Source of the DNA: Candidatus Binataceae bacterium | GTDB lineage: Bacteria > Desulfobacterota > Binatia > Binatales > Binataceae | Direction: 5' to 3' | Assembly: GCA_035493515.1 (NCBI GenBank) | Contig: DATJID010000007.1 | Coordinates: 55 to 64,054, forward strand | DNA length: 64,000 nucleotides | Notes under the pieces: model-generated | The model's database searches: none | What the model was told of the DNA's origin: nothing | The model's input: the letters and a program-made list of their open reading frames with translations, nothing else | Program-made: the position numbers and the translations under genes | In this document: piece after piece, positions 1-64,000 of the stretch | Layout of the letters: each line of letters opens with the position of its first letter | Position numbering within the stretch: the first letter of the stretch is position 1

Positions 1-298
1 CGTCGCCGCGCTCAAGCGGCGTCGGCGCGGTCACGCGCCGTCCATTTATATAGGTGCCGTTGGTCGAGCCGAGATCAGCCACATGCCATCGGCCGCCGCG
101 TCGCTCGAGCGCGGCATGGCGGCGCGAGGCGGTCGGCTCGTCCAGGAGCAGATCGTTGCCGGCCGCGGTCCCGACCGTGACGCGCGCTGAGCGCAATTCG
201 AGAATCCGCGACGCGGCGGCTCCCAGAGCGACCAGCCGCAGCGTTTCAGATGGGTCGGGAGAGTTGGGGCCGGGCACGTCGGCGCGTTTTTCGCTCAA
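1..298 (-). CDS. FHA domain-containing protein (N-terminal part; 3' end lies beyond window start)
   Basis: Hand translation of minus strand gives ...VTVGTAAGNDLLLDEPTASRRHAALERRGGRWHVADLGSTNGTYINGRRV..LERGD, the classic FHA signature (G..N..L.D..VSRRHA...W.V.DLGSTNGT.NG). Candidate TTG start at 296..298, immediately after the HDAC stop. Not in ORF track because it is open-ended. Confidence 0.6.
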   Translation of the reverse strand, partial: MSEKRADVPGPNSPDPSETLRLVALGAAASRILELRSARVTVGTAAGNDLLLDEPTASRRHAALERRGGRWHVADLGSTNGTYINGRRVTAPTPLERGD

Positions 299-300
299 CC

Positions 301-1341
301 CTAAAACTTCCAGTAGCGCGACAGGAAATATCGCGCGCGCTCGATTATAGGAATCACCCGCGCCCCGTCGTCGACGGGTGCGAGCGGCTCGTCGGCCTCG
401 CGCCCCAGTTCCTCGATCACGCTACGTCCCGAATCCGCGAGCGCCTGGAGATCGTAGCCGCCCTCCAGCGCCACGGCCAGCCGCCCCCCGCAGCACTCGG
501 CCGCCATCCGCTTGACGCGCCGCGCGAGCACGGCGAAGCCCCTCTCGGTAACCCGCATCCCGCCGAGCGGATCGCGAAAGTGCGCGTCGAAGCCCGACGA
601 AACGAGGATGAATTCTGGCCGATATTGCCGGACCAGCGGCGCCAGCAGATCGTCGAAGATGCGCAGATACTCATTGTCGCCGAAAGTCGCCGGCATCGGC
701 GCGTTGACGGTGTATCCGGCGCCGGTTCCATAACCGATTTCGTCGAGCGCGCCGGTGCCCGGGTAAAACGGATATTGATGGGTCGAAAAGTAGAGCACCT
801 CGGGCGTGTCGTAAAAGATGTCCTGGATGCCATTGCCGTGATGGACGTCCCAATCGATCACCAGCACTCGTTTGAGCCCGCGATGCCGGGTCAGATAGCG
901 CGCCGCGATCGCCACGTTGTTGAACAGGCAGAACCCCATCGCGCGCGTGGCGAGCGCATGATGGCCCGGCGGACGGACGATCGCGAACGCGTTGTCCGCC
1001 GCACCATCCATTACTGCTTCGGCCGCCGTCAGCACGCCGCCCGCCGCCAGCATCGCGGTTTGATAGGAGTCGGGGGAGGCGTGAGTGTCGGGGTCGAAAT
1101 CATAACGCGGCATCGAGGCGCTGCGTTTGACCTCGGCCACGTAGGCGGGGTCGTGACACAGTTCGACCTCGGCGATGCTCGCCTCGCGCGGACTAAGCGC
1201 GAGTAGGGCGTCGCGATGGAGCTGTTCGGCCATCTCGATCATCACCGCCGCGCGTTCGGGGCGTTCGGGATGGCTGCGGCCGGCGAAATGCTTCAAAAAA
1301 CGGCGGTCACTGATTAATGCGGTCCTGAGCATCGTTGACAC
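301..1341 (-). CDS. histone deacetylase / acetoin-utilisation (AcuC/Hda-like) family amidohydrolase
   Basis: 346-aa ORF with RPPGHHA, DWDVHHGNG and SSGFDAH motifs of the Zn-dependent HDAC superfamily. Confidence 0.9.
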   Translation of the reverse strand: MSTMLRTALISDRRFLKHFAGRSHPERPERAAVMIEMAEQLHRDALLALSPREASIAEVELCHDPAYVAEVKRSASMPRYDFDPDTHASPDSYQTAMLAAGGVLTAAEAVMDGAADNAFAIVRPPGHHALATRAMGFCLFNNVAIAARYLTRHRGLKRVLVIDWDVHHGNGIQDIFYDTPEVLYFSTHQYPFYPGTGALDEIGYGTGAGYTVNAPMPATFGDNEYLRIFDDLLAPLVRQYRPEFILVSSGFDAHFRDPLGGMRVTERGFAVLARRVKRMAAECCGGRLAVALEGGYDLQALADSGRSVIEELGREADEPLAPVDDGARVIPIIERARYFLSRYWKF

Positions 1342-1420
1342 TCCGAACTTCGATAACGATCATTAACTCAGACCCCGCGCCCTTGCGCTATGGGCCAAGA
1401 CCTCGGCGGACGGAATATCC

Positions 1421-2149
1421 TTGGGAATTTTTGAAATAATCCTGTTCCTGATAATCGCCTTGATCGTGATCCCGCCCGACGATCTGCCTCAGGTGATGCG
1501 CGCCGTGGGCAAAGTAATGCGCGAGTTGCGCCTGGCGAGCAACACCGTGATGCGCGAAATCTCAGGCGCCATCGGCGACGAGCCGTTCAATATTTTGCCC
1601 CCGCGCTTCGACGACCCGCATCCGCCCGCCCCGCCCGCGACACCGATGCCGCCCGCGCCCGCTTTTCTCGCACCGGAGCCTCAACCGCAACCGCCGGCTG
1701 AAACCGTACCGCCGACCGAGGCCGTAGCACCACCCGCCACAGCCGAGGCATCGCCCATCGACAGCCACGTCACTGCGGAACTTCCGGCCCAACATCGGTC
1801 GACGGCAGAACTTCACCTGCCTGCCGAACATGAGGTGCCCGGACCATCAGCGACATCATCGCTGATTTCTTTCGTCCCGGAGCTCGAGGCGCGCCCGCCC
1901 ACCGCAAGTATGTCGCCTGCCGAAACGGCCCCAGCGCCTCCCGCATCGGGTTCCGCGCCGGCCGCCGAGCCGCGGACTGGCGGGCAGCAGCCTCATGTGG
2001 TTACAGAACAGGCGGTGATGGCGCAGGCGACTTCAACCGAACCACCGCCGTCGGTGAGGGCCCAGCCGCCGGCTCGTCAACGCCGCCCCCGCAGTCCGAG
2101 GCAACCGAAGGTCCCCAAGGCCGCGGTGCCCCCGGACGACAACCAGTAA
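1421..2149 (+). CDS. tatB: Sec-independent (Tat) translocase component, TatB-like, with long Pro/Ala-rich C-terminal tail
   Basis: TTG start. N-terminus GIFEIILFLIIALIVIPPDDLPQVMRAVGKVMRELR matches the TatA/B TM helix + amphipathic helix. 242 aa length and position directly upstream of tatC favour TatB. Confidence 0.7.
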   Translation: MGIFEIILFLIIALIVIPPDDLPQVMRAVGKVMRELRLASNTVMREISGAIGDEPFNILPPRFDDPHPPAPPATPMPPAPAFLAPEPQPQPPAETVPPTEAVAPPATAEASPIDSHVTAELPAQHRSTAELHLPAEHEVPGPSATSSLISFVPELEARPPTASMSPAETAPAPPASGSAPAAEPRTGGQQPHVVTEQAVMAQATSTEPPPSVRAQPPARQRRPRSPRQPKVPKAAVPPDDNQ

Positions 2150-2164
2150 CCCGCGCCGCGCCAC

Positions 2165-2965
2165 GTGGCCATCCAGGAGTTTCCCGCCATTCCTCCCGCC
2201 GCGACGGAGGAGGTCCGCATGCCGCTGCTCGACCACGTGCGCGAGCTGCGCGGACGGCTGGTGCGGGCGGTGATCGCGATCGCGGTGGGATGCGCGCTCT
2301 CCTATATTTTCGCCGACCATCTTTTCGCCTGGCTGACGCTGCCCCTGCGCGAGGTCGGCGGAGGCAAGCTGCTGCTAATAGGCACCGGCGTGGGCGAGGC
2401 GTTTTTCACCAAGATCAAGGTCTCGCTGGTGGCCGGCGTGTTCCTTTCCAGTCCGGCGATATTTTACGAAGTGTGGAAGTTTATCGCGCCGGGCCTGTAT
2501 GAGTCGGAGCGGCGGATGGCGCTGCCGTTCGTCGTCAGCTCGAGCCTGTTCTTCGCCCTGGGCGGCTACTTCTGCTGGGCGGTGGTGTTCAAGGTCGGCT
2601 ACGCATTTTTCATCGCGCAGTACGCCTCGATCGGGGTTACGCCGACGATTCGTATCAGCGAATACCTGGCGTTCTCGGCCAAGCTGATGCTGGCGTTCGG
2701 GCTGACGTTCGAGATGCCGATTTTCGCGGTTTTCCTGACCCGGCTCGGACTCATCGACTACCGCATGATGCTGCAATATTTCCGCTACGCGGTGCTCGGC
2801 ATCTTCGTGGTCTCGGCGGCGCTGACCCCGCCCGACATGGTTTCGATTTTCCTGCTCGCCATTCCGCTGCTGCTGCTCTACCTGCTGAGCGTGGGCGTTT
2901 CCTACATGTTTCGCGCGCAGGCCAAGCTCAGCGATCCGGCGGCCGAACCTCCTGCCACGCCCTAA
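2165..2965 (+). CDS. tatC: twin-arginine translocase subunit TatC
   Basis: MPLLDHVRELRGRLVR N-terminal signature and multiple TM segments. True start may be the ATG 54 nt downstream (MPLLDH). Confidence 0.9.
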   Translation: MAIQEFPAIPPAATEEVRMPLLDHVRELRGRLVRAVIAIAVGCALSYIFADHLFAWLTLPLREVGGGKLLLIGTGVGEAFFTKIKVSLVAGVFLSSPAIFYEVWKFIAPGLYESERRMALPFVVSSSLFFALGGYFCWAVVFKVGYAFFIAQYASIGVTPTIRISEYLAFSAKLMLAFGLTFEMPIFAVFLTRLGLIDYRMMLQYFRYAVLGIFVVSAALTPPDMVSIFLLAIPLLLLYLLSVGVSYMFRAQAKLSDPAAEPPATP

Positions 2966-3011
2966 GCGCTCTCACCGCACACTGCACGCGCGTGCAAAGG
3001 AAAGCCCCCTG

Positions 3012-5411
3012 ATGGCCATCATCGAGAACGAACCGCGCGCCTCGGGCGGCCCCGGTATCGAGCCGCGCTGGACCCATAGCGCCAAGGACGTTGTCGGCAC
3101 CGCCTACTCCACCGCGAGTCCCATCTGGTTCACCGCCTCGGGCGGCGTGCTCAATGAAATCTACTATCCGACGATCGATCGGCCGCAAATCCGCGATCTG
3201 CAGTACCTGGTGACCGACGGCGAAACTTTTTTCCACGACGTCCATCGCAACCAGGACACTTCCATCGAGTACCTCGGCGATCGCGGCCTCGGCGTGCGCA
3301 TAATCAACGCCGACCGCGAGGGGCGCTACCGCGTGGTGATGGAGATCATCACGGACCCGCATCAGCCGTGCCTGCTGGTGGACACGCGGCTGGAAGGCGA
3401 GGCCGACCTGCTGCGCCGCCTGCGGCTGTTCGTGCTGCTCTCGCCGCATCTGAACGTCGGAGGCTGGGGCAACAGCGCCAACGTGGCGCGGATGGCCGGG
3501 TACGAGTTTCTGACCGCGCACAAGGACAATACCTGGCTGGCTCTGGGGGCCAACGTGCCGTTCGTGCGCCGCTCCTGCGGCTACGTCGGCAAGACCGACG
3601 GATGGCAGGACCTCAATCACAATTTCAAGCTCGACTGGCAGTTCGCCTCGGCGCCGGACGGCAACGTTGCGCTGACCGCGGAAATCGCCCTGCCCGAGGA
3701 CTACCGCTTCACCCTTGGCCTGGCTTTCGGCAACGGCCTGCATCGCGCGGTTACCTGTCTTTATCAGTCGCTCGGGGTGCCGTTCGCGCAGCACTCGGCG
3801 CGCTTCCTGGAGCAATGGAACCGCGCCTGCTTGCACATGTACCCGCTGGAGCGATGGACCGGCGACGGCGGCCATCTCTGCCACAGATCCCGCGAATTGC
3901 TGCTCGCGCACGAGGACAAGCGCTTCTCCGGCGCGCTCATCGCGTCACTGAGCATCCCGTGGGGCGAGGTCAAGGGCGACGAAGACCTCGGCGGCTATCA
4001 TCTGGTATGGACTCGCGACATGGTCAACAGCGCGACCGGGCTGCTCGCCGGCGGCGACCTTGCGACTCCGGTGCGCGCGCTCATCTACCTCGCGTGCTCG
4101 CAGCGGCCCGACGGCGGTTTCCCGCAGAATTTCTGGATCGACGGCACGCCCTACTGGCAGGGCATCCAGCTCGACGAAGTAGCCTTTCCGATCGTGCTGG
4201 CATACAGGCTGGTGCATGCCGGCGCGGCGATGGGTCTGGATCCGTACCCGATGGTGCTGGCGGCCGCGCGCTACCTGATTCACGAAGGCCCGGCCACGCC
4301 GCAAGAGCGATGGGAGGAGAATAGCGGCTACTCGCCCTCGACGCTCGCGAGCAATATCGCGGCGCTGGTTTGCGCGTCGAACCTGGCGCATGGGCGCGGC
4401 GACACGACGACGGCGCAGTTTCTGCTCGACTACGCCGATTTCCTCGAATCGCATATCGAACGCTGGACCGTAACCAACCAGGGCTTTCTGGTGCCGGGCA
4501 TCAAGCGCCACTACGTACGAATCAATCCCGCCGACTCCGCGCTCACGGTGCCCAATGACGATCCCGACCAGGGGTTGGTGCCGATCCGCAACCGCCCGCC
4601 CGGCGCGTCCTATCTATTTCCAGCGGCCGAAATTGTCGACGCGGGCTTCCTGGAACTGGTGCGCTACGGTATCCGCCGTCCCGGCGACCCGCTGGTCGAG
4701 GATTCGCTGCGGGTCGTGGACGCGGTGCTCAAGACCGATTTCCCGGCCGGGCCCTGCTGGAAGCGCTATACCCATGACGGCTACGGCCAGCGTGACGACG
4801 GCGGCCCGTTCGTGGGATGGGGCGTCGGGCGGCCGTGGCCGCTGTTGAGCGGCGAGCGCGGCCATTACGAATTCGCAGCGGGCCGCGATGTCATCCCATA
4901 CCTGCGCGCGATCGAAAACTTCGCCACTTCGACGCGGCTGTTGCCCGAGCAGGTCTGGGATGGGCCCGACCTGCCGGCGGCGCTGATGCATTTCGGCGGG
5001 CCGACCGGGGCTGCGATGCCCCTGATGTGGGCGCACGCGGAGTACCTGAAGCTTCTGCGCTCGGCCGCCGACGGCGTCATCTTCGATCTCATCCCCGAAG
5101 TCGCGCAACGCTACCGCGACGGGACGCCGCGCGGCCCAATCGAGGTTTGGAAGCACAACCGGCAAATCGAGTCGATCACCCTCCCGTGCAAGCTCCGCAT
5201 CCACAGCGGTGAGCCCTTCATGCTGCACTGGAGCAAGGACGAATGGCATCACGTCTTCGACAGCCATTCAACCCACACTGCGGTGGGACTCGATTTCGTC
5301 GATATCGAGGTCACCACCGCCGACCGCGCGCCCGTGCGCTTTACTTTCTATTGGAAGACGCGTGAGCAGTGGGAAGGCCGCAACTACGCAGTTGAATTGC
5401 GCGCGGGCTGA
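3012..5411 (+). CDS. glycoside hydrolase family 15 glucoamylase (glucan 1,4-alpha-glucosidase / glucodextranase-like)
   Basis: 799 aa. N-terminal GIEPRWTHSAKDVVGTAY beta-sandwich signature, then catalytic (alpha/alpha)6 motifs YHLVWTRDM and ERWEENSGYSPSTLA. Confidence 0.9.
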   Translation: MAIIENEPRASGGPGIEPRWTHSAKDVVGTAYSTASPIWFTASGGVLNEIYYPTIDRPQIRDLQYLVTDGETFFHDVHRNQDTSIEYLGDRGLGVRIINADREGRYRVVMEIITDPHQPCLLVDTRLEGEADLLRRLRLFVLLSPHLNVGGWGNSANVARMAGYEFLTAHKDNTWLALGANVPFVRRSCGYVGKTDGWQDLNHNFKLDWQFASAPDGNVALTAEIALPEDYRFTLGLAFGNGLHRAVTCLYQSLGVPFAQHSARFLEQWNRACLHMYPLERWTGDGGHLCHRSRELLLAHEDKRFSGALIASLSIPWGEVKGDEDLGGYHLVWTRDMVNSATGLLAGGDLATPVRALIYLACSQRPDGGFPQNFWIDGTPYWQGIQLDEVAFPIVLAYRLVHAGAAMGLDPYPMVLAAARYLIHEGPATPQERWEENSGYSPSTLASNIAALVCASNLAHGRGDTTTAQFLLDYADFLESHIERWTVTNQGFLVPGIKRHYVRINPADSALTVPNDDPDQGLVPIRNRPPGASYLFPAAEIVDAGFLELVRYGIRRPGDPLVEDSLRVVDAVLKTDFPAGPCWKRYTHDGYGQRDDGGPFVGWGVGRPWPLLSGERGHYEFAAGRDVIPYLRAIENFATSTRLLPEQVWDGPDLPAALMHFGGPTGAAMPLMWAHAEYLKLLRSAADGVIFDLIPEVAQRYRDGTPRGPIEVWKHNRQIESITLPCKLRIHSGEPFMLHWSKDEWHHVFDSHSTHTAVGLDFVDIEVTTADRAPVRFTFYWKTREQWEGRNYAVELRAG

Positions 5412-5455
5412 GTAAGCGGGACCGCGAATTCGATCGTCACGGCCGACTCCAAAGT

Positions 5456-6430
5456 TCAATTCCTCTGGACCGGACAGCCCGCCTTGTTCCAGCCTTCCAT
5501 CCCTCCGCGCAGAATGAATACTTGCTCGAAACCCGCTTTCGTAAGCACTGCCGCGGCGCTCGCCGAGCGCTGCTCGCTTCTTCAAACGGTTATCAGGGGC
5601 TTTCCCTTGAGCTCGGACAGCTCGCGAATTCTTCCCCGTAGCTCCGCGATCGGAATATTGATCGCGCCTGCGATATGGCCCAGCGGTCCTTGAAATTCAT
5701 CGGAGGCGCGCACGTCTAGCAGCACCGGCTCCGCGCCGCTCTGGAGCCGGCCTCTGAGGTTGCCCGCATCGATAAAGCGCGGACCCTTGAGCCGGCGCAC
5801 CAGCCGCGGCAGGAAAGCAACGGCCGCAAGCAACCCCAGGGCAAGCAGAGCCTTGCGGATTGCCCCGGCCTGCCCGGATGCGGCTTCGCGGCCCGCGTAA
5901 CCAAGGTAGGTAAACGCCAACGCCCCCGGAGCCATGAATATAAAGGATGCGAGTACATACTCAGCAAACCGAATTCGTGTCAGTCCGAACGCGTAATTGA
6001 CCAGATTGAACGGAAACAGCGGCACCAGTCGCACGAAGGCCACAAAGCGCCACCCTTCCTCCTCGACTCCCCGCATCAGCCGGGTCAGTCGTTCTCCCGC
6101 GCGCCTGGAAACCCAATCCGAGGCGAGGTAGCGGGCGATCGCGAAGGCGAGCGCGGCGCCCAGGGCCGCGCCGATAAGGTTCCACAGGGTTCCCCATACC
6201 GGGCCGAACAGAGCACCTCCGGCCACGGTCATTATTGATCCGGGTGCGAATGCGACGGTGCCCACGGCGTAGAGCAGAACGAACAGAATCGGCGCCAGTC
6301 GGCCGAAACGATGCAGTTCACGATTCAGGACCGAAGGCTCGAGCCAGCTTCGATGGAGCGCCAGGTAAGCAATCGCCGCGAGCAGCGCCGCAACGACGAT
6401 CAGACGCCCGACCATACTACGATGGTTCAT
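5456..6430 (-). CDS. TVP38/TMEM64 (DedA-superfamily) membrane protein fused to a C-terminal rhodanese domain; in-frame TGA (5582..5584) at the rhodanese active-site Cys position (candidate selenocysteine, or a nonsense lesion)
   Basis: Track ORF 5582..6478 carries the SNARE_assoc/TVP38 core (LLYAVGTVAFAPGSIMTVAGGALFGPVWGTLWNLIGAALGAALAFAIARYL) and the first half of a rhodanese domain (PVLLDVRASDEFQGPLGHIAGAINIP...GKPLITV). The same frame after the TGA reads RSEQRSASAAAVLTKAGFEQVFILRGGMEGWNKAGCPVQRN, then TGA at 5456..5458. This is the expected C(U)-R-S-x-x-R-S loop plus the rest of the fold. Start placed at ATG 6428..6430, which overlaps the upstream gene stop (ATGA). Confidence 0.6.
5550..5577 (-). 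promoter_or_regulatory. putative bacterial SECIS-like stem-loop downstream of the in-frame UGA
   Basis: mRNA nt 8-35 after the U of UGA: GC-GA-GCAGCGCUC-GGC-GAGCGCCGC-G-GC. By-eye pairing gives a 9-position upper stem with one A/C mismatch and an apical loop starting with GG 17 nt after UGA. Not computationally folded. Confidence 0.4.
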
Positions 6431-7209
6431 TGCGCACTCCTCCCTGCAATCGGGTATCCGCCCGCGGAGCCGCGCCATGGCTGCAGCAGCATCCGATCGA
6501 TCCGCAATTCGCGCACGTCGCGGAACTGCTCTATCCCGATGGCCATGCCGTCATGGCCGGCAGCGGGCTGGTCACGATAAGTTCCGAGCAGGCGATCCCA
6601 CCATGGCAGGTTGAAACCGAAATTGCTGTTGGTCTCCGTCACGACGATCGAGTGATGCACCCGGTGCATGTCTGGCGTTACCATCAGCCATCGAAGATAG
6701 CGATCGAACCAAACCGGGATGCGAAGATTACCATGGTTGAACATCGAAGTTGCATTCAGCAGGACTTCGAAGCTGAGTACGCCGAGCGCCGGCGCTCCCA
6801 GCGCCACCACCAGGCCGAACTTGAACAGCATCGAGAGCCCGATTTCGATCGGATGGAAGCGCGCGCCCGTAGTCACATCGAAATCCAGGTCGGTATGATG
6901 CATCCGATGCACCCGCCACAGGGCTGGCACCGCATGGAACATCACGTGCTGCAGATAGATGGCGAAGTCCAGGATCACCACGGACACGACCACCTCGACC
7001 CACGATGGGAACGGCAGGTTGTTGAACAGTCCCCAGCCTCGTTTCGCTCCAAGCACGGCCAGAGCTACGGCCGTGGTCGGGAGCACAACCCGAATGAGAG
7101 CCGTATTAAGAGCCACGATCGCGAGATTGCCCGGCCACCGCGTGAACCGGGAATACGCGCGGGGACGGCGCGGCGCCGCCGCTTCCGACAGCGCCATCGC
7201 GGCGAACAC
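6427..7209 (-). CDS. fatty acid hydroxylase / sterol desaturase superfamily membrane protein
   Basis: 260 aa with His boxes HVMFH, HRMHH and HRVHHS plus hydrophobic segments. Confidence 0.85.
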   Translation of the reverse strand: MFAAMALSEAAAPRRPRAYSRFTRWPGNLAIVALNTALIRVVLPTTAVALAVLGAKRGWGLFNNLPFPSWVEVVVSVVILDFAIYLQHVMFHAVPALWRVHRMHHTDLDFDVTTGARFHPIEIGLSMLFKFGLVVALGAPALGVLSFEVLLNATSMFNHGNLRIPVWFDRYLRWLMVTPDMHRVHHSIVVTETNSNFGFNLPWWDRLLGTYRDQPAAGHDGMAIGIEQFRDVRELRIDRMLLQPWRGSAGGYPIAGRSAQ

Positions 7210-7293
7210 CGTAAAAAAAGCCCCCAGTCTTATGGCCGCTTCGCCGATCGGACTCTTGACTCCAACGGATACAGGATTAGAACCTCGGACAGT

Positions 7294-7530
7294 TCAGGAT
7301 TCGATACGGCGAATCGAAAAGGCTGCGCTCAGCGAATCGAGCAGCGCATCGACGTCGGCCGCCGACCCGGCGTCGAAGCACAATCGCAGATAATGATGGC
7401 GCGGGTCCTCGGTGCGCATCGTGGCCAGGTTGTCGTACGATTCGACGATCGCCTTGAAACGCGCTATCGCGGCCGGCTCGATGGCCAGCAGCACGGATTG
7501 AAATGAAGCCTTGTTAGTCGATTCCGTCAT
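7294..7530 (-). CDS. small conserved hypothetical protein (possibly DUF4911-like)
   Basis: 78-aa ORF on the same strand as the downstream desaturase, with non-repetitive composition. Family assignment is from memory only. Confidence 0.4.
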   Translation of the reverse strand: MTESTNKASFQSVLLAIEPAAIARFKAIVESYDNLATMRTEDPRHHYLRLCFDAGSAADVDALLDSLSAAFSIRRIES

Positions 7531-7621
7531 ACGCAGATGGCAAACGCTCCGCCGCGCGACAAAGCTCCCGGGAGCGGTGAATTAATGGACCGCTGCTTCG
7601 CGCGGCTCTAGATTGTAGCTG

Positions 7622-8623
7622 ATGGCGCTCGCGCGGCTAATCCTGGTCACCGGCAAGGGCGGCACCGGCAAAAGTGCGGTGGCCGCGGCGCTTGCGCTCT
7701 CGCTGGCGCAACGGCGGCCCACGACACTGGTCGATCTGGACCAGCGGATGTGGGCGGCGCGGATGCTTGGGGTAGCGGCGCACGATGGTAACCAAGCCAG
7801 CTCGCGCCATGGCGCAGACGCGACCTCAAAGCTTGACCCGATCGCCGACCTGGAAACCATCTCGCTTAGCGCAAGCGCCGAGCTCGAAGCGTTCATCGAA
7901 AGGATAGTGCCAATTAAAGCCGTCGCGCGCCGGATGCTCCAGAGCCGCACCTTCGGCTACGTCAGTGCCGCGCTGCCGGGGTTGGAAGCGTTCCTGATGC
8001 TCGAGCGCCTGCGCATTATCGCCGGCCGGGCCGCGCTGGAGGACCGCTACGCAGTGGTCGATGCGCCGGCGACCGGCAGCGCGCTGGAACTGCTCGCGGT
8101 CCCCGGCGCGCTCAAGCGGCTTGCTCCGATCGGAACGCTCAACCGTCTCGCCGCCAACGTCGAAAGCTTCCTCGCCGACGCGACGCGCTTTGCCGTGATA
8201 CTGACGCTGACGCCGCAGGAGCTGGCGCTGCGCGAAGCGCTGGAGGCCTCCGACGTACTGCGCGGACGGCTCAACGTGAGCGTCGCGGCGGCGGCGCTCA
8301 ACTGCGTGCCGTCGGCGCTGTTCACCCGCAGTGACCTCGACGCGCTGGAGGCGCCGCCGGGGCATCCAGGATGCGCGCGCCTGGCGCAGTGGCGCGACGG
8401 CGCGGGACGCATCGCGGCGCGGATGCGCCGCGATGCGTCCCGCGCCGGGCTGGGCGTGGTCGAACTGCCGATGCTGTTCAGCCCGGCGCTCGGCCGGGCT
8501 GAACTCCAAGAGCTGAGCCGGGTGCTCGACGCGTGGCTGTTCCCGGCTCCGCCGGGAACAGCCCCGCGCCGGGCGGGAAAGCCGCCGCGCGCGGCAAGAC
8601 CGCGCGCGGCTAAATCACGATGA
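7622..8623 (+). CDS. ArsA/Get3-like P-loop ATPase (first of a pair)
   Basis: LILVTGKGGTGKSAVAAALALSLA deviant Walker A. Resembles the Rv3679-type partner of actinobacterial ArsA-like pairs (from memory). Confidence 0.8.
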   Translation: MALARLILVTGKGGTGKSAVAAALALSLAQRRPTTLVDLDQRMWAARMLGVAAHDGNQASSRHGADATSKLDPIADLETISLSASAELEAFIERIVPIKAVARRMLQSRTFGYVSAALPGLEAFLMLERLRIIAGRAALEDRYAVVDAPATGSALELLAVPGALKRLAPIGTLNRLAANVESFLADATRFAVILTLTPQELALREALEASDVLRGRLNVSVAAAALNCVPSALFTRSDLDALEAPPGHPGCARLAQWRDGAGRIAARMRRDASRAGLGVVELPMLFSPALGRAELQELSRVLDAWLFPAPPGTAPRRAGKPPRAARPRAAKSR

Positions 8624-9771
8624 TTGCCACGCACCCGGCGCACGGCCTGCTCGCGGGCCGGCTCCTCGTCTGCCTGGGCCCGGGCGGCGTAGGCAAGACC
8701 ACCGTCAGTGCCGCGCTAGCGCTTAGCGCCGCGATGGCCGGGCGGCGGGTCGACGTGATGACCGTCGACCCGGCGCCGCGCCTGCTCGACGCGCTGGGGC
8801 TCGGCGGCGTCGACGCCGCCGAGCCCCGCGGAGTGCCGCTGGAGGGTTTGGCAGCCACGCAAGCCATCAACCAGGCGGAGGGCGATGCGGCGGGTGCGCG
8901 CAGGCGTCCCGCGCGACCCGCCGGACGCCTGCGCGCACTGCGCCTGGACCCCAAGCGCACCTTCGACGCGATCGTCGCGCGCCACGCGCCCTCGCCCGCC
9001 GCCGCCGACGCGATCATGCAAAACCGCATCTACCGCAATCTCTCGCAGGCGCTGGCCGGAGTCGGCGATTATATGGCGATGGAGCGGCTGCTCGAACTCA
9101 GCGAGGAGTCGACGACCAACCTGGTGGTGCTCGACACGCCGCCCGCGCGCGAGGCGTTGGACTTCCTCGACGCGCCGCGTCGCCTGCTCGACCTGCTCAA
9201 CTCGCGCGCGGTGACCCTGCTCGGCGGCGGGATGCGCCGCGGATTCAGCGTCGTTGACCTCGCCGCGCGCGCCGTGCTCTCAGCCTTCGACCGGCTGACG
9301 GGACTGCATCTGCTAGGCGACGTGCAAGCCTTCGTGCGTAGCTTCGACGGGATGTATGCGGGATTCGCCGAACGGGCCGGGCGCGCGCAGCGACTCCTCG
9401 TTGCCAGCGACACCGCGGTGGTCGTCGTCACCACGGCTGAGCCCGAGCGCATCGCGCAGGCGCACGAGTTCCTCGACGCACTGCGCGCGGCTGGAATCGA
9501 GCCGCGGGCGGTAATTATCAATCGCACGCTGCCCACGATTCCGTCGATGGGGCAGATCAGGCGCGCGCCGCTCGGACCGGCGCTAAGGCGCAAACTCATC
9601 CGCGCGGCCGGAGAGTTCGCCGCGTTGCGCCAGCGCGAAGCCGCGGCGATAGCTTCCCTGCGCGCCGGCGGATTGCCGCAACTGGAACTCGCCGCGTCGC
9701 CCGATCTCGGACGAGAACCGATCGACCTTGCTGATCTCGCCTGGCTGGGGCAGAGTCTGGAAATTCTATAA
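8620..9771 (+). CDS. ArsA/Get3-like P-loop ATPase (second of a pair)
   Basis: VCLGPGGVGKTTVSAALAL...TVDPAPRLLDALGL, typical of the ArsA_ATPase family. ATGA overlap with the upstream ATPase gene. Confidence 0.85.
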   Translation: MIATHPAHGLLAGRLLVCLGPGGVGKTTVSAALALSAAMAGRRVDVMTVDPAPRLLDALGLGGVDAAEPRGVPLEGLAATQAINQAEGDAAGARRRPARPAGRLRALRLDPKRTFDAIVARHAPSPAAADAIMQNRIYRNLSQALAGVGDYMAMERLLELSEESTTNLVVLDTPPAREALDFLDAPRRLLDLLNSRAVTLLGGGMRRGFSVVDLAARAVLSAFDRLTGLHLLGDVQAFVRSFDGMYAGFAERAGRAQRLLVASDTAVVVVTTAEPERIAQAHEFLDALRAAGIEPRAVIINRTLPTIPSMGQIRRAPLGPALRRKLIRAAGEFAALRQREAAAIASLRAGGLPQLELAASPDLGREPIDLADLAWLGQSLEIL

Positions 9772-9820
9772 ATGCGGTGCGCGCGGACGGATTTGCTAAA
9801 GCCAGGCCGGGCCAGCAGGG

Positions 9821-10258
9821 TCAGTCGGAATTGCTGCCGCCGCGACGGCTTTTGCGCCGGCGCGGCACCGGACGCGGCCCCGCGGGCGCCGGCCGAACTG
9901 GCCGAACCGGCGTGGCCGGATCCGCAGCGCGGACGTGGCGCGGCGCAGGCGTATCGTCCGCCGCCAGCATCCGGTCGATCTTGATGCTAAGGTTGACCAA
10001 TTGGCTGGACAGCGTATCGAGCCGGGATTTGAGTTCGCGGATGTCGCGTTTGGACGGGATGTTGACGAAGTCGAGAACAGTCTCGACGTTGCGATCGAAA
10101 ACGTGCTTGTTGGCCATCAATCGTTCTCCCGCGCGGCCCAACCCCTTGCGCATCCGTTCGTTGGCCATCAGCTCGCCCATCACGCTCCCCAGTCCTTCTT
10201 CGCTCATCTGGCGCAGCTTGGAAATGATATTTTCGGCGTCTCGGCGTGCCATCACCAA
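9821..10258 (-). CDS. phasin-like (PHA granule-associated protein family) protein with basic Pro-rich tail
   Basis: VLDFVNIPSKRDIRELKSRLDTLSSQL resembles the conserved ..L..LN(I/V)PS(R/K)(K/D)(I/V)E.L..(R/K)(I/L)..L core of TIGR01837-type phasins (from memory). Confidence 0.5.
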   Translation of the reverse strand: MVMARRDAENIISKLRQMSEEGLGSVMGELMANERMRKGLGRAGERLMANKHVFDRNVETVLDFVNIPSKRDIRELKSRLDTLSSQLVNLSIKIDRMLAADDTPAPRHVRAADPATPVRPVRPAPAGPRPVPRRRKSRRGGSNSD

Positions 10259-10368
10259 TCACTATAGTCCCGCCGGGCAGCGCCGCAAGCCAACCTCCAA
10301 GGCCGGCCTGAAACCGCCAACGTGCAACCTATCGTCAAATATGGACGTAATGACCCACGCGTGATCTA

Positions 10369-10635
10369 ATGTGGACGATTGCGACCATCCTCAATGTGAC
10401 CTCCGGCTTCGCCCTGATGCGTTATCGTGGGGGAGCGGCCGAGATCATCGCAACCTCGCTGATCATTGACGCGGCATTGGCGCCGCTCACCGCGACGATC
10501 GCCTCGCGCCGCGGCCGTTCGCTGGTGATTTGGTCGCTGCTCGGCTTCGCCTTCGGGATGTGGGCGCTCGCGGCGGCTCTGATCATACGTCCGCGCATCG
10601 CGGCCGTGCCGCCGCCTACTTCTGATGCCGCCTGA
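10369..10635 (+). CDS. hypothetical small membrane protein
   Basis: 88-aa ORF with about three hydrophobic helices. The competing antisense ORFs are Arg-rich junk. Confidence 0.4.
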   Translation: MWTIATILNVTSGFALMRYRGGAAEIIATSLIIDAALAPLTATIASRRGRSLVIWSLLGFAFGMWALAAALIIRPRIAAVPPPTSDAA

Positions 10636-11788
10636 GCCAGGCGAGCAGCGGTGCGTAAACTTCGCTCTCTGCATGCGTGCCGCAGATAACGTCGAGGTGG
10701 CCCCACCCATCCAGCCGTTTGACAGTTACCTCGGTGTTGCCTGTAGCGGTCGCCGACTCGACGACCATCGCGGGCCACTTGGCGGAGATGTTGGTACTGG
10801 CGAACGCAATCACGGGAATTTTTGAGGCCCTTAGCCTCGCCAGCGCGCTCGCGTCGAATGGATTGTCATAGTCCTGCACCGCCGGCCACCATCGGTCGTA
10901 CCCAATCAGCACTCGCGCCAGCACCGAGGGGTCCGAAAATCCGCCTTGCGGATTAGCGAGGCCGCCATGTCCTCCGAACAGGCCGTCCGCGTCATAGACT
11001 ACGTGCTCGAGATTTTCGGCTGCGGTTTTATATTTCTGCAGTGGCGCCGGACCGCCGGGATCGCGAATCACCGCCTCCATCAGCGCGCGGCGCTTCTCAT
11101 AGGTTAGATGGCGTCCGCCAATATCGTCGGCGACGCGCCCCGCGGGCATCGCTCGCGCGGGAACGCGCGGAATGAACCCGTCGAGGATCGCGAGTCCCGC
11201 CACGCGCTGCGGATGCATCGCCGCGAACAGGTAGGCGAAGCTCGCGCCGCGGCTGAACCCTGCGATAAAGACCCTTCCCGCATGCGTCCGGACGCTGACG
11301 AATGCGGCCGCCGCTTCGACGTCGCCCTCGAAGACGCGGTTCGTCCATCCGGCCATAACGGCGAGCTTTTCGGCCGGTGTGCCGGAGGGGACGAAGTGGG
11401 TGCGATAGTCCATCGCCCACACGTCCACGCCGTGCGCCGCCAGATAAAGCGGCATCGAGTAGCGAAGATCATCGACCGCGACCTCGCCATTCATATTGGT
11501 GCCGGGAAGGTAAAGCATTACGATTCCCGGAAACGCGGGCGCAGCCGGACCGCTCGCTATTCGATGGAGCCCGACACGATCGAACGGCGACGGCCCGCGC
11601 TTCGCGACAAAATGCCATTGGTAAATTCCGGGCGCGCCGGTTAGCGCGAGTGGCGCGCCGACTTGCGAAAATTCCTGCTGCGCGGGCGCCGCGAATGCGT
11701 GGCCCCATTCGCCGGCAACAGTCGCGACCGCGAGCATCAGCGCCACGCCAAAGGCGATCGCGATTCGCCCTCTCATTTCGATATGCAT
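10616..11788 (-). CDS. secreted alpha/beta hydrolase (lipase/esterase-like)
   Basis: N-terminal signal peptide (IAIAFGVALMLAVATVAG..AFA) and GFSRGAS nucleophile elbow. Confidence 0.75.
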   Translation of the reverse strand: MHIEMRGRIAIAFGVALMLAVATVAGEWGHAFAAPAQQEFSQVGAPLALTGAPGIYQWHFVAKRGPSPFDRVGLHRIASGPAAPAFPGIVMLYLPGTNMNGEVAVDDLRYSMPLYLAAHGVDVWAMDYRTHFVPSGTPAEKLAVMAGWTNRVFEGDVEAAAAFVSVRTHAGRVFIAGFSRGASFAYLFAAMHPQRVAGLAILDGFIPRVPARAMPAGRVADDIGGRHLTYEKRRALMEAVIRDPGGPAPLQKYKTAAENLEHVVYDADGLFGGHGGLANPQGGFSDPSVLARVLIGYDRWWPAVQDYDNPFDASALARLRASKIPVIAFASTNISAKWPAMVVESATATGNTEVTVKRLDGWGHLDVICGTHAESEVYAPLLAWLRRHQK

Positions 11789-11916
11789 CCGCGCAGTAAA
11801 ACAGTAAAAGAGAAACGGTAAAAGAAATCGTCTCTGATTAAACCATCGAGCGACTGTCGCAGGGTTAGGCCGGGAGCTTTGAGTCCAGATTTCCTGGGGC
11901 CAGGAGTTTTAATGCG

Positions 11917-12837
11917 ATGAGCGGAAAAATCGAATTCGCGTTCTGGTCGCCGCAAGCCGGCGCCACCGTCAAGATACTGCTCGACCGGGCCGAGATGGCC
12001 GAGCGCTTGGGCTATCATTCGTTCTGGCTGGTCGATCATTTCTGGACCCTGGGCCTCCCCGACGTTGACCTGCTCGAGGCGATTACCATGATGAGCGCGA
12101 TCGCCGCGCGCACCGAGCGCGTACGGATCGGAACGCTGGTGTTGTGCAACTCCTTTCGCAACCCGGCGCTGCTGGCCAAGTCGCTCACCACTATCGACCA
12201 AATCTCCAACGGCCGGCTCGAAGTAGGCTTGGGCGCGGGCTGGATGGAACAGGAGTACCGCGCCAACGGTTACGAGTTTCCGTCGGTTGGCACCCGCCTG
12301 CGCCAACTCGAGGAAGGCCTGCAGATCCTGAAGGCGATGTTCACCGAAAACCGCGCCACCTTCAAAGGCCGCTACTACGCGGTCGCCGATGCGCCCAACA
12401 ATCCCAAGCCCGTGCAGAAACCGCATCCGCCGATCATGATCGGCGGCGCCGGGGAAAAGGTGATGCTGCGGCTGGTCGCGAAGTACGCCGATCGCTGGAA
12501 CTGCCCGGCCGGCTATCGTGACTTCAAACGAACCCTCGGCGTGCTGCACGAGCACTGCCGCGCGGTCGCGCGCGACCCTGGGGAAATCACGGTCTCCGAG
12601 CAGGTGATGGTTTGTATCGGCGCGAACAAGGCCGAAGTCGATCAGAAGTGGGAGATGGTAAAGGGGCGCAAGCCGTTTTCGTTCACCGCGATAAGGGGCA
12701 CGCCCGACGAGGTGGTCAAGCAATTGCGCGAGCGCGTCGCGTGGGGCATCACGATGTTCACCATGATGTTCGCCGACATGGGGCCGCCCCAGACGGTCGA
12801 GCTGTTCGCGCGCGAGGTGATGCCGGCGTTCGCCTAG
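11917..12837 (+). CDS. LLM-class (luciferase-like) F420/flavin-dependent oxidoreductase
   Basis: 306 aa with GYHSFWLVDH, RLEVGLGAGW and KPVQKPHPPIMIGG motifs typical of the family. Confidence 0.85.
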   Translation: MSGKIEFAFWSPQAGATVKILLDRAEMAERLGYHSFWLVDHFWTLGLPDVDLLEAITMMSAIAARTERVRIGTLVLCNSFRNPALLAKSLTTIDQISNGRLEVGLGAGWMEQEYRANGYEFPSVGTRLRQLEEGLQILKAMFTENRATFKGRYYAVADAPNNPKPVQKPHPPIMIGGAGEKVMLRLVAKYADRWNCPAGYRDFKRTLGVLHEHCRAVARDPGEITVSEQVMVCIGANKAEVDQKWEMVKGRKPFSFTAIRGTPDEVVKQLRERVAWGITMFTMMFADMGPPQTVELFAREVMPAFA

Positions 12838-13189
12838 CCACCCAGAGGCGGAACGACAGATGGCCCGCGTCGCACCTTACCGCATCGGGCGCGCCGTCGA
12901 GCGCCTTTGCTTGATCGGCCGGAAGCGGGCTGATTGCCGTCATATTGAGAAGCGCTCGCAACGTCCATGCGCTCGCAGCTCACGCTTTCATCGCTCGTTT
13001 ATCGCCACCCAAAAAAGCTTTTCAGTAAGATTTCCCGACACCATTGGAAGGAATCCAGGGTCGCCTATGCGTTCGCTTGTTTTCTGGCATTATTTAGCAC
13101 TTAAAGTGCGGAATAATTCTTGCGTTCATCGTCCCCGACACGAATTAGCTTATCGTCATCCACCACAATTCTCGAGATGGAGGCTTAAT

Positions 13190-14254
13190 ATGCAAGGTTC
13201 GACTTCTCATTCTGAGGCTCTTATCAACTATAGGCGGAGTTCGTCGATCTTGCGACTGTTTTTGGCCGCATCATTGGCGCTGTTGTGGCTGGTAGCCGGT
13301 GGAGGTTCGGCCCCCGCTCGCGCGCAGGGTCCCGCGTTATGGATGGCCAGCCCGTCACAGGGCGCCGGAACCGTTGGCGGCCTAATCGAGATACGGCCCT
13401 ACTGGTTAACGGTCAGCGGCGCACCACACCAGGTCAAGCTCGTCAGCGGGGCCGCTCCCCTGGCGAATGCGGCCGGTCTTGCATTCGCCCCTAGCGGGGC
13501 GGTGTGGGTGAGCACGCTTGACAACAGGATTCTGAAGTTCAGTCCAGGGCAGCTGTCGAATCTGGCGATTAACCCAAATCCCACGCCAGCGAGAAGGTTC
13601 AGAAACACTGCCGCCTTGGGAGTTAGTATTGGCTGCGCCTTCGATTCGCACGTCAACCTCTGGATCGTCGACAATGGGGACGCGATACATGAGATATCGC
13701 ATGCGCAGTTGGCTGGTGCTTCCGGACCCATCACTCCCGCAGTGACAATCACGAATAGTACCGATCTGACCTCACCTTCCTTTGCGCTCTTTGATTCGGC
13801 CGGCAACCTCTGGATATCGAGCCTGGACAATGGCCACCTTGTGAGATTCAGCGCCGCCCAACTGACCATGTCCGGTTCGCCGACGCCTCCCGTCATTATT
13901 TCCAGTAACGACCTCAATGAGCCGGGACAAATGGCGTTCGACAGCTCCGGCAATCTTTGGGTCGCGAATGCCGGCAATTCGACCGTGGTCAGTTTCACGC
14001 CGGCGCAACTGAGCGCGTCGGGCGCTCCTCCGGCGACCGTGGTGCTCGGCGATGACGGCTCTGGCAGCCTCTCCACCCCGTGGGGATTGACCTTCGACTC
14101 CAGTAACAGGCTGTGGGTGTCCAATTACACCACGGGCACTCTTTCGAAATACGGCCCGGGCCAGTTGACGGTCAGCGGCTCGCCTACGCCGCGCAAGTCC
14201 CTTACCAACCTGCCTCTGTTCGCGGCCCAAATCACTTTTGGACCGCGCTATTAG
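13190..14254 (+). CDS. secreted NHL-repeat beta-propeller protein
   Basis: ATG at 13190 preceded by GGAGG. Signal peptide ends in ARAQG. Repeated P..(A/L)FDS.GNLW(V/I) blades. The track ORF start at 12860 is an upstream in-frame extension. Confidence 0.7.
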   Translation: MQGSTSHSEALINYRRSSSILRLFLAASLALLWLVAGGGSAPARAQGPALWMASPSQGAGTVGGLIEIRPYWLTVSGAPHQVKLVSGAAPLANAAGLAFAPSGAVWVSTLDNRILKFSPGQLSNLAINPNPTPARRFRNTAALGVSIGCAFDSHVNLWIVDNGDAIHEISHAQLAGASGPITPAVTITNSTDLTSPSFALFDSAGNLWISSLDNGHLVRFSAAQLTMSGSPTPPVIISSNDLNEPGQMAFDSSGNLWVANAGNSTVVSFTPAQLSASGAPPATVVLGDDGSGSLSTPWGLTFDSSNRLWVSNYTTGTLSKYGPGQLTVSGSPTPRKSLTNLPLFAAQITFGPRY

Positions 14255-14277
14255 TACCTGTAAAACCGCAAGCGCAG

Positions 14278-14310
14278 GGAGCGCCGAAGGAAACAAGCCT
14301 TCGGCGCTTC
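14278..14310 (+). terminator. stem-loop terminator candidate after the NHL gene
   Basis: GCGCCGAAGG-AAACAAG-CCTTCGGCGC, a perfect 10-bp stem followed by TTCC (weak U-tract). Confidence 0.5.
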
Positions 14311-14510
14311 CTCGCTCGGTCCGCCGCGCAATTGCTGAGATTGGTCGCTCCGAGCGCAGCTTGACACTCCATAAAGCCGGCGCGAAGCTCACCTGAGTTT
14401 CGCGGCCGTGCCGCGATGGTTGAAGTAACCGCGCGCGGCGCATCCACCGTCGCGCCGCCCTACCTCCATCGCCGTGGTTCGTCCGCCGCTCATACCGGAG
14501 GAATCTCGGG

Positions 14511-16220
14511 ATGGCCTACGACCTGTTGATCCGCAACGCCATCATCTGCGACGGTACCGGCGCGCCAGTGCGTCACGGCGCGCTCGCGGTGAAGGACGGC
14601 AAAATAGCCGCGGTCGGTGATGCGGGCGGCACGGCGCGGCGCGAGATCGACGCCGGCGGCGCAGTGCTCGCGCCCGGCTTCATCGACATCCATACGCATT
14701 ACGACGCGCAGATTTCGTGGGACTCGCTACTCACCTGCTCGTCGTGGCACGGCGTCACCACGCTGCTGATGGGCAACTGCGGAGTCGGCGTCGCGCCCTG
14801 CCGCCCCGGGCAGCAGTCCACGATGGCGTGGGACCTGGTCAACGTCGAGGCGCTGCCGCATGAGGTGCTGATGCGCGGGGTGGCGTGGGACTGGGAAAGC
14901 TTTCCGCAGTACATGGCGGCCATCGAGCGGCGCGGAGTCGCGCTCAACGTCGGCTTCCTGATGCCGCTTTCGGCGCTGCGCTACTACGTCATCGGTGAGG
15001 AAGCAGCGGAGCGCGCCGCGACCGAGGCCGAGACGGCCGAGATGGCGCGTCTGTATTGCGAGGCGCTCCGCGCCGGCGCCGCCGGATGCTCGTTGAGCCT
15101 CGCGCCCCAGCATATCGGCTTTCAGGGCCGTCCGTTGGCGAGCCGGATGGCGAGTGACGATGAGCTGCGCGCGCTATGCCGCGCGATGCGCGAGCTTAAC
15201 CGCGGAGTTATCGAGATTCTGCCCAACCGCGGCTCGACCAGCGTGCCCAACGAGGGCGGCTTCGACCTGCTTACGATGCTGGCGCGCGAGAGCACGCGAC
15301 CGGTGACGTGGCTAGCGCTGCTCGACCTGCCCGGAACGCCGCCCGACGCGCATCAGCATACGGTCGAGCGTCTGGCGCCGCTGCTCCAAAGCGGGCTCAG
15401 GATACTGCCGCAGGTCACGCCACGGCCGATTCAGCAGTATTACACGATGCGCGAGCCGTTCATCTTTGCCGCGCTCGATTCGTGGAAGGGCATCTTCAAC
15501 CGCGGCGCCGAGGAGCAGATGGCGCTTGTAGGCTCGGCGGATTTCCGCGCCGCGTTCCGCAACGAAATCAAAGGCGGCGGTGGCAATGCGATTTTTCGCG
15601 GCCGCTGGGATCGCGTACACATCGCCCGCGTGGAGAACCAGCGCAATCGCCGTTTTCTCAACCTGAGCGTCGCCGACCTCGCCGCCGCCACCGGCAAGGA
15701 CCCTGTCGATGCGCTGCTCGACCTCGCGCTGGATGAGCGGATGGAACTGGGCGTGACGCTCTCGGTGATTAACGTCAATCCCGACGTCGTGAGCCGCATC
15801 CTCAAACTGCCCAATACGCTAATCGGGCTGAGCGACGCGGGCGCTCACGTCGCGCAGCATTGCGACGCTGGCCTGACTTCGTACCTGCTGCACGAATGGG
15901 TGCATCGGCGCGGCGTGCTGACGCTCGAAGACGCCGTGCGGCGGCTAACCTCTGAACTCGCGGATTTTCTCGAGCTGCGTACCAAGGGACGGGTGGCGCC
16001 GGGGATGGATGCCGACCTGGTGATTTTCGATCCGGCCACGATAAAGGCGCTCAAGCCCGAGTGGGTCAACGATTTGCCCGGCGGCGAGCCCCGGCTAATC
16101 GAGCGCGCGGAGGGAATCGAATACACGATCGTCGGCGGCGAAGTGCTCTTCGCGCACGACCAATACCAGGGCGGCTTGCCGGGCAAAGTGATGCGTACGG
16201 TTTCGCAAACCGGCGCTTGA
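14511..16220 (+). CDS. N-acyl-D-amino-acid deacylase (D-aminoacylase) family amidohydrolase
   Basis: DLLIRNAIICDGTG...VLAPGFIDIHTHYD N-terminus; 569 aa; GGAGG RBS. Confidence 0.85.
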   Translation: MAYDLLIRNAIICDGTGAPVRHGALAVKDGKIAAVGDAGGTARREIDAGGAVLAPGFIDIHTHYDAQISWDSLLTCSSWHGVTTLLMGNCGVGVAPCRPGQQSTMAWDLVNVEALPHEVLMRGVAWDWESFPQYMAAIERRGVALNVGFLMPLSALRYYVIGEEAAERAATEAETAEMARLYCEALRAGAAGCSLSLAPQHIGFQGRPLASRMASDDELRALCRAMRELNRGVIEILPNRGSTSVPNEGGFDLLTMLARESTRPVTWLALLDLPGTPPDAHQHTVERLAPLLQSGLRILPQVTPRPIQQYYTMREPFIFAALDSWKGIFNRGAEEQMALVGSADFRAAFRNEIKGGGGNAIFRGRWDRVHIARVENQRNRRFLNLSVADLAAATGKDPVDALLDLALDERMELGVTLSVINVNPDVVSRILKLPNTLIGLSDAGAHVAQHCDAGLTSYLLHEWVHRRGVLTLEDAVRRLTSELADFLELRTKGRVAPGMDADLVIFDPATIKALKPEWVNDLPGGEPRLIERAEGIEYTIVGGEVLFAHDQYQGGLPGKVMRTVSQTGA

Positions 16221-16273
16221 GGCTATGCATTGAACCGCGTCCGAACACCCCAGCGAAGCGGAGTTGATAAGCG

Positions 16274-17824
16274 ATGAATGGAGCCGAGAGCCTGATCCTG
16301 ACCGCGCTCAATTGCGGCGTCGAGGTCTGTTTCGCCAACCCCGGCACCACCGAGATGCCGCTGGTCGCCGCGCTCGACGGCGCGCCCCGGATGCGCGCCG
16401 TGCTGGCGCTGTTCGAAGGCGTCGTCACCGGCGCCGCCGACGGCTACGCGCGAATGGCCGGCCGGCCCGCGCTCACGCTGACCCATCTCGGACCGGGCTT
16501 CGCCAACGGAATCGCCAATCTGCACAACGCGCGGCGCGCCCACTCGCCGATCGTCAACGTGATTGGCGACCATGCGACTTGGCATCTGAAGGCCGACGCG
16601 CCGCTCACCTCCGATATCGAGTCCCTGGCTCGCCCGGTCTCTTCATGGGTGCGCCACTCGGGCAGCGCGGCCGAGATCGCCGTGGACACGTCCGAGGCGG
16701 TCGCCGAGGCAATGCGATTCCCGGGCCATACGTCGACCCTTATCGTACCCGCCGATTGCCAATGGACCGAGGCCGGTGCGGCCGCCGGGCCGCGCCCGGT
16801 CGCGGAGCCGGCGGCGGCGCCGGATAGCGGCGTCCGCGCGGCGGCCGAGGCACTGCGGCGCGACGGCGCGAACAGCGTGCTCTTCATGGGCGGAGCGGCG
16901 CTTCGCGAGCGAGGCCTGCGGGCCGCGGCGCGAATCGCCGCGGCCAGCGGATGCCGCCTGATGTGCGAGACTTTCCCCGCGCGCGTCGAGCGCGGCGGCG
17001 CGATGCCGGCGGTCGAAAAGCTGCCCTACTTTCCCGAAATGGCGCTGGATGCGCTCTCGAAATCGGCTTCGGTCATCCTGGCGGGCGCGTGCGCGCCGGT
17101 CGCGTTTTTCGGCTATCCCAAGATGCCGAGCAGCCTGATTCCCGAGGGCCGGAACGTCACCACGCTGGCGACGCTGGAACAGGATTCCGCGCTCGCGCTC
17201 GAAGCACTGGCCGAACTTATCGGTGCGCCCAAAGCCGCCCCCGCACTGGCCGCGAAGAGCGCTGCCGCGCGGCCGACAGGGGCGCTCGACGCTACCACGA
17301 TCGGCGCGGCGGTCGCGGCCGCGATGCCCGAGAATGCGATCGTTATGGACGAGGCTGCGACCACCGGGTTGCCGTTCTTCGGCGCCTCCTTGAGCGCGCC
17401 CGCGCATACCTATCTCGCGCTGACCGGCGGCGCTATCGGCCAGGGCCTGCCATGCGCAACCGGTGCCGCGGTCGCCTGTCCTGACCGCCGCGTGATCTCG
17501 TTTCAGGCCGACGGAAGCGGAATGTACACGGTGCAGGCGCTATGGACGCAGGCGCGCGAAGGGCTCAACGTCACGACGCTTCTGTGCAACAACCGTCGTT
17601 ACCGAATCCTGCAAGTCGAACTCGCGCGCGCCGGCATCACGGAGCCCGGCACCACGGCGCGCTCGCTCACCAGCCTGGGCAATCCGAACCTCGACTGGGT
17701 GGCGCTCGCCAAGGGGATGGGCGTGCCGGGGGTGCGGGTCGAAACGGCCGAGGCGCTCGCGCGGGAATTGGAGCGCGCGCTTAAGGAGCCGGGCCCCAAA
17801 ATGATCGAGATGCTGATGGCGTAA
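16274..17824 (+). CDS. thiamine-pyrophosphate-dependent enzyme (acetolactate synthase large subunit / benzoylformate decarboxylase-like)
   Basis: N-terminal Pyr domain ([11 protein letters not shown]...GYARMAG) and C-terminal TPP-binding motif ([10 protein letters not shown]...LLCNN). Confidence 0.85.
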
Positions 17825-17910
17825 AACGAGGTAGTCGTAAAGCCTGACGATCGCGCGGGGATGCATCTGTCGCGGCTCCGTCCGGCGGGAATTTCGAGGA
17901 GGTAACTTCG

Positions 17911-19164
17911 ATGGGCGCAGGCGAATCCACGGGATCCACGGGAAGAGCCGCTGGTGCAGGCAGGCCGGGCGCATCCTCGAGCCGGCAATGGGCGCCATAC
18001 CTGGAGGCCGCGTGCGGCTTCAAGAATCATTGGTACCCGGCGCTGTTCAGTCACGAACTCAAGGACAACGACGTCAAGGGCGTACTGATCGCGGGCCACG
18101 AGATCGCGCTCCGCCGCGCCAGGGGCAAGACTTACGCACTGCAGGACCGCTGTCTGCATCGCGGCGTGAAAATGTCGCGCCGGCCGCTCTGTCTGAGCGA
18201 CGAGCTTATGAGCTGCTGGTACCACGGCTACAGCTACGGCCTCGAAGACGGCGTCCTGCGGACCATCGTGGCGTCGCCCGACGATCCGATTCTGGGCAAA
18301 GTGCGGATCCGCACCTACCCGGTCGAAGAGCACAACGGCATGATCTTCGTCTTCGTCGGTGACGAGGACTACCAACCCGTGCCATCACTGTCATCCGACC
18401 TGCCGCTTAGAATCGGCGCCGACGAAGACCCCAACGCCGTCGCCTACATTCTCGACCAGCAGGTCTTCGTCCGCGGGATTCATCGCACCGGCAATTCCAA
18501 CTGGCGCCTGGCGGTCGAAAACGGTTACGACCCGGGCCACTGGCTCGTGCACATGGGCAACACGATTATCGCGAGCGCCGACGTGTTGTTTCCGCTCGGC
18601 GCGCAGCCCGTTTCGGACGAGGCGGTCCGCGTGGTCGAGGAAGAGGACGGTCCCAAAGGCGTAATGATGATGTACAACCGGCCCCAGGCCTGGAACATGG
18701 TGCTCGAAAATCCGCTCCTCGGGCTGAAGGCGCGCGGCACCAAGCCTTACTACCTGCGCACCTCGATGTATGTGCCCGGTGTGCTGTTGGTTGAGCACTG
18801 GCCGATTCCGGGTTGGGCGCAATACGAATGGTACGTTCCCACCGACGAGACGCATCACGAGTACTGGGAAATCCTGGTCGCGCATTGCCGCAGCGAGGCG
18901 GACCTGAAGGACGCCGAGTATCGATACAACAACGTGTTCGAACCACTCGCGCTGCGCGATTTCAATGACAACGATCTGTTCGCGCGCGAGGCGATGCAGG
19001 ATTTCTATGAGCACGGCGACGGCTGGAACAAAGAGGTCCTGTGCCAACTGGACAACGCCTTGACGGCGTGGCGCAAGGTCGCGTCGCGTTACAACCGCGG
19101 GATCCAGGAACGGCCGGCCATCCGTCAGATGAACGGCGGCGGCAGCGGCAACGGGCATCGCTGA
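17911..19164 (+). CDS. Rieske [2Fe-2S] non-heme-iron oxygenase, alpha-subunit type
   Basis: CLHRG...18 aa...CWYHG Rieske motif; GAGGAGG RBS 8 nt upstream of the ATG. Confidence 0.85.
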   Translation: MGAGESTGSTGRAAGAGRPGASSSRQWAPYLEAACGFKNHWYPALFSHELKDNDVKGVLIAGHEIALRRARGKTYALQDRCLHRGVKMSRRPLCLSDELMSCWYHGYSYGLEDGVLRTIVASPDDPILGKVRIRTYPVEEHNGMIFVFVGDEDYQPVPSLSSDLPLRIGADEDPNAVAYILDQQVFVRGIHRTGNSNWRLAVENGYDPGHWLVHMGNTIIASADVLFPLGAQPVSDEAVRVVEEEDGPKGVMMMYNRPQAWNMVLENPLLGLKARGTKPYYLRTSMYVPGVLLVEHWPIPGWAQYEWYVPTDETHHEYWEILVAHCRSEADLKDAEYRYNNVFEPLALRDFNDNDLFAREAMQDFYEHGDGWNKEVLCQLDNALTAWRKVASRYNRGIQERPAIRQMNGGGSGNGHR

Positions 19165-19204
19165 GGCGAAGTGCAGAGCGGCGGACGCCGCAGGAGTGAC
19201 TTCG

Positions 19205-20539
19205 ATGGCCGACAAGACGCGCATCGTTCCGCTCTCGGCCGAGCAGGAGAAATGGTACGGCCAGGCGTGTGACCGGCTCAATCCGGAGCGGCTCAAAAAG
19301 CTGCTCCTCCATTTAATCGACATCCACAGCCCCACGGGCGCGGAACGCCCGGCCAGCGAATTTGTCGCCGCCTACATGCGCGAGCATCTGGGCGAGCATT
19401 CTCTGTATCAGCCGATCGGCGAAGATACCGGCAACGCTATCGGCGAAATCCGCGGAAGCGGCGGTGGCGCGTCGCTACTGCTCTACGCTCCGATCGACAC
19501 TCACCTCGAGGCCGACCCGGAGCGCGACCTTCCATGGGTCGGGCCGACGTTGCGCGCCGACATGATGCCCAAGAGTTTCGCGCAAGGCGACCTGGTCTAT
19601 GGACTCGGCGCCGCCAATCCGAAGGGAATGGTCGCGAGCCTTACCGAAATCGCGACCGCGCTTCGCGAAGCGAAGGTGCCTATCCAGGGCGATCTGCAGG
19701 TGGGCTTTGCCGGCGGCGGCATGCCGGTAAGCCTGCCATATCGCAACAACTACGGAATGAGCGACGGCGTGTATCACATGCTCACGCGAGGGGTGGCGCC
19801 TGATTTCGCCGTGATCATGAAACCGTGGTGGGCGGTGTTCGCCGAGGAGCCCGGGATGTGCTGGTTCAAGGTCTCAGTGCGCGGCACGATGGGCTACGCG
19901 GGAATCACGCGCGGAACGCCCGGCTACAGAAGTTCGATCGTCCCCGCGGTTCGAGTAGTCGAAGAACTCGAAGCGTGGCTTCCGCAATATACAGCTCGCA
20001 ACACCTCGGGCACCGTGCTGCCGGAGGGTCATATTGCGGCGCTGCGCGCGGGATGGCCTGAGAAACCGGCCTTTCCCTCGGCCACCACGGAAATCTATCT
20101 CGACCTGCGATGCAATCCGCGCACCTCTCCCGGCGATGTCAAATCGCAATTCGCCGAGGCGATGCGCTCGATTCACGAGCGCCATCCGGACATCGCGTTC
20201 GACTGGGAGATGTTCGGCGCCTGCCCGGGCGGCGCCACTGATCCGCAAAACTGGATCGTGCAGTCGAGCTATCGCGGATGGGAGCGCGTCGAGGGCCGCC
20301 CCCACGGCGACGCCCCCAAAATGGGAGGCCAGACCGACGGCGCGCTCATCCGCCGCCTCGGTATCCCTTGCGCACGAATCGGTTATCCGTGGCCGCCCCA
20401 CGGATGCCCGGATGAATACAAAGAAGGCCTGGGCGGGATGGGCGTCGCGAGCATCAGGGACTTCATCAAGTCCGCGCGCGCGATCATGTACGTGGTCATC
20501 GATACGCTGACTCGCTCGCGCGCCGAACTCGGATTATGA
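19205..20539 (+). CDS. M20/M25/M40 family metallopeptidase (ArgE/DapE/carboxypeptidase-like)
   Basis: LLLHLIDIHSPTGAE..ASEFVAAYM N-terminus. ATG 19205 has AGGAG 8 nt upstream; the track ORF starts at GTG 19196. Confidence 0.8.
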   Translation: MADKTRIVPLSAEQEKWYGQACDRLNPERLKKLLLHLIDIHSPTGAERPASEFVAAYMREHLGEHSLYQPIGEDTGNAIGEIRGSGGGASLLLYAPIDTHLEADPERDLPWVGPTLRADMMPKSFAQGDLVYGLGAANPKGMVASLTEIATALREAKVPIQGDLQVGFAGGGMPVSLPYRNNYGMSDGVYHMLTRGVAPDFAVIMKPWWAVFAEEPGMCWFKVSVRGTMGYAGITRGTPGYRSSIVPAVRVVEELEAWLPQYTARNTSGTVLPEGHIAALRAGWPEKPAFPSATTEIYLDLRCNPRTSPGDVKSQFAEAMRSIHERHPDIAFDWEMFGACPGGATDPQNWIVQSSYRGWERVEGRPHGDAPKMGGQTDGALIRRLGIPCARIGYPWPPHGCPDEYKEGLGGMGVASIRDFIKSARAIMYVVIDTLTRSRAELGL

Positions 20540-20738
20540 GCGTAAGTCAGAACCAACAATTTCAGCCCGTGACTTCCCCACTTTCGTAGCTTTCGACGGC
20601 GTTGTGCCGTTCAACCACGTTCAGTGGTGATCTTAAATACGAGCAGTCTTCAAATCCTGTTAAAGTTTTGCTGCAGACATACCCCCGCCAAAGAACTAGG
20701 CTCTCTGACTGTCTCAAAATCAGTCGGTAGGAGAACCT

Positions 20739-21479
20739 GTGATGGCCATGAGCCTCCCGCAACGCACTGGAGCGGAATTCATCGGAACGTTTTGGCTGGT
20801 GTTGGGCGGATGCGGCAGCGCCGTCCTTGCTGCCGGCTTTCCCCATCTGGGAATCGGCTTCGCCGGAGTGGCGTTGGCGTTCGGGCTTACCCTGCTGACG
20901 ATGGCTTACGCGATTGGGCATATCTCTGGATGCCACATCAATCCGGCCGTGAGCTTTGGATTATGGGCGGGCGGCCGTTTTCCCGGTAAAGAACTCGCAC
21001 CCTATATTGCGGCGCAAGTGCTCGGCGGAATCTTCGCTGCCGCGGTCCTCTACATAATCGCTAGCGGCGCGCCGGGCTTCAGCCTGGCCGGGGGCTTCGC
21101 GGCCAACGGTTATGGCGCGCACTCGCCGGGCGGCTACAACCTCCTGGCGGCGTTCGTGTGCGAGATTGTGATGACCCTGATGTTCCTGTTCGTGATCATG
21201 GGCGCGACCGACCCGCGCGTGCCAGCCGGCTTCGCGCCGATACCTATCGGCCTGGTACTGACGCTTATCCATTTGATCAGCATTCCGGTGACCAACACTT
21301 CAGTTAACCCGGCTCGCAGCACGGGACCGGCGCTGTTCGTCGGCGGATGGGCGGTCGAGCAGTTGTGGCTGTTCTGGGTGGCCCCCATCCTGGGCGCAAT
21401 TCTCGGCGGGTCGCTCTATCGAACGCTGATGGCACAGTCGCCGGAGGCCGAAGCGGCGCGCCCGCCGCGCCCGATTTAG
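20739..21479 (+). CDS. aqpZ: aquaporin Z
   Basis: Near-colinear with E. coli AqpZ ([37 protein letters not shown]..., two NPA boxes NPAVS / NPARS). Confidence 0.95.
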
Positions 21480-21527
21480 GCGCAAAACGACAATATCCCG
21501 AGCGCGCAGAGCGCGCTCAGACGCCAC

Positions 21528-21561
21528 AAAAAACGGAGCGGAGCCGTCATGGCCCCGCTCC
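21528..21561 (-). terminator. rho-independent terminator of the ice-binding-like gene
   Basis: Minus strand reads GGAGCGG-13 nt loop-CCGCTCC followed by GTTTTTTG. Confidence 0.6.
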
Positions 21562-21584
21562 GCATCTGCATCGAATGTCCTCTC

Positions 21585-23309
21585 CTACGGAGTGGCTAGC
21601 ACAACCGTATTATCGTCCATCGTAACCGCGCCTGTTCCGGAGACGGCCCCAGCCAGTGCTCTGCCATTCAGCGTTGCGCCGCTCACCAGCGTGATTGAGG
21701 TATTGGCGAGAATGGTTCCGACAAATTGAGAACCGACGCCAATGGTCGCCGAGCTGCCCACTTCCCAGAAGATCTGTGAAGGTTTGGCCCCGCCCGCAAG
21801 AGTGATCCCGAATCCGGACGAAGTGGTCAGAGTTGAAGCGATCTGAAAGATAAAGACCGCGTTCGGATCGCCGCCGGCGTCCAGCGTGAGGTTACCGCCG
21901 CCCGATATCTCCGTCGAGGTTCCGGACCTGTAGAGGCCTGGGGTGAAGGTCAATCCACCCACATTGCCGTCGGCGGGAGTGAATGGCCCAACGCGGCCTG
22001 CAGCGTTGCCATACGCGATTCCGAGGGCTGCCTCGGCAGCCTGAGCAGTAGTGTCATTCACATGGACCGCTCCAGTCACTATCCCCGGCGGAAAATTAGT
22101 CATCGACGTGCCCGGCCAGATGCCCACATCTCCCGTAATCGTGGTCGGCGTCGATGTGTTGCTAACTCCGGCGGCGGCTAGGACCGCGAAGCTGGCAGCC
22201 GCGCCAAGCGGTACCGGGCTCAAATCCGAAGATGCGCCGGTGGTAAATTGCCATACCTTGTCAGCCGCCAGGGGGTTACCGGCAAGATCCTGGGCTTCGG
22301 TGGTAATCGTAGCGGTATACAGCGTGTTGTTCAGAAGATTCGCCTGCGGCACAAAGGTCGCCTGGGTCACGTTGTTTATCGAATCGTAAACATAAGTAAC
22401 GGTTCCCACTACGCTCCCACCCGACCAGGTCAGAAGGAAATTCCCGGTAGTAATCGTCGCGTAGTTCATCACTTCGCTGAAGGTCGCGCTGACTGTCTGA
22501 TCCAAAGGTACGCCCGTCGCACCATCGGCGGGAATCGTCGAAGTCACAGTCGGATCGACGGTATCCGGACTTGCGCCCGTAGTGAAACTCCATACATAGT
22601 CCGCGGCCAGCGGATTGCGGGCCACATCTTTGGCTCCGGTCGTAATCGTCGCGGTATACTGAGTGTTTATCTTCAACCCATACGTAGGAACAAATATCGC
22701 GGTTCCGGAAACGTAGTGGACGGCTCCTGCGATTGCGACGCCGCCTGGTTTAGTCACCTTGAAGTTGGTGGTGTTGATTGACGCGGGAGCCATGTCCTCG
22801 CTGAAGGTCGCGATGATGCGCTGATTAGTTGGTACACTCATCTGAAGGTCTGCGGGATCGGTCGAAGTCACCGTCGGCGCGGTGGTATCGGAGGCGGCGC
22901 CGGTAGTAAAGCTCCATTTATACGCTACCCCCATCGCGATGCCTGCCAGGTCCGACACCTCGGGTCTGATTCTGACGGTATACGTCGTATGGGGCGCCAG
23001 GTCGACCAGCGGCCTGAAGATCGCGGTCCGATTATATAAGGCGATGGTCCCGCTCACGGCAACGCCGTTCGGCTTCCGGACGATCAGACAGTCAGTCAGC
23101 GATGGCGCGGACATCTGCTGGCTGAAGGTGACTGCCACCGGCTGGTTGACCGCGACGCCAATCGCGTTATCAGCGGGATTTGTCGCGGTCACTTTGGGCA
23201 CAATCGAGCCTGGCCCTCCGTTCTGCGATCCACTGACTACTGCCCACGCGGACATGAACGCGACCAGGATTATCGCGATGAACCCGAATCTAAGCGGTTC
23301 TTGTTTCAT
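21585..23309 (-). CDS. secreted protein with three SbsA/Big_5-type Ig-like domains and a C-terminal DUF3494 ice-binding-like beta-helix domain
   Basis: Signal/TM at the N-terminus. Three repeats start VT(A/S)T.PAD... and end W.FTTGA. The C-terminal part begins LGAAASFAVLAAAGVSNTSTPTTITGDVGIWPG, the hallmark start of DUF3494 ice-binding family proteins. Confidence 0.8.
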   Translation of the reverse strand: MKQEPLRFGFIAIILVAFMSAWAVVSGSQNGGPGSIVPKVTATNPADNAIGVAVNQPVAVTFSQQMSAPSLTDCLIVRKPNGVAVSGTIALYNRTAIFRPLVDLAPHTTYTVRIRPEVSDLAGIAMGVAYKWSFTTGAASDTTAPTVTSTDPADLQMSVPTNQRIIATFSEDMAPASINTTNFKVTKPGGVAIAGAVHYVSGTAIFVPTYGLKINTQYTATITTGAKDVARNPLAADYVWSFTTGASPDTVDPTVTSTIPADGATGVPLDQTVSATFSEVMNYATITTGNFLLTWSGGSVVGTVTYVYDSINNVTQATFVPQANLLNNTLYTATITTEAQDLAGNPLAADKVWQFTTGASSDLSPVPLGAAASFAVLAAAGVSNTSTPTTITGDVGIWPGTSMTNFPPGIVTGAVHVNDTTAQAAEAALGIAYGNAAGRVGPFTPADGNVGGLTFTPGLYRSGTSTEISGGGNLTLDAGGDPNAVFIFQIASTLTTSSGFGITLAGGAKPSQIFWEVGSSATIGVGSQFVGTILANTSITLVSGATLNGRALAGAVSGTGAVTMDDNTVVLATP

Positions 23310-23864
23310 TGTTTGGATCTCTCTCCAGTTTCGAGGCTACAATTGAAGATGCGCCTGCTTGGGGTGCGCATCCCTGCACCGGTTATTTGACTTCGCGCTC
23401 ATCGAATGGATATCAAGTCGAAGTTTCAGTCTATCCCGTCGTCGGTACCGACACTATTACTCGCAGTCCAATAGGGTTACATAAAGAACCACTCGGGTCG
23501 AAGTCGCGATTATGTATCGGTTCTAATACATATATATTCATTGTCGCGATGATGGAGAATGTGGCCTCTGATTAGTTGATAGTGCGAAGCTGATAATGAT
23601 TGTTCTATCGTTAGTCTTTGTTAGGATCGATATGACTATTGTTCCGCCATCTTAGGAAGGTGTCGCCGCGTTTCCCATATCTGAGACAGTTGTGGCGGTC
23701 TCCAGGCCAAGGCTGGGCAAACACGGCGTTGCCGTAGAAAGGGTAAGCGCTCGGTTGCGGCGCCATCCGAGGCGACGCGCATACCTTGGAACGGGGTCAG
23801 GACGAGAGGCGACAGAAATGCGGTTGAAGATGGGGAAAAGTAGAGACGGGAGCGGATCTGGCGG

Positions 23865-24491
23865 CTACGGCCGCTTGAACATTCGCTCCAGCGCAGCCGG
23901 CACCTCACCCAGAGTCGCCACGCGATGCGGATGGATGACACGCTCGCCAACGCCGAGAAAGTGCGCTCTCGCAGCTTGCGCCGCTTCCGCGTCAATCTGG
24001 CTGTCGCCGACATATACGGCGCGTTCGGGCGCGACACCAGCGCGGTCGAGGCATAGACGCACGATGTCCGGTGCGGGCTTGGGACGGACCTTGTCGTATG
24101 CACTCGCGACTGCGTCGAAAACCCCGCCAAGGCCCAGGTGTTCGATCAGTCCGTGAGTAGTGGCCGAGCGGTTGGTCGCGAGCGCCACGCGGTAGCGGCG
24201 CTTCAATTCAAGCAGGAACGGCCGCAGTTCCAGCGGCGGACGCAACAACGCAAAGAAGGGGGCAAAGTCGAGCGACCGCGCGACCTCGCGCATCCGTGCG
24301 AGCTTGGTCAGATCCTCGCGCGCGCGCAGTTCGAAGACCGTCATGGCGGCCATGAAGATGCACGCGCGCTCTTCGTCGGGGTTGAGCGGCGGCTCGCCGA
24401 TCGCGGCGAAGATCGCGTTGTAGTATGCCGTATTGGATTCGGCCGACTCGAACAGCACGCCGTCGGCGTCAAAGATGACCAGTTCAAGCAT
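23865..24491 (-). CDS. HAD-superfamily hydrolase (phosphoglycolate phosphatase-like)
   Basis: MLELVIFDADGVLFES (DxDG motif I), ATNRS (motif II) and VGDSQIDAEAA (motif IV). Start set at M29 of the track ORF 23865..24575. Confidence 0.8.
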   Translation of the reverse strand: MLELVIFDADGVLFESAESNTAYYNAIFAAIGEPPLNPDEERACIFMAAMTVFELRAREDLTKLARMREVARSLDFAPFFALLRPPLELRPFLLELKRRYRVALATNRSATTHGLIEHLGLGGVFDAVASAYDKVRPKPAPDIVRLCLDRAGVAPERAVYVGDSQIDAEAAQAARAHFLGVGERVIHPHRVATLGEVPAALERMFKRP

Positions 24492-24627
24492 CGCCTTTTC
24501 GTCACCCTCCCCCCCGTAGCATAGCGAATCCGCGGGCCAGCATCGCGCATGCGGCAAGCACGGTCGCGGTTGCAAGTTTGAGGCTCTTTTGCTCCAAGGG
24601 AATTGACCAAGGAAGCGGCCACGGTTC

Positions 24628-25614
24628 GTGGGAGGAGCGCATCAGGTGAAAGCGATTGTCTTTGAACAACCCGGCGATCCCAGCGTGCTCAGGTATGTCG
24701 AGACGCCCAAGCCCGAACTCGCGTCCGGCACTGCGCTGGTCAAGGTACAGGCCGCCGGAATCAACTTCGCCGACACCTTCTTCATCCGCGGCGAGTACAT
24801 GATCAAACCTCGGCTGCCCGACACCCCGGGGATGGAAGCGGCCGGGGTGATCGAGGCCGTAGCGCCCGACGTGAAGGAGCTCAGGCCGGGAATGCGCGTG
24901 ACCTCGATCACGCTTAAGGCCTACGCCGAGTACTGCCTCGTCCGTGCCGCGCAGGTGATTCCGTTGCCCGACTTCGTCAGCTTCGAGGAGGGCGCCGCTT
25001 TTCCGATCCAGGTGCTGACCGCGTGGCATATCCTGCATACGGCGCATCGGACGACCCCGGGCCAGACCGTGGTTGTGCATTCCGCGGCGGGCGGCGTCGG
25101 AATCGTCGCGGTGCAGATCGCCAAGGCGGCCGGCGCGCGAGTGATCGGCACGGTGTCGAGCGACTCCAAAATCGCACTGGTCAAAGAGTACGGCGCCGAC
25201 GACGTAATCAATTACGAAAGCTCCAACTTCGCCGCCGAGACCATGCGCCTGACTGGCGGGCGCGGCGCCGACCTGATCCTGGACGCAGTGGGCAAGCCGA
25301 CCTTCGAGCCCGGGCTTAAGTGCCTCGCCCCCTTTGGCCATCTGCTGCTCTATGGACGCGCCGGCGGACCGCCTGACCCGCTCAACGTGTTCCGGCTGTT
25401 CGAGAAGTCGGCCAAGGTGAGCGGCTTTGTGCTGCCGGTGGTATTCGGGATGCCGGAGCTGATGCGCGAGGGAGTTGAAAAATCGTTTGCGCTAATGCGT
25501 GAGAAAAAAGTCAGGCTGGTGATCGGCAAAAGCTTTCCGCTCGCCCAAGCCCCCGAGGCACTTCGCCTGCTGCAATCTCGCCAGTCGGTCGGTAAGCTGG
25601 TGCTGGTACCGTAA
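24628..25614 (+). CDS. NADPH:quinone oxidoreductase / zinc-type alcohol dehydrogenase-like (MDR family)
   Basis: KAIVFEQPGDPSVL..VE.P.P, HSAAGGVGIVAVQIAKAAGARVIG Rossmann motif. The start could be GTG 24646. Confidence 0.85.
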   Translation: MGGAHQVKAIVFEQPGDPSVLRYVETPKPELASGTALVKVQAAGINFADTFFIRGEYMIKPRLPDTPGMEAAGVIEAVAPDVKELRPGMRVTSITLKAYAEYCLVRAAQVIPLPDFVSFEEGAAFPIQVLTAWHILHTAHRTTPGQTVVVHSAAGGVGIVAVQIAKAAGARVIGTVSSDSKIALVKEYGADDVINYESSNFAAETMRLTGGRGADLILDAVGKPTFEPGLKCLAPFGHLLLYGRAGGPPDPLNVFRLFEKSAKVSGFVLPVVFGMPELMREGVEKSFALMREKKVRLVIGKSFPLAQAPEALRLLQSRQSVGKLVLVP

Positions 25615-25649
25615 TCCGCAGAAGGCGGTCGCCGCCGTAGGGAGATTAG

Positions 25650-26378
25650 ATGACCCCGCAAGCAAATCAGCCAGGAGTCGCAATCGTGGTCGGCGTGGGA
25701 CCGGGTCTCGGCGCCGCGCTGGTGCGTCGCTTCGCCCAGGGCGGTCATCCGGTCGCGATGGTCGCGCGCTCGCGCGAGTTCATGGACCAGCTCGCCACCG
25801 AGGTCAAGGCAGCCGGTGGACGTATGCTCGCGGTCACCGCTGACGTTGGCGATGCGGAGCAGATTGCGCGCGCGTTCGACACTGTACGCGCGCAGCTCGG
25901 CGCGCCCGAGGTGCTGCTCTACAACGCCGGCAGCGGTAAATGGGGAACCATCGCCGAAATAACTCCCGCACAATACGAGGACTCCTGGCGGACCAACGCC
26001 TACGGCGCGTTTCTATGCGCCAAACAGGCGGTGTCCGACATGCTCAAACATCGACGTGGCGTGATGCTTTTCACCGGCGCGACGGCGGGAATCAAGGCAG
26101 GGCCCAAGTCAGCAGCCTTCGGACCGGCCAAGTTCGCGGTGCGCGGACTCGCGCAGTCGCTGGCGCGCGATCTCGGCCCGCGCGGAATTCACGTCGCCTA
26201 CGTCAATGTCGACGGCATGATCGATATGCCGGCCGTGCGCTCGCAAATGGCCTCGGTCAAGGACGAGGACCTGCTCAAGCCGGCCGCGATCGCCGACGCT
26301 TACTGGCACCTCGCCAATCAGGACCCGAGCGCATGGACGCAGGAACTCGACGTGCGCCCGTTCAAGGAGAAATTCTAG
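25650..26378 (+). CDS. short-chain dehydrogenase/reductase (SDR) family protein
   Basis: VVGVGPGLGAAL cofactor loop, NAGS, then AAFGPAKFAVRGL where YxxxK is expected (Phe at the Tyr position in my by-eye alignment). Confidence 0.8.
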   Translation: MTPQANQPGVAIVVGVGPGLGAALVRRFAQGGHPVAMVARSREFMDQLATEVKAAGGRMLAVTADVGDAEQIARAFDTVRAQLGAPEVLLYNAGSGKWGTIAEITPAQYEDSWRTNAYGAFLCAKQAVSDMLKHRRGVMLFTGATAGIKAGPKSAAFGPAKFAVRGLAQSLARDLGPRGIHVAYVNVDGMIDMPAVRSQMASVKDEDLLKPAAIADAYWHLANQDPSAWTQELDVRPFKEKF

Positions 26379-26428
26379 GCAACCCGGCGCGCTGCAGCGC
26401 ACGGGCTCATTGGGCAGTGAGTAGTGCG

Positions 26429-27043
26429 ATGAGTGTCCATTCGGCAAGCGGGCGCAAGTCGGTGCGGATTCCCAAGGGTCCGGCCAAGGTGATTCCATTA
26501 CCGACCGGACCGCGGCGGCGACGGCGCTACCGGCGCACGGTCGGGATAGGAATCGCGTCGATGGGCGTGGCGGCGGCTGGCGCGGCGCTGGTATGGCTTT
26601 ACCTTGTGCCGCTAATCGGCCTTGCGCCGGACCTGACGGCGGGAATGAGCGCGCAGGAAGGAGAAATTCTGCGGCTGGTCAACGACGAGCGCAGGCGTGG
26701 CGGCGCCCCGGCGCTTAAATCCTCGCGACGCCTGGTGTTGGCCTCGCGCGGACACAGCTACGACATGGCGCTGCGTAACTACCTCGGCCACGACGGTCCC
26801 GCCGGCGATACCCCCGCCGAGCGCGTGCGCGGCGTCGGTATCGACTCGGCCACCTTGGGTGAAAACATTTACCTGGACCGCGACACCGACTACGCGAAGC
26901 TCGCCGAGCGTACCGTAAAGGTATGGCTCAAGAGCCCCGAATATCGCGCCAAAATGCTCTCACGCGATTTCGCCACGACCGGCATAGGGATTGCGCGCGC
27001 CGCCGACGGCGCGGCCTACATCACGCAAGACTTTGCGAAGTAG
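26429..27043 (+). CDS. membrane-anchored CAP/SCP/PR-1 (YkwD-like) domain protein
   Basis: Arg-rich N-terminus, one TM helix, then E.LRLVNDERR..G.P.L......L...A..HS.DM....Y..H and WL.SP.HR..ML-type CAP motifs. ATG at 26429 lies within the longer track ORF 25940..27043. Confidence 0.75.
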   Translation: MSVHSASGRKSVRIPKGPAKVIPLPTGPRRRRRYRRTVGIGIASMGVAAAGAALVWLYLVPLIGLAPDLTAGMSAQEGEILRLVNDERRRGGAPALKSSRRLVLASRGHSYDMALRNYLGHDGPAGDTPAERVRGVGIDSATLGENIYLDRDTDYAKLAERTVKVWLKSPEYRAKMLSRDFATTGIGIARAADGAAYITQDFAK

Positions 27044-27100
27044 TCCGCCGAGGCAGACCTGTGCGCGGGGATCGACCTCGCGATCCGGGCAAACGCCTGG

Positions 27101-29635
27101 CTACTTCACCAGACGGATCTGACCAAGCGTAGCAGGCAAACCGGTCACGCCAACGGCGGTGGTGGCGCTGCCCACGCTCGGCCTGCTCGCACCTATGCCG
27201 CATGGGGGCACGCTTTGCACCGAGGTGCCTATGACGGCGACTCCGGTGTCGCTGCCACAGCCGACGGGGGTCGCCGCGATCAGCAAAAACAACGCTGAGA
27301 ACAAACGTATCCGGCGGCGGTTTCCGCTGGATGCGAAAACCAACCCAAAGCCGATCAGGCCCAGAACCTCGCAGAGGAGCGCAGCCAACCGTCCCGCACC
27401 GCGCCCGCTACCGGAGACCGTTGATCCCGGGGAGCCGAACCGTCGAGCAACCTGTGATGCTCCGTTCATGCCCGCCCGTAACGTAAGGGCCGCCTTCCCC
27501 CCAACGGGAACGACCAGCGGAGGCGCGAACGTGAACGTGACAATGGAGCTCAGTGGTGCGGAAAGCGCTGCCTGAACCGGTCCTCTCTCGACGCTCGCGC
27601 TCAGCGACAAAAACGAAAACAGGGCGGGATTACTCACATTCAATGTCACCGTGCTTACCGTTTCGGGCAGACTGCCGGTATTAGTCAGCGTCATGACGCC
27701 ACCTTCGACGGGCTGTCCCGCGGAGCCCGACGACCTGGTATCCGACGCGGTGACACTCGCGGCCGGCACGGACGGAGGAAAGGCGCCGACCAGCTTGTCT
27801 ATGTCGGCGCTGCCCAACCCGGTTCCCAGGTCGTAGCCGGGACCAACCTGGTAACCGGCAAAGACGGTGCAATCCGGTCCAGCTTGCGGGCAGTTCTGTC
27901 CCGGTTGCGAAACGTCCACCAGCGCCGGACTGCCGGCGGCGGCGAGACAATAGAGCTGCGGATTGATATTGCCCAACTTGCTGGTACCCAGATTGTGCGC
28001 CAGCAAACGCGAAATCCCAGCCCACACGGGCGATCCCGCGCTGGTGCCGCCGTTGCCGAAGAAGCAGAGATTCTGAGTGCCGGGACATCCTGTGCTGATC
28101 TTTATCGGAAACGGCGGAGTGACCGGGCACGGTTTCGAGAAGCAGGCGGCTACCCACAGTCCTGGCTCGTCCGCGTTCGCCACCGAGGCCACGTCAGGCA
28201 CTCCGCGCATCGTAAACTCACCCGGCTTAAGCCCATACGCCGAGATGCTCTCCTGCCAGGCCGGCTTGCCAAACACTACACTGACACCTCCGGTGCTGCC
28301 TCCCTTTGTTGGCGTTGGGGTGGGATTGGGAGTCGCGCTTACAGTAGGGTAGGTGTTCCACACCTGTTCGAATCCAGGCTTCAGAACTGAAGTATCAACC
28401 CCGCCGACGTAGATGGGAGAGAATTGAGTACCACCCACGTTAATCACATCGGGGCTGGCCCCGGTTTCGTCGATACTGGGTTGCACGCCGGTGACGCCCT
28501 GGCTGCTAGCAGGTTGGCCGCAATCGAAAAACGATCCGAAATCGCCCGAGGCGTGAAAGAACGTTTGACCTTGAATCACGGCTTGAGCTTCGAGCGCGGC
28601 ATAGGCGCTGATCTGGGCAAAATCGGCGCACAGATTCCCGCCGTCGTGGATGCTGGAACTGATTGCGCCACACCTATTCTCGCTGACCGCGAGATTTAAC
28701 GCATCGAACTGGTGCTGCAATGAGGCCGGGTCGTTGCTGACGTAAAGCCTGATCGGAGTGTTGGGAGCGACCGCGTGCGCCCACTCCACGTCCAGCTCGA
28801 CTTCGTGATGTTTGGTCCCAAACGAGATCTTCGAGGAAGGTGTCAGCACCACCGCAAGATTCGTCGGGGGCAGATCGAATTGGGTATCGAATGACTCAAA
28901 CTCCGCCGGCTGTATGCTGTCGCCTTCCAGAAGCGCGATGCAATCGGGGCTGCGCGTGCCGCCGTTGCCGCCCGGCGCCATGGGTGAGCTCTGATCATAG
29001 TAGGTCCAGAAGTCCTGCGGGGTAAGATGCGCCGCGTTCGTAGCGGACGGTACATCGGCGCTTTCCAACCCGGCCAAGCTCAGGGGCCGGCCTGCACCCG
29101 GCTTCCCGCTCAAACCGAAAATGGCCGCTACGGTGCCGTCCAAACGCTTAGGAACCCGCGGATCGCTGACGTTCGCGTAGTCACCGGACCTGCTTACGAT
29201 CTCGGCCGAGAACGCGCGCTCCGCCTGGGATACCGTACCGCTAAAGCGGACGGTGCGAGTGACCAGATTGGCGTCAACGATGGTGAGATGATTGTCGCGG
29301 AGCCAGCTAATCACTTTTTTCATCTGGCGCTGGGTCGGACCGAAGCGACGCATGAATTCTGCAGCGCTTAGCCATCGGTGGTAGTTCGCAGAGCCGGGCT
29401 GCTGTAGTTGCGCCTTAAGTTCGTCCATTTCAGGCCGATTACGCAGCGCAAGCACCGCCACCATGTGCAGTTCGCGACTGCCGGCCGCATGGCTCCATCC
29501 GGCTAGCGCGACGCTCGAATGATTGCCCGCGATAGCCACAGTCGCTTCCTGAGCCGTCGCGTGCGAAAGCCATAGCGACATCAGCAAACCCATGGTCGTC
29601 AGGAGAGCCGCGCAGAGAAGCTGTCTGTTCTTCAT
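27101..29635 (-). CDS. S53 (sedolisin/kumamolisin) family serine peptidase with pro-domain and a long C-terminal extension containing two hydrophobic segments
   Basis: Signal peptide; pro-kumamolisin activation domain (YHRWLSAAEFMRRFGPT...VRFSGTVSQAERAF); catalytic E/D region (HEVELDVEWAHAVAP) and GGTSAGSPVWAGI serine motif. Confidence 0.85.
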   Translation of the reverse strand: MKNRQLLCAALLTTMGLLMSLWLSHATAQEATVAIAGNHSSVALAGWSHAAGSRELHMVAVLALRNRPEMDELKAQLQQPGSANYHRWLSAAEFMRRFGPTQRQMKKVISWLRDNHLTIVDANLVTRTVRFSGTVSQAERAFSAEIVSRSGDYANVSDPRVPKRLDGTVAAIFGLSGKPGAGRPLSLAGLESADVPSATNAAHLTPQDFWTYYDQSSPMAPGGNGGTRSPDCIALLEGDSIQPAEFESFDTQFDLPPTNLAVVLTPSSKISFGTKHHEVELDVEWAHAVAPNTPIRLYVSNDPASLQHQFDALNLAVSENRCGAISSSIHDGGNLCADFAQISAYAALEAQAVIQGQTFFHASGDFGSFFDCGQPASSQGVTGVQPSIDETGASPDVINVGGTQFSPIYVGGVDTSVLKPGFEQVWNTYPTVSATPNPTPTPTKGGSTGGVSVVFGKPAWQESISAYGLKPGEFTMRGVPDVASVANADEPGLWVAACFSKPCPVTPPFPIKISTGCPGTQNLCFFGNGGTSAGSPVWAGISRLLAHNLGTSKLGNINPQLYCLAAAGSPALVDVSQPGQNCPQAGPDCTVFAGYQVGPGYDLGTGLGSADIDKLVGAFPPSVPAASVTASDTRSSGSAGQPVEGGVMTLTNTGSLPETVSTVTLNVSNPALFSFLSLSASVERGPVQAALSAPLSSIVTFTFAPPLVVPVGGKAALTLRAGMNGASQVARRFGSPGSTVSGSGRGAGRLAALLCEVLGLIGFGLVFASSGNRRRIRLFSALFLLIAATPVGCGSDTGVAVIGTSVQSVPPCGIGASRPSVGSATTAVGVTGLPATLGQIRLVK

Positions 29636-29769
29636 GCGAGGCTGAGCTTAGTTTCCAAGCCGGGGTTGTCAATGTTCTGATCAGTACGCCACCGCCGACG
29701 CATGCGCCGAAGGCACCGCTTAAACTATTTAGAATTTTGCCGAGTGGACCCGGCGGAGGGGATTCTCTG

Positions 29770-30495
29770 TCAGCCGAGCGCCTCGGACGTGCGCTCGAGC
29801 CATCGCATCACCTTGGCGTGCGCATGGATCTCCGCTTCGGCGACCGGCGTAAACGGAATATTGAGCGCTCCGACCTGCGCCGCGACCGCGACGTCGGCAA
29901 CCGACAACTCGCTCCCGCATAGAAATTGCCCGTCCACCATCGAGTCCAGCCAATCCATCGCGGAGCGGAACTTCTCGCGTTGCTCGCCGACTCCCAGCCG
30001 TCCCAGCCCCTGCCCGCGCAACTGCCCCCGTGTCTGGCGCGCGAAGAGCAGCCTCACCATCGGCCTTACCGCGGCCGGAACCGGACTGAACACGACCGCG
30101 GCAAACTTCGCGAACTGCTCGGAGACCTGCCATCGTTCGTAGACCACGTGCCAGTAGAGCGATTCGTCGGCCCAGTCTTCGATCATCAGCGCCATCGCGC
30201 GCGTACGCGGATCTTGCGGGTAGAGCCGGGGCTCGGGATGGCGGGTTTCGAGATGACGGATGATTTCAGTGGAATCGGCGAGCTTGGTCCCGTCGTCGAT
30301 CATCACCGGCAGCTTGCCGCGCGGGTTGAGCTTGCGCACCTGCATCGGCGAAGTCGCGTTGATGGTCTCGAATGGGACGCGCTTGTAGCGCAGCGCATCG
30401 CGCACCTTTACGCAAAACGGCGACGCCGATTCCTGGTCGCCCAGCGGCCCGAACTGGTAAAGCCGGATGTTTCCCATGGTGCCCTTTTCTATCAT
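29770..30495 (-). CDS. glutathione S-transferase family protein
   Basis: Thioredoxin-like N-domain (SPFCVKVR, GKLPVM, ADSTEII) followed by a helical C-domain. The start is M28 (or M34, coordinate 30477) of the track ORF. Confidence 0.8.
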   Translation of the reverse strand: MIEKGTMGNIRLYQFGPLGDQESASPFCVKVRDALRYKRVPFETINATSPMQVRKLNPRGKLPVMIDDGTKLADSTEIIRHLETRHPEPRLYPQDPRTRAMALMIEDWADESLYWHVVYERWQVSEQFAKFAAVVFSPVPAAVRPMVRLLFARQTRGQLRGQGLGRLGVGEQREKFRSAMDWLDSMVDGQFLCGSELSVADVAVAAQVGALNIPFTPVAEAEIHAHAKVMRWLERTSEALG

Positions 30496-30601
30496 GGCGC
30501 GCGCGGCCGTCGAACCGGTTTCGGGGGTAACTGGCGCTTGCGCGCGAGAGCGCCTACAATCAGAAGCGACAAGCAATCAGGCGCGAATAAGGTAATTATC
30601 G

Positions 30602-31138
30602 ATGGAACGAGTTGAACTCACTCGCGAATGTGAGGCCGTCCAGGTGCCGCTCGGCGCTCCGATAACGCTCGAGAAGGGCCTTGAGGTCTTTATCACCCAG
30701 TCGCTCGGCGGCAGCTTCACCGTGCAGGTGCCCGCTTACGGCGGCCTCTACCGGATAACTGGCAAGGATGCCGACGCGCTCGGCAAAAGCTCCGAGGACG
30801 CGGCGTCCCCAGCCTCCGCCTCAGGCGACTTGGAGGCGATGGTCTGGGAGCAGCTTAAGACCTGTTACGATCCCGAGATCCCGGTCAACATCGTCGACCT
30901 CGGACTGGTGTATGCGATGGAAGTGGCGCCGGTCGACGGCGGCGCCAAGCGCGTCGACGTCAAGATGACGCTGACGGCCCAGGGCTGCGGGATGGGCGCG
31001 TCGATCGCTATCGATGCGCGCCAGAAACTTCTCGCCCTCCCGGGCGTCGCTGAGGCCAACGTTGACCTGGTATGGGATCCGCCATGGACCCCGCAGATGA
31101 TTTCGCCCGAAGGGCGCGAACGCCTGGGCCTAGACTGA
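30602..31138 (+). CDS. sufT: Fe-S cluster assembly protein SufT-like (DUF59/MIP18 domain)
   Basis: 178 aa. The N-terminal domain (V.L..G..V.I.Q.LGGSFTV) plus DUF59 core (CYDPEIPVNIVDLGLVY...MTLT..GC) matches the SufT architecture. Confidence 0.75.
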   Translation: MERVELTRECEAVQVPLGAPITLEKGLEVFITQSLGGSFTVQVPAYGGLYRITGKDADALGKSSEDAASPASASGDLEAMVWEQLKTCYDPEIPVNIVDLGLVYAMEVAPVDGGAKRVDVKMTLTAQGCGMGASIAIDARQKLLALPGVAEANVDLVWDPPWTPQMISPEGRERLGLD

Positions 31139-31169
31139 GCGCGAAAGCCTGATTCACTGCGCTGCTTCT

Positions 31170-31204
31170 GACGAAACGCGGCCTGTGCAGGCTTGCGTTT
31201 CGTC
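31170..31204 (+). terminator. stem-loop after sufT (terminator candidate without U-tract)
   Basis: GACGAAACGC-15 nt-GCGTTTCGTC, a perfect 10-bp stem. Confidence 0.4.
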
Positions 31205-31236
31205 GACCGGGTCCTCGGTGCGGAGCCGGCGAATAT

Positions 31237-31265
31237 TTGACATCACCGCTTCGCTCCGGTAGCTA
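31237..31265 (+). promoter_or_regulatory. sigma-70-type promoter candidate for rplU-rpmA
   Basis: TTGACA, 17-nt spacer, TAGCTA, ending about 20 nt upstream of the rplU ATG. Confidence 0.45.
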
Positions 31266-31284
31266 AGAGGGTTCGGACCAAAGC

Positions 31285-31602
31285 ATGTTTGCAATCGTAA
31301 GAACAGGCGGAAAGCAGTACCGCGTAGGCGTCGGCGACCAGATAACGGTCGAGCGTATCGAGGGCGACGTCGGTGCGCATATCGAACTGGGCGACGTGCT
31401 CGCTCTCGGCGGCGATGAAACGGTGATCGGCACGCCTACCGTGCCCGATGCGGCTGTGCGCGCGCGAATCGTGCAGCAGCCGCGCGGCACCAAGATCATC
31501 GTGTTCAAAAAGAAAAAGCGCAAGAATTACCGGCGCAAGCGCGGCCATCGCCAGGAACTGACCGTGCTCAAAATCGAAGAAATCAAGCGGGGCGCGGCTT
31601 AG
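31285..31602 (+). CDS. rplU: 50S ribosomal protein L21
   Basis: [16 protein letters not shown]...VE...G; 105 aa. Confidence 0.97.
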
Positions 31603-31661
31603 CCCTCGCACAAGTTTTTCGCCGGCCCTTCGCGCCGGTCACATCACAGGGAGATAGGCCC

Positions 31662-31979
31662 GTGGCGCATAAGAAGGGACAAGGCTCAACGCGCAACGGC
31701 CGCGACAGTCCGGGACAGCATCGCGGCATAAAGATCTACGCCGGCCAGACCGTGCGCGCCGGCAACATCCTCGTGCGCCAGGTCGGCACCCGGGTTCATC
31801 CGGGGCGTAATGTCGGGATGGGCCGCGATTACACTCTTTACGCGCTGGTTGACGGGGTGGTCAAATACGAGACCTACCGCACCGACAAGCGGCGCGTGCG
31901 GATCGAGCCGGCGACCGCGCCGGAGAGCCCATTTCGTACCGAAGCGGCAACTGAGCCGCCGGTCGAAGCACAAACCTAG
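31662..31979 (+). CDS. rpmA: 50S ribosomal protein L27
   Basis: GTG start. [23 protein letters not shown]...G.ILVRQ.GT..HPG.NVG.G.D.TL.AL.DG.V. Confidence 0.97.
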
Positions 31980-32009
31980 GGCCGGCACGGCTTAGAATTT
32001 CGACTTCCA

Positions 32010-32046
32010 AGCCCCGCGGCCGCGCCGCGGGGCTTTTTGTTTGTTT
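32010..32046 (+). terminator. rho-independent terminator after rpmA
   Basis: AGCCCCGCGG-CCGCG-CCGCGGGGCT followed by TTTTGTTTGTTT. Confidence 0.8.
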
Positions 32047-32101
32047 ACGGCGACGGGTGTGTCGGTCGCAGCCGGCTGCCGAACTGTGAGAGGAACTCGC
32101 G

Positions 32102-33124
32102 ATGCGACTTGGATTGCTTTACGGCTTTTCTCATTCCCATGAATCGCTCGACCTGGTGCTCGAAGCCGAACGCTTGGGTTACGACTCGGTATGGACCGGC
32201 GAGGCCTGGGGCTCGGACACTATCGTGCCGCTCGCCTGGCTTGGCGCGCTGACCAGGAAAATCCGCCTCGGCACCGCAATCATGCAGATGCCTGCGCGGA
32301 CGCCGGCGATGACCGCGATGACCGCGATGACGCTCGATGCGATATCGGGCGGACGCTTCATCCTCGGCGTTGGCCCCTCGGGGCCGCAGGTGGTCGAGGG
32401 ATGGCACGGAGTACCGTATGGTAAGCCGCTAGTGCGCTACCGCGAGTATATTGCGATCCTGCGAAAGATCCTCGCGCGCGAAGCGCCGCTGGAGTTCCAG
32501 GGCTCCGAATACCAGATACCATACCGCGGTCCCGGCTCGACCGGCCTTGGCAAACCGTTGCGTCCGATCCTGCATGGCCGGCGCGACATGGAAATCTACA
32601 TGGCTTCGATCACCCCGAGCGGCGTGGCGCTCGCAGCCGAGATCGCCGACGGGGTGATTCCGGTGTGGATGAATCCTGAGCGATGGGACCTGTTCAAGCC
32701 CAGTCTGGAGCGCGGATTCAGCAGGGCGGGCGGCGCGCGCGACGCCTCGAAATTCGACCTCGCGCCGTTCGTTACCTGTGTCATGGGCCCCGAGGTCGCA
32801 AAATGCCGCGAGCCGATCAAACAAAACCTGGCGCTCTATATAGGCGGAATGGGTGCGCGCGACAAAAATTTCTACAACGACTATGCGCGGCGCGCCGGCT
32901 ATGAGGACGCGGCGAAAAAAATCCAGGATCTCTTCCTCGCCGGCAAACGCGACGACGCCGTCGCGGCGGTGCCTGACAAACTCGTCGACGAAGTCGCGCT
33001 AGTCGGACCGCGCGAGCGGATCGCCGAGCGGGTCGCCGCCTGGAAGGACTCGCCAGTCAAAACGATGCTTATCGGGACGCGTCAACCCGAAGCTCTTCGC
33101 GCGCTCGCCGAGCTGCTCCTGTAG
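32102..33124 (+). CDS. LLM-class F420/flavin-dependent oxidoreductase
   Basis: 340 aa luciferase-like TIM-barrel protein ([33 protein letters not shown]). Confidence 0.85.
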
Positions 33125-33159
33125 CCGCCGCGCGAAACCGCGTGCGGTTGTCCTGAGCG

Positions 33160-34185
33160 ATGAGATTTGTCGATGAAGCGCGAGTCTTCGTGGCCGCCGG
33201 CAAGGGCGGCGACGGCGCGATTGCTTTTTTGCGGGAGAAGTATCGCCCCTTAGGCGGACCGGCCGGCGGCGACGGCGGCCGCGGCGGCGACGTAATCTTC
33301 GAGGTCAATGAGGGCCTCGCGACGCTGCTTGATTTCAAATACAACCCGCGCCTGGTCGCGCGCGACGGCGAGGCCGGTCGCGGCAAACAGCAATACGGCC
33401 ATGCCGGTGGCGACCTGGTGGTGCGGGTTCCGCCCGGCACGCTGGTCTTCGACGAGGAGAGCGGCGAGATGCTCGCCGACCTCGTGATGCCCGGCTCGCG
33501 CGCCGTCGTCGCCCACGGCGGGATGGGTGGCAAGGGCAACATGCACTTCACCACCTCGACGCGCCGCGCCCCGCGAATCGCAACGCCGGGAGGACCGGCC
33601 GAGCAGCGCTGGGTCAAAATCGAATTGCGGCTGGTGGCTGACGCCGGCCTGGTCGGCCTGCCCAATGCCGGCAAATCCACGCTGCTCGCCGCCATCAGCG
33701 CGGCGCATCCGAAAATCGCGCCCTACCCCTTCACCACGCTCACACCCAATCTCGGCCGCGTCCAGCTTGCCGACGGCTCCGGCTTCAGCGTCGCCGACAT
33801 TCCGGGCCTTATCGAGGGCGCTCATCTCGGCCACGGCCTGGGCATCCGCTTTTTGCGCCATCTCGCGCGCACGCGAGTGCTGATCTACGTGCTTGACCTG
33901 ACCGCCGATCCCGAAAGCGATTTCCTCACCGTTCGCGGCGAACTCGCGGCGTTCGATCCGATGCTCTCGGCGCGCCCGGCACTGATAGTTTTCAACAAGG
34001 TCGATCTGGCCGGCACTGCGCGCGCCGAGGAGCTGGCGCATCGGATCGCTTCGCTCGCGCCCGAGCATGCGATCGAATCCGTCTTCGTCATCTCGGCCGA
34101 GCAGCGAATTGGACTCGAGCCGCTGATCGCGGCGATTGCGCGAATTCTCGGGCTGGGCGGGATTGAAGCATCATGTCCCAGGTGA
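33160..34185 (+). CDS. obg: GTPase ObgE/CgtA
   Basis: MRFVDEA...AGKGGDG Obg fold, then G-domain motifs GLPNAGKST, DIPGLIEGA and NKVD. Confidence 0.95.
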   Translation: MRFVDEARVFVAAGKGGDGAIAFLREKYRPLGGPAGGDGGRGGDVIFEVNEGLATLLDFKYNPRLVARDGEAGRGKQQYGHAGGDLVVRVPPGTLVFDEESGEMLADLVMPGSRAVVAHGGMGGKGNMHFTTSTRRAPRIATPGGPAEQRWVKIELRLVADAGLVGLPNAGKSTLLAAISAAHPKIAPYPFTTLTPNLGRVQLADGSGFSVADIPGLIEGAHLGHGLGIRFLRHLARTRVLIYVLDLTADPESDFLTVRGELAAFDPMLSARPALIVFNKVDLAGTARAEELAHRIASLAPEHAIESVFVISAEQRIGLEPLIAAIARILGLGGIEASCPR

Positions 34186-35318
34186 GCTACAAGCAGGAGT
34201 TCATCGCGCGCGCGCGCCGGATGGTGGTCAAGATCGGGAGCGCCGTGGTCTCCGACGCTGGTGGATTGCGGCCGGAGATTATCGCGCGACTGGCCGCCGA
34301 AATTGACGCGATCGTGCGGGCCGGGCGCGAAGTCGTAGTGGTCACCTCCGGAGCGATCGTGGCCGGCCGCGCGCGGCTGGAAAAACTCGGCGGCGCGGGC
34401 GTGGCGGCGCGCCAGGCGGCGGCGGCAACCGGGCAGATCGAGCTGATGGGCGAATGGGCACGCGCGTTTGGCGCCGTCGGACGAACGGTCGCGCAACTCC
34501 TGCTGACCCATCAGGACCTGGCCGAGCGCGCGCGCCGCACCAACGCGATTCATACCATCCAGACCCTGCTCGAAGCCGGCGTGATGCCGATCGTCAACGA
34601 GAACGACACCGTCGCGGTCGAAGAGATCCGCATGGGCGATAACGACGTGCTCTCCTCGCTGGTGGCCGGTATGGCGCAGGCGCAACTGCTGGTGATCCTG
34701 AGCGACGTCGCCGGCGTGCTCACCGGCGACCCGCGCAAGCGGCCCGACGCGCAGCTGATTCCGCTCATCACCGACCCGGAGGCCGGGATGCGCGGGCTCG
34801 TCGCCGATAGCGCGGGGCCGCTGGGAAGCGGCGGGATGGCGACCAAACTCAAGGCGGCACAGCAGGCGGCGCGCGCCGGAATCGCGGTGATCATCGCGCC
34901 GGGCCGGGTCGAGCAAGCGCTTGCCACCGCGCTCGATCCGGCACTCGAGTGCGGCACGCTGATTCTTCCGACGCGGACCCGGCTAAGAAGCCGCAAACAT
35001 TGGATCGCGTTTGCGCTGCGTCCGGCTGGAGCGTTGACCGTGGACCCCGGCGCCGCCGAGGCGCTGCGCAAAAAAGGCCGCAGCCTGCTTCCCTCGGGCA
35101 TCCGCGAAGTCGCCGGTGAGTTCAAAAGCGGCGATTGCGTGAGCCTGCTCGATCATCAGGGCGTCGAGTTCGGGCGCGGGCTGGTCAATTATCCCGCCGC
35201 CGATATACTGAAGGTGAAGGGCAGGCGCTCCAACGACATCTCGCGCACGCTTGGCTACAAGGTCGCCGACGAGATCATCCATCGCGACAACTTCGCGCTG
35301 ATCGAAGAATTGGCATGA
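34173..35318 (+). CDS. proB: glutamate 5-kinase (with PUA domain)
   Basis: VVKIGSAVV..., NENDTV, C-terminal PUA domain (L.VD.GA..AL...G.SLLP.GI); overlaps the obg end. Confidence 0.95.
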   Translation: MSQVSYKQEFIARARRMVVKIGSAVVSDAGGLRPEIIARLAAEIDAIVRAGREVVVVTSGAIVAGRARLEKLGGAGVAARQAAAATGQIELMGEWARAFGAVGRTVAQLLLTHQDLAERARRTNAIHTIQTLLEAGVMPIVNENDTVAVEEIRMGDNDVLSSLVAGMAQAQLLVILSDVAGVLTGDPRKRPDAQLIPLITDPEAGMRGLVADSAGPLGSGGMATKLKAAQQAARAGIAVIIAPGRVEQALATALDPALECGTLILPTRTRLRSRKHWIAFALRPAGALTVDPGAAEALRKKGRSLLPSGIREVAGEFKSGDCVSLLDHQGVEFGRGLVNYPAADILKVKGRRSNDISRTLGYKVADEIIHRDNFALIEELA

Positions 35319-35339
35319 ACCAAGGCATGAACGGCTGAC

Positions 35340-36593
35340 GTGAGTCTCGAAACCGAAACCCTCGCCACGCTCAAACGCTCGCGCACCGCCGCCCGCGCGC
35401 TGGCGCTCTGCCCCAGCGCGCGAAAAAACCAGGCGCTGGTTACGCTCGCCGCGATGCTGCGCGCGGAGCGCGGCGAGATCCGCGCCGCCAACGCCGGCGA
35501 TCTCGATCGCGCGCGCAGTTCCGGGATGGCCGGTGCGTTCGTCGAGCGGCTCACGCTCAACCAGGCGCGGATCGACGCGATGGCCCACAGCGTCGAGGAG
35601 GTCGCGGCCCTGCCCGACCCGGTCGGCGAAGTGATTGCGCGGTGGCGGCGGCCCAACGGCCTGGAGATTTCGCAGGTCCGCGTGCCGATCGGCGTCATCG
35701 CGATCATCTACGAGTCGCGGCCCAACGTCACCGTCGACGCCGGCGTGCTGGGGCTGAAGGCCGGCAACGCGGTAGTGCTCCGCGGGGGCAAGGAGGCGCT
35801 CGCCTCGAATGCGTTTTTAGCGGAGCTTACCGGACGCGCTCTGGAAAGCGCCGGAATCGCACGCGACGCGGTTGCCTTCGTGGGAAATCCCGACCGCGAG
35901 ATGATCCAGATCCTCAAGCGCCATCCCGAGGCGATTGACTTGATCATTCCGCGCGGCGGCAAGGCCCTGAAGGACGCGCTCGCAGGTTCAGCCGTGCCGC
36001 TACTCCCGCATTTCGACGGGCTCTGCAACACCTACGTCGATCGCACGGCGGATCTTAAGATGGCCGAGGAAATCTGCTTCAACGCCAAGTGCAGCCGCCC
36101 GTCGGTGTGCAACGCGATGGAAACCCTGCTGGTGCATCGCGAGGCCGCGCCGCGTTTTCTGCCACCGCTTGCCGCGCGAATGCGGGACGCAGGCGTCGAG
36201 TTGCGCGGCTGCGAGCGAGCTCGCGCGATCGTAGCCAGCATCAAACCGGCCGTCGACTCCGACTGGGACACCGAGTTCCTCGACCTGATCCTGGCCGTGA
36301 AAGTAGTCGACTCGCTCGACCAGGCGCTGCAGCATATCGCACGCCACGGTTCGGGCCTCGCCGACGCCATTGTGACGAGCGACCGCGACGCCGCCGCGCG
36401 CTTTCAACACGAAATCGACTCGGCGACCGTGTACGTCAACGCGTCCACCCGCTTCACCGACGGCTTCGAGTTCGGCTTCGGCGCCGAGACCGGAATCTCG
36501 ACCAATCGCCTGCACGCGCGCGGCCCGATGGGCCTGCGCGAACTGACGATCTACAAGTACCTCATCGCGGGCAACGGCCAGGTGCGCAAATGA
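35340..36593 (+). CDS. proA: glutamate-5-semialdehyde dehydrogenase
   Basis: 417 aa; IPRGG..L, CNAMETLLVH, ASTRFTDG motifs; GTG start. Confidence 0.95.
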   Translation: MSLETETLATLKRSRTAARALALCPSARKNQALVTLAAMLRAERGEIRAANAGDLDRARSSGMAGAFVERLTLNQARIDAMAHSVEEVAALPDPVGEVIARWRRPNGLEISQVRVPIGVIAIIYESRPNVTVDAGVLGLKAGNAVVLRGGKEALASNAFLAELTGRALESAGIARDAVAFVGNPDREMIQILKRHPEAIDLIIPRGGKALKDALAGSAVPLLPHFDGLCNTYVDRTADLKMAEEICFNAKCSRPSVCNAMETLLVHREAAPRFLPPLAARMRDAGVELRGCERARAIVASIKPAVDSDWDTEFLDLILAVKVVDSLDQALQHIARHGSGLADAIVTSDRDAAARFQHEIDSATVYVNASTRFTDGFEFGFGAETGISTNRLHARGPMGLRELTIYKYLIAGNGQVRK

Positions 36594-36612
36594 ACTTGGG
36601 CGGCCCCACCCT

Positions 36613-37251
36613 ATGCGAGTAGGACTTCTTGGCGGCAGTTTCAATCCGATCCACTTCGGCCATCTGCGCTCGGCCGAGGAGGTGCGCGAAGCGCTCAGGC
36701 TGGACCTGGTCTATTTCGTGCCCGCGGCGGTGCCGCCGCACAAACCCGCCGACGGGCTCGCGCCCCCGGAGCATCGGCTCGCGATGGTGCGGCTGGCGAC
36801 CAAGGGTAATCGCCACTTCATGGTTTCCGAGGTCGAGATTCGGCGCGCCGGGCGCTCCTATACGATCGACACGGTGCGTCATTTTCTGAACACCCTGCGC
36901 GGACCCTCGACCCTGTTCCTGATGATGGGCTCCGACGCTTTTGCCGAACTGGACACCTGGAAAGATTGCGAAGAACTGGTGCGCCTGAGCTCAATCGTGG
37001 TGCATACGCGCGCGTCGGACGGCGATGGCGAACCGCCGCGAATCTCACTTGCCGCGCTCAAACGCTTTGGCTACATTAGAGAAGACGATCACTACGTGCA
37101 TCCCAGCGGCCAGACACTTTCATTCGTAGCCACCACGAACTTCCCGGTTTCCGCCACGCTCATTCGTGAAAAGCTTCACCGCCACCATTCCGTCCGGTAC
37201 CTGATGCCGGGCGACGTGGTCGATTATATTCAGCGGCACGGGCTGTACTGA
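36613..37251 (+). CDS. nadD: nicotinate-nucleotide adenylyltransferase
   Basis: GLLGGSFNPIHFGHL (HxGH) and SAT.IR motifs. Confidence 0.9.
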   Translation: MRVGLLGGSFNPIHFGHLRSAEEVREALRLDLVYFVPAAVPPHKPADGLAPPEHRLAMVRLATKGNRHFMVSEVEIRRAGRSYTIDTVRHFLNTLRGPSTLFLMMGSDAFAELDTWKDCEELVRLSSIVVHTRASDGDGEPPRISLAALKRFGYIREDDHYVHPSGQTLSFVATTNFPVSATLIREKLHRHHSVRYLMPGDVVDYIQRHGLY

Positions 37252-37342
37252 CGGCGCCAGTGTTTTCGCAAAAGAGCTTCAAGCAAACCATTTGCTCCCT
37301 TTCTGCCGCCGCTCGGCGGCTCGCCGTGCCACCCTGTTCCGC

Positions 37343-37732
37343 GTGAATTCTCAGGAGAAGGCAATAGCCGCCGCACAGGCGGCACTCGAGAAGAAGGCGT
37401 ACGACCTGGTCGTGCTCCGGGTCGAGCATCTGAGCTCGATTGCAGACTACTTTCTGATCGCCACTGGCCGCTCCGACGTGCAGGTGCGCGCCATCGCCCG
37501 CGGTATCGAGGAGCGAATGGACCTCGAGGGCGAGCGCGCGCTGTCGATCGAGGGCACCAGCCATGGCCACTGGGCCGTGCTCGACTTCAACGACGTGGTG
37601 GTGCACATATTCTTCGAAGAGACGCGCGAGTTCTACCGGCTCGAGCGGAACTGGCTCGACGCGACTGAGGTTCCGCTGCCCGAACCCTACCGCAGTCAGG
37701 CGCGCGATCTCCGCCTGCGTGCGATGGGTTAA
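37343..37732 (+). CDS. rsfS: ribosome silencing factor RsfS
   Basis: A...KKA.D.VVL.V......DYF.IATG.S..QV.AI and H.FF...R..Y.LE..W. The GTG at 37343 is preferred over the track start 37292. Confidence 0.8.
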   Translation: MNSQEKAIAAAQAALEKKAYDLVVLRVEHLSSIADYFLIATGRSDVQVRAIARGIEERMDLEGERALSIEGTSHGHWAVLDFNDVVVHIFFEETREFYRLERNWLDATEVPLPEPYRSQARDLRLRAMG

Positions 37733-37789
37733 ACGACCCGCTCCTCTGTTTCCCGCAAGCCGCCCTGGATCGGATTATCGACGTGCCGC

Positions 37790-38608
37790 TTACGCGGCGG
37801 CATCGCGATGCTTCAGTAAAAACGGCAGCACCGCGGCGTTGAATTCATCGGGCCGCTCGATATTCGGCAGATGGCCCGCGTTCTTGATAATCGTCAGCTG
37901 CGCATCCGCGATCCGCTCGGCCATCGAGCGCGCCAACGACGGCGGCGTGAGCAGGTCGTCCTCGCCCACTACCACATGCGCCGGCACCCGAATCTTTTCG
38001 AGCTCGATCTGCAGGTCCGGCCTGGCGCTGCCCTCAATTGTCTTCATGTAGGAGTTTTTGTGCAGCGTGCACATGCTCTCGACCATGCGCTTGAATACCG
38101 CGGGGGGAGAAGATTTGCTGATTAGCGATTTCGCGACGCCCTCGGCGATGTCTTTCAGCTCCTTACCCGCGCGCAAGGGTTCCAGGCGCAGCCGGATGAA
38201 CTCGCGGCTCTGCTCCGGACTGATATGGCTAAAGCCGGGCAGAGAGTCGCAAATGGTCAGCGTCGCCACGCGCTCGGGAAAGCGCGCGTTGAAGTCCATC
38301 GCAATAAGCCCGCCCATCGAGAGTCCAACCAGATGCGCCTTGCGTGCGCCGAAATGATCGAGCACGCGCACCAGGTCGCGGGCGAAGTCATGGAAGTCGA
38401 GCGGCCCCTCGTAATCGTCGCTCATCCCATAGCCGCGCGCGTCCCACGAGGCAGCGTGGAAATGGCGCCCGAAGTCGGGAAGCTGGTCGTGCCAATTGGT
38501 GCGGTTGCCGCCGATTCCATGCATGCAGACGACCAGCTTGCCCTCGCCCGTGTGATCGACCGCAATCCTGGGCGCGGGCGGTACCAGTTCAGTTTTCCAC
38601 TGGGCCAT
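37790..38608 (-). CDS. alpha/beta hydrolase
   Basis: HGIGGN oxyanion region and GLSMGG nucleophile elbow. ATG 38606..38608 is preceded by AAGGAG 8 nt upstream. The track ORF extends to 39133 through Arg-rich non-coding-looking sequence. Confidence 0.8.
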   Translation of the reverse strand: MAQWKTELVPPAPRIAVDHTGEGKLVVCMHGIGGNRTNWHDQLPDFGRHFHAASWDARGYGMSDDYEGPLDFHDFARDLVRVLDHFGARKAHLVGLSMGGLIAMDFNARFPERVATLTICDSLPGFSHISPEQSREFIRLRLEPLRAGKELKDIAEGVAKSLISKSSPPAVFKRMVESMCTLHKNSYMKTIEGSARPDLQIELEKIRVPAHVVVGEDDLLTPPSLARSMAERIADAQLTIIKNAGHLPNIERPDEFNAAVLPFLLKHRDAAA

Positions 38609-38755
38609 TTGTGGCAGCTCCTTTTGCATACGGGGCGGGCTTCGACCAGGATGTCCGGCGCGACCAATATTCGGTGATTGTGCGGCGTCCGCGCCGCTCC
38701 TGCAAGGGTCGCACGCGACTGTCATCAAAGCACCGTCGGCGCTACCATCCGCATC

Positions 38756-39547
38756 ATGGACCTGCCAGTAACGTCCCGGTCGGCCGCCGATCAGTTTCGG
38801 CGCAACCCGGCGACGTTCGCGCGGATGACCGCGCTGATGTCCTCGAGCGCCGACGCGAAATTTCTCCAGTACATGGTGTCGATCTCCGGCGCCGCGCGGG
38901 ACGAACGCGTGCTTGAGGTCGCCTGCGGCTCGGGCGCGTGCGCGCTCGCATTCGCCGAGCGATGCGGCCTCGCGATCGGCCTTGATCCGTCGGCCGACCT
39001 GGTCGCGCAGGCGCGGGCCGCGGCGGCGCGCCACGGCGCCGGCAACGTCGTCTTCATGGCAGGCGAAATCGAACGGATGGCATTTCGCGACGCCGCGTTC
39101 GACGCCGCCGTGTGCCGCTTCGCGTTCCATCACTTTACCAATCCCGCGCGCGTGTTCGCGGAAATGGCGCGGGTGGTCGGACCGCGGGGATGGATGGTGG
39201 TGGTGGACGTAACGACCTCGGAGGATCCGGCGGAGGCCGCGCTACACAATGAACTGGAGCGGCTATGCGATCCGACGCACGTGCGGATGCTCGCGGCTTC
39301 GGATTTCGAGCGGATTTTCGCCGCCGAGGGTTTTACCGTCGCGATGAAAATCGCGCGCCAGTCGCTCAGTACGGTCGAGGAATGGACGGCCTTCGGCGAT
39401 CCGCCGCCGGAGAATATCCCGATCATCCGCGCGCTACTGGAAGACGCGGTAGATGAGGACCGGCCGGGGCTTGCGCTCCAGCGCGACGCCGGCACTATTC
39501 GCCTGATGCATACCAGCGTTAGCTTTGTTCTTGAGCGCGCGGAATGA
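38756..39547 (+). CDS. class I SAM-dependent methyltransferase (Methyltransf_11-like), paralog 1
   Basis: VLEVACGSGACALAFA motif I, FDAAVCRFAFHHF, WMVVVD; start at M27 of the track ORF. Confidence 0.8.
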   Translation: MDLPVTSRSAADQFRRNPATFARMTALMSSSADAKFLQYMVSISGAARDERVLEVACGSGACALAFAERCGLAIGLDPSADLVAQARAAAARHGAGNVVFMAGEIERMAFRDAAFDAAVCRFAFHHFTNPARVFAEMARVVGPRGWMVVVDVTTSEDPAEAALHNELERLCDPTHVRMLAASDFERIFAAEGFTVAMKIARQSLSTVEEWTAFGDPPPENIPIIRALLEDAVDEDRPGLALQRDAGTIRLMHTSVSFVLERAE

Positions 39548-39585
39548 ACCTGGAATGAACTTGGCCCCAGACGAGGACGCGAACA

Positions 39586-40386
39586 ATGGACCACCAGCCC
39601 AAGCACGATCAGCCTGACAATCTGACCTTGGTGCAGCGGCAATTCCGTCGCCAGGCCGAGGCCTACTCGACCATGAAGGTGGTCACTGATCCGCGCATCC
39701 TCGACAACATGGTCGAGGTTTCCGCGGTGCGGGTGGACTCACGCGTGCTCGACGTCGCGTGCGGGCCGGGATTCGTCGCGATGGCGTTTGCGCCCAGGTG
39801 CCGGAGCGTCGTCGGAATCGACGCGACCGACACGCTTGTCGCCCGCGCCCGCGCGGAGACCGAGCGCCGCGCAATCTCCAACGTCGCCTTCGCGCTCTGC
39901 AACGTCGAGCGAATGCCGTTTGGGCCTGGCCAGTTCGATCTCGCTACCTGCCGTTTCGCGTTTCATCATTTCGCCCGTCCGCGCGAGGTCCTGGCCGAGA
40001 TGGCGCGCGTGTTGAAACCGGGCGCGCGGATGGTGATCGTCGATATGACGACCGCCGAGGACTCGGCCAAGTCGGACTATCACAATCGCGTCGAGCGGCT
40101 GTGCGATCCCTCGCACGCGCGCGCGATTCCAGTCTCCGAGTGGGAGCGGATGATCGCCGAGGCGGATTTGGAGGTTGCCTATCGCGGCGGGCGCGAGACC
40201 AGCTACGACCTGGAATCGTGGATGGCGCATGGCGGGCCGCCGCCCGAGCGCCGCGCGCGGATTATCGAGATGATGGAAGCGTCACTTGTGTCGGACCGCT
40301 CGGGACTCAAGGTGCGCCGCCAGGATGGCCAAATCTGGTTCAGCCACATGGGCGTGACTTATGCGCTGACCAAGCCGATGCGTTAG
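39586..40386 (+). CDS. class I SAM-dependent methyltransferase, paralog 2
   Basis: VLDVACGPGFVAMAFA, FDLATCRFAFHHF, RMVIVD. Roughly 40% identical by eye to the upstream paralog along its full length. Confidence 0.8.
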   Translation: MDHQPKHDQPDNLTLVQRQFRRQAEAYSTMKVVTDPRILDNMVEVSAVRVDSRVLDVACGPGFVAMAFAPRCRSVVGIDATDTLVARARAETERRAISNVAFALCNVERMPFGPGQFDLATCRFAFHHFARPREVLAEMARVLKPGARMVIVDMTTAEDSAKSDYHNRVERLCDPSHARAIPVSEWERMIAEADLEVAYRGGRETSYDLESWMAHGGPPPERRARIIEMMEASLVSDRSGLKVRRQDGQIWFSHMGVTYALTKPMR

Positions 40387-40411
40387 CAGAGAAACGGCGC
40401 GCGGGCGCGCG

Positions 40412-41953
40412 TTACGCCCGGCAGAGATAAATCACGGCCGGGGCCCCGAGAATCATCACCCGCCTGACTGACTCGACCCGCACGAACCCGCGATTGGCAA
40501 CCTCGCGCATCAGCATCCGTTCCGCCGTCAGCATCACCAACCGTCCGCCTGGCCGCACCACGCGCGCGAACTCCTCGACCAGGCGCGGATATAGACGGCG
40601 GTTCTCACCGTGCGAGCCGTATTTCGTGCCCCAGGGCAGATTGGTGACTAGATGGGTCGCGGCGGCGCTGTCGAGCGGCAGGCGCAACGCGTCGCCCTGG
40701 GCGACACCGATCGGCCGGTAGCGAGGACCGATATTTTCGCGCGCGGCCGCTATCGCATCGGGGTCGCGGTCGAATCCAGCGAGCATCGCGTAGCGTCCCA
40801 GGTGCGCGCGTTCAATCAGGATCGTCCCCGCGCCGCACATCGGATCGACTACGCGGTCATCCGCGCCCGGCTGGCTCAGCCATCCCAGAGCGGCGGCGAC
40901 CGAGGCGCGCAACGAGCCTGGCCGATGTGCGACCTTGTACTCGCGATGGCGCATCCGCTCGTCGACCAGCCGCACCGCAAGGAACATCTCACCGCCGAGC
41001 AGCGTGGCCCAGAACTCGACGTCGGCGTCATCGCCCGCCCCCCGCCACGAACGGTCGCCGCGATCGGCGATGCCGCGCTCGACCGCACGCTGAAAATCGA
41101 GCCGGCGAAATTCGTGCTCGCCCGCGATACGCGCGATCACGCGGAAGCCCAGCTTGCGCCCGGCACGGCTGCCGGGAGTCATTCGCACCCGCGACTCCAG
41201 CGCCTCTTCGACGTAGGGCGCTTCGTGAGCGATCGTGCGAACTTTCTCAAGCGTCGCGGGCGTAGTGCCGAGTCCGTCGCGATAACCGACGAGAGTGAAC
41301 AAATCCTCGATGGTACGCGCGGCGCTCAGCAGATCGGGGCGTGGCGCGCTGAAGATCGTCATTCCGGCGCGCTCGGGCACCGTCCGGCGCCCCAGTTCGC
41401 GTATCGCGGGGCGACCGCTTCCACGCCCGCTCGCGGCCGCCGCGTAGCGTGCAGCGATCTCTTCCGCCGCGATACCCTCGAATCCCGGCTGCGTGTGGGC
41501 GATATAGATGTTCGAAGTAAGGCGCAGCGCGGGGCCGATTGGCGCAACGGCGGCGCGCTCGGCGAATTTCTTCGGTTTTCCAAATCTGAACGATTTGTTT
41601 AATTTGACGGACTTGGCAGACTTGCCAGACTTGCCAGGGTCGTCGGGTTGAGCGGGCTTCTCGCGGCGATCGAACCGAACCGGCCTGTCGCGCCGAACCG
41701 GCCTGTCGCGTCCGACCGGCTTGTCGCGCCGGTCGAATCCCATAGCCTTGGCGGCCTTGGCCGATTTGCCAGATCTGCCGGACTGCGCCGACGGGAAAGG
41801 CCTAATCGACTTGGAAGGCTCGGCGGCCGCAGGATTGGTTTCGCGCGCCGGACCTTTGGTCCACTGGCGCCGAACTCGGCCCTGGGCCGGCGGCTTTGAA
41901 CCGTTTGGCGGCGGAGAATTGCGGCCCCGGCCGGAACCGGGCGTGCGACGCAT
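40412..41953 (-). CDS. THUMP-domain RNA (m2G-type, RlmL/TrmN/Trm14-like) methyltransferase with about 150-aa basic repeat-rich N-terminal extension
   Basis: DPMCGAGTILIE (motif I) and TNLPWG (N/DPPY-type motif IV), preceded by a THUMP-like region. The N-terminus is rich in K/R/S/P with DRPVRR and GKSGKSAKS repeats. Confidence 0.75.
   Translation of the reverse strand: MRRTPGSGRGRNSPPPNGSKPPAQGRVRRQWTKGPARETNPAAAEPSKSIRPFPSAQSGRSGKSAKAAKAMGFDRRDKPVGRDRPVRRDRPVRFDRREKPAQPDDPGKSGKSAKSVKLNKSFRFGKPKKFAERAAVAPIGPALRLTSNIYIAHTQPGFEGIAAEEIAARYAAAASGRGSGRPAIRELGRRTVPERAGMTIFSAPRPDLLSAARTIEDLFTLVGYRDGLGTTPATLEKVRTIAHEAPYVEEALESRVRMTPGSRAGRKLGFRVIARIAGEHEFRRLDFQRAVERGIADRGDRSWRGAGDDADVEFWATLLGGEMFLAVRLVDERMRHREYKVAHRPGSLRASVAAALGWLSQPGADDRVVDPMCGAGTILIERAHLGRYAMLAGFDRDPDAIAAARENIGPRYRPIGVAQGDALRLPLDSAAATHLVTNLPWGTKYGSHGENRRLYPRLVEEFARVVRPGGRLVMLTAERMLMREVANRGFVRVESVRRVMILGAPAVIYLCRA
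41677..41730. repeat. three tandem 18-nt coding repeats (DRPVRR units) in the methyltransferase N-terminal extension
   Basis: GAACCGGCCTGTCGCGCC x3 with a few substitutions. An adjacent 9-nt CAGACTTGC-type repeat lies at about 41606..41640. Confidence 0.7.
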
Positions 41954-42517
41954 CTACTTGGCGCGAGCCATATACTCGCGCGTCTCGGTGTTGATCGTGA
42001 TAGTCTCGCCCTCCTGGACGAAGTGCGGCACCTGCACCACCAGCCCGGTATCCATCGTGGCCGGCTTAAGGGTGTTGGTCACCGCCGCAGATCTCATTCC
42101 GGGATCCGTTTGCACGACCTTGAGATTGACCGTCTTGGGCAGCGAGACGTTGAGCGGCGTGGTCTCATGAAATTCAACTTCAACCTTTAGATTAGGTGTA
42201 AGGAAGCCGACCACATCTTCGATCAGTTCCTTGGGAATCGTGATCTGGTCATAGGTCTCGGTGTTCATGAAATGGAAATCGTCGCCTTCCTGGTAGAGGA
42301 ATTCCATTTCGATCTGGCTCAGGATGATGCGCTCGACGCGATCTTCAGAGCGGAAGCGGTTTTCAGTCTGGGTTCCGGTCTTGACGTTGCGCAGCTTGGT
42401 CTGGACCATCCCGCGCCAGTTGCCGGGCGTGATGTGACTGATCGCCATCACCCGCCAGAGCCCGTTGTTGTATTCCAGGATCATCCCGGGCCGTAGTTGC
42501 GTCGCCTGAATCAGCAT
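41954..42517 (-). CDS. elongation factor P family protein, EfpL/YeiP-like, with non-canonical loop (TPGNWRG instead of KPGKGxA)
   Basis: 187 aa with the three-domain EF-P layout. GMILEYNNGLWRV and REYMARAK resemble E. coli YeiP (GMVLNYNGKLLLV, RRYMGRA; from memory) more than Efp. The stop abuts the next gene's ATG. Confidence 0.85.
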   Translation of the reverse strand: MLIQATQLRPGMILEYNNGLWRVMAISHITPGNWRGMVQTKLRNVKTGTQTENRFRSEDRVERIILSQIEMEFLYQEGDDFHFMNTETYDQITIPKELIEDVVGFLTPNLKVEVEFHETTPLNVSLPKTVNLKVVQTDPGMRSAAVTNTLKPATMDTGLVVQVPHFVQEGETITINTETREYMARAK

Positions 42518-42647
42518 CGTCGGTGCACTCGCGAAGTATCGAATGGCTTGGGGTTATTGGCTGAATCTTGAACTTTAACGGAATCACCGCAGGTGCGGCA
42601 AGTAAGGCACCCAGGTCCTATATGCGCGACGCGTAATGCGCGATGCC

Positions 42648-44348
42648 TTAGCGGCCGGCGGGGCCCATTGGACGTGCGTTGCCATAGGGATTGATCGGCG
42701 CGGCATACGGATTGACTCCGTACGGAGCCGCGCCGTATGGACTCGCTCCGTAGGGACTCGCGCCGTATGGACTGACTGGATAGCGCGTGATTCCAAAGGG
42801 GCTGATGTTGATGCCATAGGAGGGGCTCGAGCCGTAGGGAGTTCCATACGGCGTACCAAAAGGACTGCCATAGGGACTTCCGTACGGGTCCATCGGGTAC
42901 GGATTCATCCCGAACGGGCTGTATGGATTCATCCCATAGGGCGCGACCACGATCGGCGGCGCCGACGCTACCGCCGGCGGCATCGCGATCGACGACTCGA
43001 CGTACTGGTTGCCGGCGCCGAAGGCGCGAATCGTCGCTGTGCCGCCATTCAGGCTGAAGGTCGTCGAGAAGTTGCTGAGATTTCCATGGCTGACCGGTAT
43101 TCGCTTGACCAGCCGCCCGTCGACATAGATTCCCGCGCGGCGCACCTTACCAATTATCTGTCCCACGACCTGGTAGAGATGCGAAAGGGGATTTACCGGG
43201 TTAATCGACTCGATGTTGATCTGGGTGTTGTTCATCGGAGCGCCGAGCCCGCGTCCGAGTCCTCCAATCGATCCGCTGCCGATTCCGCCTTCATCCGCGC
43301 TCGGCGCCGATTCGTCCAGCCCGCTCGAACCTGCATCCGCTGCGTCCGGCGCGCTTTCGCTTGGAATTTCGGCGGTGTTGTTTCCAGAGGTAGACCCGGC
43401 GCCGCGGTCCACTTCGACTCCCGATTCTCTTCCCGTGCTCGCGAGCGCCGTCGAATCCTCGCCAAACACCGAGGCGGTCGCCGAACGTCCGGCCTGGTCG
43501 ATGACGCGGAGGTTGGTCGCTATATCGGCGTCGCGGATCGAGAGCTGGAAATCGACTTTCTGACGGCCGATCACGTGATCCACTTTGAGCGGTTTGACGT
43601 TCTGCGCGCCCTCATAGATGCCGGCCGAGCGCAGCGCCGAGCCCTCGAAGTATCCCTTCAAATGCGTGACGCTGCCGACGACGCTGCGCGACTCAATCTT
43701 GATCGTGGGGCCGCCGTTATCCGGAGGCGCCGACGCACCCGCAGGAGCGGCACTGTCTGGCGCCGCCGCAGGCAAAGCGGCGTCTCCTGAAGCGGGCGCG
43801 CCGGCGCCTCCACGTTCGCCTGGAGCAACTGGCGCAACCGAGGCCGGCGCGCCGGAAGCGGACGCGGCGGATGCCGGCGCAGGGGGAACGCTCTTTTCGA
43901 TCGCGGCTAACTGATGCTTGAGCGCGGCCCATAGATCGGCACTGATCACCGCCTTGTGGGCCCTCAGCCCGGCGTCGACCGACGCCGCGTCGGCGTCGAG
44001 CGAGGCGGCAGCGCGCCGCGCGCCGGCATTGTCCTTTGCCTTCAGCGCCTGGCTCAGCGTCTGCGCGTCGCCGGCAAAGCTCGCGACCGGTCCCACAAGC
44101 TCCTTAGCCTCCGGGTTGGCGTTGCCATCGGCGTCGGTGGCGTTGAGCGAATTCAGCAGCGCGAAGGCCTGATTGCTCAGTTCAGCGGAAGCAGCCCCGG
44201 CGTCTGCGGCAGCGTGCGCCGCAGGAGCGGTGGTGCAGAGCATCGCGAACAAAACGGCGCCGCATAGCACCGCTTCGCGCCCGAGCCGCCAGCCGCGACT
44301 CGGCTCTGACGGCGTTCCCGCCGCCCGTTTTCCTGAGCGCCGAAACAT
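42648..44348 (-). CDS. secreted hypothetical protein with Ala-rich helical N-region, two related beta-rich modules and a C-terminal (S/A/T)PYG low-complexity tail
   Basis: Start at M16 of the track ORF gives MFRRSGKR...LCGAVLFAMLCTTAPAAHA, a signal-like N-terminus. There is an internal duplication (IKIESRSVVGSVTHL..AGIY / INIESINPVNPLSHL..AGIY). The last roughly 100 aa are PYG/PFG repeats. Confidence 0.6.
   Translation of the reverse strand: MFRRSGKRAAGTPSEPSRGWRLGREAVLCGAVLFAMLCTTAPAAHAAADAGAASAELSNQAFALLNSLNATDADGNANPEAKELVGPVASFAGDAQTLSQALKAKDNAGARRAAASLDADAASVDAGLRAHKAVISADLWAALKHQLAAIEKSVPPAPASAASASGAPASVAPVAPGERGGAGAPASGDAALPAAAPDSAAPAGASAPPDNGGPTIKIESRSVVGSVTHLKGYFEGSALRSAGIYEGAQNVKPLKVDHVIGRQKVDFQLSIRDADIATNLRVIDQAGRSATASVFGEDSTALASTGRESGVEVDRGAGSTSGNNTAEIPSESAPDAADAGSSGLDESAPSADEGGIGSGSIGGLGRGLGAPMNNTQINIESINPVNPLSHLYQVVGQIIGKVRRAGIYVDGRLVKRIPVSHGNLSNFSTTFSLNGGTATIRAFGAGNQYVESSIAMPPAVASAPPIVVAPYGMNPYSPFGMNPYPMDPYGSPYGSPFGTPYGTPYGSSPSYGINISPFGITRYPVSPYGASPYGASPYGAAPYGVNPYAAPINPYGNARPMGPAGR
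42651..42959. repeat. coding low-complexity repeat region (xPYG/xPFG units)
   Basis: ...NPYSPFGMNPYPMDPYGSPYGSPFGTPYGTPYGSS...VSPYGASPYGASPYGAAPYGVNPY...NPYG. The DNA shows degenerate 12-15-nt periodicity. Confidence 0.7.
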
Positions 44349-44442
44349 CGAGATCTCCGCGCCTCCAGAATCAGTATACGAAATCCACGGCAATGATAGA
44401 ATTGAAATGATAAGCGTCCGTTAAGGCCGAATTGGCAAGGAG

Positions 44443-45510
44443 TTGAGATTGAACCGCGTAAGTTTTACCCAAACGCCAGAAGATCATCCCGTCACCGGCG
44501 GGGACGGTCTTGAGGCCGATTACCGCGCGGTTACGAGCGGCGCCGGCGTGCGGCTGTGCGCTGAGCGGTTGGTCATCCGGATGAGCGGGGATGACCGCGC
44601 GTCATTCCTGCACGGAATGTGCAGCAACGACATCAAGGGACTCATACCCGGCAATCTCATCGTAGCGCTGTTTCTGACCGAACGCGCCCATCTGATTGCC
44701 GAAGCGAACGTGTGGGCCACCGCGGACGCTCTGCTGCTCGAAATGGATCGCGCGCTCTGGCCCGCCGTGCGCACCCACCTCGAGCGCTTCCTGGTCGCCG
44801 ATGACGTCGAACTGGAAGAAAGCACCGACGCAGTAGGCTACGGCGTGATTCAAATCGACGGGCCGCACGCGGCGGCGCTGGTCCAGGATGTCTTCGGTGA
44901 GCCGGCATCGCATTGCGGTGCGTGGCGATTCAGCGAGGCCACCGGCGGTGCGCTGGTGGCGCAGGTGACGCGATGGGGCGCGCCGGCATTCACGATCCTC
45001 GCCGACGGGGCGAGCGCGCCGGAAATGGTCGCGCGGATGACCGCGGCCCAGAGCGCGCACGGCGAAATCCGCGCGGTCAGCATGGATGCCGACGAGATTG
45101 TGCGGGTCGAAAGCGGTAACGCGCGGGTCGGCGTCGATACCAATGAAAAAACCATCGCGCTGGAGGCGCGCACCGAACCCGCGATCTCGTTCAGCAAGGG
45201 GTGCTACATCGGGCAGGAGACCATTGAGCGGGCAACCGCGCGCGGCGCACTGAAGCGGCGGCTGATGGGCCTTCGGATTGACGGCGCGCGCGTTCCGGGC
45301 GCGGGCTCCCGGGTCGTGCTTGCGGGTAAGGAGGTCGGACATCTGACCAGTCCGCTGCGCTCGCCGCGGCTCGGCGTGATCGCGCTAGCCGTGCTGCATC
45401 ATAGCGCCTGGGCGCCCGGAACAGCGGTGAAAATCGAAACGCCCGACGGCGAAGCCGCCGCGGTTGTGAGCGAGTTGCCTTTTGCAGGCGACGCGTCGGG
45501 GCGCGATTGA
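44443..45510 (+). CDS. ygfZ: YgfZ/CAF17-type folate-binding protein (GcvT-like fold, Fe-S cluster repair/tRNA modification associated)
   Basis: GcvT-like N-domain (RASFLHGMCSNDIKGL) and the KGCYIGQETIER signature. The start is TTG 44443 or TTG 44449, just after AAGGAG. Confidence 0.8.
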   Translation: MRLNRVSFTQTPEDHPVTGGDGLEADYRAVTSGAGVRLCAERLVIRMSGDDRASFLHGMCSNDIKGLIPGNLIVALFLTERAHLIAEANVWATADALLLEMDRALWPAVRTHLERFLVADDVELEESTDAVGYGVIQIDGPHAAALVQDVFGEPASHCGAWRFSEATGGALVAQVTRWGAPAFTILADGASAPEMVARMTAAQSAHGEIRAVSMDADEIVRVESGNARVGVDTNEKTIALEARTEPAISFSKGCYIGQETIERATARGALKRRLMGLRIDGARVPGAGSRVVLAGKEVGHLTSPLRSPRLGVIALAVLHHSAWAPGTAVKIETPDGEAAAVVSELPFAGDASGRD

Positions 45511-45679
45511 TAAAATGACTCATTGAAGAAATGCGCGCGATGCTCTAAAAAAGGGGCGAAAGGATCGCGCGAGAGTTTGTCGCTCGCGTTCTCGAGCAAA
45601 ACATTCGCGCGGCCGGATCCGCGACGGTCGGTCGCGATCGCGCGATTATCACGGGCGAATCAACGGGAGAATCAAAACG

Positions 45680-45823
45680 ATGGCTAATCAGCTGGGCAAG
45701 CGTTATCTCTGCGACAAGTGCGGCACGGAAGTGCTCTGCAACAAGCCGGGCACGGGTGCGATCGAGTGCTGTGATGCCGAAATGAAGATCAAGGAAGCCA
45801 AAGCGCTTCCGTCTTCAGATTAA
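45680..45823 (+). CDS. desulforedoxin-type small Cys4 metal-binding protein (47 aa)
   Basis: Hand-translated as MANQLGKRYLCDKCGTEVLCNKPGTGAIECCDAEMKIKEAKALPSSD. C-x2-C-x15-C-C spacing matches Desulfovibrio gigas desulforedoxin (..[28 protein letters not shown].., from memory). GGGAGA RBS about 9 nt upstream. Below the ORF-track size cutoff. Confidence 0.75.
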   Translation: MANQLGKRYLCDKCGTEVLCNKPGTGAIECCDAEMKIKEAKALPSSD

Positions 45824-45897
45824 GGTCCGCTTGAGGTTTTTGAAGTGCGCGCCGCGCGCGAGGATGCGCCATCGGGCGCCCTGCCGCGCGCGACGCC

Positions 45898-47469
45898 TTG
45901 GCGCTTGAGACCCTGATGGCCCTCAAGGCTGATCTCGTCCTGCATGGGGGAACGATCCTCGGTTATCCCGCCAGTGACTCGATTGCGGTCGCCGGCGGCA
46001 CCATCCTCGCTCTCGGACAGTACAGCGGCCTCAAGCCGCTGGTCGGCCCGCGCACTCACCTGATTCGGCTCGCCGGCCGCATCGTCGCGCCCGGGCTAAT
46101 CGATTCGCATTTACATTTCCTCGAGGCCGGGTCCGCCGTCTCCGGCCTGAGTTTGTGGCGATGCCGCCAGCTCGAGGATCTGATGGCCGAACTGCGGGTC
46201 GCCGCGGGCAAGGCGCCACCGGGCAACTGGCTCCGCGCATTCGGATGCGATGAGGCGCTGCTGGCCGGACGCCGCGGACCGACGCGCGCGGAACTCGACG
46301 CCGCGGTGCCCAAGAATCCGCTCCGCCTGCGCCATCAGACGCTCCACGCGTCGTGGCTCAATTCGCGCGCGATCGCCGCGCTCGGCCTCGAGGCGCCCGA
46401 CTTCAAGCCGCCCGAGGGCGCCGTTCTGATGCGCGACGCGACCGGCCGGTTGAGCGGTCTGGTGGCCGGCATGGAAAGCTACATCTCCCGTCGGCTCCCG
46501 CGCGTGACCCCGGCCGAGCTGGAGTCGCGCGCGCGTTTGTTCAGCCGCGAGCTCGCGGCGGCCGGCGTGACCGCGTTCACTGACGCGACCGTGCGCAACG
46601 GGCCCGAAGACGTCGCACTGATGGCGCGCATGGTGAACGGGCGGGCCGTGGCGCAACGGGTCGCGATGATGCTCGGCGCGCCCCACTTGAACGCCTTCAA
46701 CGAAGCGGCGCGGGCGGCACAGCCGGCCGGGATAAAACTGGTCGCGGTCAAGTTCGTCGAGAGCCCGCAAACCGACTATCGTCCGATCGCGCGATGGGTC
46801 GCGCGGGCGCGCGAAATCGGACTCGACTCGGCCTTCCACTGCACCGAAGTCGAAGACCTGGAACTCGCGCTCAACTCGCTCGAGACCGCCGCGCGTGGGA
46901 TGCCGCCGGCGCTCGAGGGCGGCCCGGTCTTTCGTATTGAGCACGGCGGGGTGATTACGCCCGAGCATCTCGAGCGGCTCAAAGCCCTGGGCGCGTGGGT
47001 GGTCACCAATCCCGGCTTTCCTTACTACCGCGGCGCAAAGTATATGACCGAACCCGGCCTGCTGCCCTACCTGTATCGCGCGCGCAGCCTCCTCGGGGCT
47101 GGTATCGAACTCGCCGGCGCCACCGACGCGCCGGTCACCCCGGCCCGTCCGCTGACCGCGATTGGCGCCGCCGCGATGCGTTTCTCGCTCGAAGGGTACG
47201 AAATCGGCCTCAACGAGCGGATTCCAATCGAACTGGGCTTCAGGCTTTTCACGACTCAGGCGGCGCGCCTGGCACGGCTCAACGCGGGCGAAATCTCGCT
47301 CGGCCGCCTGGCCGACCTGATCGTGTTGCCGCGCGATCCGATGGTCCTGAAGCCGGCCGACCTGATGAACCTGCCCGTCGATCTCACGATCGTCGGCGGA
47401 CGCGTCGTCTTCGAGCGCGGGCGGCCCGAGGTTGCAGCCAGCCCCGGGGCCGAGCTCTTCTCCGCCTGA
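45898..47469 (+). CDS. amidohydrolase family protein (Amidohydro_3 / YtcJ-like metal-dependent hydrolase)
   Basis: ADLVLHGGTIL....IAVAGG.I.A.G....RIVAPGLIDSHLHF. The start is uncertain (TTG 45898 or ATG 45916). Confidence 0.85.
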   Translation: MALETLMALKADLVLHGGTILGYPASDSIAVAGGTILALGQYSGLKPLVGPRTHLIRLAGRIVAPGLIDSHLHFLEAGSAVSGLSLWRCRQLEDLMAELRVAAGKAPPGNWLRAFGCDEALLAGRRGPTRAELDAAVPKNPLRLRHQTLHASWLNSRAIAALGLEAPDFKPPEGAVLMRDATGRLSGLVAGMESYISRRLPRVTPAELESRARLFSRELAAAGVTAFTDATVRNGPEDVALMARMVNGRAVAQRVAMMLGAPHLNAFNEAARAAQPAGIKLVAVKFVESPQTDYRPIARWVARAREIGLDSAFHCTEVEDLELALNSLETAARGMPPALEGGPVFRIEHGGVITPEHLERLKALGAWVVTNPGFPYYRGAKYMTEPGLLPYLYRARSLLGAGIELAGATDAPVTPARPLTAIGAAAMRFSLEGYEIGLNERIPIELGFRLFTTQAARLARLNAGEISLGRLADLIVLPRDPMVLKPADLMNLPVDLTIVGGRVVFERGRPEVAASPGAELFSA

Positions 47470-47568
47470 GTCCGCCGACGAAGTCCGACCGATTGCCAAC
47501 AACGGCCGCCCTTTATGGCGCAGGTATCGCACAGCATCCGCTCATTACCTCCATCGCCGGGCTTCAGC

Positions 47569-48348
47569 ATGATCCGGTTCGCCAAGCGCAACCGCGTCGC
47601 ATGGATAACGCTCAATCGGCCGCGCCAACTCAATGCCTACAATGTGGCGATGCGCGACGATCTCTTCGCCGCCCTAAGCGCGATCCATGACGACCCCGAG
47701 GTGCGCGCGATGGTGCTCTCCGGCGCGGGCTCCGCGTTTTCCACCGGCGGCGACGTGAGCGAGTTCGGGAGCGCGCCCTCGCCGACGGTTGCGCGATGGG
47801 TCCGGTTTCGGCGCGACGTGTGGGGTCGGCTCCGCGGCCTGCCCATTCCGACCATCGCCGCGGTTCATGGCTACGCGGTAGGCGGCGGCCTCGAGATGCT
47901 ACTGCTGTGCGACATAGCTATCGCTACCCCTGACGCGTCTTTTTGCCTGCCCGAGACGGGGCTCGGCATGATTCCCGGAGTGGCCGGCACGCAGACCGCC
48001 GCGCGACGCCTGGGAGTGGGACGCGCGCTCGACCTTTGCCTCACGGGCCGTTGGATTGACGCAAAGGAGGCTTTAGCAATAGGTTTGGTCGCCGAAGTCG
48101 TGCCCGCGGCGAAGCTGACGCGAGCGGCCGGCGCGCTGGCCCGCCGTCTGGGCCGTTTGCCGCGCGAGCGGCTGGCGCTGGCGAAACTCGCGGTCTGGGA
48201 CGGCCTGGACCTGCCGCTCGGCGAGGGGTTGGCGATGGAGCGCCGGCTCGCCCGCAGGCTCGAAAATTTCACGCTCGACGCGCGAGCATCGGCGGCCATG
48301 TCCCTCCCCAAAAGGGCGCGCCGCCATGGAGGAAACGGAGTACCGTGA
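47569..48348 (+). CDS. enoyl-CoA hydratase/isomerase (crotonase) family protein
   Basis: ITLNRP..LNA, GAGSAFSTGGD, AAVHGYAVGGGLEM; start at M19 of the track ORF. Confidence 0.85.
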   Translation: MIRFAKRNRVAWITLNRPRQLNAYNVAMRDDLFAALSAIHDDPEVRAMVLSGAGSAFSTGGDVSEFGSAPSPTVARWVRFRRDVWGRLRGLPIPTIAAVHGYAVGGGLEMLLLCDIAIATPDASFCLPETGLGMIPGVAGTQTAARRLGVGRALDLCLTGRWIDAKEALAIGLVAEVVPAAKLTRAAGALARRLGRLPRERLALAKLAVWDGLDLPLGEGLAMERRLARRLENFTLDARASAAMSLPKRARRHGGNGVP

Positions 48349-49898
48349 ACACCGTCAGTTTCATCAGCATCCCCGGCTCGATCGCTCCCGACCAGGAAAT
48401 CCTGGTCTTTGGCGATCGCAGGCTCAACTACGCAGCACTCAACGAACTGGTCGGGCGTCTAAGTTCGGCCTTCAAGACGCTCGGGCTCAAACCTCGCGAC
48501 GTAGTCGCCGCCCTCGACACCAACTCCGACAACTACATCGCCGGCTACTACGCCGCTGCCAAGGCCGGACTGACCTGGCTCCCGCTCAACTACCGCGCCA
48601 AGGATGCCGAGCTCGAGTACATGATCAACACTGCCGGCGCCAAGGTGCTGCTGGCAGGCGACCGCTACCTCGACCTCGTCGGGCGCGTCGCGCCCAAGCT
48701 AAAAACCGCCAAGGCGGTGGCCTGGGGCGAGGGCAAGGCCGGGATGCAGCGGCTCGCGGACCTGGTCAAGGCGGCCGAGGTAGATGACGGCGAAGTCGAA
48801 GTCGAGGATGAGGACGTCTCGGTCCTGATGTACACCAGCGGCACGACCTCGCTGCCCAAGGGCGTGATGCTGCGTTTTAGGGATTTCGCCGCCTACGTCA
48901 CGGCCAACGTCGAGATGGCCGACGGCAGCGAGCGCGGCGTCGCGCTGGTATGCGTGCCGTTTTACCACATCGCCGGAACCACGGCGATGATGACCAATTT
49001 GTGGACTGGGCGGCGGATGGTGATCATGCCGCAGTTCGACCCCAAGACCTGGCTGCAACTGGTCGCGCGCGAGAAAGTCACCCACGCCTTCGTCGTGCCT
49101 ACCATGATGAAGCAGTTGCTCGACGAGCCGTCGTTCGCCGACACGGATTTTTCGCATCTGACCAACCTGGCCTATGGCGGCGCGGCGATGCCGATTCAGA
49201 CTATCCGGCGCGCGATCGAGGCGTTTCCCAAAACCGTCGGCTTCGTCAACGCATACGGCCAGACTGAGACCACCTCTTCGTTGACTGTGCTCGGTCCGGA
49301 CGACCATCGGATCGACGGCGACGCCAAAACCGTTGAGCTCAAGCTCAAGCGGCTGAATTCGATCGGCCGCCCCTTGCCCGACGTCGAAATCGCCGTCCGC
49401 GACGACGACGGCGCGCTGCTGGCGGCGGGACAGGTCGGCGAAATCCTCATCCGCACCCCGCGCATTATGAAGGGCTACGCCGGGCGCGAGGACGATTCCC
49501 GTCTGCCCGAGGGATGGCGTGCGACCGGCGACCTCGGATGGGTCGACGAAGAGGGCTACGTGTTCTTCGCCGGACGCAAGGACGACATGATCATCCGCGG
49601 CGGCGAAAATATCGCGCCAGCCGAAATCGAGGCCGTCCTGATGAGCCATCCGGGGATCGACGAGGCGGCCGTAATCGGCGTGCCGTCGGTCGAATGGGGA
49701 CAGACTGTCAAGGCCTTCGTCGTCAAACGGCCGGGTCAGAACGTAACCGCGGCCGACCTCGGCGAGTTTTGCCGCACGCGCCTGGCAAGCTTCAAACGGC
49801 CCGAGTCGATCGAGTTCATCGAGGCGCTGCCCAAGAATCCGCTCGGCAAAATTCTGCGCAAGGAGCTGCGTGACAAGGGCGATACGCCAAGGCCCTGA
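48345..49898 (+). CDS. AMP-dependent acyl-CoA synthetase/ligase (class I adenylate-forming enzyme)
   Basis: MYTSGTTSLPKGV, YGQTET, TGDLG, GRKDDMIIRGGENI motifs. The GTGA start/stop overlaps the upstream crotonase. Confidence 0.9.
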   Translation: MNTVSFISIPGSIAPDQEILVFGDRRLNYAALNELVGRLSSAFKTLGLKPRDVVAALDTNSDNYIAGYYAAAKAGLTWLPLNYRAKDAELEYMINTAGAKVLLAGDRYLDLVGRVAPKLKTAKAVAWGEGKAGMQRLADLVKAAEVDDGEVEVEDEDVSVLMYTSGTTSLPKGVMLRFRDFAAYVTANVEMADGSERGVALVCVPFYHIAGTTAMMTNLWTGRRMVIMPQFDPKTWLQLVAREKVTHAFVVPTMMKQLLDEPSFADTDFSHLTNLAYGGAAMPIQTIRRAIEAFPKTVGFVNAYGQTETTSSLTVLGPDDHRIDGDAKTVELKLKRLNSIGRPLPDVEIAVRDDDGALLAAGQVGEILIRTPRIMKGYAGREDDSRLPEGWRATGDLGWVDEEGYVFFAGRKDDMIIRGGENIAPAEIEAVLMSHPGIDEAAVIGVPSVEWGQTVKAFVVKRPGQNVTAADLGEFCRTRLASFKRPESIEFIEALPKNPLGKILRKELRDKGDTPRP

Positions 49899-50670
49899 AC
49901 GCGCGCGTCCGGCGCGCGCCGCGGCGGGCCGGGTCGAAGTCGCTCGCGCCGGCGGATGCGTGACCGCAACGCTCAAGCGGCCGACCGCGCGCAATCGGCT
50001 TGACGCCGCGATGGCGCAGCGGCTGGTCGAACTTGCCGAGGAGGTCGAAGACGATCCGGGAGCGCTGATGCTCGTCCTTCGCGGCGCCGGCGGAAACTTC
50101 TGCGCGGGCTTCGACGACGAGGTCGACACGATCGCTCCGAGCGTGGTTGAATCGATCGCCGTGCTCTCCAAGCCGACGCTCACGATTATCGAGGGCGTTG
50201 CCGCCGATGAAGGGACGGAACTGGCGCTTGCCGCTGACCTTCGCGTCGCCGCGCGATCGGCACGCTTCGCGATGGGCCAGCTAGGGCGCGGCCGGATGCC
50301 GCGCTTTGGCGGTACCCAGCGCCTCCCGCGGCTTATTGGCGCGGCCCATGCGCTCAGAATGCTGCTGACGGGCGCGCAGGTCGATGGTGACGAGGCGCTA
50401 CGCCTCGGACTCGTGACCTATATCGCGCCTGGTCCCGGCCGCGTCGCGCTCGAGCGCGTGGTTGGCGAGGTCGCACGTGCGATCTTAAGCCGCGGTCCGG
50501 TCGCCGCGCGGCTGGCCAAGGAGGCCGTGCGCAAGGGATGCGACTTGACCCTGGATCAGGGTATAAGGCTTGAAGAGGATCTGTACGCCTTGCTACAAAC
50601 CACAGCCGACCGCGCCGAGGGCGTCCGGGCCTTCCTGGACAAGCGCAAGCCGCTGTTTCGCGGCGCCTGA
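49870..50670 (+). CDS. enoyl-CoA hydratase/isomerase family protein
   Basis: TLKRP.ARN.L, GAGGNFCAGFD, EG.AADEGTELALA.D. The 29-nt overlap with the ligase gene leaves the start uncertain. Confidence 0.8.
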   Translation: MTRAIRQGPERARPARAAAGRVEVARAGGCVTATLKRPTARNRLDAAMAQRLVELAEEVEDDPGALMLVLRGAGGNFCAGFDDEVDTIAPSVVESIAVLSKPTLTIIEGVAADEGTELALAADLRVAARSARFAMGQLGRGRMPRFGGTQRLPRLIGAAHALRMLLTGAQVDGDEALRLGLVTYIAPGPGRVALERVVGEVARAILSRGPVAARLAKEAVRKGCDLTLDQGIRLEEDLYALLQTTADRAEGVRAFLDKRKPLFRGA

Positions 50671-50721
50671 AGCCGTTATGCGCGGCGCGTCACATCCAAC
50701 TTAACGGAGCGACCAACAACG

Positions 50722-50841
50722 ATGGCCAACCAGCTGGGAAAAGTTTACATCTGCGGCAAATGCGGATCGCAGGTAATTGTCACCAAGGGCGGCGCGGGCG
50801 CGCTCAAGTGCTGCGGCGCCCCGATGGAACAGAAGAAGTAG
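50722..50841 (+). CDS. desulforedoxin-type small Cys4 metal-binding protein (39 aa)
   Basis: Hand-translated as MANQLGKVYICGKCGSQVIVTKGGAGALKCCGAPMEQKK. Same C-x2-C-x15-C-C spacing; about 60% identical by eye to the 45680 copy over the shared core. Below the ORF-track cutoff. Confidence 0.75.
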   Translation: MANQLGKVYICGKCGSQVIVTKGGAGALKCCGAPMEQKK

Positions 50842-50883
50842 GCGCAGCGGCGCCGAAGCGAGAGATCGTCGAAGTGAAGTGAA

Positions 50884-51525
50884 ATGAAAGTCACGCTCAG
50901 CTTCGACAACGGGCCCGATCCCGAGGTGACCGGTAACGTCCTCGACGTGCTCGGCGCCGCGGGAGTGCGCTCGACCTTCTTCGTAATCGGAGAGAAGCTG
51001 GGCGACCGCGGCTGCCGCACCCGCGCCGAGCGCGCTCGCGCCGAGGGCCACTGGATCGGCAATCACAGCCTGACGCACAGCAAGCCGTTCGGCCGGCGCG
51101 AGGACCGCGACGGCGCCGAGGACGAGATTGGCCGCGCTCAGCGAATGATCGGCTCGCTCGCGCATCCCGACCGCCTGTTCCGTCCCTTTGGCGGCGGCGG
51201 CGCGCTCGATTCGGGCCTGCTGAATCGCAAGGTGGTCGACTACCTGTGCGCCGGCGGCTTCAGCTGTGTGCTATGGAATTGCATTCCACGCGATTGGGAA
51301 GACCCCGGCGGATGGCCCGAGCGGGCGCTCGCTCAGTGCCGCGCCACGCCATGGAGCGTGGTCGTGTTGCATGATCTGCCGACCGGCGCGATGCTCAATC
51401 TCGAGCGTTTTCTCGGCCTCCTGCGCGGCGCGGGCGCCGAGATCGTACAGGAGTTTCCTCCCGAGTGCGTCCCGATCCTGCGCGGCCGCGTGATGTTTCC
51501 GGTCGACCAGTACATCGCCGCGTGA
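50884..51525 (+). CDS. polysaccharide deacetylase (NodB homology / CE4) family protein
   Basis: LSFDNGPD, STFFVIG, IGNHSLTH motifs. Confidence 0.85.
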   Translation: MKVTLSFDNGPDPEVTGNVLDVLGAAGVRSTFFVIGEKLGDRGCRTRAERARAEGHWIGNHSLTHSKPFGRREDRDGAEDEIGRAQRMIGSLAHPDRLFRPFGGGGALDSGLLNRKVVDYLCAGGFSCVLWNCIPRDWEDPGGWPERALAQCRATPWSVVVLHDLPTGAMLNLERFLGLLRGAGAEIVQEFPPECVPILRGRVMFPVDQYIAA

Positions 51526-51592
51526 GTGGTGCGCGAGCCGCCCCGGCGTTCCCGTCACTCACGGATCTTTCACCACAGGGAGGGTTCATCGC

Positions 51593-51841
51593 ATGATCGG
51601 CGCAATCATTATCGGACTAATCGCGGGCTGGCTCGCCGGGAAGATCGTACGCGGCGAGGGCTACGGCATGTTTGCCGACATCCTGCTCGGCCTGGTGGGC
51701 GCCGTCATCGGCAATCGGATTTTCGACGCATTCAACATCCAGGTGTATAGCGGAATCGGACATCTTGCGATGGCGACGGTGGGCGCGATCGTCCTGGTCG
51801 GAATCGTGCATCTGATTCACAGCCCGTCGCCTCAGCACTGA
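51593..51841 (+). CDS. GlsB/YeaQ/YmgE family stress-response membrane protein
   Basis: MIGAIIIGLIAGWLAGKIVRGEGYGMFADILLGLVGAVIG is characteristic of the family (82 aa). Confidence 0.85.
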   Translation: MIGAIIIGLIAGWLAGKIVRGEGYGMFADILLGLVGAVIGNRIFDAFNIQVYSGIGHLAMATVGAIVLVGIVHLIHSPSPQH

Positions 51842-51882
51842 CTGGCGCGGGGCACAAATCGAATTGATCTCCTGAACGCGCC

Positions 51883-51920
51883 GGCGGCGGCCGATCCGAG
51901 GATCGGTCGCCGCCGCTTTG
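51883..51920 (+). terminator. stem-loop terminator candidate after the GlsB-like gene
   Basis: GGCGGCGGCCGATCC-GA-GGATCGGTCGCCGCC (one G.U) followed by GCTTTGG. Confidence 0.55.
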
Positions 51921-51953
51921 GCGAACAAAGCCATCAGGCTTCTTCAGGAGTTC

Positions 51954-52541
51954 CTAGTTTTCCCGCTCCCAGTGTGGCGCCGAGATTGGAGTCTGGAAGG
52001 TAGTGCCGCTCGCCGCCTCTCCCATCTCCGTGCAATCGAGTGACTTGCCCGACGGGCCCGACAATGCGCAGAACAACTGGACCGGCGATCCGGGGCTGGC
52101 GGAACCGCTGACCGCGCAGCTCGGCACGGTGGTCCCGGTGCAGGTCACTGTTTTGCAACTGCTGGTCAGATTAATCGTAACGAATCCGCCCGCCGTGCCG
52201 ACGGGAGCACTGCCAACCGTATACGAACCAAGGAGAGAACAACTCGACGCGGCGCCAGTGCCTGGTGCGCCGTAGTTCTCGTTGAGGAACCCGGAAAGGT
52301 TCCCTTTGCCGTCGCTGAACATCGCACCCGAAACTGCGTACGGTATCGCCGGTGGATTCGGCTCGCTCACGGTCCCGGTGATCGACGCGTCAAAGGCATG
52401 ATACGAGGCGACGTAGCGTCCGTGAAAATTATGCTCGTTTATTCCGGCGAAGGCCGAGCCGCCACCGGCCATCAATAACAGTCCGAGACTCGGGATTGCT
52501 GCCAGAGCCAAACGCGCAAGATAGCCAGTTCTGTTTTCCAT
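51954..52541 (-). CDS. secreted hypothetical protein (Cys-containing, Gly/Ser/Thr-rich)
   Basis: 195 aa with signal peptide (LALAAIPSLGLLLMAGGGSAFAG); no family recognised. Confidence 0.5.
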   Translation of the reverse strand: MENRTGYLARLALAAIPSLGLLLMAGGGSAFAGINEHNFHGRYVASYHAFDASITGTVSEPNPPAIPYAVSGAMFSDGKGNLSGFLNENYGAPGTGAASSCSLLGSYTVGSAPVGTAGGFVTINLTSSCKTVTCTGTTVPSCAVSGSASPGSPVQLFCALSGPSGKSLDCTEMGEAASGTTFQTPISAPHWEREN

Positions 52542-52797
52542 CCGTTATACCTCTTTCAAAGTCAAAATGAGTATCTGCCAGACTAACGCCTTCGCTATGG
52601 TACGAAGCAAGCGAACCAGCGCGGATTGGAAAATTTGCGACATTACGGCTTGCTAGGGTCGAATTTGATCATCGCTGGCGCCGAGGGGAACGCGCCGCCC
52701 CGCTCGGGCATCATACGACAGGTTGAGGCCGCCTGCGCCAAAGCGCGCGTGTATCCTTCGGCTCGCCGTGTGCGTGTGGCGAACGCCATCCTCGAGG

Positions 52798-52841
52798 CCA
52801 AAAGCACCGAAGCCCGACTGTCCTTTGGACAGCGGGGCTTC
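52798..52841 (-). terminator. terminator candidate downstream of the LLM oxidoreductase gene
   Basis: Minus strand reads GAAGCCCCGCTGTCC-AAA-GGACAGTCGGGCTTC (bulged stem), then GGTGCTTTTGG. Confidence 0.45.
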
Positions 52842-52905
52842 TGATTACGTAATCGGACCTTGATTTATGACTATATAGTTGAGACCGAAACCTTGCCCTG
52901 ATGAA

Positions 52906-53943
52906 TCAACGCAACTTCGGCATTACTTCTTTCGCGAACAGCTCCATCGAACGGCGCGCCTTCTGCGCAGGCATCCCCGGCAACTGCATCCACATCACCA
53001 GATGCGTCACCCGGCCCGCCTCACTGTAACGCTTGAGCTCCCGTACCACGTCATCCGGAGTTCCCACGGCCAGCGGCGCCTGAAAAAAGCTTAGTCCCGG
53101 TGTATTGCGCATCTTGCCCGGAGGCGGAACGTCGGATTGTGAGAAGACCGCTTCGCTCCAGGGCAAATCGTTCGCCTCTTTAAAACGCCGATCGTACGCC
53201 GTCATCATGTAGTACAGATGCTCCTCGGCGTCGTCCCAGGCCTGCTCGCGTGTCTCGGCGACATAGACCGCGCGCAACTGCGCGATGTAGTGGCTCGCGA
53301 CGTCGTGGCCGTGGCTGCGCAGGCCCGCGTCGTACATCTGCTGCAGATCGACGCCGCCACTGCCGGCCAGGTGATATCCCATCCTGGCCACGCGGGCGAC
53401 CGACTTTTCCGCCATCGCGGCGATCCAGAGCGGCGGAAAAGGCTTCTGCACCGGCTTGGGTGTCAGATTCACGTTTTTCATCTGGTAGTACTTGCCGTCG
53501 AAGGAAAAGTTCTCCTCGGTGAAGCATCGCCGTATCAGCTCCACTCCCTCCTCGACCCGTCCGCCGCGCTGACTGCGCGGAATGCGGAAGCTGTCGAACT
53601 CGCTAACCACGTAGCCCTGGCCAACGCCCAGGTCGAGCCGCCCTTTGGACAGGATATCGACCGTCGCTGCGTCCTCGGCGACGCGGACCGGATGATGAAA
53701 GGGCAGAATGATGATGAAGGTTCCCAAGCGGATGCGGCTGGTGCGCTGCGCGAGGGCTGAGAGAATCGGCAGCAGCGAGGGTGACCAGGCGTCATCGTAA
53801 AAATGATGCTCGGTGGTCCAGACGTGGTCGTAGCCGAGTTCCTCCGCCAGGACGGCCTCTTGAAGATGCTCGTCGTAAACCTCGGTTATCGGCCGATGCC
53901 ACTGCGGAGGGTTGCGAAATGGTAGAAGAATTCCGAAGTCCAT
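52906..53943 (-). CDS. LLM-class F420/flavin-dependent oxidoreductase
   Basis: 345 aa luciferase-like protein (LGYDHVWTTEHHF, RLDLGVGQGY, KPVQKPFPPLWIAA). Confidence 0.85.
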   Translation of the reverse strand: MDFGILLPFRNPPQWHRPITEVYDEHLQEAVLAEELGYDHVWTTEHHFYDDAWSPSLLPILSALAQRTSRIRLGTFIIILPFHHPVRVAEDAATVDILSKGRLDLGVGQGYVVSEFDSFRIPRSQRGGRVEEGVELIRRCFTEENFSFDGKYYQMKNVNLTPKPVQKPFPPLWIAAMAEKSVARVARMGYHLAGSGGVDLQQMYDAGLRSHGHDVASHYIAQLRAVYVAETREQAWDDAEEHLYYMMTAYDRRFKEANDLPWSEAVFSQSDVPPPGKMRNTPGLSFFQAPLAVGTPDDVVRELKRYSEAGRVTHLVMWMQLPGMPAQKARRSMELFAKEVMPKLR

Positions 53944-54046
53944 GGGCGGAAGCTCCTTGATCGATGTGGAACGTTGAATCGCTCTGGCGAATCTTCGCCC
54001 TTATGGCACAAGCGGGGGCGCGCGGGAAATGTCAGCGGCCGCGGGC

Positions 54047-54889
54047 CTATACCGCGTTGAATCCCTCGCGGCTGAAGAGCACCCGCTCCTCGCCCAGTCG
54101 CGCGCGCATCGCCGCCATCAGTTCGCGCTCCGCACCCGGCCGAAACCATTCCTTGTAACCCAGCCGCGCATACAGCTCCTCCATCCCGAGCGCGCGCGAG
54201 CGCCGGCCACCTGAGCCGTCACCGTCGAAGTAAGTGTCGACGACCACGCGATCGGCGCCGCCGTCGGCCAGCTCAGCGAGGCGCTCGGGATGGTTCGGCA
54301 TCATCGGAGCGATCGCGAGCTGCACGAACACGCCGGCCGCGCGCAGCCGACGCGCCGTTGCGAGCCGCCGCGCGATCGACGGCGAGGTCGGCGTGAGCGC
54401 GCGGCGCACCTGCTCATCGTCGGTCTCCACGGTTATCGACGCGATGAGCCGCGGCCCCAGGTGCGTCAGCAGATCGAGGTCGCGTTCGATCATCGGACTC
54501 CGCGTCTGCAGCAGCACGCGGCGCGGAGGCCGACGCACGAACAACTCCAGCGCGCCGCGCGTCAGGCGCATCCGGCGCTCCATGCCCTGGTACGGATCCG
54601 TCGCGCTCGACATGAAAACGGCCGCGCGTTCGAGCTTCCCCGATTTTTCCAGCGCGCCAAGCTCGCGCGCTAGCAACTCCAGCAGATTGGACTTGGCGAC
54701 TACCCACGTACCCCACGGCCCCGCCCGCGCTCGAGCGACCGGCAGCGCCCGCACGTAACAGAAGGGGCATCCGCCATGGTCGCCAAACGCGCATCCGACG
54801 TATGGGTTAAGCGAGTAGCTGAAGCCGTCCAGGAAACCGCCGGTAGGAGTGAGTGCGCGTGTCGCCGGGGTAGCCGAATAGGTGCGCAT
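54047..54889 (-). CDS. radical SAM protein of the SPL/DNA-photolyase-like (COG1533) family
   Basis: SLNPYVGCAFGDHGGCPFCYVR cluster-binding region, SSATDPYQ, LLQTRSP..RDLDLL and LAIAPMMP layout typical of COG1533 proteins (from memory). Confidence 0.65.
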   Translation of the reverse strand: MRTYSATPATRALTPTGGFLDGFSYSLNPYVGCAFGDHGGCPFCYVRALPVARARAGPWGTWVVAKSNLLELLARELGALEKSGKLERAAVFMSSATDPYQGMERRMRLTRGALELFVRRPPRRVLLQTRSPMIERDLDLLTHLGPRLIASITVETDDEQVRRALTPTSPSIARRLATARRLRAAGVFVQLAIAPMMPNHPERLAELADGGADRVVVDTYFDGDGSGGRRSRALGMEELYARLGYKEWFRPGAERELMAAMRARLGEERVLFSREGFNAV

Positions 54890-54980
54890 TTAAGCCTCGA
54901 ATCGCGGGCGCGGAGCACGGCGGCGCATCGCCCGTGGCGTCCTGCGAGCATTGACATAAGCTGCACGCCGGGCACAAACT

Positions 54981-55430
54981 ATGGTCATGCGACGGCTAAT
55001 GCTTTGCACAGTCATGGTCCTGGTGATGGCGATGCCGGCGATGGCGCTCGCCCAGCAGGGCCCATACAACGACAAGCAGAATCCCAACGAGTATACCAAT
55101 ACCGAGGATGGGCAACTGCTCAAGGTGGTCAGCTACTTCATCGCGCCAATTGGCTACGCGCTGGAGTGGGGCGTGACCCGTCCGTTGCATTATCTCGCGA
55201 CCAAGTCCTCGCTCGCCCCGATGATGAGCGGCGACACCGAATACAGCCAGATATACAACCCCGGCGAGAACGCTCAGCCAATTGTGCCCGTGCTGCCAGC
55301 CAACACGGCCTCAGCGGCCGAAAGCGCCGCGCCGCAAACTTACATCGAGCGCACGCCGGTCGGCCCGGTCACGGTGCCGGCACCGCTGGTGCCGCTGACT
55401 TCGCCTCCCGCGCAGCCGGTGTTGCACTGA
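54981..55430 (+). CDS. secreted hypothetical protein
   Basis: 149 aa; signal peptide LMLCTVMVLVMAMPAMALAQQ; no family recognised. Confidence 0.5.
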   Translation: MVMRRLMLCTVMVLVMAMPAMALAQQGPYNDKQNPNEYTNTEDGQLLKVVSYFIAPIGYALEWGVTRPLHYLATKSSLAPMMSGDTEYSQIYNPGENAQPIVPVLPANTASAAESAAPQTYIERTPVGPVTVPAPLVPLTSPPAQPVLH

Positions 55431-55439
55431 TTACCGATC

Positions 55440-55482
55440 GTTAATTAAAGATTGCGCACGCGTTAATCAAAGATTGCGAACG
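55440..55482. repeat. tandem AT-rich direct repeat (2 x 21 nt, 22-nt period)
   Basis: GTTAATTAAAGATTGCGCACG c GTTAATCAAAGATTGCGAACG, with 2 mismatches. It lies between a stop codon and its terminator. Confidence 0.7.
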
Positions 55483-55520
55483 GCCGCGGGATGGACAAAC
55501 CACCGCGGTCTTTTTCTTTG
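55483..55520 (+). terminator. rho-independent terminator
   Basis: GCCGCGG-13 nt-CCGCGGT followed by CTTTTTCTTTG. Confidence 0.7.
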
Positions 55521-55603
55521 TAGTCAAACTTTTGTGCGCCGCGTAGCGACGTAAATGAAACTCAGGCACGCGCTTTGCCGTTTGGATATGAGGGAGAAGC
55601 ACC

Positions 55604-56005
55604 ATGGCCGAAAAAATCGTCAAGACCGATGAGGAATGGAAAAGGCTCCTGACTCCCGAACAATTCGAGGTCGCGCGCAAAAAAGGCACCGAGCGCGCAT
55701 TCACCGGCAAATATTGGGATTTCCACGACCAGGGCGTTTATCTCTGTGTCTGCTGCGGCAACGAGCTGTTCAATTCCGAAACCAAGTTCGATTCGGGCTG
55801 CGGATGGCCGAGCTTTTATGCCCCCAAGGACGAGAGCAAGGTCGAGAACAACGTGGACAAGAGCTACGGAATGGTGCGGACCGAGGTGACGTGCAGTCGC
55901 TGCGGCGCGCACCTGGGGCACGTTTTCGACGACGGCCCGAACCCCACGGGATTGCGCTACTGCATGAACTCGGCGTCGCTGAAATTCGAGAAGAAGGAGA
56001 AGTAA
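55604..56005 (+). CDS. msrB: peptide-methionine (R)-S-oxide reductase
   Basis: [47 protein letters not shown] catalytic Cys. Confidence 0.95.
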
Positions 56006-56155
56006 CGCCGACCCTTTTTGGCGTCGCTAACACCTGCGATTGTGTCGCCGTGCGGCTCTATTGCGGCCCGCATCCCGGCCGAGGGCTTGATTTCAGGGGG
56101 CACAAATTTCCCGGGCAGGGAGAATCCGGCAGTATCCCGTCCGACCTTCGTGCGA

Positions 56156-58291
56156 TCAGGCTCTCACCAGGCCGGCGGCGCGCGCCCATTGATACTTCGC
56201 ACCCAGCACCAATACCGGTTTCTCGGTGGTGTACGGATACGCCGGGATGTTGTGCTCGAAGAGCACCCGGCAGGCGTCTTCGACTTCGACGTCGCCGACC
56301 AATGACGCCACGATGGGCTTGTCGATTCCCTTGGAGCGCATCTCCTCGACCACCTCGGTCACCAGTTTTGCGAACACCAGCGGCGGCGTGATGATGGTGT
56401 GCCAGTAGCCGAGGATGAGCGCGTGGATGCGCGGCTCCTCCAGTCCCAGCCGAATCGTGTTGCGATAAGTAGCGGGCGGCTCGCCGCCTGTGATGTCCAC
56501 CGGGTTGCCGGCCGCGCCGAAGGGCGGGATGAACTTGCGAAAAGCCGTGTCGAGGTCGGGTGGCATCTCCATCAGCTTGAGTCCGTTATCCACGCAGGCG
56601 TCCGAGAGCAGCACGCCCGAGCCGCCGGCGCCGGTGATGATGAGCACGTTCTCGCCCGCGGGCGCCGCCATGATCGGCAGGCATCGCGCAAACTCGAGCA
56701 TGTCGTTGAGCGCGCGGGCGCGCACCACGCCTGACTGGCGCAGCACGTCCTCATAGATGCGATCGTTGCCGACAAGCGCCGCGGTGTGCGATCGCGCGGC
56801 GCGCGCGCCGAGCGCGGTGCGTCCGGCCTTGAGCACGATCACCGGCTTCTTGCGCGATACGCGTTTGGCGACCTCGGCAAATGAGCGGCCGTCCTTCAAA
56901 TCCTCGACGTGCATCGCGATCACCTGGGTGTCGTCGTCCTGCTCGAAAAAAGTCAGCAGGTCGTCCTCGTCGAGGTCGGACTTGTTACCCAGCCCGACGA
57001 TCGCCGAAACGCCCATTTGAGTCGAGCGGCTGAAGCCGACGATCGCCATCCCGACGCCGCCGCTTTGCGAAGACAGCGCCGCCTTGCCCAGCACGTCATA
57101 AGGCGTGCAGAAGGTCGCGCACAGCTTGCGCGGCAGGTAGTAGAAGCCGTAGATGTTCGGGCCCATCAGGCGCACGTTGTACTGCCGCCCAATTTTGACG
57201 ATCTCGTTTTGCAGCTCGACGTTGCCGGTTTCCGCGAAGCCCGACGGGATCAGCACCGCGCCGGGGATCTTTTTTTCCCCGCACTCCTTGAGCGCGCCCG
57301 CCACCAGCGGCGCCGGAATCGCAAATACCGCGACGTCGATCTCGCCCGGCACTTCTTTGACGCTGCGATAAGCCTTGCGCCCCATCACTTCCGGCAGCTT
57401 GGGATGGATCGGATGGATCTCACCCTCGAAACCGCCGTTGATGAGATTTTTCATCACCGAGTTGCCGATCTTGCCGTCCTCGGCCGACGCGCCGATGACC
57501 GCGATTGCCCCGGGACGCATGATACGGTTCATCGCGCGCAAGATTTCCTCGCGCGAGGGCCGATAGCGCTCGGCCGGAGGCGCGAAGTCAAGCAACACGC
57601 GGACGTCGAGCGCCACTGCGCCGTCGGGCCGCGCCAACACCGGGTTCAAATCGAGCTCCGCGATCTCCGGAAAGTCGGCGGCGAGGGCCGACACGGTTTC
57701 GATGATTGCCGCGAGCGCGTCCTTGTCGGCCGCGGCCGCGCCGCGCACGCCGCCCAGGATTTCGGCCGCCGCGATCCCGTTGATCATCGAGAGCGCGTCG
57801 TCGCGGCTCACCGGCGAGAGGCGAAACGTGATGTCCTTGAGCACTTCGACCAGCACCCCGCCGAGACCGAAGGCTACCACTTTGCCGAAACTCGGATCGG
57901 CCGTGGCCCCGACGATCACCTCCTGGCCGCCAGAGAGCATCTGCTGGATTTCGACTCCAGCGACTTTGGCGTCGGGCTTGTAGGCGCGCGCGCCGGCGAT
58001 GATCGTTTCGTAGGCCCGCTCGGCCTCGGCCGCGCTCCGCACGTTGAGCACCACTCCGCCCGCTTCGGTCTTGTGCAGGATCTCGGGGGAGACGATTTTC
58101 ATCACCACCGGAAAGCCGAGCGCGCTGGCGGCGCGGCCGGCCTCGGCGGCGGACGACACGGTCGCGGCCTTGGGCAGCGGGATTGCGCAGGCCTCGCAGA
58201 GCGCCCTGCATTCGGCGGGCGAAAGCGAGTTTCGCCGGTCCGCCTTTGCCGCCTCGATGACTGCCCGCACTGCAGAACGATCGTAGCTCAT
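56156..58291 (-). CDS. ADP-forming acyl-/acetyl-CoA synthetase family protein (fused ATP-grasp + CoA-binding/ligase domains)
   Basis: 711 aa. N-terminal ATP-grasp (GFPVVMKIVSPEILHKTEAGGV), then CoA-binding (PGAIAVIGASAEDGKIGN) and Succ_CoA_lig-like domains. Confidence 0.85.
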   Translation of the reverse strand: MSYDRSAVRAVIEAAKADRRNSLSPAECRALCEACAIPLPKAATVSSAAEAGRAASALGFPVVMKIVSPEILHKTEAGGVVLNVRSAAEAERAYETIIAGARAYKPDAKVAGVEIQQMLSGGQEVIVGATADPSFGKVVAFGLGGVLVEVLKDITFRLSPVSRDDALSMINGIAAAEILGGVRGAAAADKDALAAIIETVSALAADFPEIAELDLNPVLARPDGAVALDVRVLLDFAPPAERYRPSREEILRAMNRIMRPGAIAVIGASAEDGKIGNSVMKNLINGGFEGEIHPIHPKLPEVMGRKAYRSVKEVPGEIDVAVFAIPAPLVAGALKECGEKKIPGAVLIPSGFAETGNVELQNEIVKIGRQYNVRLMGPNIYGFYYLPRKLCATFCTPYDVLGKAALSSQSGGVGMAIVGFSRSTQMGVSAIVGLGNKSDLDEDDLLTFFEQDDDTQVIAMHVEDLKDGRSFAEVAKRVSRKKPVIVLKAGRTALGARAARSHTAALVGNDRIYEDVLRQSGVVRARALNDMLEFARCLPIMAAPAGENVLIITGAGGSGVLLSDACVDNGLKLMEMPPDLDTAFRKFIPPFGAAGNPVDITGGEPPATYRNTIRLGLEEPRIHALILGYWHTIITPPLVFAKLVTEVVEEMRSKGIDKPIVASLVGDVEVEDACRVLFEHNIPAYPYTTEKPVLVLGAKYQWARAAGLVRA

Positions 58292-58420
58292 AGAGAAATC
58301 TGCCTTGTTTTCAGATACCCCGTGTGACGTAATTAGCGCGCAGGGCTCAACCCTAACGCCACGCTAGCGCGCGCGTCAAATCGCAGCGCTGCCGCGCCGG
58401 CCGAGGAACGGGAAATCCCG

Positions 58421-58633
58421 ATGGTTGAAAAAACAATCGAGTTGACCGGCAGTTCGAACGAGTCGATCGAGCATGCGGTGGACCTGGCGGTGGCACGCGC
58501 CGCGGTGACTATCTCGGGCGTGCATACGGCGCAGGTGACGAACATCGCGGCCGAAGTCGCGCACAACAAAGTGACACGCTGGAAGGTGACGGTTAAGCTG
58601 ACCTTCCAGATAAAGGATCAGCTCCACGAATAA
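58421..58633 (+). CDS. dodecin family flavin-binding protein
   Basis: 70 aa; VEKTIELTGSSNESIEHAVDLAV.RA..T......A.V........V..W.V.....F fits the dodecin pattern. Confidence 0.75.
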   Translation: MVEKTIELTGSSNESIEHAVDLAVARAAVTISGVHTAQVTNIAAEVAHNKVTRWKVTVKLTFQIKDQLHE

Positions 58634-58791
58634 CCAGTTAACCAGTCCGGGCGCCCCGATTACGCGATCGGTCATTTTGCCGGCGCGTAAAATCGGACCG
58701 GTATTGATTAGAGCGCCGGGCTCTGGCCGGGTAGTGGCGGGCCGACGATTCGCGCGGCCACGCGCACGGACTGCCCCGAAGGCCTGAAGCG

Positions 58792-59787
58792 ATGCCAGCC
58801 AAAATTTCGGAAGTGCAGCGCGGGATTTACGAACTCTTTTTGCCGCTACCGATGCGGCCGACTATCGTTAATGTCTATCTGATCGATTGCGGCGGCGGAC
58901 AGTGGGTGCTGGTCGACACCGGCATGAACACGGCCGACAGCGTGGCCACTCTTAAGGACGCCTTCACGCAAGCAGGCACCAGGGTCGAAGACCTGACCGT
59001 GCTGCTCGGCACCCATCACCACGTCGACCATTTCGGCGCCTCGGGCACAATCAAGGCCCTAAGCCACGCGCGCACCTACCTGCACGACCTGGAAGTCGAG
59101 CGGGTCAACCGGATGCTGAACATGGTGGCGGCGCCGGCGGCCAATCCCGAGGTGCACGCATTTTTCACCGGCCACGGCTTTCCAATCGATCGCTACCCGA
59201 TCGAAGGAATGCGGCCGGCGTGGATGGGCACTGAGCAATACAATCCGGTGCCGCAGCCCGACGAGTTCCTGCATGACGGCGACGTAATCGCCGTGGGCGA
59301 GCGGCGCTTCGAGATCATCTGGACGCCGGGCCACGCCCCCGGGCATAGCGTGATTTACCTGCGCAAGGAGAAGGTGATGATCGTCGGCGATCATCTGCTG
59401 CCGCGCATCACCCCGCACGTCGGCATTTATCCCTCGGGACCGACCAATCCGCTGAGCGACTTCATCGATTCGCAGCGCAAGGTGCAAAACTTCGAGGTCG
59501 AACTGGTGCTGCCCGCACACGGCGCCGTCTACCAGGACCATCGACACCGCGCCAACCAGCTCATCGAACATCATCGCTATCGCGAAGCCGAGATGCTCGA
59601 CCTGATCAGGCGCACGCCGCGCACCGCCTTCGAGGTGGCGCAGGAGATTTTCGGCGACGAAGACCGGCCGATCTTCCACGTGATGGCGGCAACGTTCGAG
59701 ACCCTCGCGCACCTGGAGTACTCGCGCGTCGAAGGCCGCGCGCGCCGGGTCGACGAGCACGGACGCATCATGTGGCAGGCGCGGTGA
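58792..59787 (+). CDS. MBL-fold metallo-hydrolase
   Basis: LGTHHHVDHFG (HxHxDH) motif, TPGHAPGH, later His/Asp ligands. Confidence 0.85.
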   Translation: MPAKISEVQRGIYELFLPLPMRPTIVNVYLIDCGGGQWVLVDTGMNTADSVATLKDAFTQAGTRVEDLTVLLGTHHHVDHFGASGTIKALSHARTYLHDLEVERVNRMLNMVAAPAANPEVHAFFTGHGFPIDRYPIEGMRPAWMGTEQYNPVPQPDEFLHDGDVIAVGERRFEIIWTPGHAPGHSVIYLRKEKVMIVGDHLLPRITPHVGIYPSGPTNPLSDFIDSQRKVQNFEVELVLPAHGAVYQDHRHRANQLIEHHRYREAEMLDLIRRTPRTAFEVAQEIFGDEDRPIFHVMAATFETLAHLEYSRVEGRARRVDEHGRIMWQAR

Positions 59788-59879
59788 GACAAACGACAAT
59801 CGGAGGGCGTCAACGTTACCGCAAGGAAGAAAGACGAAAGACCTAGCGCGCCCCTGAGATAGCTGAGCGAGGGCGAGGG

Positions 59880-60551
59880 CTAAGCCGGAGCGGCTTCCTG
59901 GACCTCAATCGACGCTGACCGGTCCATGTCAGTATCAAGCTCGTCTTCGTTTATGCCCTGGGTTTCACTGTCGTAGCCGGGCAGATCTTGGTGCGCGTCG
60001 TGATGCGCGGTCAGATCGTGGCGTGCGACATCACTCTGATGATGCGCGACGCCCTTGCCATTGCCGCCAGCATGACCGTTGACCGCGATCTCGATACAGC
60101 CGCCGTCCCCGGCCGTCGCGGTCTCGGAAAGCTTCCGTCGCCGGCGTTTAAGCGGTGCACTGATCCGGCCGATACGAGTCACAGGAGATCGGCGCGCCAG
60201 GCGCCGCGGATTCATCCCGTCGAGTTGCTGCGCGCGCCATCGACGAAGCCCTTCACGCAGGTAACGAGGATCGATTCCGAGGGTCTCGCAGACGGTCTCG
60301 AAGGCGAACGCGCCGTCGCCCCGGCGATCCATCAGCCACCCCTCGGCCTCGACGAACAGGCGGCGCTGCACGCGACTGCGAGAGTTGGCATAGGTCTGAT
60401 AGCAGCGCATCGCATCTTCGAGCACCGCCAGCATCAGGCGCTTAATCGGACGGGCGCAGGCATCGTCAGCGCGGATACCGTCGTAATACTGCCCGGGGGT
60501 CAAGGCATCGGGAATCATCATTCCCGCTATCGCGCTGTTTTCCAATTGCAT
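59880..60551 (-). CDS. hypothetical protein with conserved-looking N-domain and acidic/His-rich tail
   Basis: 223-aa ORF with clean codon usage versus antisense junk. No family recognised. C-terminus is HAGGNGKGVAHHQSDVARHDLTAHHDAHQD... Confidence 0.5.
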   Translation of the reverse strand: MQLENSAIAGMMIPDALTPGQYYDGIRADDACARPIKRLMLAVLEDAMRCYQTYANSRSRVQRRLFVEAEGWLMDRRGDGAFAFETVCETLGIDPRYLREGLRRWRAQQLDGMNPRRLARRSPVTRIGRISAPLKRRRRKLSETATAGDGGCIEIAVNGHAGGNGKGVAHHQSDVARHDLTAHHDAHQDLPGYDSETQGINEDELDTDMDRSASIEVQEAAPA

Positions 60552-60611
60552 CGTCCTTCGCCCTGCTGTTTGCTCTCTAGTACTGCTCGACCGTCCTCAG
60601 CTTTTCTCTGA

Positions 60612-60626
60612 GCAACGTCTGTGCCG
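60612..60626 (-). promoter_or_regulatory. sigma-54 (-24/-12) type promoter candidate
   Basis: Minus strand reads cGGCAC-AGACG-TTGCt (GG-N10-GC spacing correct), about 60 nt upstream of the ATG at 60551, in a 360-nt intergenic region. Confidence 0.4.
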
Positions 60627-60911
60627 AAGCGCGACGCTCGGCGCTGAGCGGACCAAAGCGGATGCAGGCACGCTAACCGGCTCAATTCGTGAGCGGATTG
60701 TGATTCGAGATCGAAAGGGGCGCCTTTGTACCAGCGTCCGTTAGCGAGTCAAGTGGGGATTTTTAGTACTCGTATTGGGACAAAACTGGGCAGGCGCCAC
60801 TAATCTGGGCACTCAGGTCGGACCCTTTGGCGGCCGGACCGCCCGTGTCGGATGCCCCTTTCGCGAAAGACGCATCCGGCTATTCGTCTCAGTGTGACTG
60901 CGACTTTCGGC

Positions 60912-61601
60912 TTAATTGACGGTGCCGCCGCCGCGCGGGCCGGACGGGCCAAGCTTGCGTTCTTCGATCTTGAAGGTGAGCACGTCGAACAGGCAGGCGA
61001 TGCGGTCGTCCAAGGCCTCGAGCAGGGTTTGCTTTTCCAGCGGCGTGACGTCGAGGTGAAAGCACAGGAAATTTATCAGGTCAGCGTCGCGCAGGCCCTG
61101 CTCGTCCACCAGTCCGCGCCAGGCGGCGTCGGCGTTTTCGCCGAGAAACCCGACCAGCAGATCGTGCAGGGAGTTCATCTCGGAAGGCTCCAGCCCCAGT
61201 AGCCTGCGGCCCGACGGACACCATTGGACTTCCGCCTGCCGGTACGAATGCGAACGGATTTCACGCCCGACCTGAAATTCGCTGATTCCTTCGAGCTGAA
61301 GGTTGTAGCGGCCGTCGGGAAGCTTCTCCAGGGAGGTGATACGGCCGGCGCATCCGATGCTGAAGATGTCGGGATAAGCGTAGTACTCGCGCTCCCAGTC
61401 GCCCTTGAGCATTATCATTCCGACCGTGCCGTGGTTCTCGGCGACGTCGGCGACCATCTCGCGATAGCGCGGCTCGAAAATATGCAGCGGCACTGTCACG
61501 CCGGGAAACAGCACGAAATTGGGCAAAGGGAAGATCGGAATGATGTCCGGTAACTCGGCCATCGTGGCCCTAACGTTATGGGCGCGCAGCAGGTCGGTCA
61601 A
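60912..61601 (-). CDS. LON N-terminal substrate-binding domain protein (stand-alone)
   Basis: IIPIFPLPNFVLFPGVTVPLHIFEPRYREMV is the hallmark of the LON_substr_bdg domain; 229 aa with no AAA+ or protease part. Confidence 0.8.
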   Translation of the reverse strand: MTDLLRAHNVRATMAELPDIIPIFPLPNFVLFPGVTVPLHIFEPRYREMVADVAENHGTVGMIMLKGDWEREYYAYPDIFSIGCAGRITSLEKLPDGRYNLQLEGISEFQVGREIRSHSYRQAEVQWCPSGRRLLGLEPSEMNSLHDLLVGFLGENADAAWRGLVDEQGLRDADLINFLCFHLDVTPLEKQTLLEALDDRIACLFDVLTFKIEERKLGPSGPRGGGTVN

Positions 61602-61634
61602 GGTGACCCCTGTCGGAGCTTCGGGAGGTGCGCT

Positions 61635-63626
61635 TCAGGGCGGGTACAATTCCGTGCTCGTGAGGGAGTTGGTGCCGTTCCAGCCGCCGGCGATGAGCAC
61701 ACGCCCGTTGGGCAGCAGCGTCGCCGTGGGAAACAGCCGCGGGTCGCTCATTGGCGCGCCTGCCGTGAAGGAATTGATAATGGAGTCGTAAATCTCGACG
61801 CTGTCCAGAGGAGTCGAAAATCCATAGCCGCCGCCGATGATGAGAACTTCGCCGTTCGCCGTCGTCGCGGCCGTGGCAAAATAATGACCAGTGCCCATCG
61901 ATGGACCGGTGGCGAAGGCGTCCTGCGATGGGTCGTAGATCTGCGTGCTGGTGAGAATGACCCCCAGACCGGCTCCTCCGGCGATCAACACCTTGCCGTT
62001 CGGCAGCAACGCAACCGAAGGAAAATAGCGCTGCGTGCCGAGCGACCGTTCTACAATCGAATTGTTTGCCGGGTCGTAAAGCTCGGCCACGGTGTCGGTT
62101 TGGGTCGTACCATTCCAGCCGATAATGAACACCTTGCCGTTGGGCATCAGGATCGCCGTACAGAAGGGCTGCGCTACGCTCATGGTCGGGCCAGCACCGA
62201 AAGAATTCGTAGCCGGATCGTAGATCTCGGTGCTGGTCAGGTCACCAGAGGAAGTGGCATCCTCGCCGCCCGCAATCAGCACTTTTCCGTTGGGTAGCAA
62301 AGTGGCTCCGGCGGCAAGCCGAGCTTCAATCATCGATGGTCCCGGAGCGAACGTGTTGGTCGCTGAATTGTAAAATTCCGTGCTGTTCAGGACGCTACTG
62401 CCATCATAACCGGCTGCGATAAGAACTCTACCGTCGCGCAACAAGGTCGCGGTCGCATCCTCACGCGCGTGGCTCATCGACGGGCCGGCGCTGAACGTAT
62501 CTGTTGCCGGATTATATAATTCGGTCGACCTTGTGGCAGTTGTACCGACGGTGTTTCCGCCCGCAATCAGCACCCTCCCGCTGGGAAGCAACGTGGCAGT
62601 GGCGGAGGCGCGCGCCACGGTCATCGGCGGGCTCGTGGTTTTCGACGATGCTGGCGCCGCCTGAGTAATCGCGCCATTGACCGTCGCCACCGATGCCAGC
62701 AGCAGGTCGGGCGTGACCGGCGGATTCTGATTCATCAGAATATTGCCGGGCGGACCATACAGGCCGCCGAACGCGAACCCGGCGGCGACGTATTGAAGCT
62801 GCTGCACACCCGAAAGCGCATCCTGAAAATCACTGGTTCCCGTGATCGCCGGCAGCATCCCGCCGCAATACGGCACCGGCAGGCCCTGGTATCTCCCGTT
62901 GAAGACACCATTGGAGATATCGGCCGCAAGTGCGGCCACCAATCCTCCCGGCGCGTTCGGACACAGGTGCTGGTCTTCATTGATCAGCGCTCCAAGAATA
63001 AGCCCGAGCTTTCCGGCGTCGGTGCCTACGCCGGCCGCCGTGTAGTCGGGCAGCAGCCGCGCGGGATCGGTCGACAATCCGTAGTACGATTCGATCGTCG
63101 CCGTCGCGCTGGACAGCGCCGTCCTTAACGTAACGTGGTCGGCTCGAAGCTGGTGGATGGTCAGCGCCCGGATGAATCGCGTCAGCGGATTGATCGAGAT
63201 GCCCGAGACGTCCGTGGCTGCGCCGGGCAGCAGAACCCTGAGGCTGCCAGGCGCGCCCACCGTGGCGCCGTCCGCTTCGCTGAGGAACGAGCCGCCGGTG
63301 ACGACCAGGCATACCGGGCGCCGATGCGCCGGAATGCTCAGCGTAAAGTTGCCGGAGGCGTCGGTTGTGGCCTTACCCAACAGCGTCACGTTAATCCCGG
63401 ACGTCACGTCGACCGCATACGCCGTCACCGTGCTCCCCACCATCGGCCCTTGTATCGCGGTGCCGGTCAACACGACTCGCGGCGAGACCACTGCTCTGCC
63501 GGTCGGCACGATCGTGGTCGTCTCGGCATCAATCCGACTCGAACCGTAACCGGCGAGCGCAACGCCAACCACCAAAACGGCCACGCAAATCGCCTTCGCT
63601 CTGCCTATGGCCCAACGATGCGCCAT
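61635..63626 (-). CDS. secreted Kelch-repeat beta-propeller protein with N-terminal Ig/CarboxypepD_reg-like domain
   Basis: Signal peptide; seven units of the type ATLLP(N/S)G(K/R)VLIAGG...T.....(E/Q)(L/I)YDP....F. Confidence 0.8.
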   Translation of the reverse strand: MAHRWAIGRAKAICVAVLVVGVALAGYGSSRIDAETTTIVPTGRAVVSPRVVLTGTAIQGPMVGSTVTAYAVDVTSGINVTLLGKATTDASGNFTLSIPAHRRPVCLVVTGGSFLSEADGATVGAPGSLRVLLPGAATDVSGISINPLTRFIRALTIHQLRADHVTLRTALSSATATIESYYGLSTDPARLLPDYTAAGVGTDAGKLGLILGALINEDQHLCPNAPGGLVAALAADISNGVFNGRYQGLPVPYCGGMLPAITGTSDFQDALSGVQQLQYVAAGFAFGGLYGPPGNILMNQNPPVTPDLLLASVATVNGAITQAAPASSKTTSPPMTVARASATATLLPSGRVLIAGGNTVGTTATRSTELYNPATDTFSAGPSMSHAREDATATLLRDGRVLIAAGYDGSSVLNSTEFYNSATNTFAPGPSMIEARLAAGATLLPNGKVLIAGGEDATSSGDLTSTEIYDPATNSFGAGPTMSVAQPFCTAILMPNGKVFIIGWNGTTQTDTVAELYDPANNSIVERSLGTQRYFPSVALLPNGKVLIAGGAGLGVILTSTQIYDPSQDAFATGPSMGTGHYFATAATTANGEVLIIGGGYGFSTPLDSVEIYDSIINSFTAGAPMSDPRLFPTATLLPNGRVLIAGGWNGTNSLTSTELYPP

Positions 63627-63921
63627 CGAACTTCCTGTGATCTCCTGAGGTCGTCTTAGTCCTCGGATACTTTAACATTGTTTTTGATACTTTCCAGTAC
63701 TTACACCTCGATGTTTAGTGCAATGTAGGCAAATCAGGCGTAGCCCGTTTCAACTCGTAAGTTGGAGATTTGGAGAGCTGTAAACCGAAGCTCAAGTTCT
63801 CCGGCGAATTGCGCTGGAAATCCGCTCTCGGCGAAGGTCGAACGGCTCTTCATGGCGAGTCGCGATCTGAGTTGTCTTGCGGACGGAAATCGAGGAAATT
63901 CAGTTGTGTCTCACAGCCAAC

Positions 63922-64000
63922 ATGGAAACCAACCTGTTCATCGAAAATAGGTACGTTGCGGCGGCCGGCGGCGCGCGCTTTGCGGATATCGAGCCTGCGA
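63922..64000 (+). CDS. probable aldehyde dehydrogenase family protein (first 26 codons only)
   Basis: METNLFIENRYVAAAGGARFADIEPA resembles the common ALDH N-terminus (LFI.G..V.......F....PA). Very short fragment. Confidence 0.35.
   Translation, partial: METNLFIENRYVAAAGGARFADIEPA

Follow-up and report, generated by a model that had tools for sequence, protein, structure and literature searches.

Selenocysteine (Sec)-containing rhodaneses were first reported as a 'rhodanese-related sulfurtransferase' in the Sargasso Sea selenoproteome (PMC1088965), and five forms of Sec-containing rhodanese-like proteins are given in a 2026 review of the prokaryotic selenoproteome (PMC13188914). An earlier examination of the locus studied here, made from the DNA letters and hereafter called the sequence-only reading, was thus right to count rhodaneses among the known families that exchange Cys and Sec. 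The COG0398 subfamily of DedA proteins is described as putative phospholipid scramblases, and DedA domains joined to domains with thiol or redox activity have been noted (PMC10127716). The same source lists such fusions with rhodanese for COG0586 and with pyridine-nucleotide-disulfide oxidoreductase for COG0398, and leaves selenocysteine unmentioned.

We analysed a 64-kb stretch of DNA from a soil bacterium (the window) in which these two families appear to meet. Its gene 6430..5456 (minus strand) very probably encodes a 324-residue inner-membrane VTT/DedA-rhodanese protein, with Sec as catalytic residue at UGA 5584-5582. Like the known Sec-rhodanese forms, the window protein combines a PF00581 domain, predicted Sec in place of the active-site Cys, a candidate SECIS element just downstream and Cys orthologs. 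With COG0398 DedA proteins it shares PF09335, the subfamily assignment being made only from the JGI names of its homologs (YdjX, TVP38/TMEM64 family). The sequence-only reading knew of no membrane DedA/VTT-Sec fusion, and we found none described in the literature. We consider the gene to be a real, unannotated selenoprotein gene, predicted from sequence, that joins the known Sec/Cys rhodaneses.

The gene and its UGA codon

The 975-nt gene (Table 1) begins as a minus-strand reading frame that runs to ELKGKPLITV and an in-frame TGA (5584-5582). After this codon the same frame reads RSEQRSASAAAVLTKAGFEQVFILRGGMEGWNKAGCPVQRN, up to a TGA at 5458-5456. A start at 6478 was rejected, and ATG 6430 (MNHRS...) was taken as the true start because homologs align from that residue. 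When TGA was translated as Cys, both domains scored above the curated Pfam cutoffs (33.9 bits for VTT_dom, 22.2 for Rhodanese). The N-terminal domain is a VTT/DedA membrane domain of the TVP38/YdjX type; the C-terminal one is a single-domain rhodanese with the six-residue loop C/U-x4-R and PDB matches down to E = 4e-24. The AlphaFold model of a Cys-type homolog has a mean pLDDT of 58.9, and below 50 in the membrane domain, such that the domain geometry is unreadable.

Table 1. Coordinates of the features described in the text, numbered along the window.
Feature	Position	Strand	Remarks
Membrane fatty-acid-hydroxylase (di-iron) family gene	6427..7209	minus	Pfam PF04116, 91.4 bits; upstream of the candidate Sec gene
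Shine-Dalgarno-like GGGAGGAG	6436..6443	minus	6-13 nt upstream of ATG 6430; read from sequence
Predicted full read-through CDS	5456..6430	minus	ATG 6430 to TGA 5456; 324 codons plus stop; homologs align from first to last residue
VTT/DedA domain, residues 63-178	5897..6244	minus	Pfam PF09335 (VTT_dom), 95.9 bits
Rhodanese domain, residues 228-316, UGA inside	5483..5749	minus	Pfam PF00581, 69.8 bits
In-frame UGA, candidate Sec codon, residue 283	5582..5584	minus	Loop U-R-S-E-Q-R-S; aligns with Cys of PDB 5ve3
41 codons after UGA, C-terminal third of rhodanese fold	5459..5581	minus	pN/pS
Extended helix in the window	5553..5573	minus	G12-C32 and C13-G31 around A14/C30 mismatch
Candidate bacterial SECIS core	5556..5570	minus	Stem 5565-5570/5556-5561 (GCGCUC/GAGCGC); loop 5562-5564 GGC
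Predicted true stop codon TGA	5456..5458	minus	Position of the C-termini of Cys-type homologs

The sequence-only reading had placed the in-frame TGA at the catalytic Cys of the rhodanese domain, and this holds. The PF00581 match spans the codon, and in the alignment with PDB 5ve3 (TV[C]RSEQRS vs TVCRAGGRS, E = 2.6e-16) it occupies the column of the catalytic Cys, with the active-site loop U-R-S-E-Q-R(-S) facing C-R-A-G-G-R-S. Elsewhere in the window TGA is an ordinary stop, as had been stated: it ends 16 of the 28 Pfam-supported genes, both neighbours included, which excludes a reassigned genetic code.

The proposal that coding continues through the TGA agrees with the pattern of substitutions. 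In frame, pN/pS was 0.17 for codons +1 to +3 and 0.29 for codons +10 to +40, against 1.27-1.30 in the two other frames. The low in-frame values relative to the other frames indicate that the segment past the TGA is translated, and purifying selection begins at the first codon after it. In-frame coding conservation is thus found both in pN/pS and in the Pfam match across the TGA. The next stop lies 41 codons past the TGA in 35 of the 56 related loci that have it, and the codons in between supply the rest of the rhodanese fold, up to the point at which Cys-type homologs terminate.

Sec/Cys split and candidate SECIS hairpin

TGA is kept at this codon in 56 related loci (46 distinct sequences), from Binataceae-type MAGs (11 species-representative ones among them) and soil metagenomes, whereas 56 orthologs, proteobacterial and other, have TGC or TGT. 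MAGs with the TGA form include CAVTIS01 (MFD05705.bin.1.131, 93% identical), CAWCMA01, CAVQAG01, CAWENP01, JAJXYF01 and JBOHWL01. This comparison of orthologs, which the sequence-only reading had asked for, aligns UGA with the conserved catalytic Cys of homologs, the arrangement of a Sec/Cys pair. A TGT variant that has kept the hairpin intact was found among the relatives and shows Sec/Cys interchange at residue 283. The Cys-type VTT(TVP38/YdjX)-rhodanese fusions are full-length orthologs of the window protein (51-72% identity) in Beta-, Gamma- and Alphaproteobacteria (Thiobacillus, Sedimenticola selenatireducens DSM 17993 and Dongia deserti, among others). They have in common with the window gene the two-domain architecture and an upstream FA_hydroxylase gene and, often, share with its relatives an ArsR-rhodanese regulator. 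They differ in their TGC/TGT catalytic codon, in having no hairpin, and in codon +8, which is Gln or Lys rather than Ser-AGC.

The hairpin core has a 6-bp stem that begins 11 nt after the UGA, with an energy of -8.3 kcal/mol, and its apical loop begins 17 nt from the UGA, as the sequence-only reading had it. All six stem pairs are present in 44 of the 46 distinct TGA-type sequences and in 1 of the 52 Cys-type ones, so the hairpin is indeed conserved among the relatives that have TGA. Their loop is G-[G/U]-C, and the RNAalifold consensus contains the hairpin core as its sole helix; the outer extension seen in the window is only partly conserved. Third-position entropy in codons +4 to +8 of TGA-type genes is 0, 0, 0, 0.15 and 0 bits, against 0.7-1.7 bits in neighbouring codons and 1.4-1.74 bits in the same codons of Cys-type genes. 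Similarly, pS is 0.16 in the hairpin codons and 0.56-0.58 in the flanks. That five synonymous sites of the hairpin do not vary, and that it is confined to TGA-type genes, supports a constraint at the RNA level. Compared with the consensus model of the bacterial SECIS (PMC13188914), the hairpin has a matching 6-bp stem, C-G-[G/U]-C-G loop pattern, 17-nt spacing and energy, although both the spacing and the loop length of 3 nt are at the minimum that the model allows.

Folding of the single sequence, also put forward by the sequence-only reading, did not discriminate: the native sequence did not fold more stably than its dinucleotide shuffles, with z = +0.79 over 91 nt and +0.11 over 40 nt. We rejected this test because shuffling does not impair the folding of GC-rich coding sequence. 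A covariation count over 41 distinct sequences was not significant, since the stem is invariant. The argument for a SECIS function of this candidate is comparative, not thermodynamic. An Rfam scan of the window gave no match. Two other copies of the hairpin motif occur in the window, with one mismatch each, neither of them behind an in-frame TGA.

Competing explanations of the UGA

One objection is that the TGA is what the databases take it to be. In about 100 of the best 120 database homologs the annotated protein stops at this codon, mostly with 282 aa, and so it does in RefSeq WP_304820371.1 and the public gene calls. The gene would then encode a 282-residue VTT protein with an inactive rhodanese stub, and the conservation downstream would belong to a small peptide or an RNA element. 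Nor was the Sec machinery found in the DNA covered: run on the window and on 60 related loci, ARAGORN returned tRNA-Ala in two loci but no tRNA-Sec, and tblastn with E. coli SelA and SelB gave no specific match in 0.9 Mb of DNA. However, a genuine stop does not fit with purifying selection acting from the very next codon (pN/pS of 0.17), nor with a following segment that completes the rhodanese fold and ends together with the Cys-type homologs. No conserved start follows that could serve a separate peptide, codon +12 being ATG, GTG, ACG, TTG, ATA or ATC. The TGA falls exactly on the catalytic codon and is kept over 46 distinct sequences with 56% synonymous divergence, which is unexpected for a decaying domain. 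We regard a genuine stop as very improbable. That the TGA arose by an error in sequencing or assembly, or marks a pseudogene with a nonsense mutation confined to one strain, has next to no probability, even if a single base separates TGA from TGC/TGT. The identical 975-nt gene with TGA was present in three independent assemblies (ENA, JGI, Logan), which excludes an assembly error, and the 56 loci with TGA come from many samples and 11 species-level MAGs. The isolated error that the sequence-only reading had allowed for is refuted by these observations.

Translation might also pass the UGA with another amino acid, if a near-cognate or suppressor tRNA inserted Trp, Cys, Gly or Arg, with the hairpin as a general stimulator of read-through. 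UGA followed by C is a weak termination context, and 41 of the 46 sequences have C as the next base; moreover, Cys works at this position in relatives, and the negative result for the Sec machinery in the DNA covered applies here too. Yet recoding affects the one catalytic Cys that the domain has, the classical signature of a Sec/Cys pair, and an enzyme with Trp, Gly or Arg there would be inactive. Were Cys the inserted residue, TGC or TGT would encode it at lower cost and should have spread through the population. The geometry of the hairpin, an 11-nt spacer and G-[G/U] in the apical loop, is that of the SelB-type bSECIS model. Read-through without Sec has, in our view, a slim chance of being correct.

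We therefore prefer Sec insertion, which would follow the canonical bacterial route: SelB with Sec-tRNA(Sec) would bind the GC hairpin (5570-5556), and translation would then run for 41 codons to the predicted real stop. Failing Sec insertion, the product would stop after 282 residues and miss the final third of the rhodanese fold. A cytoplasmic location of this domain is probable, since PRLVRRLKGPR follows the last membrane helix. Sec283, in a loop U-x4-R of the sulfurtransferase type, would be the site of an adduct with sulfane sulfur or selenium. The data show the conservation of the TGA, translation through it, the association of the hairpin with the Sec type, the identity of the domains and the conserved operon; dependence on SelB, membrane topology, the substrate and the role in physiology are points that we infer.

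The surroundings were searched for other signs of selenium use. No selA, selB, selD or selC was found in the 64-kb window and its short flanks, and no further in-frame TGA read-through gene in the window was convincing. A candidate at 50668 proved to be the stop of a crotonase gene followed by a separate small Cys-rich ORF. Among the neighbouring ArsS and ArsM-like genes of related loci there were no Sec forms, all being Cys forms. The literature on Binatia/Binatota, the supplements of the Binatota genome paper included, yielded nothing on selenium use.

Gene neighbourhood and comparison with known systems

The hydroxylase gene upstream ends in a TGA that overlaps the ATG of the candidate selenoprotein gene as ATGA; its start is probably near 7197, and gene callers on other contigs give it 256 aa. 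In 101 related loci an FA_hydroxylase gene is the immediate upstream neighbour, in the same orientation. The pair forms a conserved two-gene operon, as judged from this arrangement, and is predicted to be co-transcribed. A regulator with ArsR-HTH and rhodanese domains adjoins the pair in 62 loci and is absent from the window. Arsenite-methyltransferase-like (ArsM-like) genes lie directly downstream of the pair in Hydrogenophilales-type genomes; ArsS (arsenosugar radical-SAM enzyme) adjoins in Binatia and in gammaproteobacterial relatives without the rhodanese domain. DsrE-like genes are also among the neighbours of related loci.

The 'chalcogen trafficking' function suggested by the sequence-only reading is a hypothesis, to which the ArsR-rhodanese, DsrE-like, ArsM-like and ArsS neighbours lend indirect support. 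The partners of the rhodanese would be the membrane domain and the di-iron hydroxylase-like membrane enzyme encoded in the same operon. It is conceivable, if unlikely, that the Sec-rhodanese/DedA protein and the hydroxylase that invariably accompanies it form a membrane module for organo-metalloids or chalcogens (arsenic, selenium, persulfide sulfur), which a lipid or sugar might carry; this reading comes from the gene neighbourhood across phyla (ArsR-HTH/rhodanese, ArsM-like, ArsS). If it were true, Sec would serve as the reactive group through which the metalloid or chalcogen moves onto or off the membrane domain, a role not described for any DedA protein. The conserved pairing with the hydroxylase, together with the recurrent ArsR-rhodanese, ArsM-like and ArsS genes nearby, gives a testable way into the function of COG0398-type DedA proteins.

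The prediction has consequences for annotation. Public records, RefSeq included, end the protein at residue 282, 42 residues short of the predicted length, in about 100 sequence clusters, and a catalytic domain would be systematically mis-annotated in Binataceae, a widespread uncultured soil lineage. It also implies selenocysteine use by these largely aerobic soil bacteria. The relatives provide a natural Sec/Cys series, with a TGT revertant that still has the candidate SECIS hairpin, useful for understanding how a SECIS arises in coding sequence; here, its origin would have needed Ser-AGC at codon +8.

The minimal helix of bacterial SECIS elements starts 11 nt after the UGA. The window hairpin has this same spacing and, like the E. 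coli fdhF/fdnG-type SECIS, is a stem-loop in the coding sequence after the UGA with G then G/U in the apical loop. It differs in sequence, and its loop is of 3 nt (5 nt with the closing C-G open), without a bulged U.

In E. coli, YgaP is encoded with the ArsR-type regulator YgaV in the ygaVP operon. An ArsR-family regulator is likewise found next door in many relatives of the window gene. Both proteins tether a rhodanese to the inner membrane, and YgaP structures match the window domain (PDB 2moi/5hbl, E = 4e-6 to 7e-6). However, YgaP has Cys and a short C-terminal two-helix anchor, whereas the window protein has an N-terminal DedA-family domain.

Among Sec-rhodaneses, the window protein is set apart from forms 1, 2 and 4 by their description and from forms 3 and 5 by model scores. 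It reaches 48.6 bits with NF041203 (rhodanese_LYCAU, form 3; cutoff 115) and has no CxU motif. With NF045694 (TsoB, the rhodanese/DsbD fusion of form 5) it reaches 23.7 bits against 805, and has a single Sec without UxxxxU. MnmH/SelU (NF008752/TIGR03167) gave 17-19 bits against cutoffs of 219-266, only the rhodanese fragment matching. The motif of the window protein is U-R-[ST]-x-x-R-S, in contrast to the CxU or UxxxxU of forms 3 and 5. None of the five forms (PMC13188914) is described with a DedA/VTT membrane domain, which the window protein has; this membrane-anchored DedA fusion would be an architecture new to Sec-rhodaneses.

Reading frame and rhodanese domain across the TGA

The in-frame TGA ends an ORF (...ELKGKPLITV*) whose start was placed at 6478 by the ORF lister. 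The true start codon is ATG 6430; homolog alignments begin at MNHRS.... This ATG shares an ATGA overlap with the stop of the upstream gene, and GGGAGGAG lies just 5' of it. Past the TGA the frame continues for 41 codons (RSEQRSASAAAVLTKAGFEQVFILRGGMEGWNKAGCPVQRN) before a second TGA. When the first TGA was read as Cys, Pfam matched VTT_dom (PF09335) at residues 63-178 (95.9 bits) and Rhodanese (PF00581) at residues 228-316 (69.8 bits), the latter match crossing the TGA. Sequence alignments with PDB entries put the catalytic Cys in the column of the TGA: TV[C]RSEQRS is paired with TVCRAGGRS in 5ve3, the Burkholderia PRF rhodanese domain (E = 2.6e-16), and the membrane rhodanese YgaP is among the weaker matches. 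This bears out the sequence-only reading, which had placed the TGA at the catalytic-Cys position of a rhodanese domain fused to a TVP38/DedA-type protein.

Coordinates of the gene, its neighbourhood and other features of the window
Feature	Position	Strand	Remark
VTT-rhodanese gene	5456-6430	-	
In-frame TGA	5584-5582	-	
Hairpin	5570-5556	-	
Second TGA	5458-5456	-	
105-aa TTG ORF	5268-5585	-	
FA_hydroxylase-family gene	6427-7209	-	best NCBIfam similarity OlsE (ornithine-lipid hydroxylase), 86.5 bits, far below cutoff 475
DUF4911 gene	7297-7530	-	divergent from the ATPases
Two tandem ArsA/GET3-family ATPases	7622-9771	+	first, BagA 66.8 bits (cutoff 400); second, BagB 227.7 bits (cutoff 521)
Big_5 + ice-binding-like domain protein	21585-23309	-	large, probably secreted or surface
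Pro-kumamolisin activation domain protein	27101-29635	-	large, probably secreted or surface
Enoyl-CoA hydratase-like ORF	49870-50670		resemblance judged from sequence
Small Cys-rich ORF	50722-50838	+	MANQLGKVYICGKCGSQVIVTKGGAGALKCCGAPMEQKK
Kelch-repeat protein	61635-63626	-	large, probably secreted or surface

We read the catalytic codon at DNA level in 160 related loci. It is TGA in 56 (46 distinct sequences including the window, from 11 species-representative MAGs labelled Binataceae or 'delta proteobacterium' and from soil metagenome contigs) and TGC or TGT in another 56 (Thiobacillus, Hydrogenophilales, Ectothiorhodospiraceae, Chromatiaceae, Sedimenticola, Dongia and others), the exchange for which a comparison of orthologs had been proposed. 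About 100 of the 120 best database homologs end at the TGA codon, mostly at 282 aa (70-95% identity, many samples), and 19 are full-length proteins (322-342 aa) at 61-72% identity. In a rough neighbour-joining tree, one clade holds all TGA-type genes, with three Cys forms nested within it, and its sister groups are Cys-type. The metagenomic relative P0007 (L165:1080-1082) has TGT and retains the complete SECIS-type hairpin AAGCGCTCGGCGAGCGC, which looks like a recent Sec-to-Cys change. Two Hydrogenophilales-type loci carry GGC (Gly) instead (L036:3715 and L038:3703, from Hydrogenophilales and Thiobacillus MAGs). Their rhodanese domain is predicted to be inactive, and both have an ArsM-like gene directly downstream.

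Of the 28 Pfam-supported genes in the window, 16, both neighbours among them, use TGA as their ordinary stop, and the code is therefore standard, as had been argued. Sequencing or assembly error at the TGA is ruled out: database records give the exact 282-residue product, ended at the TGA, for eight contigs, and the three compared, from independent sources (ENA ERZ27252105, JGI 3300020118 and Logan SRR29660189), show zero mismatches to the window over the gene, with the TGA and the downstream frame in all three (two hold the full 975 nt; the Logan contig is 7 nt short). No conserved start codon, which could otherwise explain a coding segment here, follows the TGA in the 46 distinct TGA-type sequences. 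In TGA-type genes the frame is open beyond the TGA, and in 35 of the 56 loci it runs exactly 41 codons. Among the 46 sequences, pN/pS is 0.17 over the first three codons after the TGA and 0.29 over codons +10 to +40, against 1.27 and 1.30 in the other two frames. These ratios indicate that the segment is translated, from the TGA itself onward, in line with the coding signal earlier seen to run through the stop. The 105-aa ORF overlaps this segment in a different frame; the pN/pS of about 1.3 in the relatives' non-coding frames is consistent with its being a shadow, as had been suggested.

A SECIS-type hairpin after the UGA

With the U of the UGA numbered 1, the stem joins positions 15-20 (GCGCUC) to 24-29 (GAGCGC) around the loop G21-[G/U]22-C23, leaving a spacer of 11 nt. 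This hairpin satisfies the consensus bacterial SECIS model quoted in a 2026 review (PMC13188914): a loop of 3-9 nt on a stem of 4-16 bp, opened by G then G/U (N1-G-[G/U]-N-N2), 16-37 nt from the UGA, with an MFE of -7.5 kcal/mol or lower. The SECIS-like GC hairpin of the sequence-only reading thus fits the model, and it is kept in TGA-type genes. The six pairs all form in 44 of 46 TGA-type but only 1 of 52 Cys-type sequences, and in the former the stem positions are invariant save for two isolated exceptions. Third-codon-position entropy at codons +4 to +8 is 0, 0, 0, 0.15 and 0 bits in the 46 sequences, compared with 0.7-1.7 bits in neighbouring codons and 1.4-1.74 bits at codons +4 to +8 of Cys-type genes; synonymous divergence drops from 0.56-0.58 to 0.16 within the hairpin codons. 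Codon +8 is Ser-AGC in 46/46 TGA-type sequences, but Gln or Lys in Cys-type genes. With the structure fixed, the energy comes to -8.3 kcal/mol, compared with an average of +2.0 for Cys-type genes, and the sole RNAalifold consensus structure is exactly the helix 15-20/24-29.

Folding, which had been proposed as a check on the stem-loop, gave no extra stability over dinucleotide shuffles (z = +0.79 and +0.11). Covariation is not significant because the stem never varies; A-U/G-C/C-G exchanges occur only at the optional pair 14-30. Hence, support for the hairpin comes from synonymous-site conservation and strict linkage to TGA, not from thermodynamics.

Conserved neighbours and other genes of the window

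The FA_hydroxylase-family gene (a membrane di-iron family) is kept paired with the VTT(-rhodanese) gene across phyla: it lies directly upstream, in the same orientation, at 101 loci, of which 49 are TGA-type, 51 Cys-type and one is other. In this window the ATGA overlap joins these two genes. An ArsR-HTH/rhodanese regulator adjoins the pair, mostly divergently, in 27 TGA-type and 35 Cys-type loci. An ArsM-like methyltransferase, below NCBIfam cutoffs, lies directly downstream in several Betaproteobacteria, and other Cys-type lineages have a DsrE-like gene close to the pair, in most cases immediately downstream. The arsenosugar radical-SAM gene ArsS (TIGR04167, 426 bits, cutoff 300) is adjacent in four Binataceae-type loci and in gammaproteobacterial relatives without the rhodanese domain; relatives with such a lone VTT domain show the order FAH-VTT-ArsS-ArsM. 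Example loci with recurrent neighbours are L109:982-1665 (-), L040, L061, L115:1413-2552 (-) and L026:2474-3730 (+). None of these four neighbours occurs in this window, and we found no paper that connects arsenosugar genes with those for DedA or FA-hydroxylase proteins.

COG0398-type DedA proteins are proposed phospholipid scramblases, and proteins that join a DedA domain to a thiol- or redox-active one have been described (PMC10127716). With its U-x4-R pattern, the active-site loop belongs to the sulfurtransferase type, and the basic residues that follow the final membrane helix suggest that the rhodanese domain may be cytoplasmic. We infer a membrane-tethered sulfur- or selenium-carrier domain that would form a module with the DedA domain and di-iron enzyme; in relatives this module would be controlled by an ArsR regulator responsive to persulfide or metalloids. 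A bolder reading, in which the protein would help to handle organo-metalloid or chalcogen species at the membrane, has a low probability. The AlphaFold model of a Cys-type homolog has a membrane domain too poor for functional use.

Elsewhere in the window, the small Cys-rich ORF lies in frame just beyond the TGA stop of the enoyl-CoA hydratase-like ORF; we regard it as a desulforedoxin-like gene of its own (a resemblance judged by eye), not a read-through extension. In NCBIfam the tandem ATPases come closest to BagA/BagB of mycobacteria, with scores below the cutoffs. The remaining genes are housekeeping or catabolic (TatB/TatC, Obg, ProB, ProA, luciferase-like monooxygenases, a Rieske hydroxylase, acyl-CoA enzymes).

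Selenocysteine and known selenoproteins

The in-frame UGA very probably encodes selenocysteine, and the gene is apparently decoded by a canonical bacterial SECIS. We detected no tRNA-Sec in the window or in 60 related loci, no homologs of E. coli SelA or SelB in the 0.9 Mb of DNA examined, and no second selenoprotein gene within the 64-kb window. Near related loci, ArsS and the ArsM-like genes all have Cys, and no mention of selenium in Binatia was found in the literature searched. The result corrects a gene annotation in an uncultured soil phylum; the mechanism is conventional.

Sec-containing rhodanese-domain proteins are an established kind of selenoprotein, first found in Sargasso Sea data (PMC1088965) and with five forms in the 2026 review (PMC13188914). 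The VTT-rhodanese protein falls below the NCBIfam cutoffs of both Sec-rhodanese forms that have models, and below those of SelU/MnmH. As the sequence-only reading had supposed of a TVP38-Sec-rhodanese fusion, no DedA/VTT/TVP38 selenoprotein is mentioned in that review, in the BSepDB paper or in the results of a full-text literature search, and RefSeq names the 282-aa shortened form 'VTT domain-containing protein'. For these reasons, we place the protein in the known VTT-rhodanese fusion family, as a Sec form that had so far gone unannotated.
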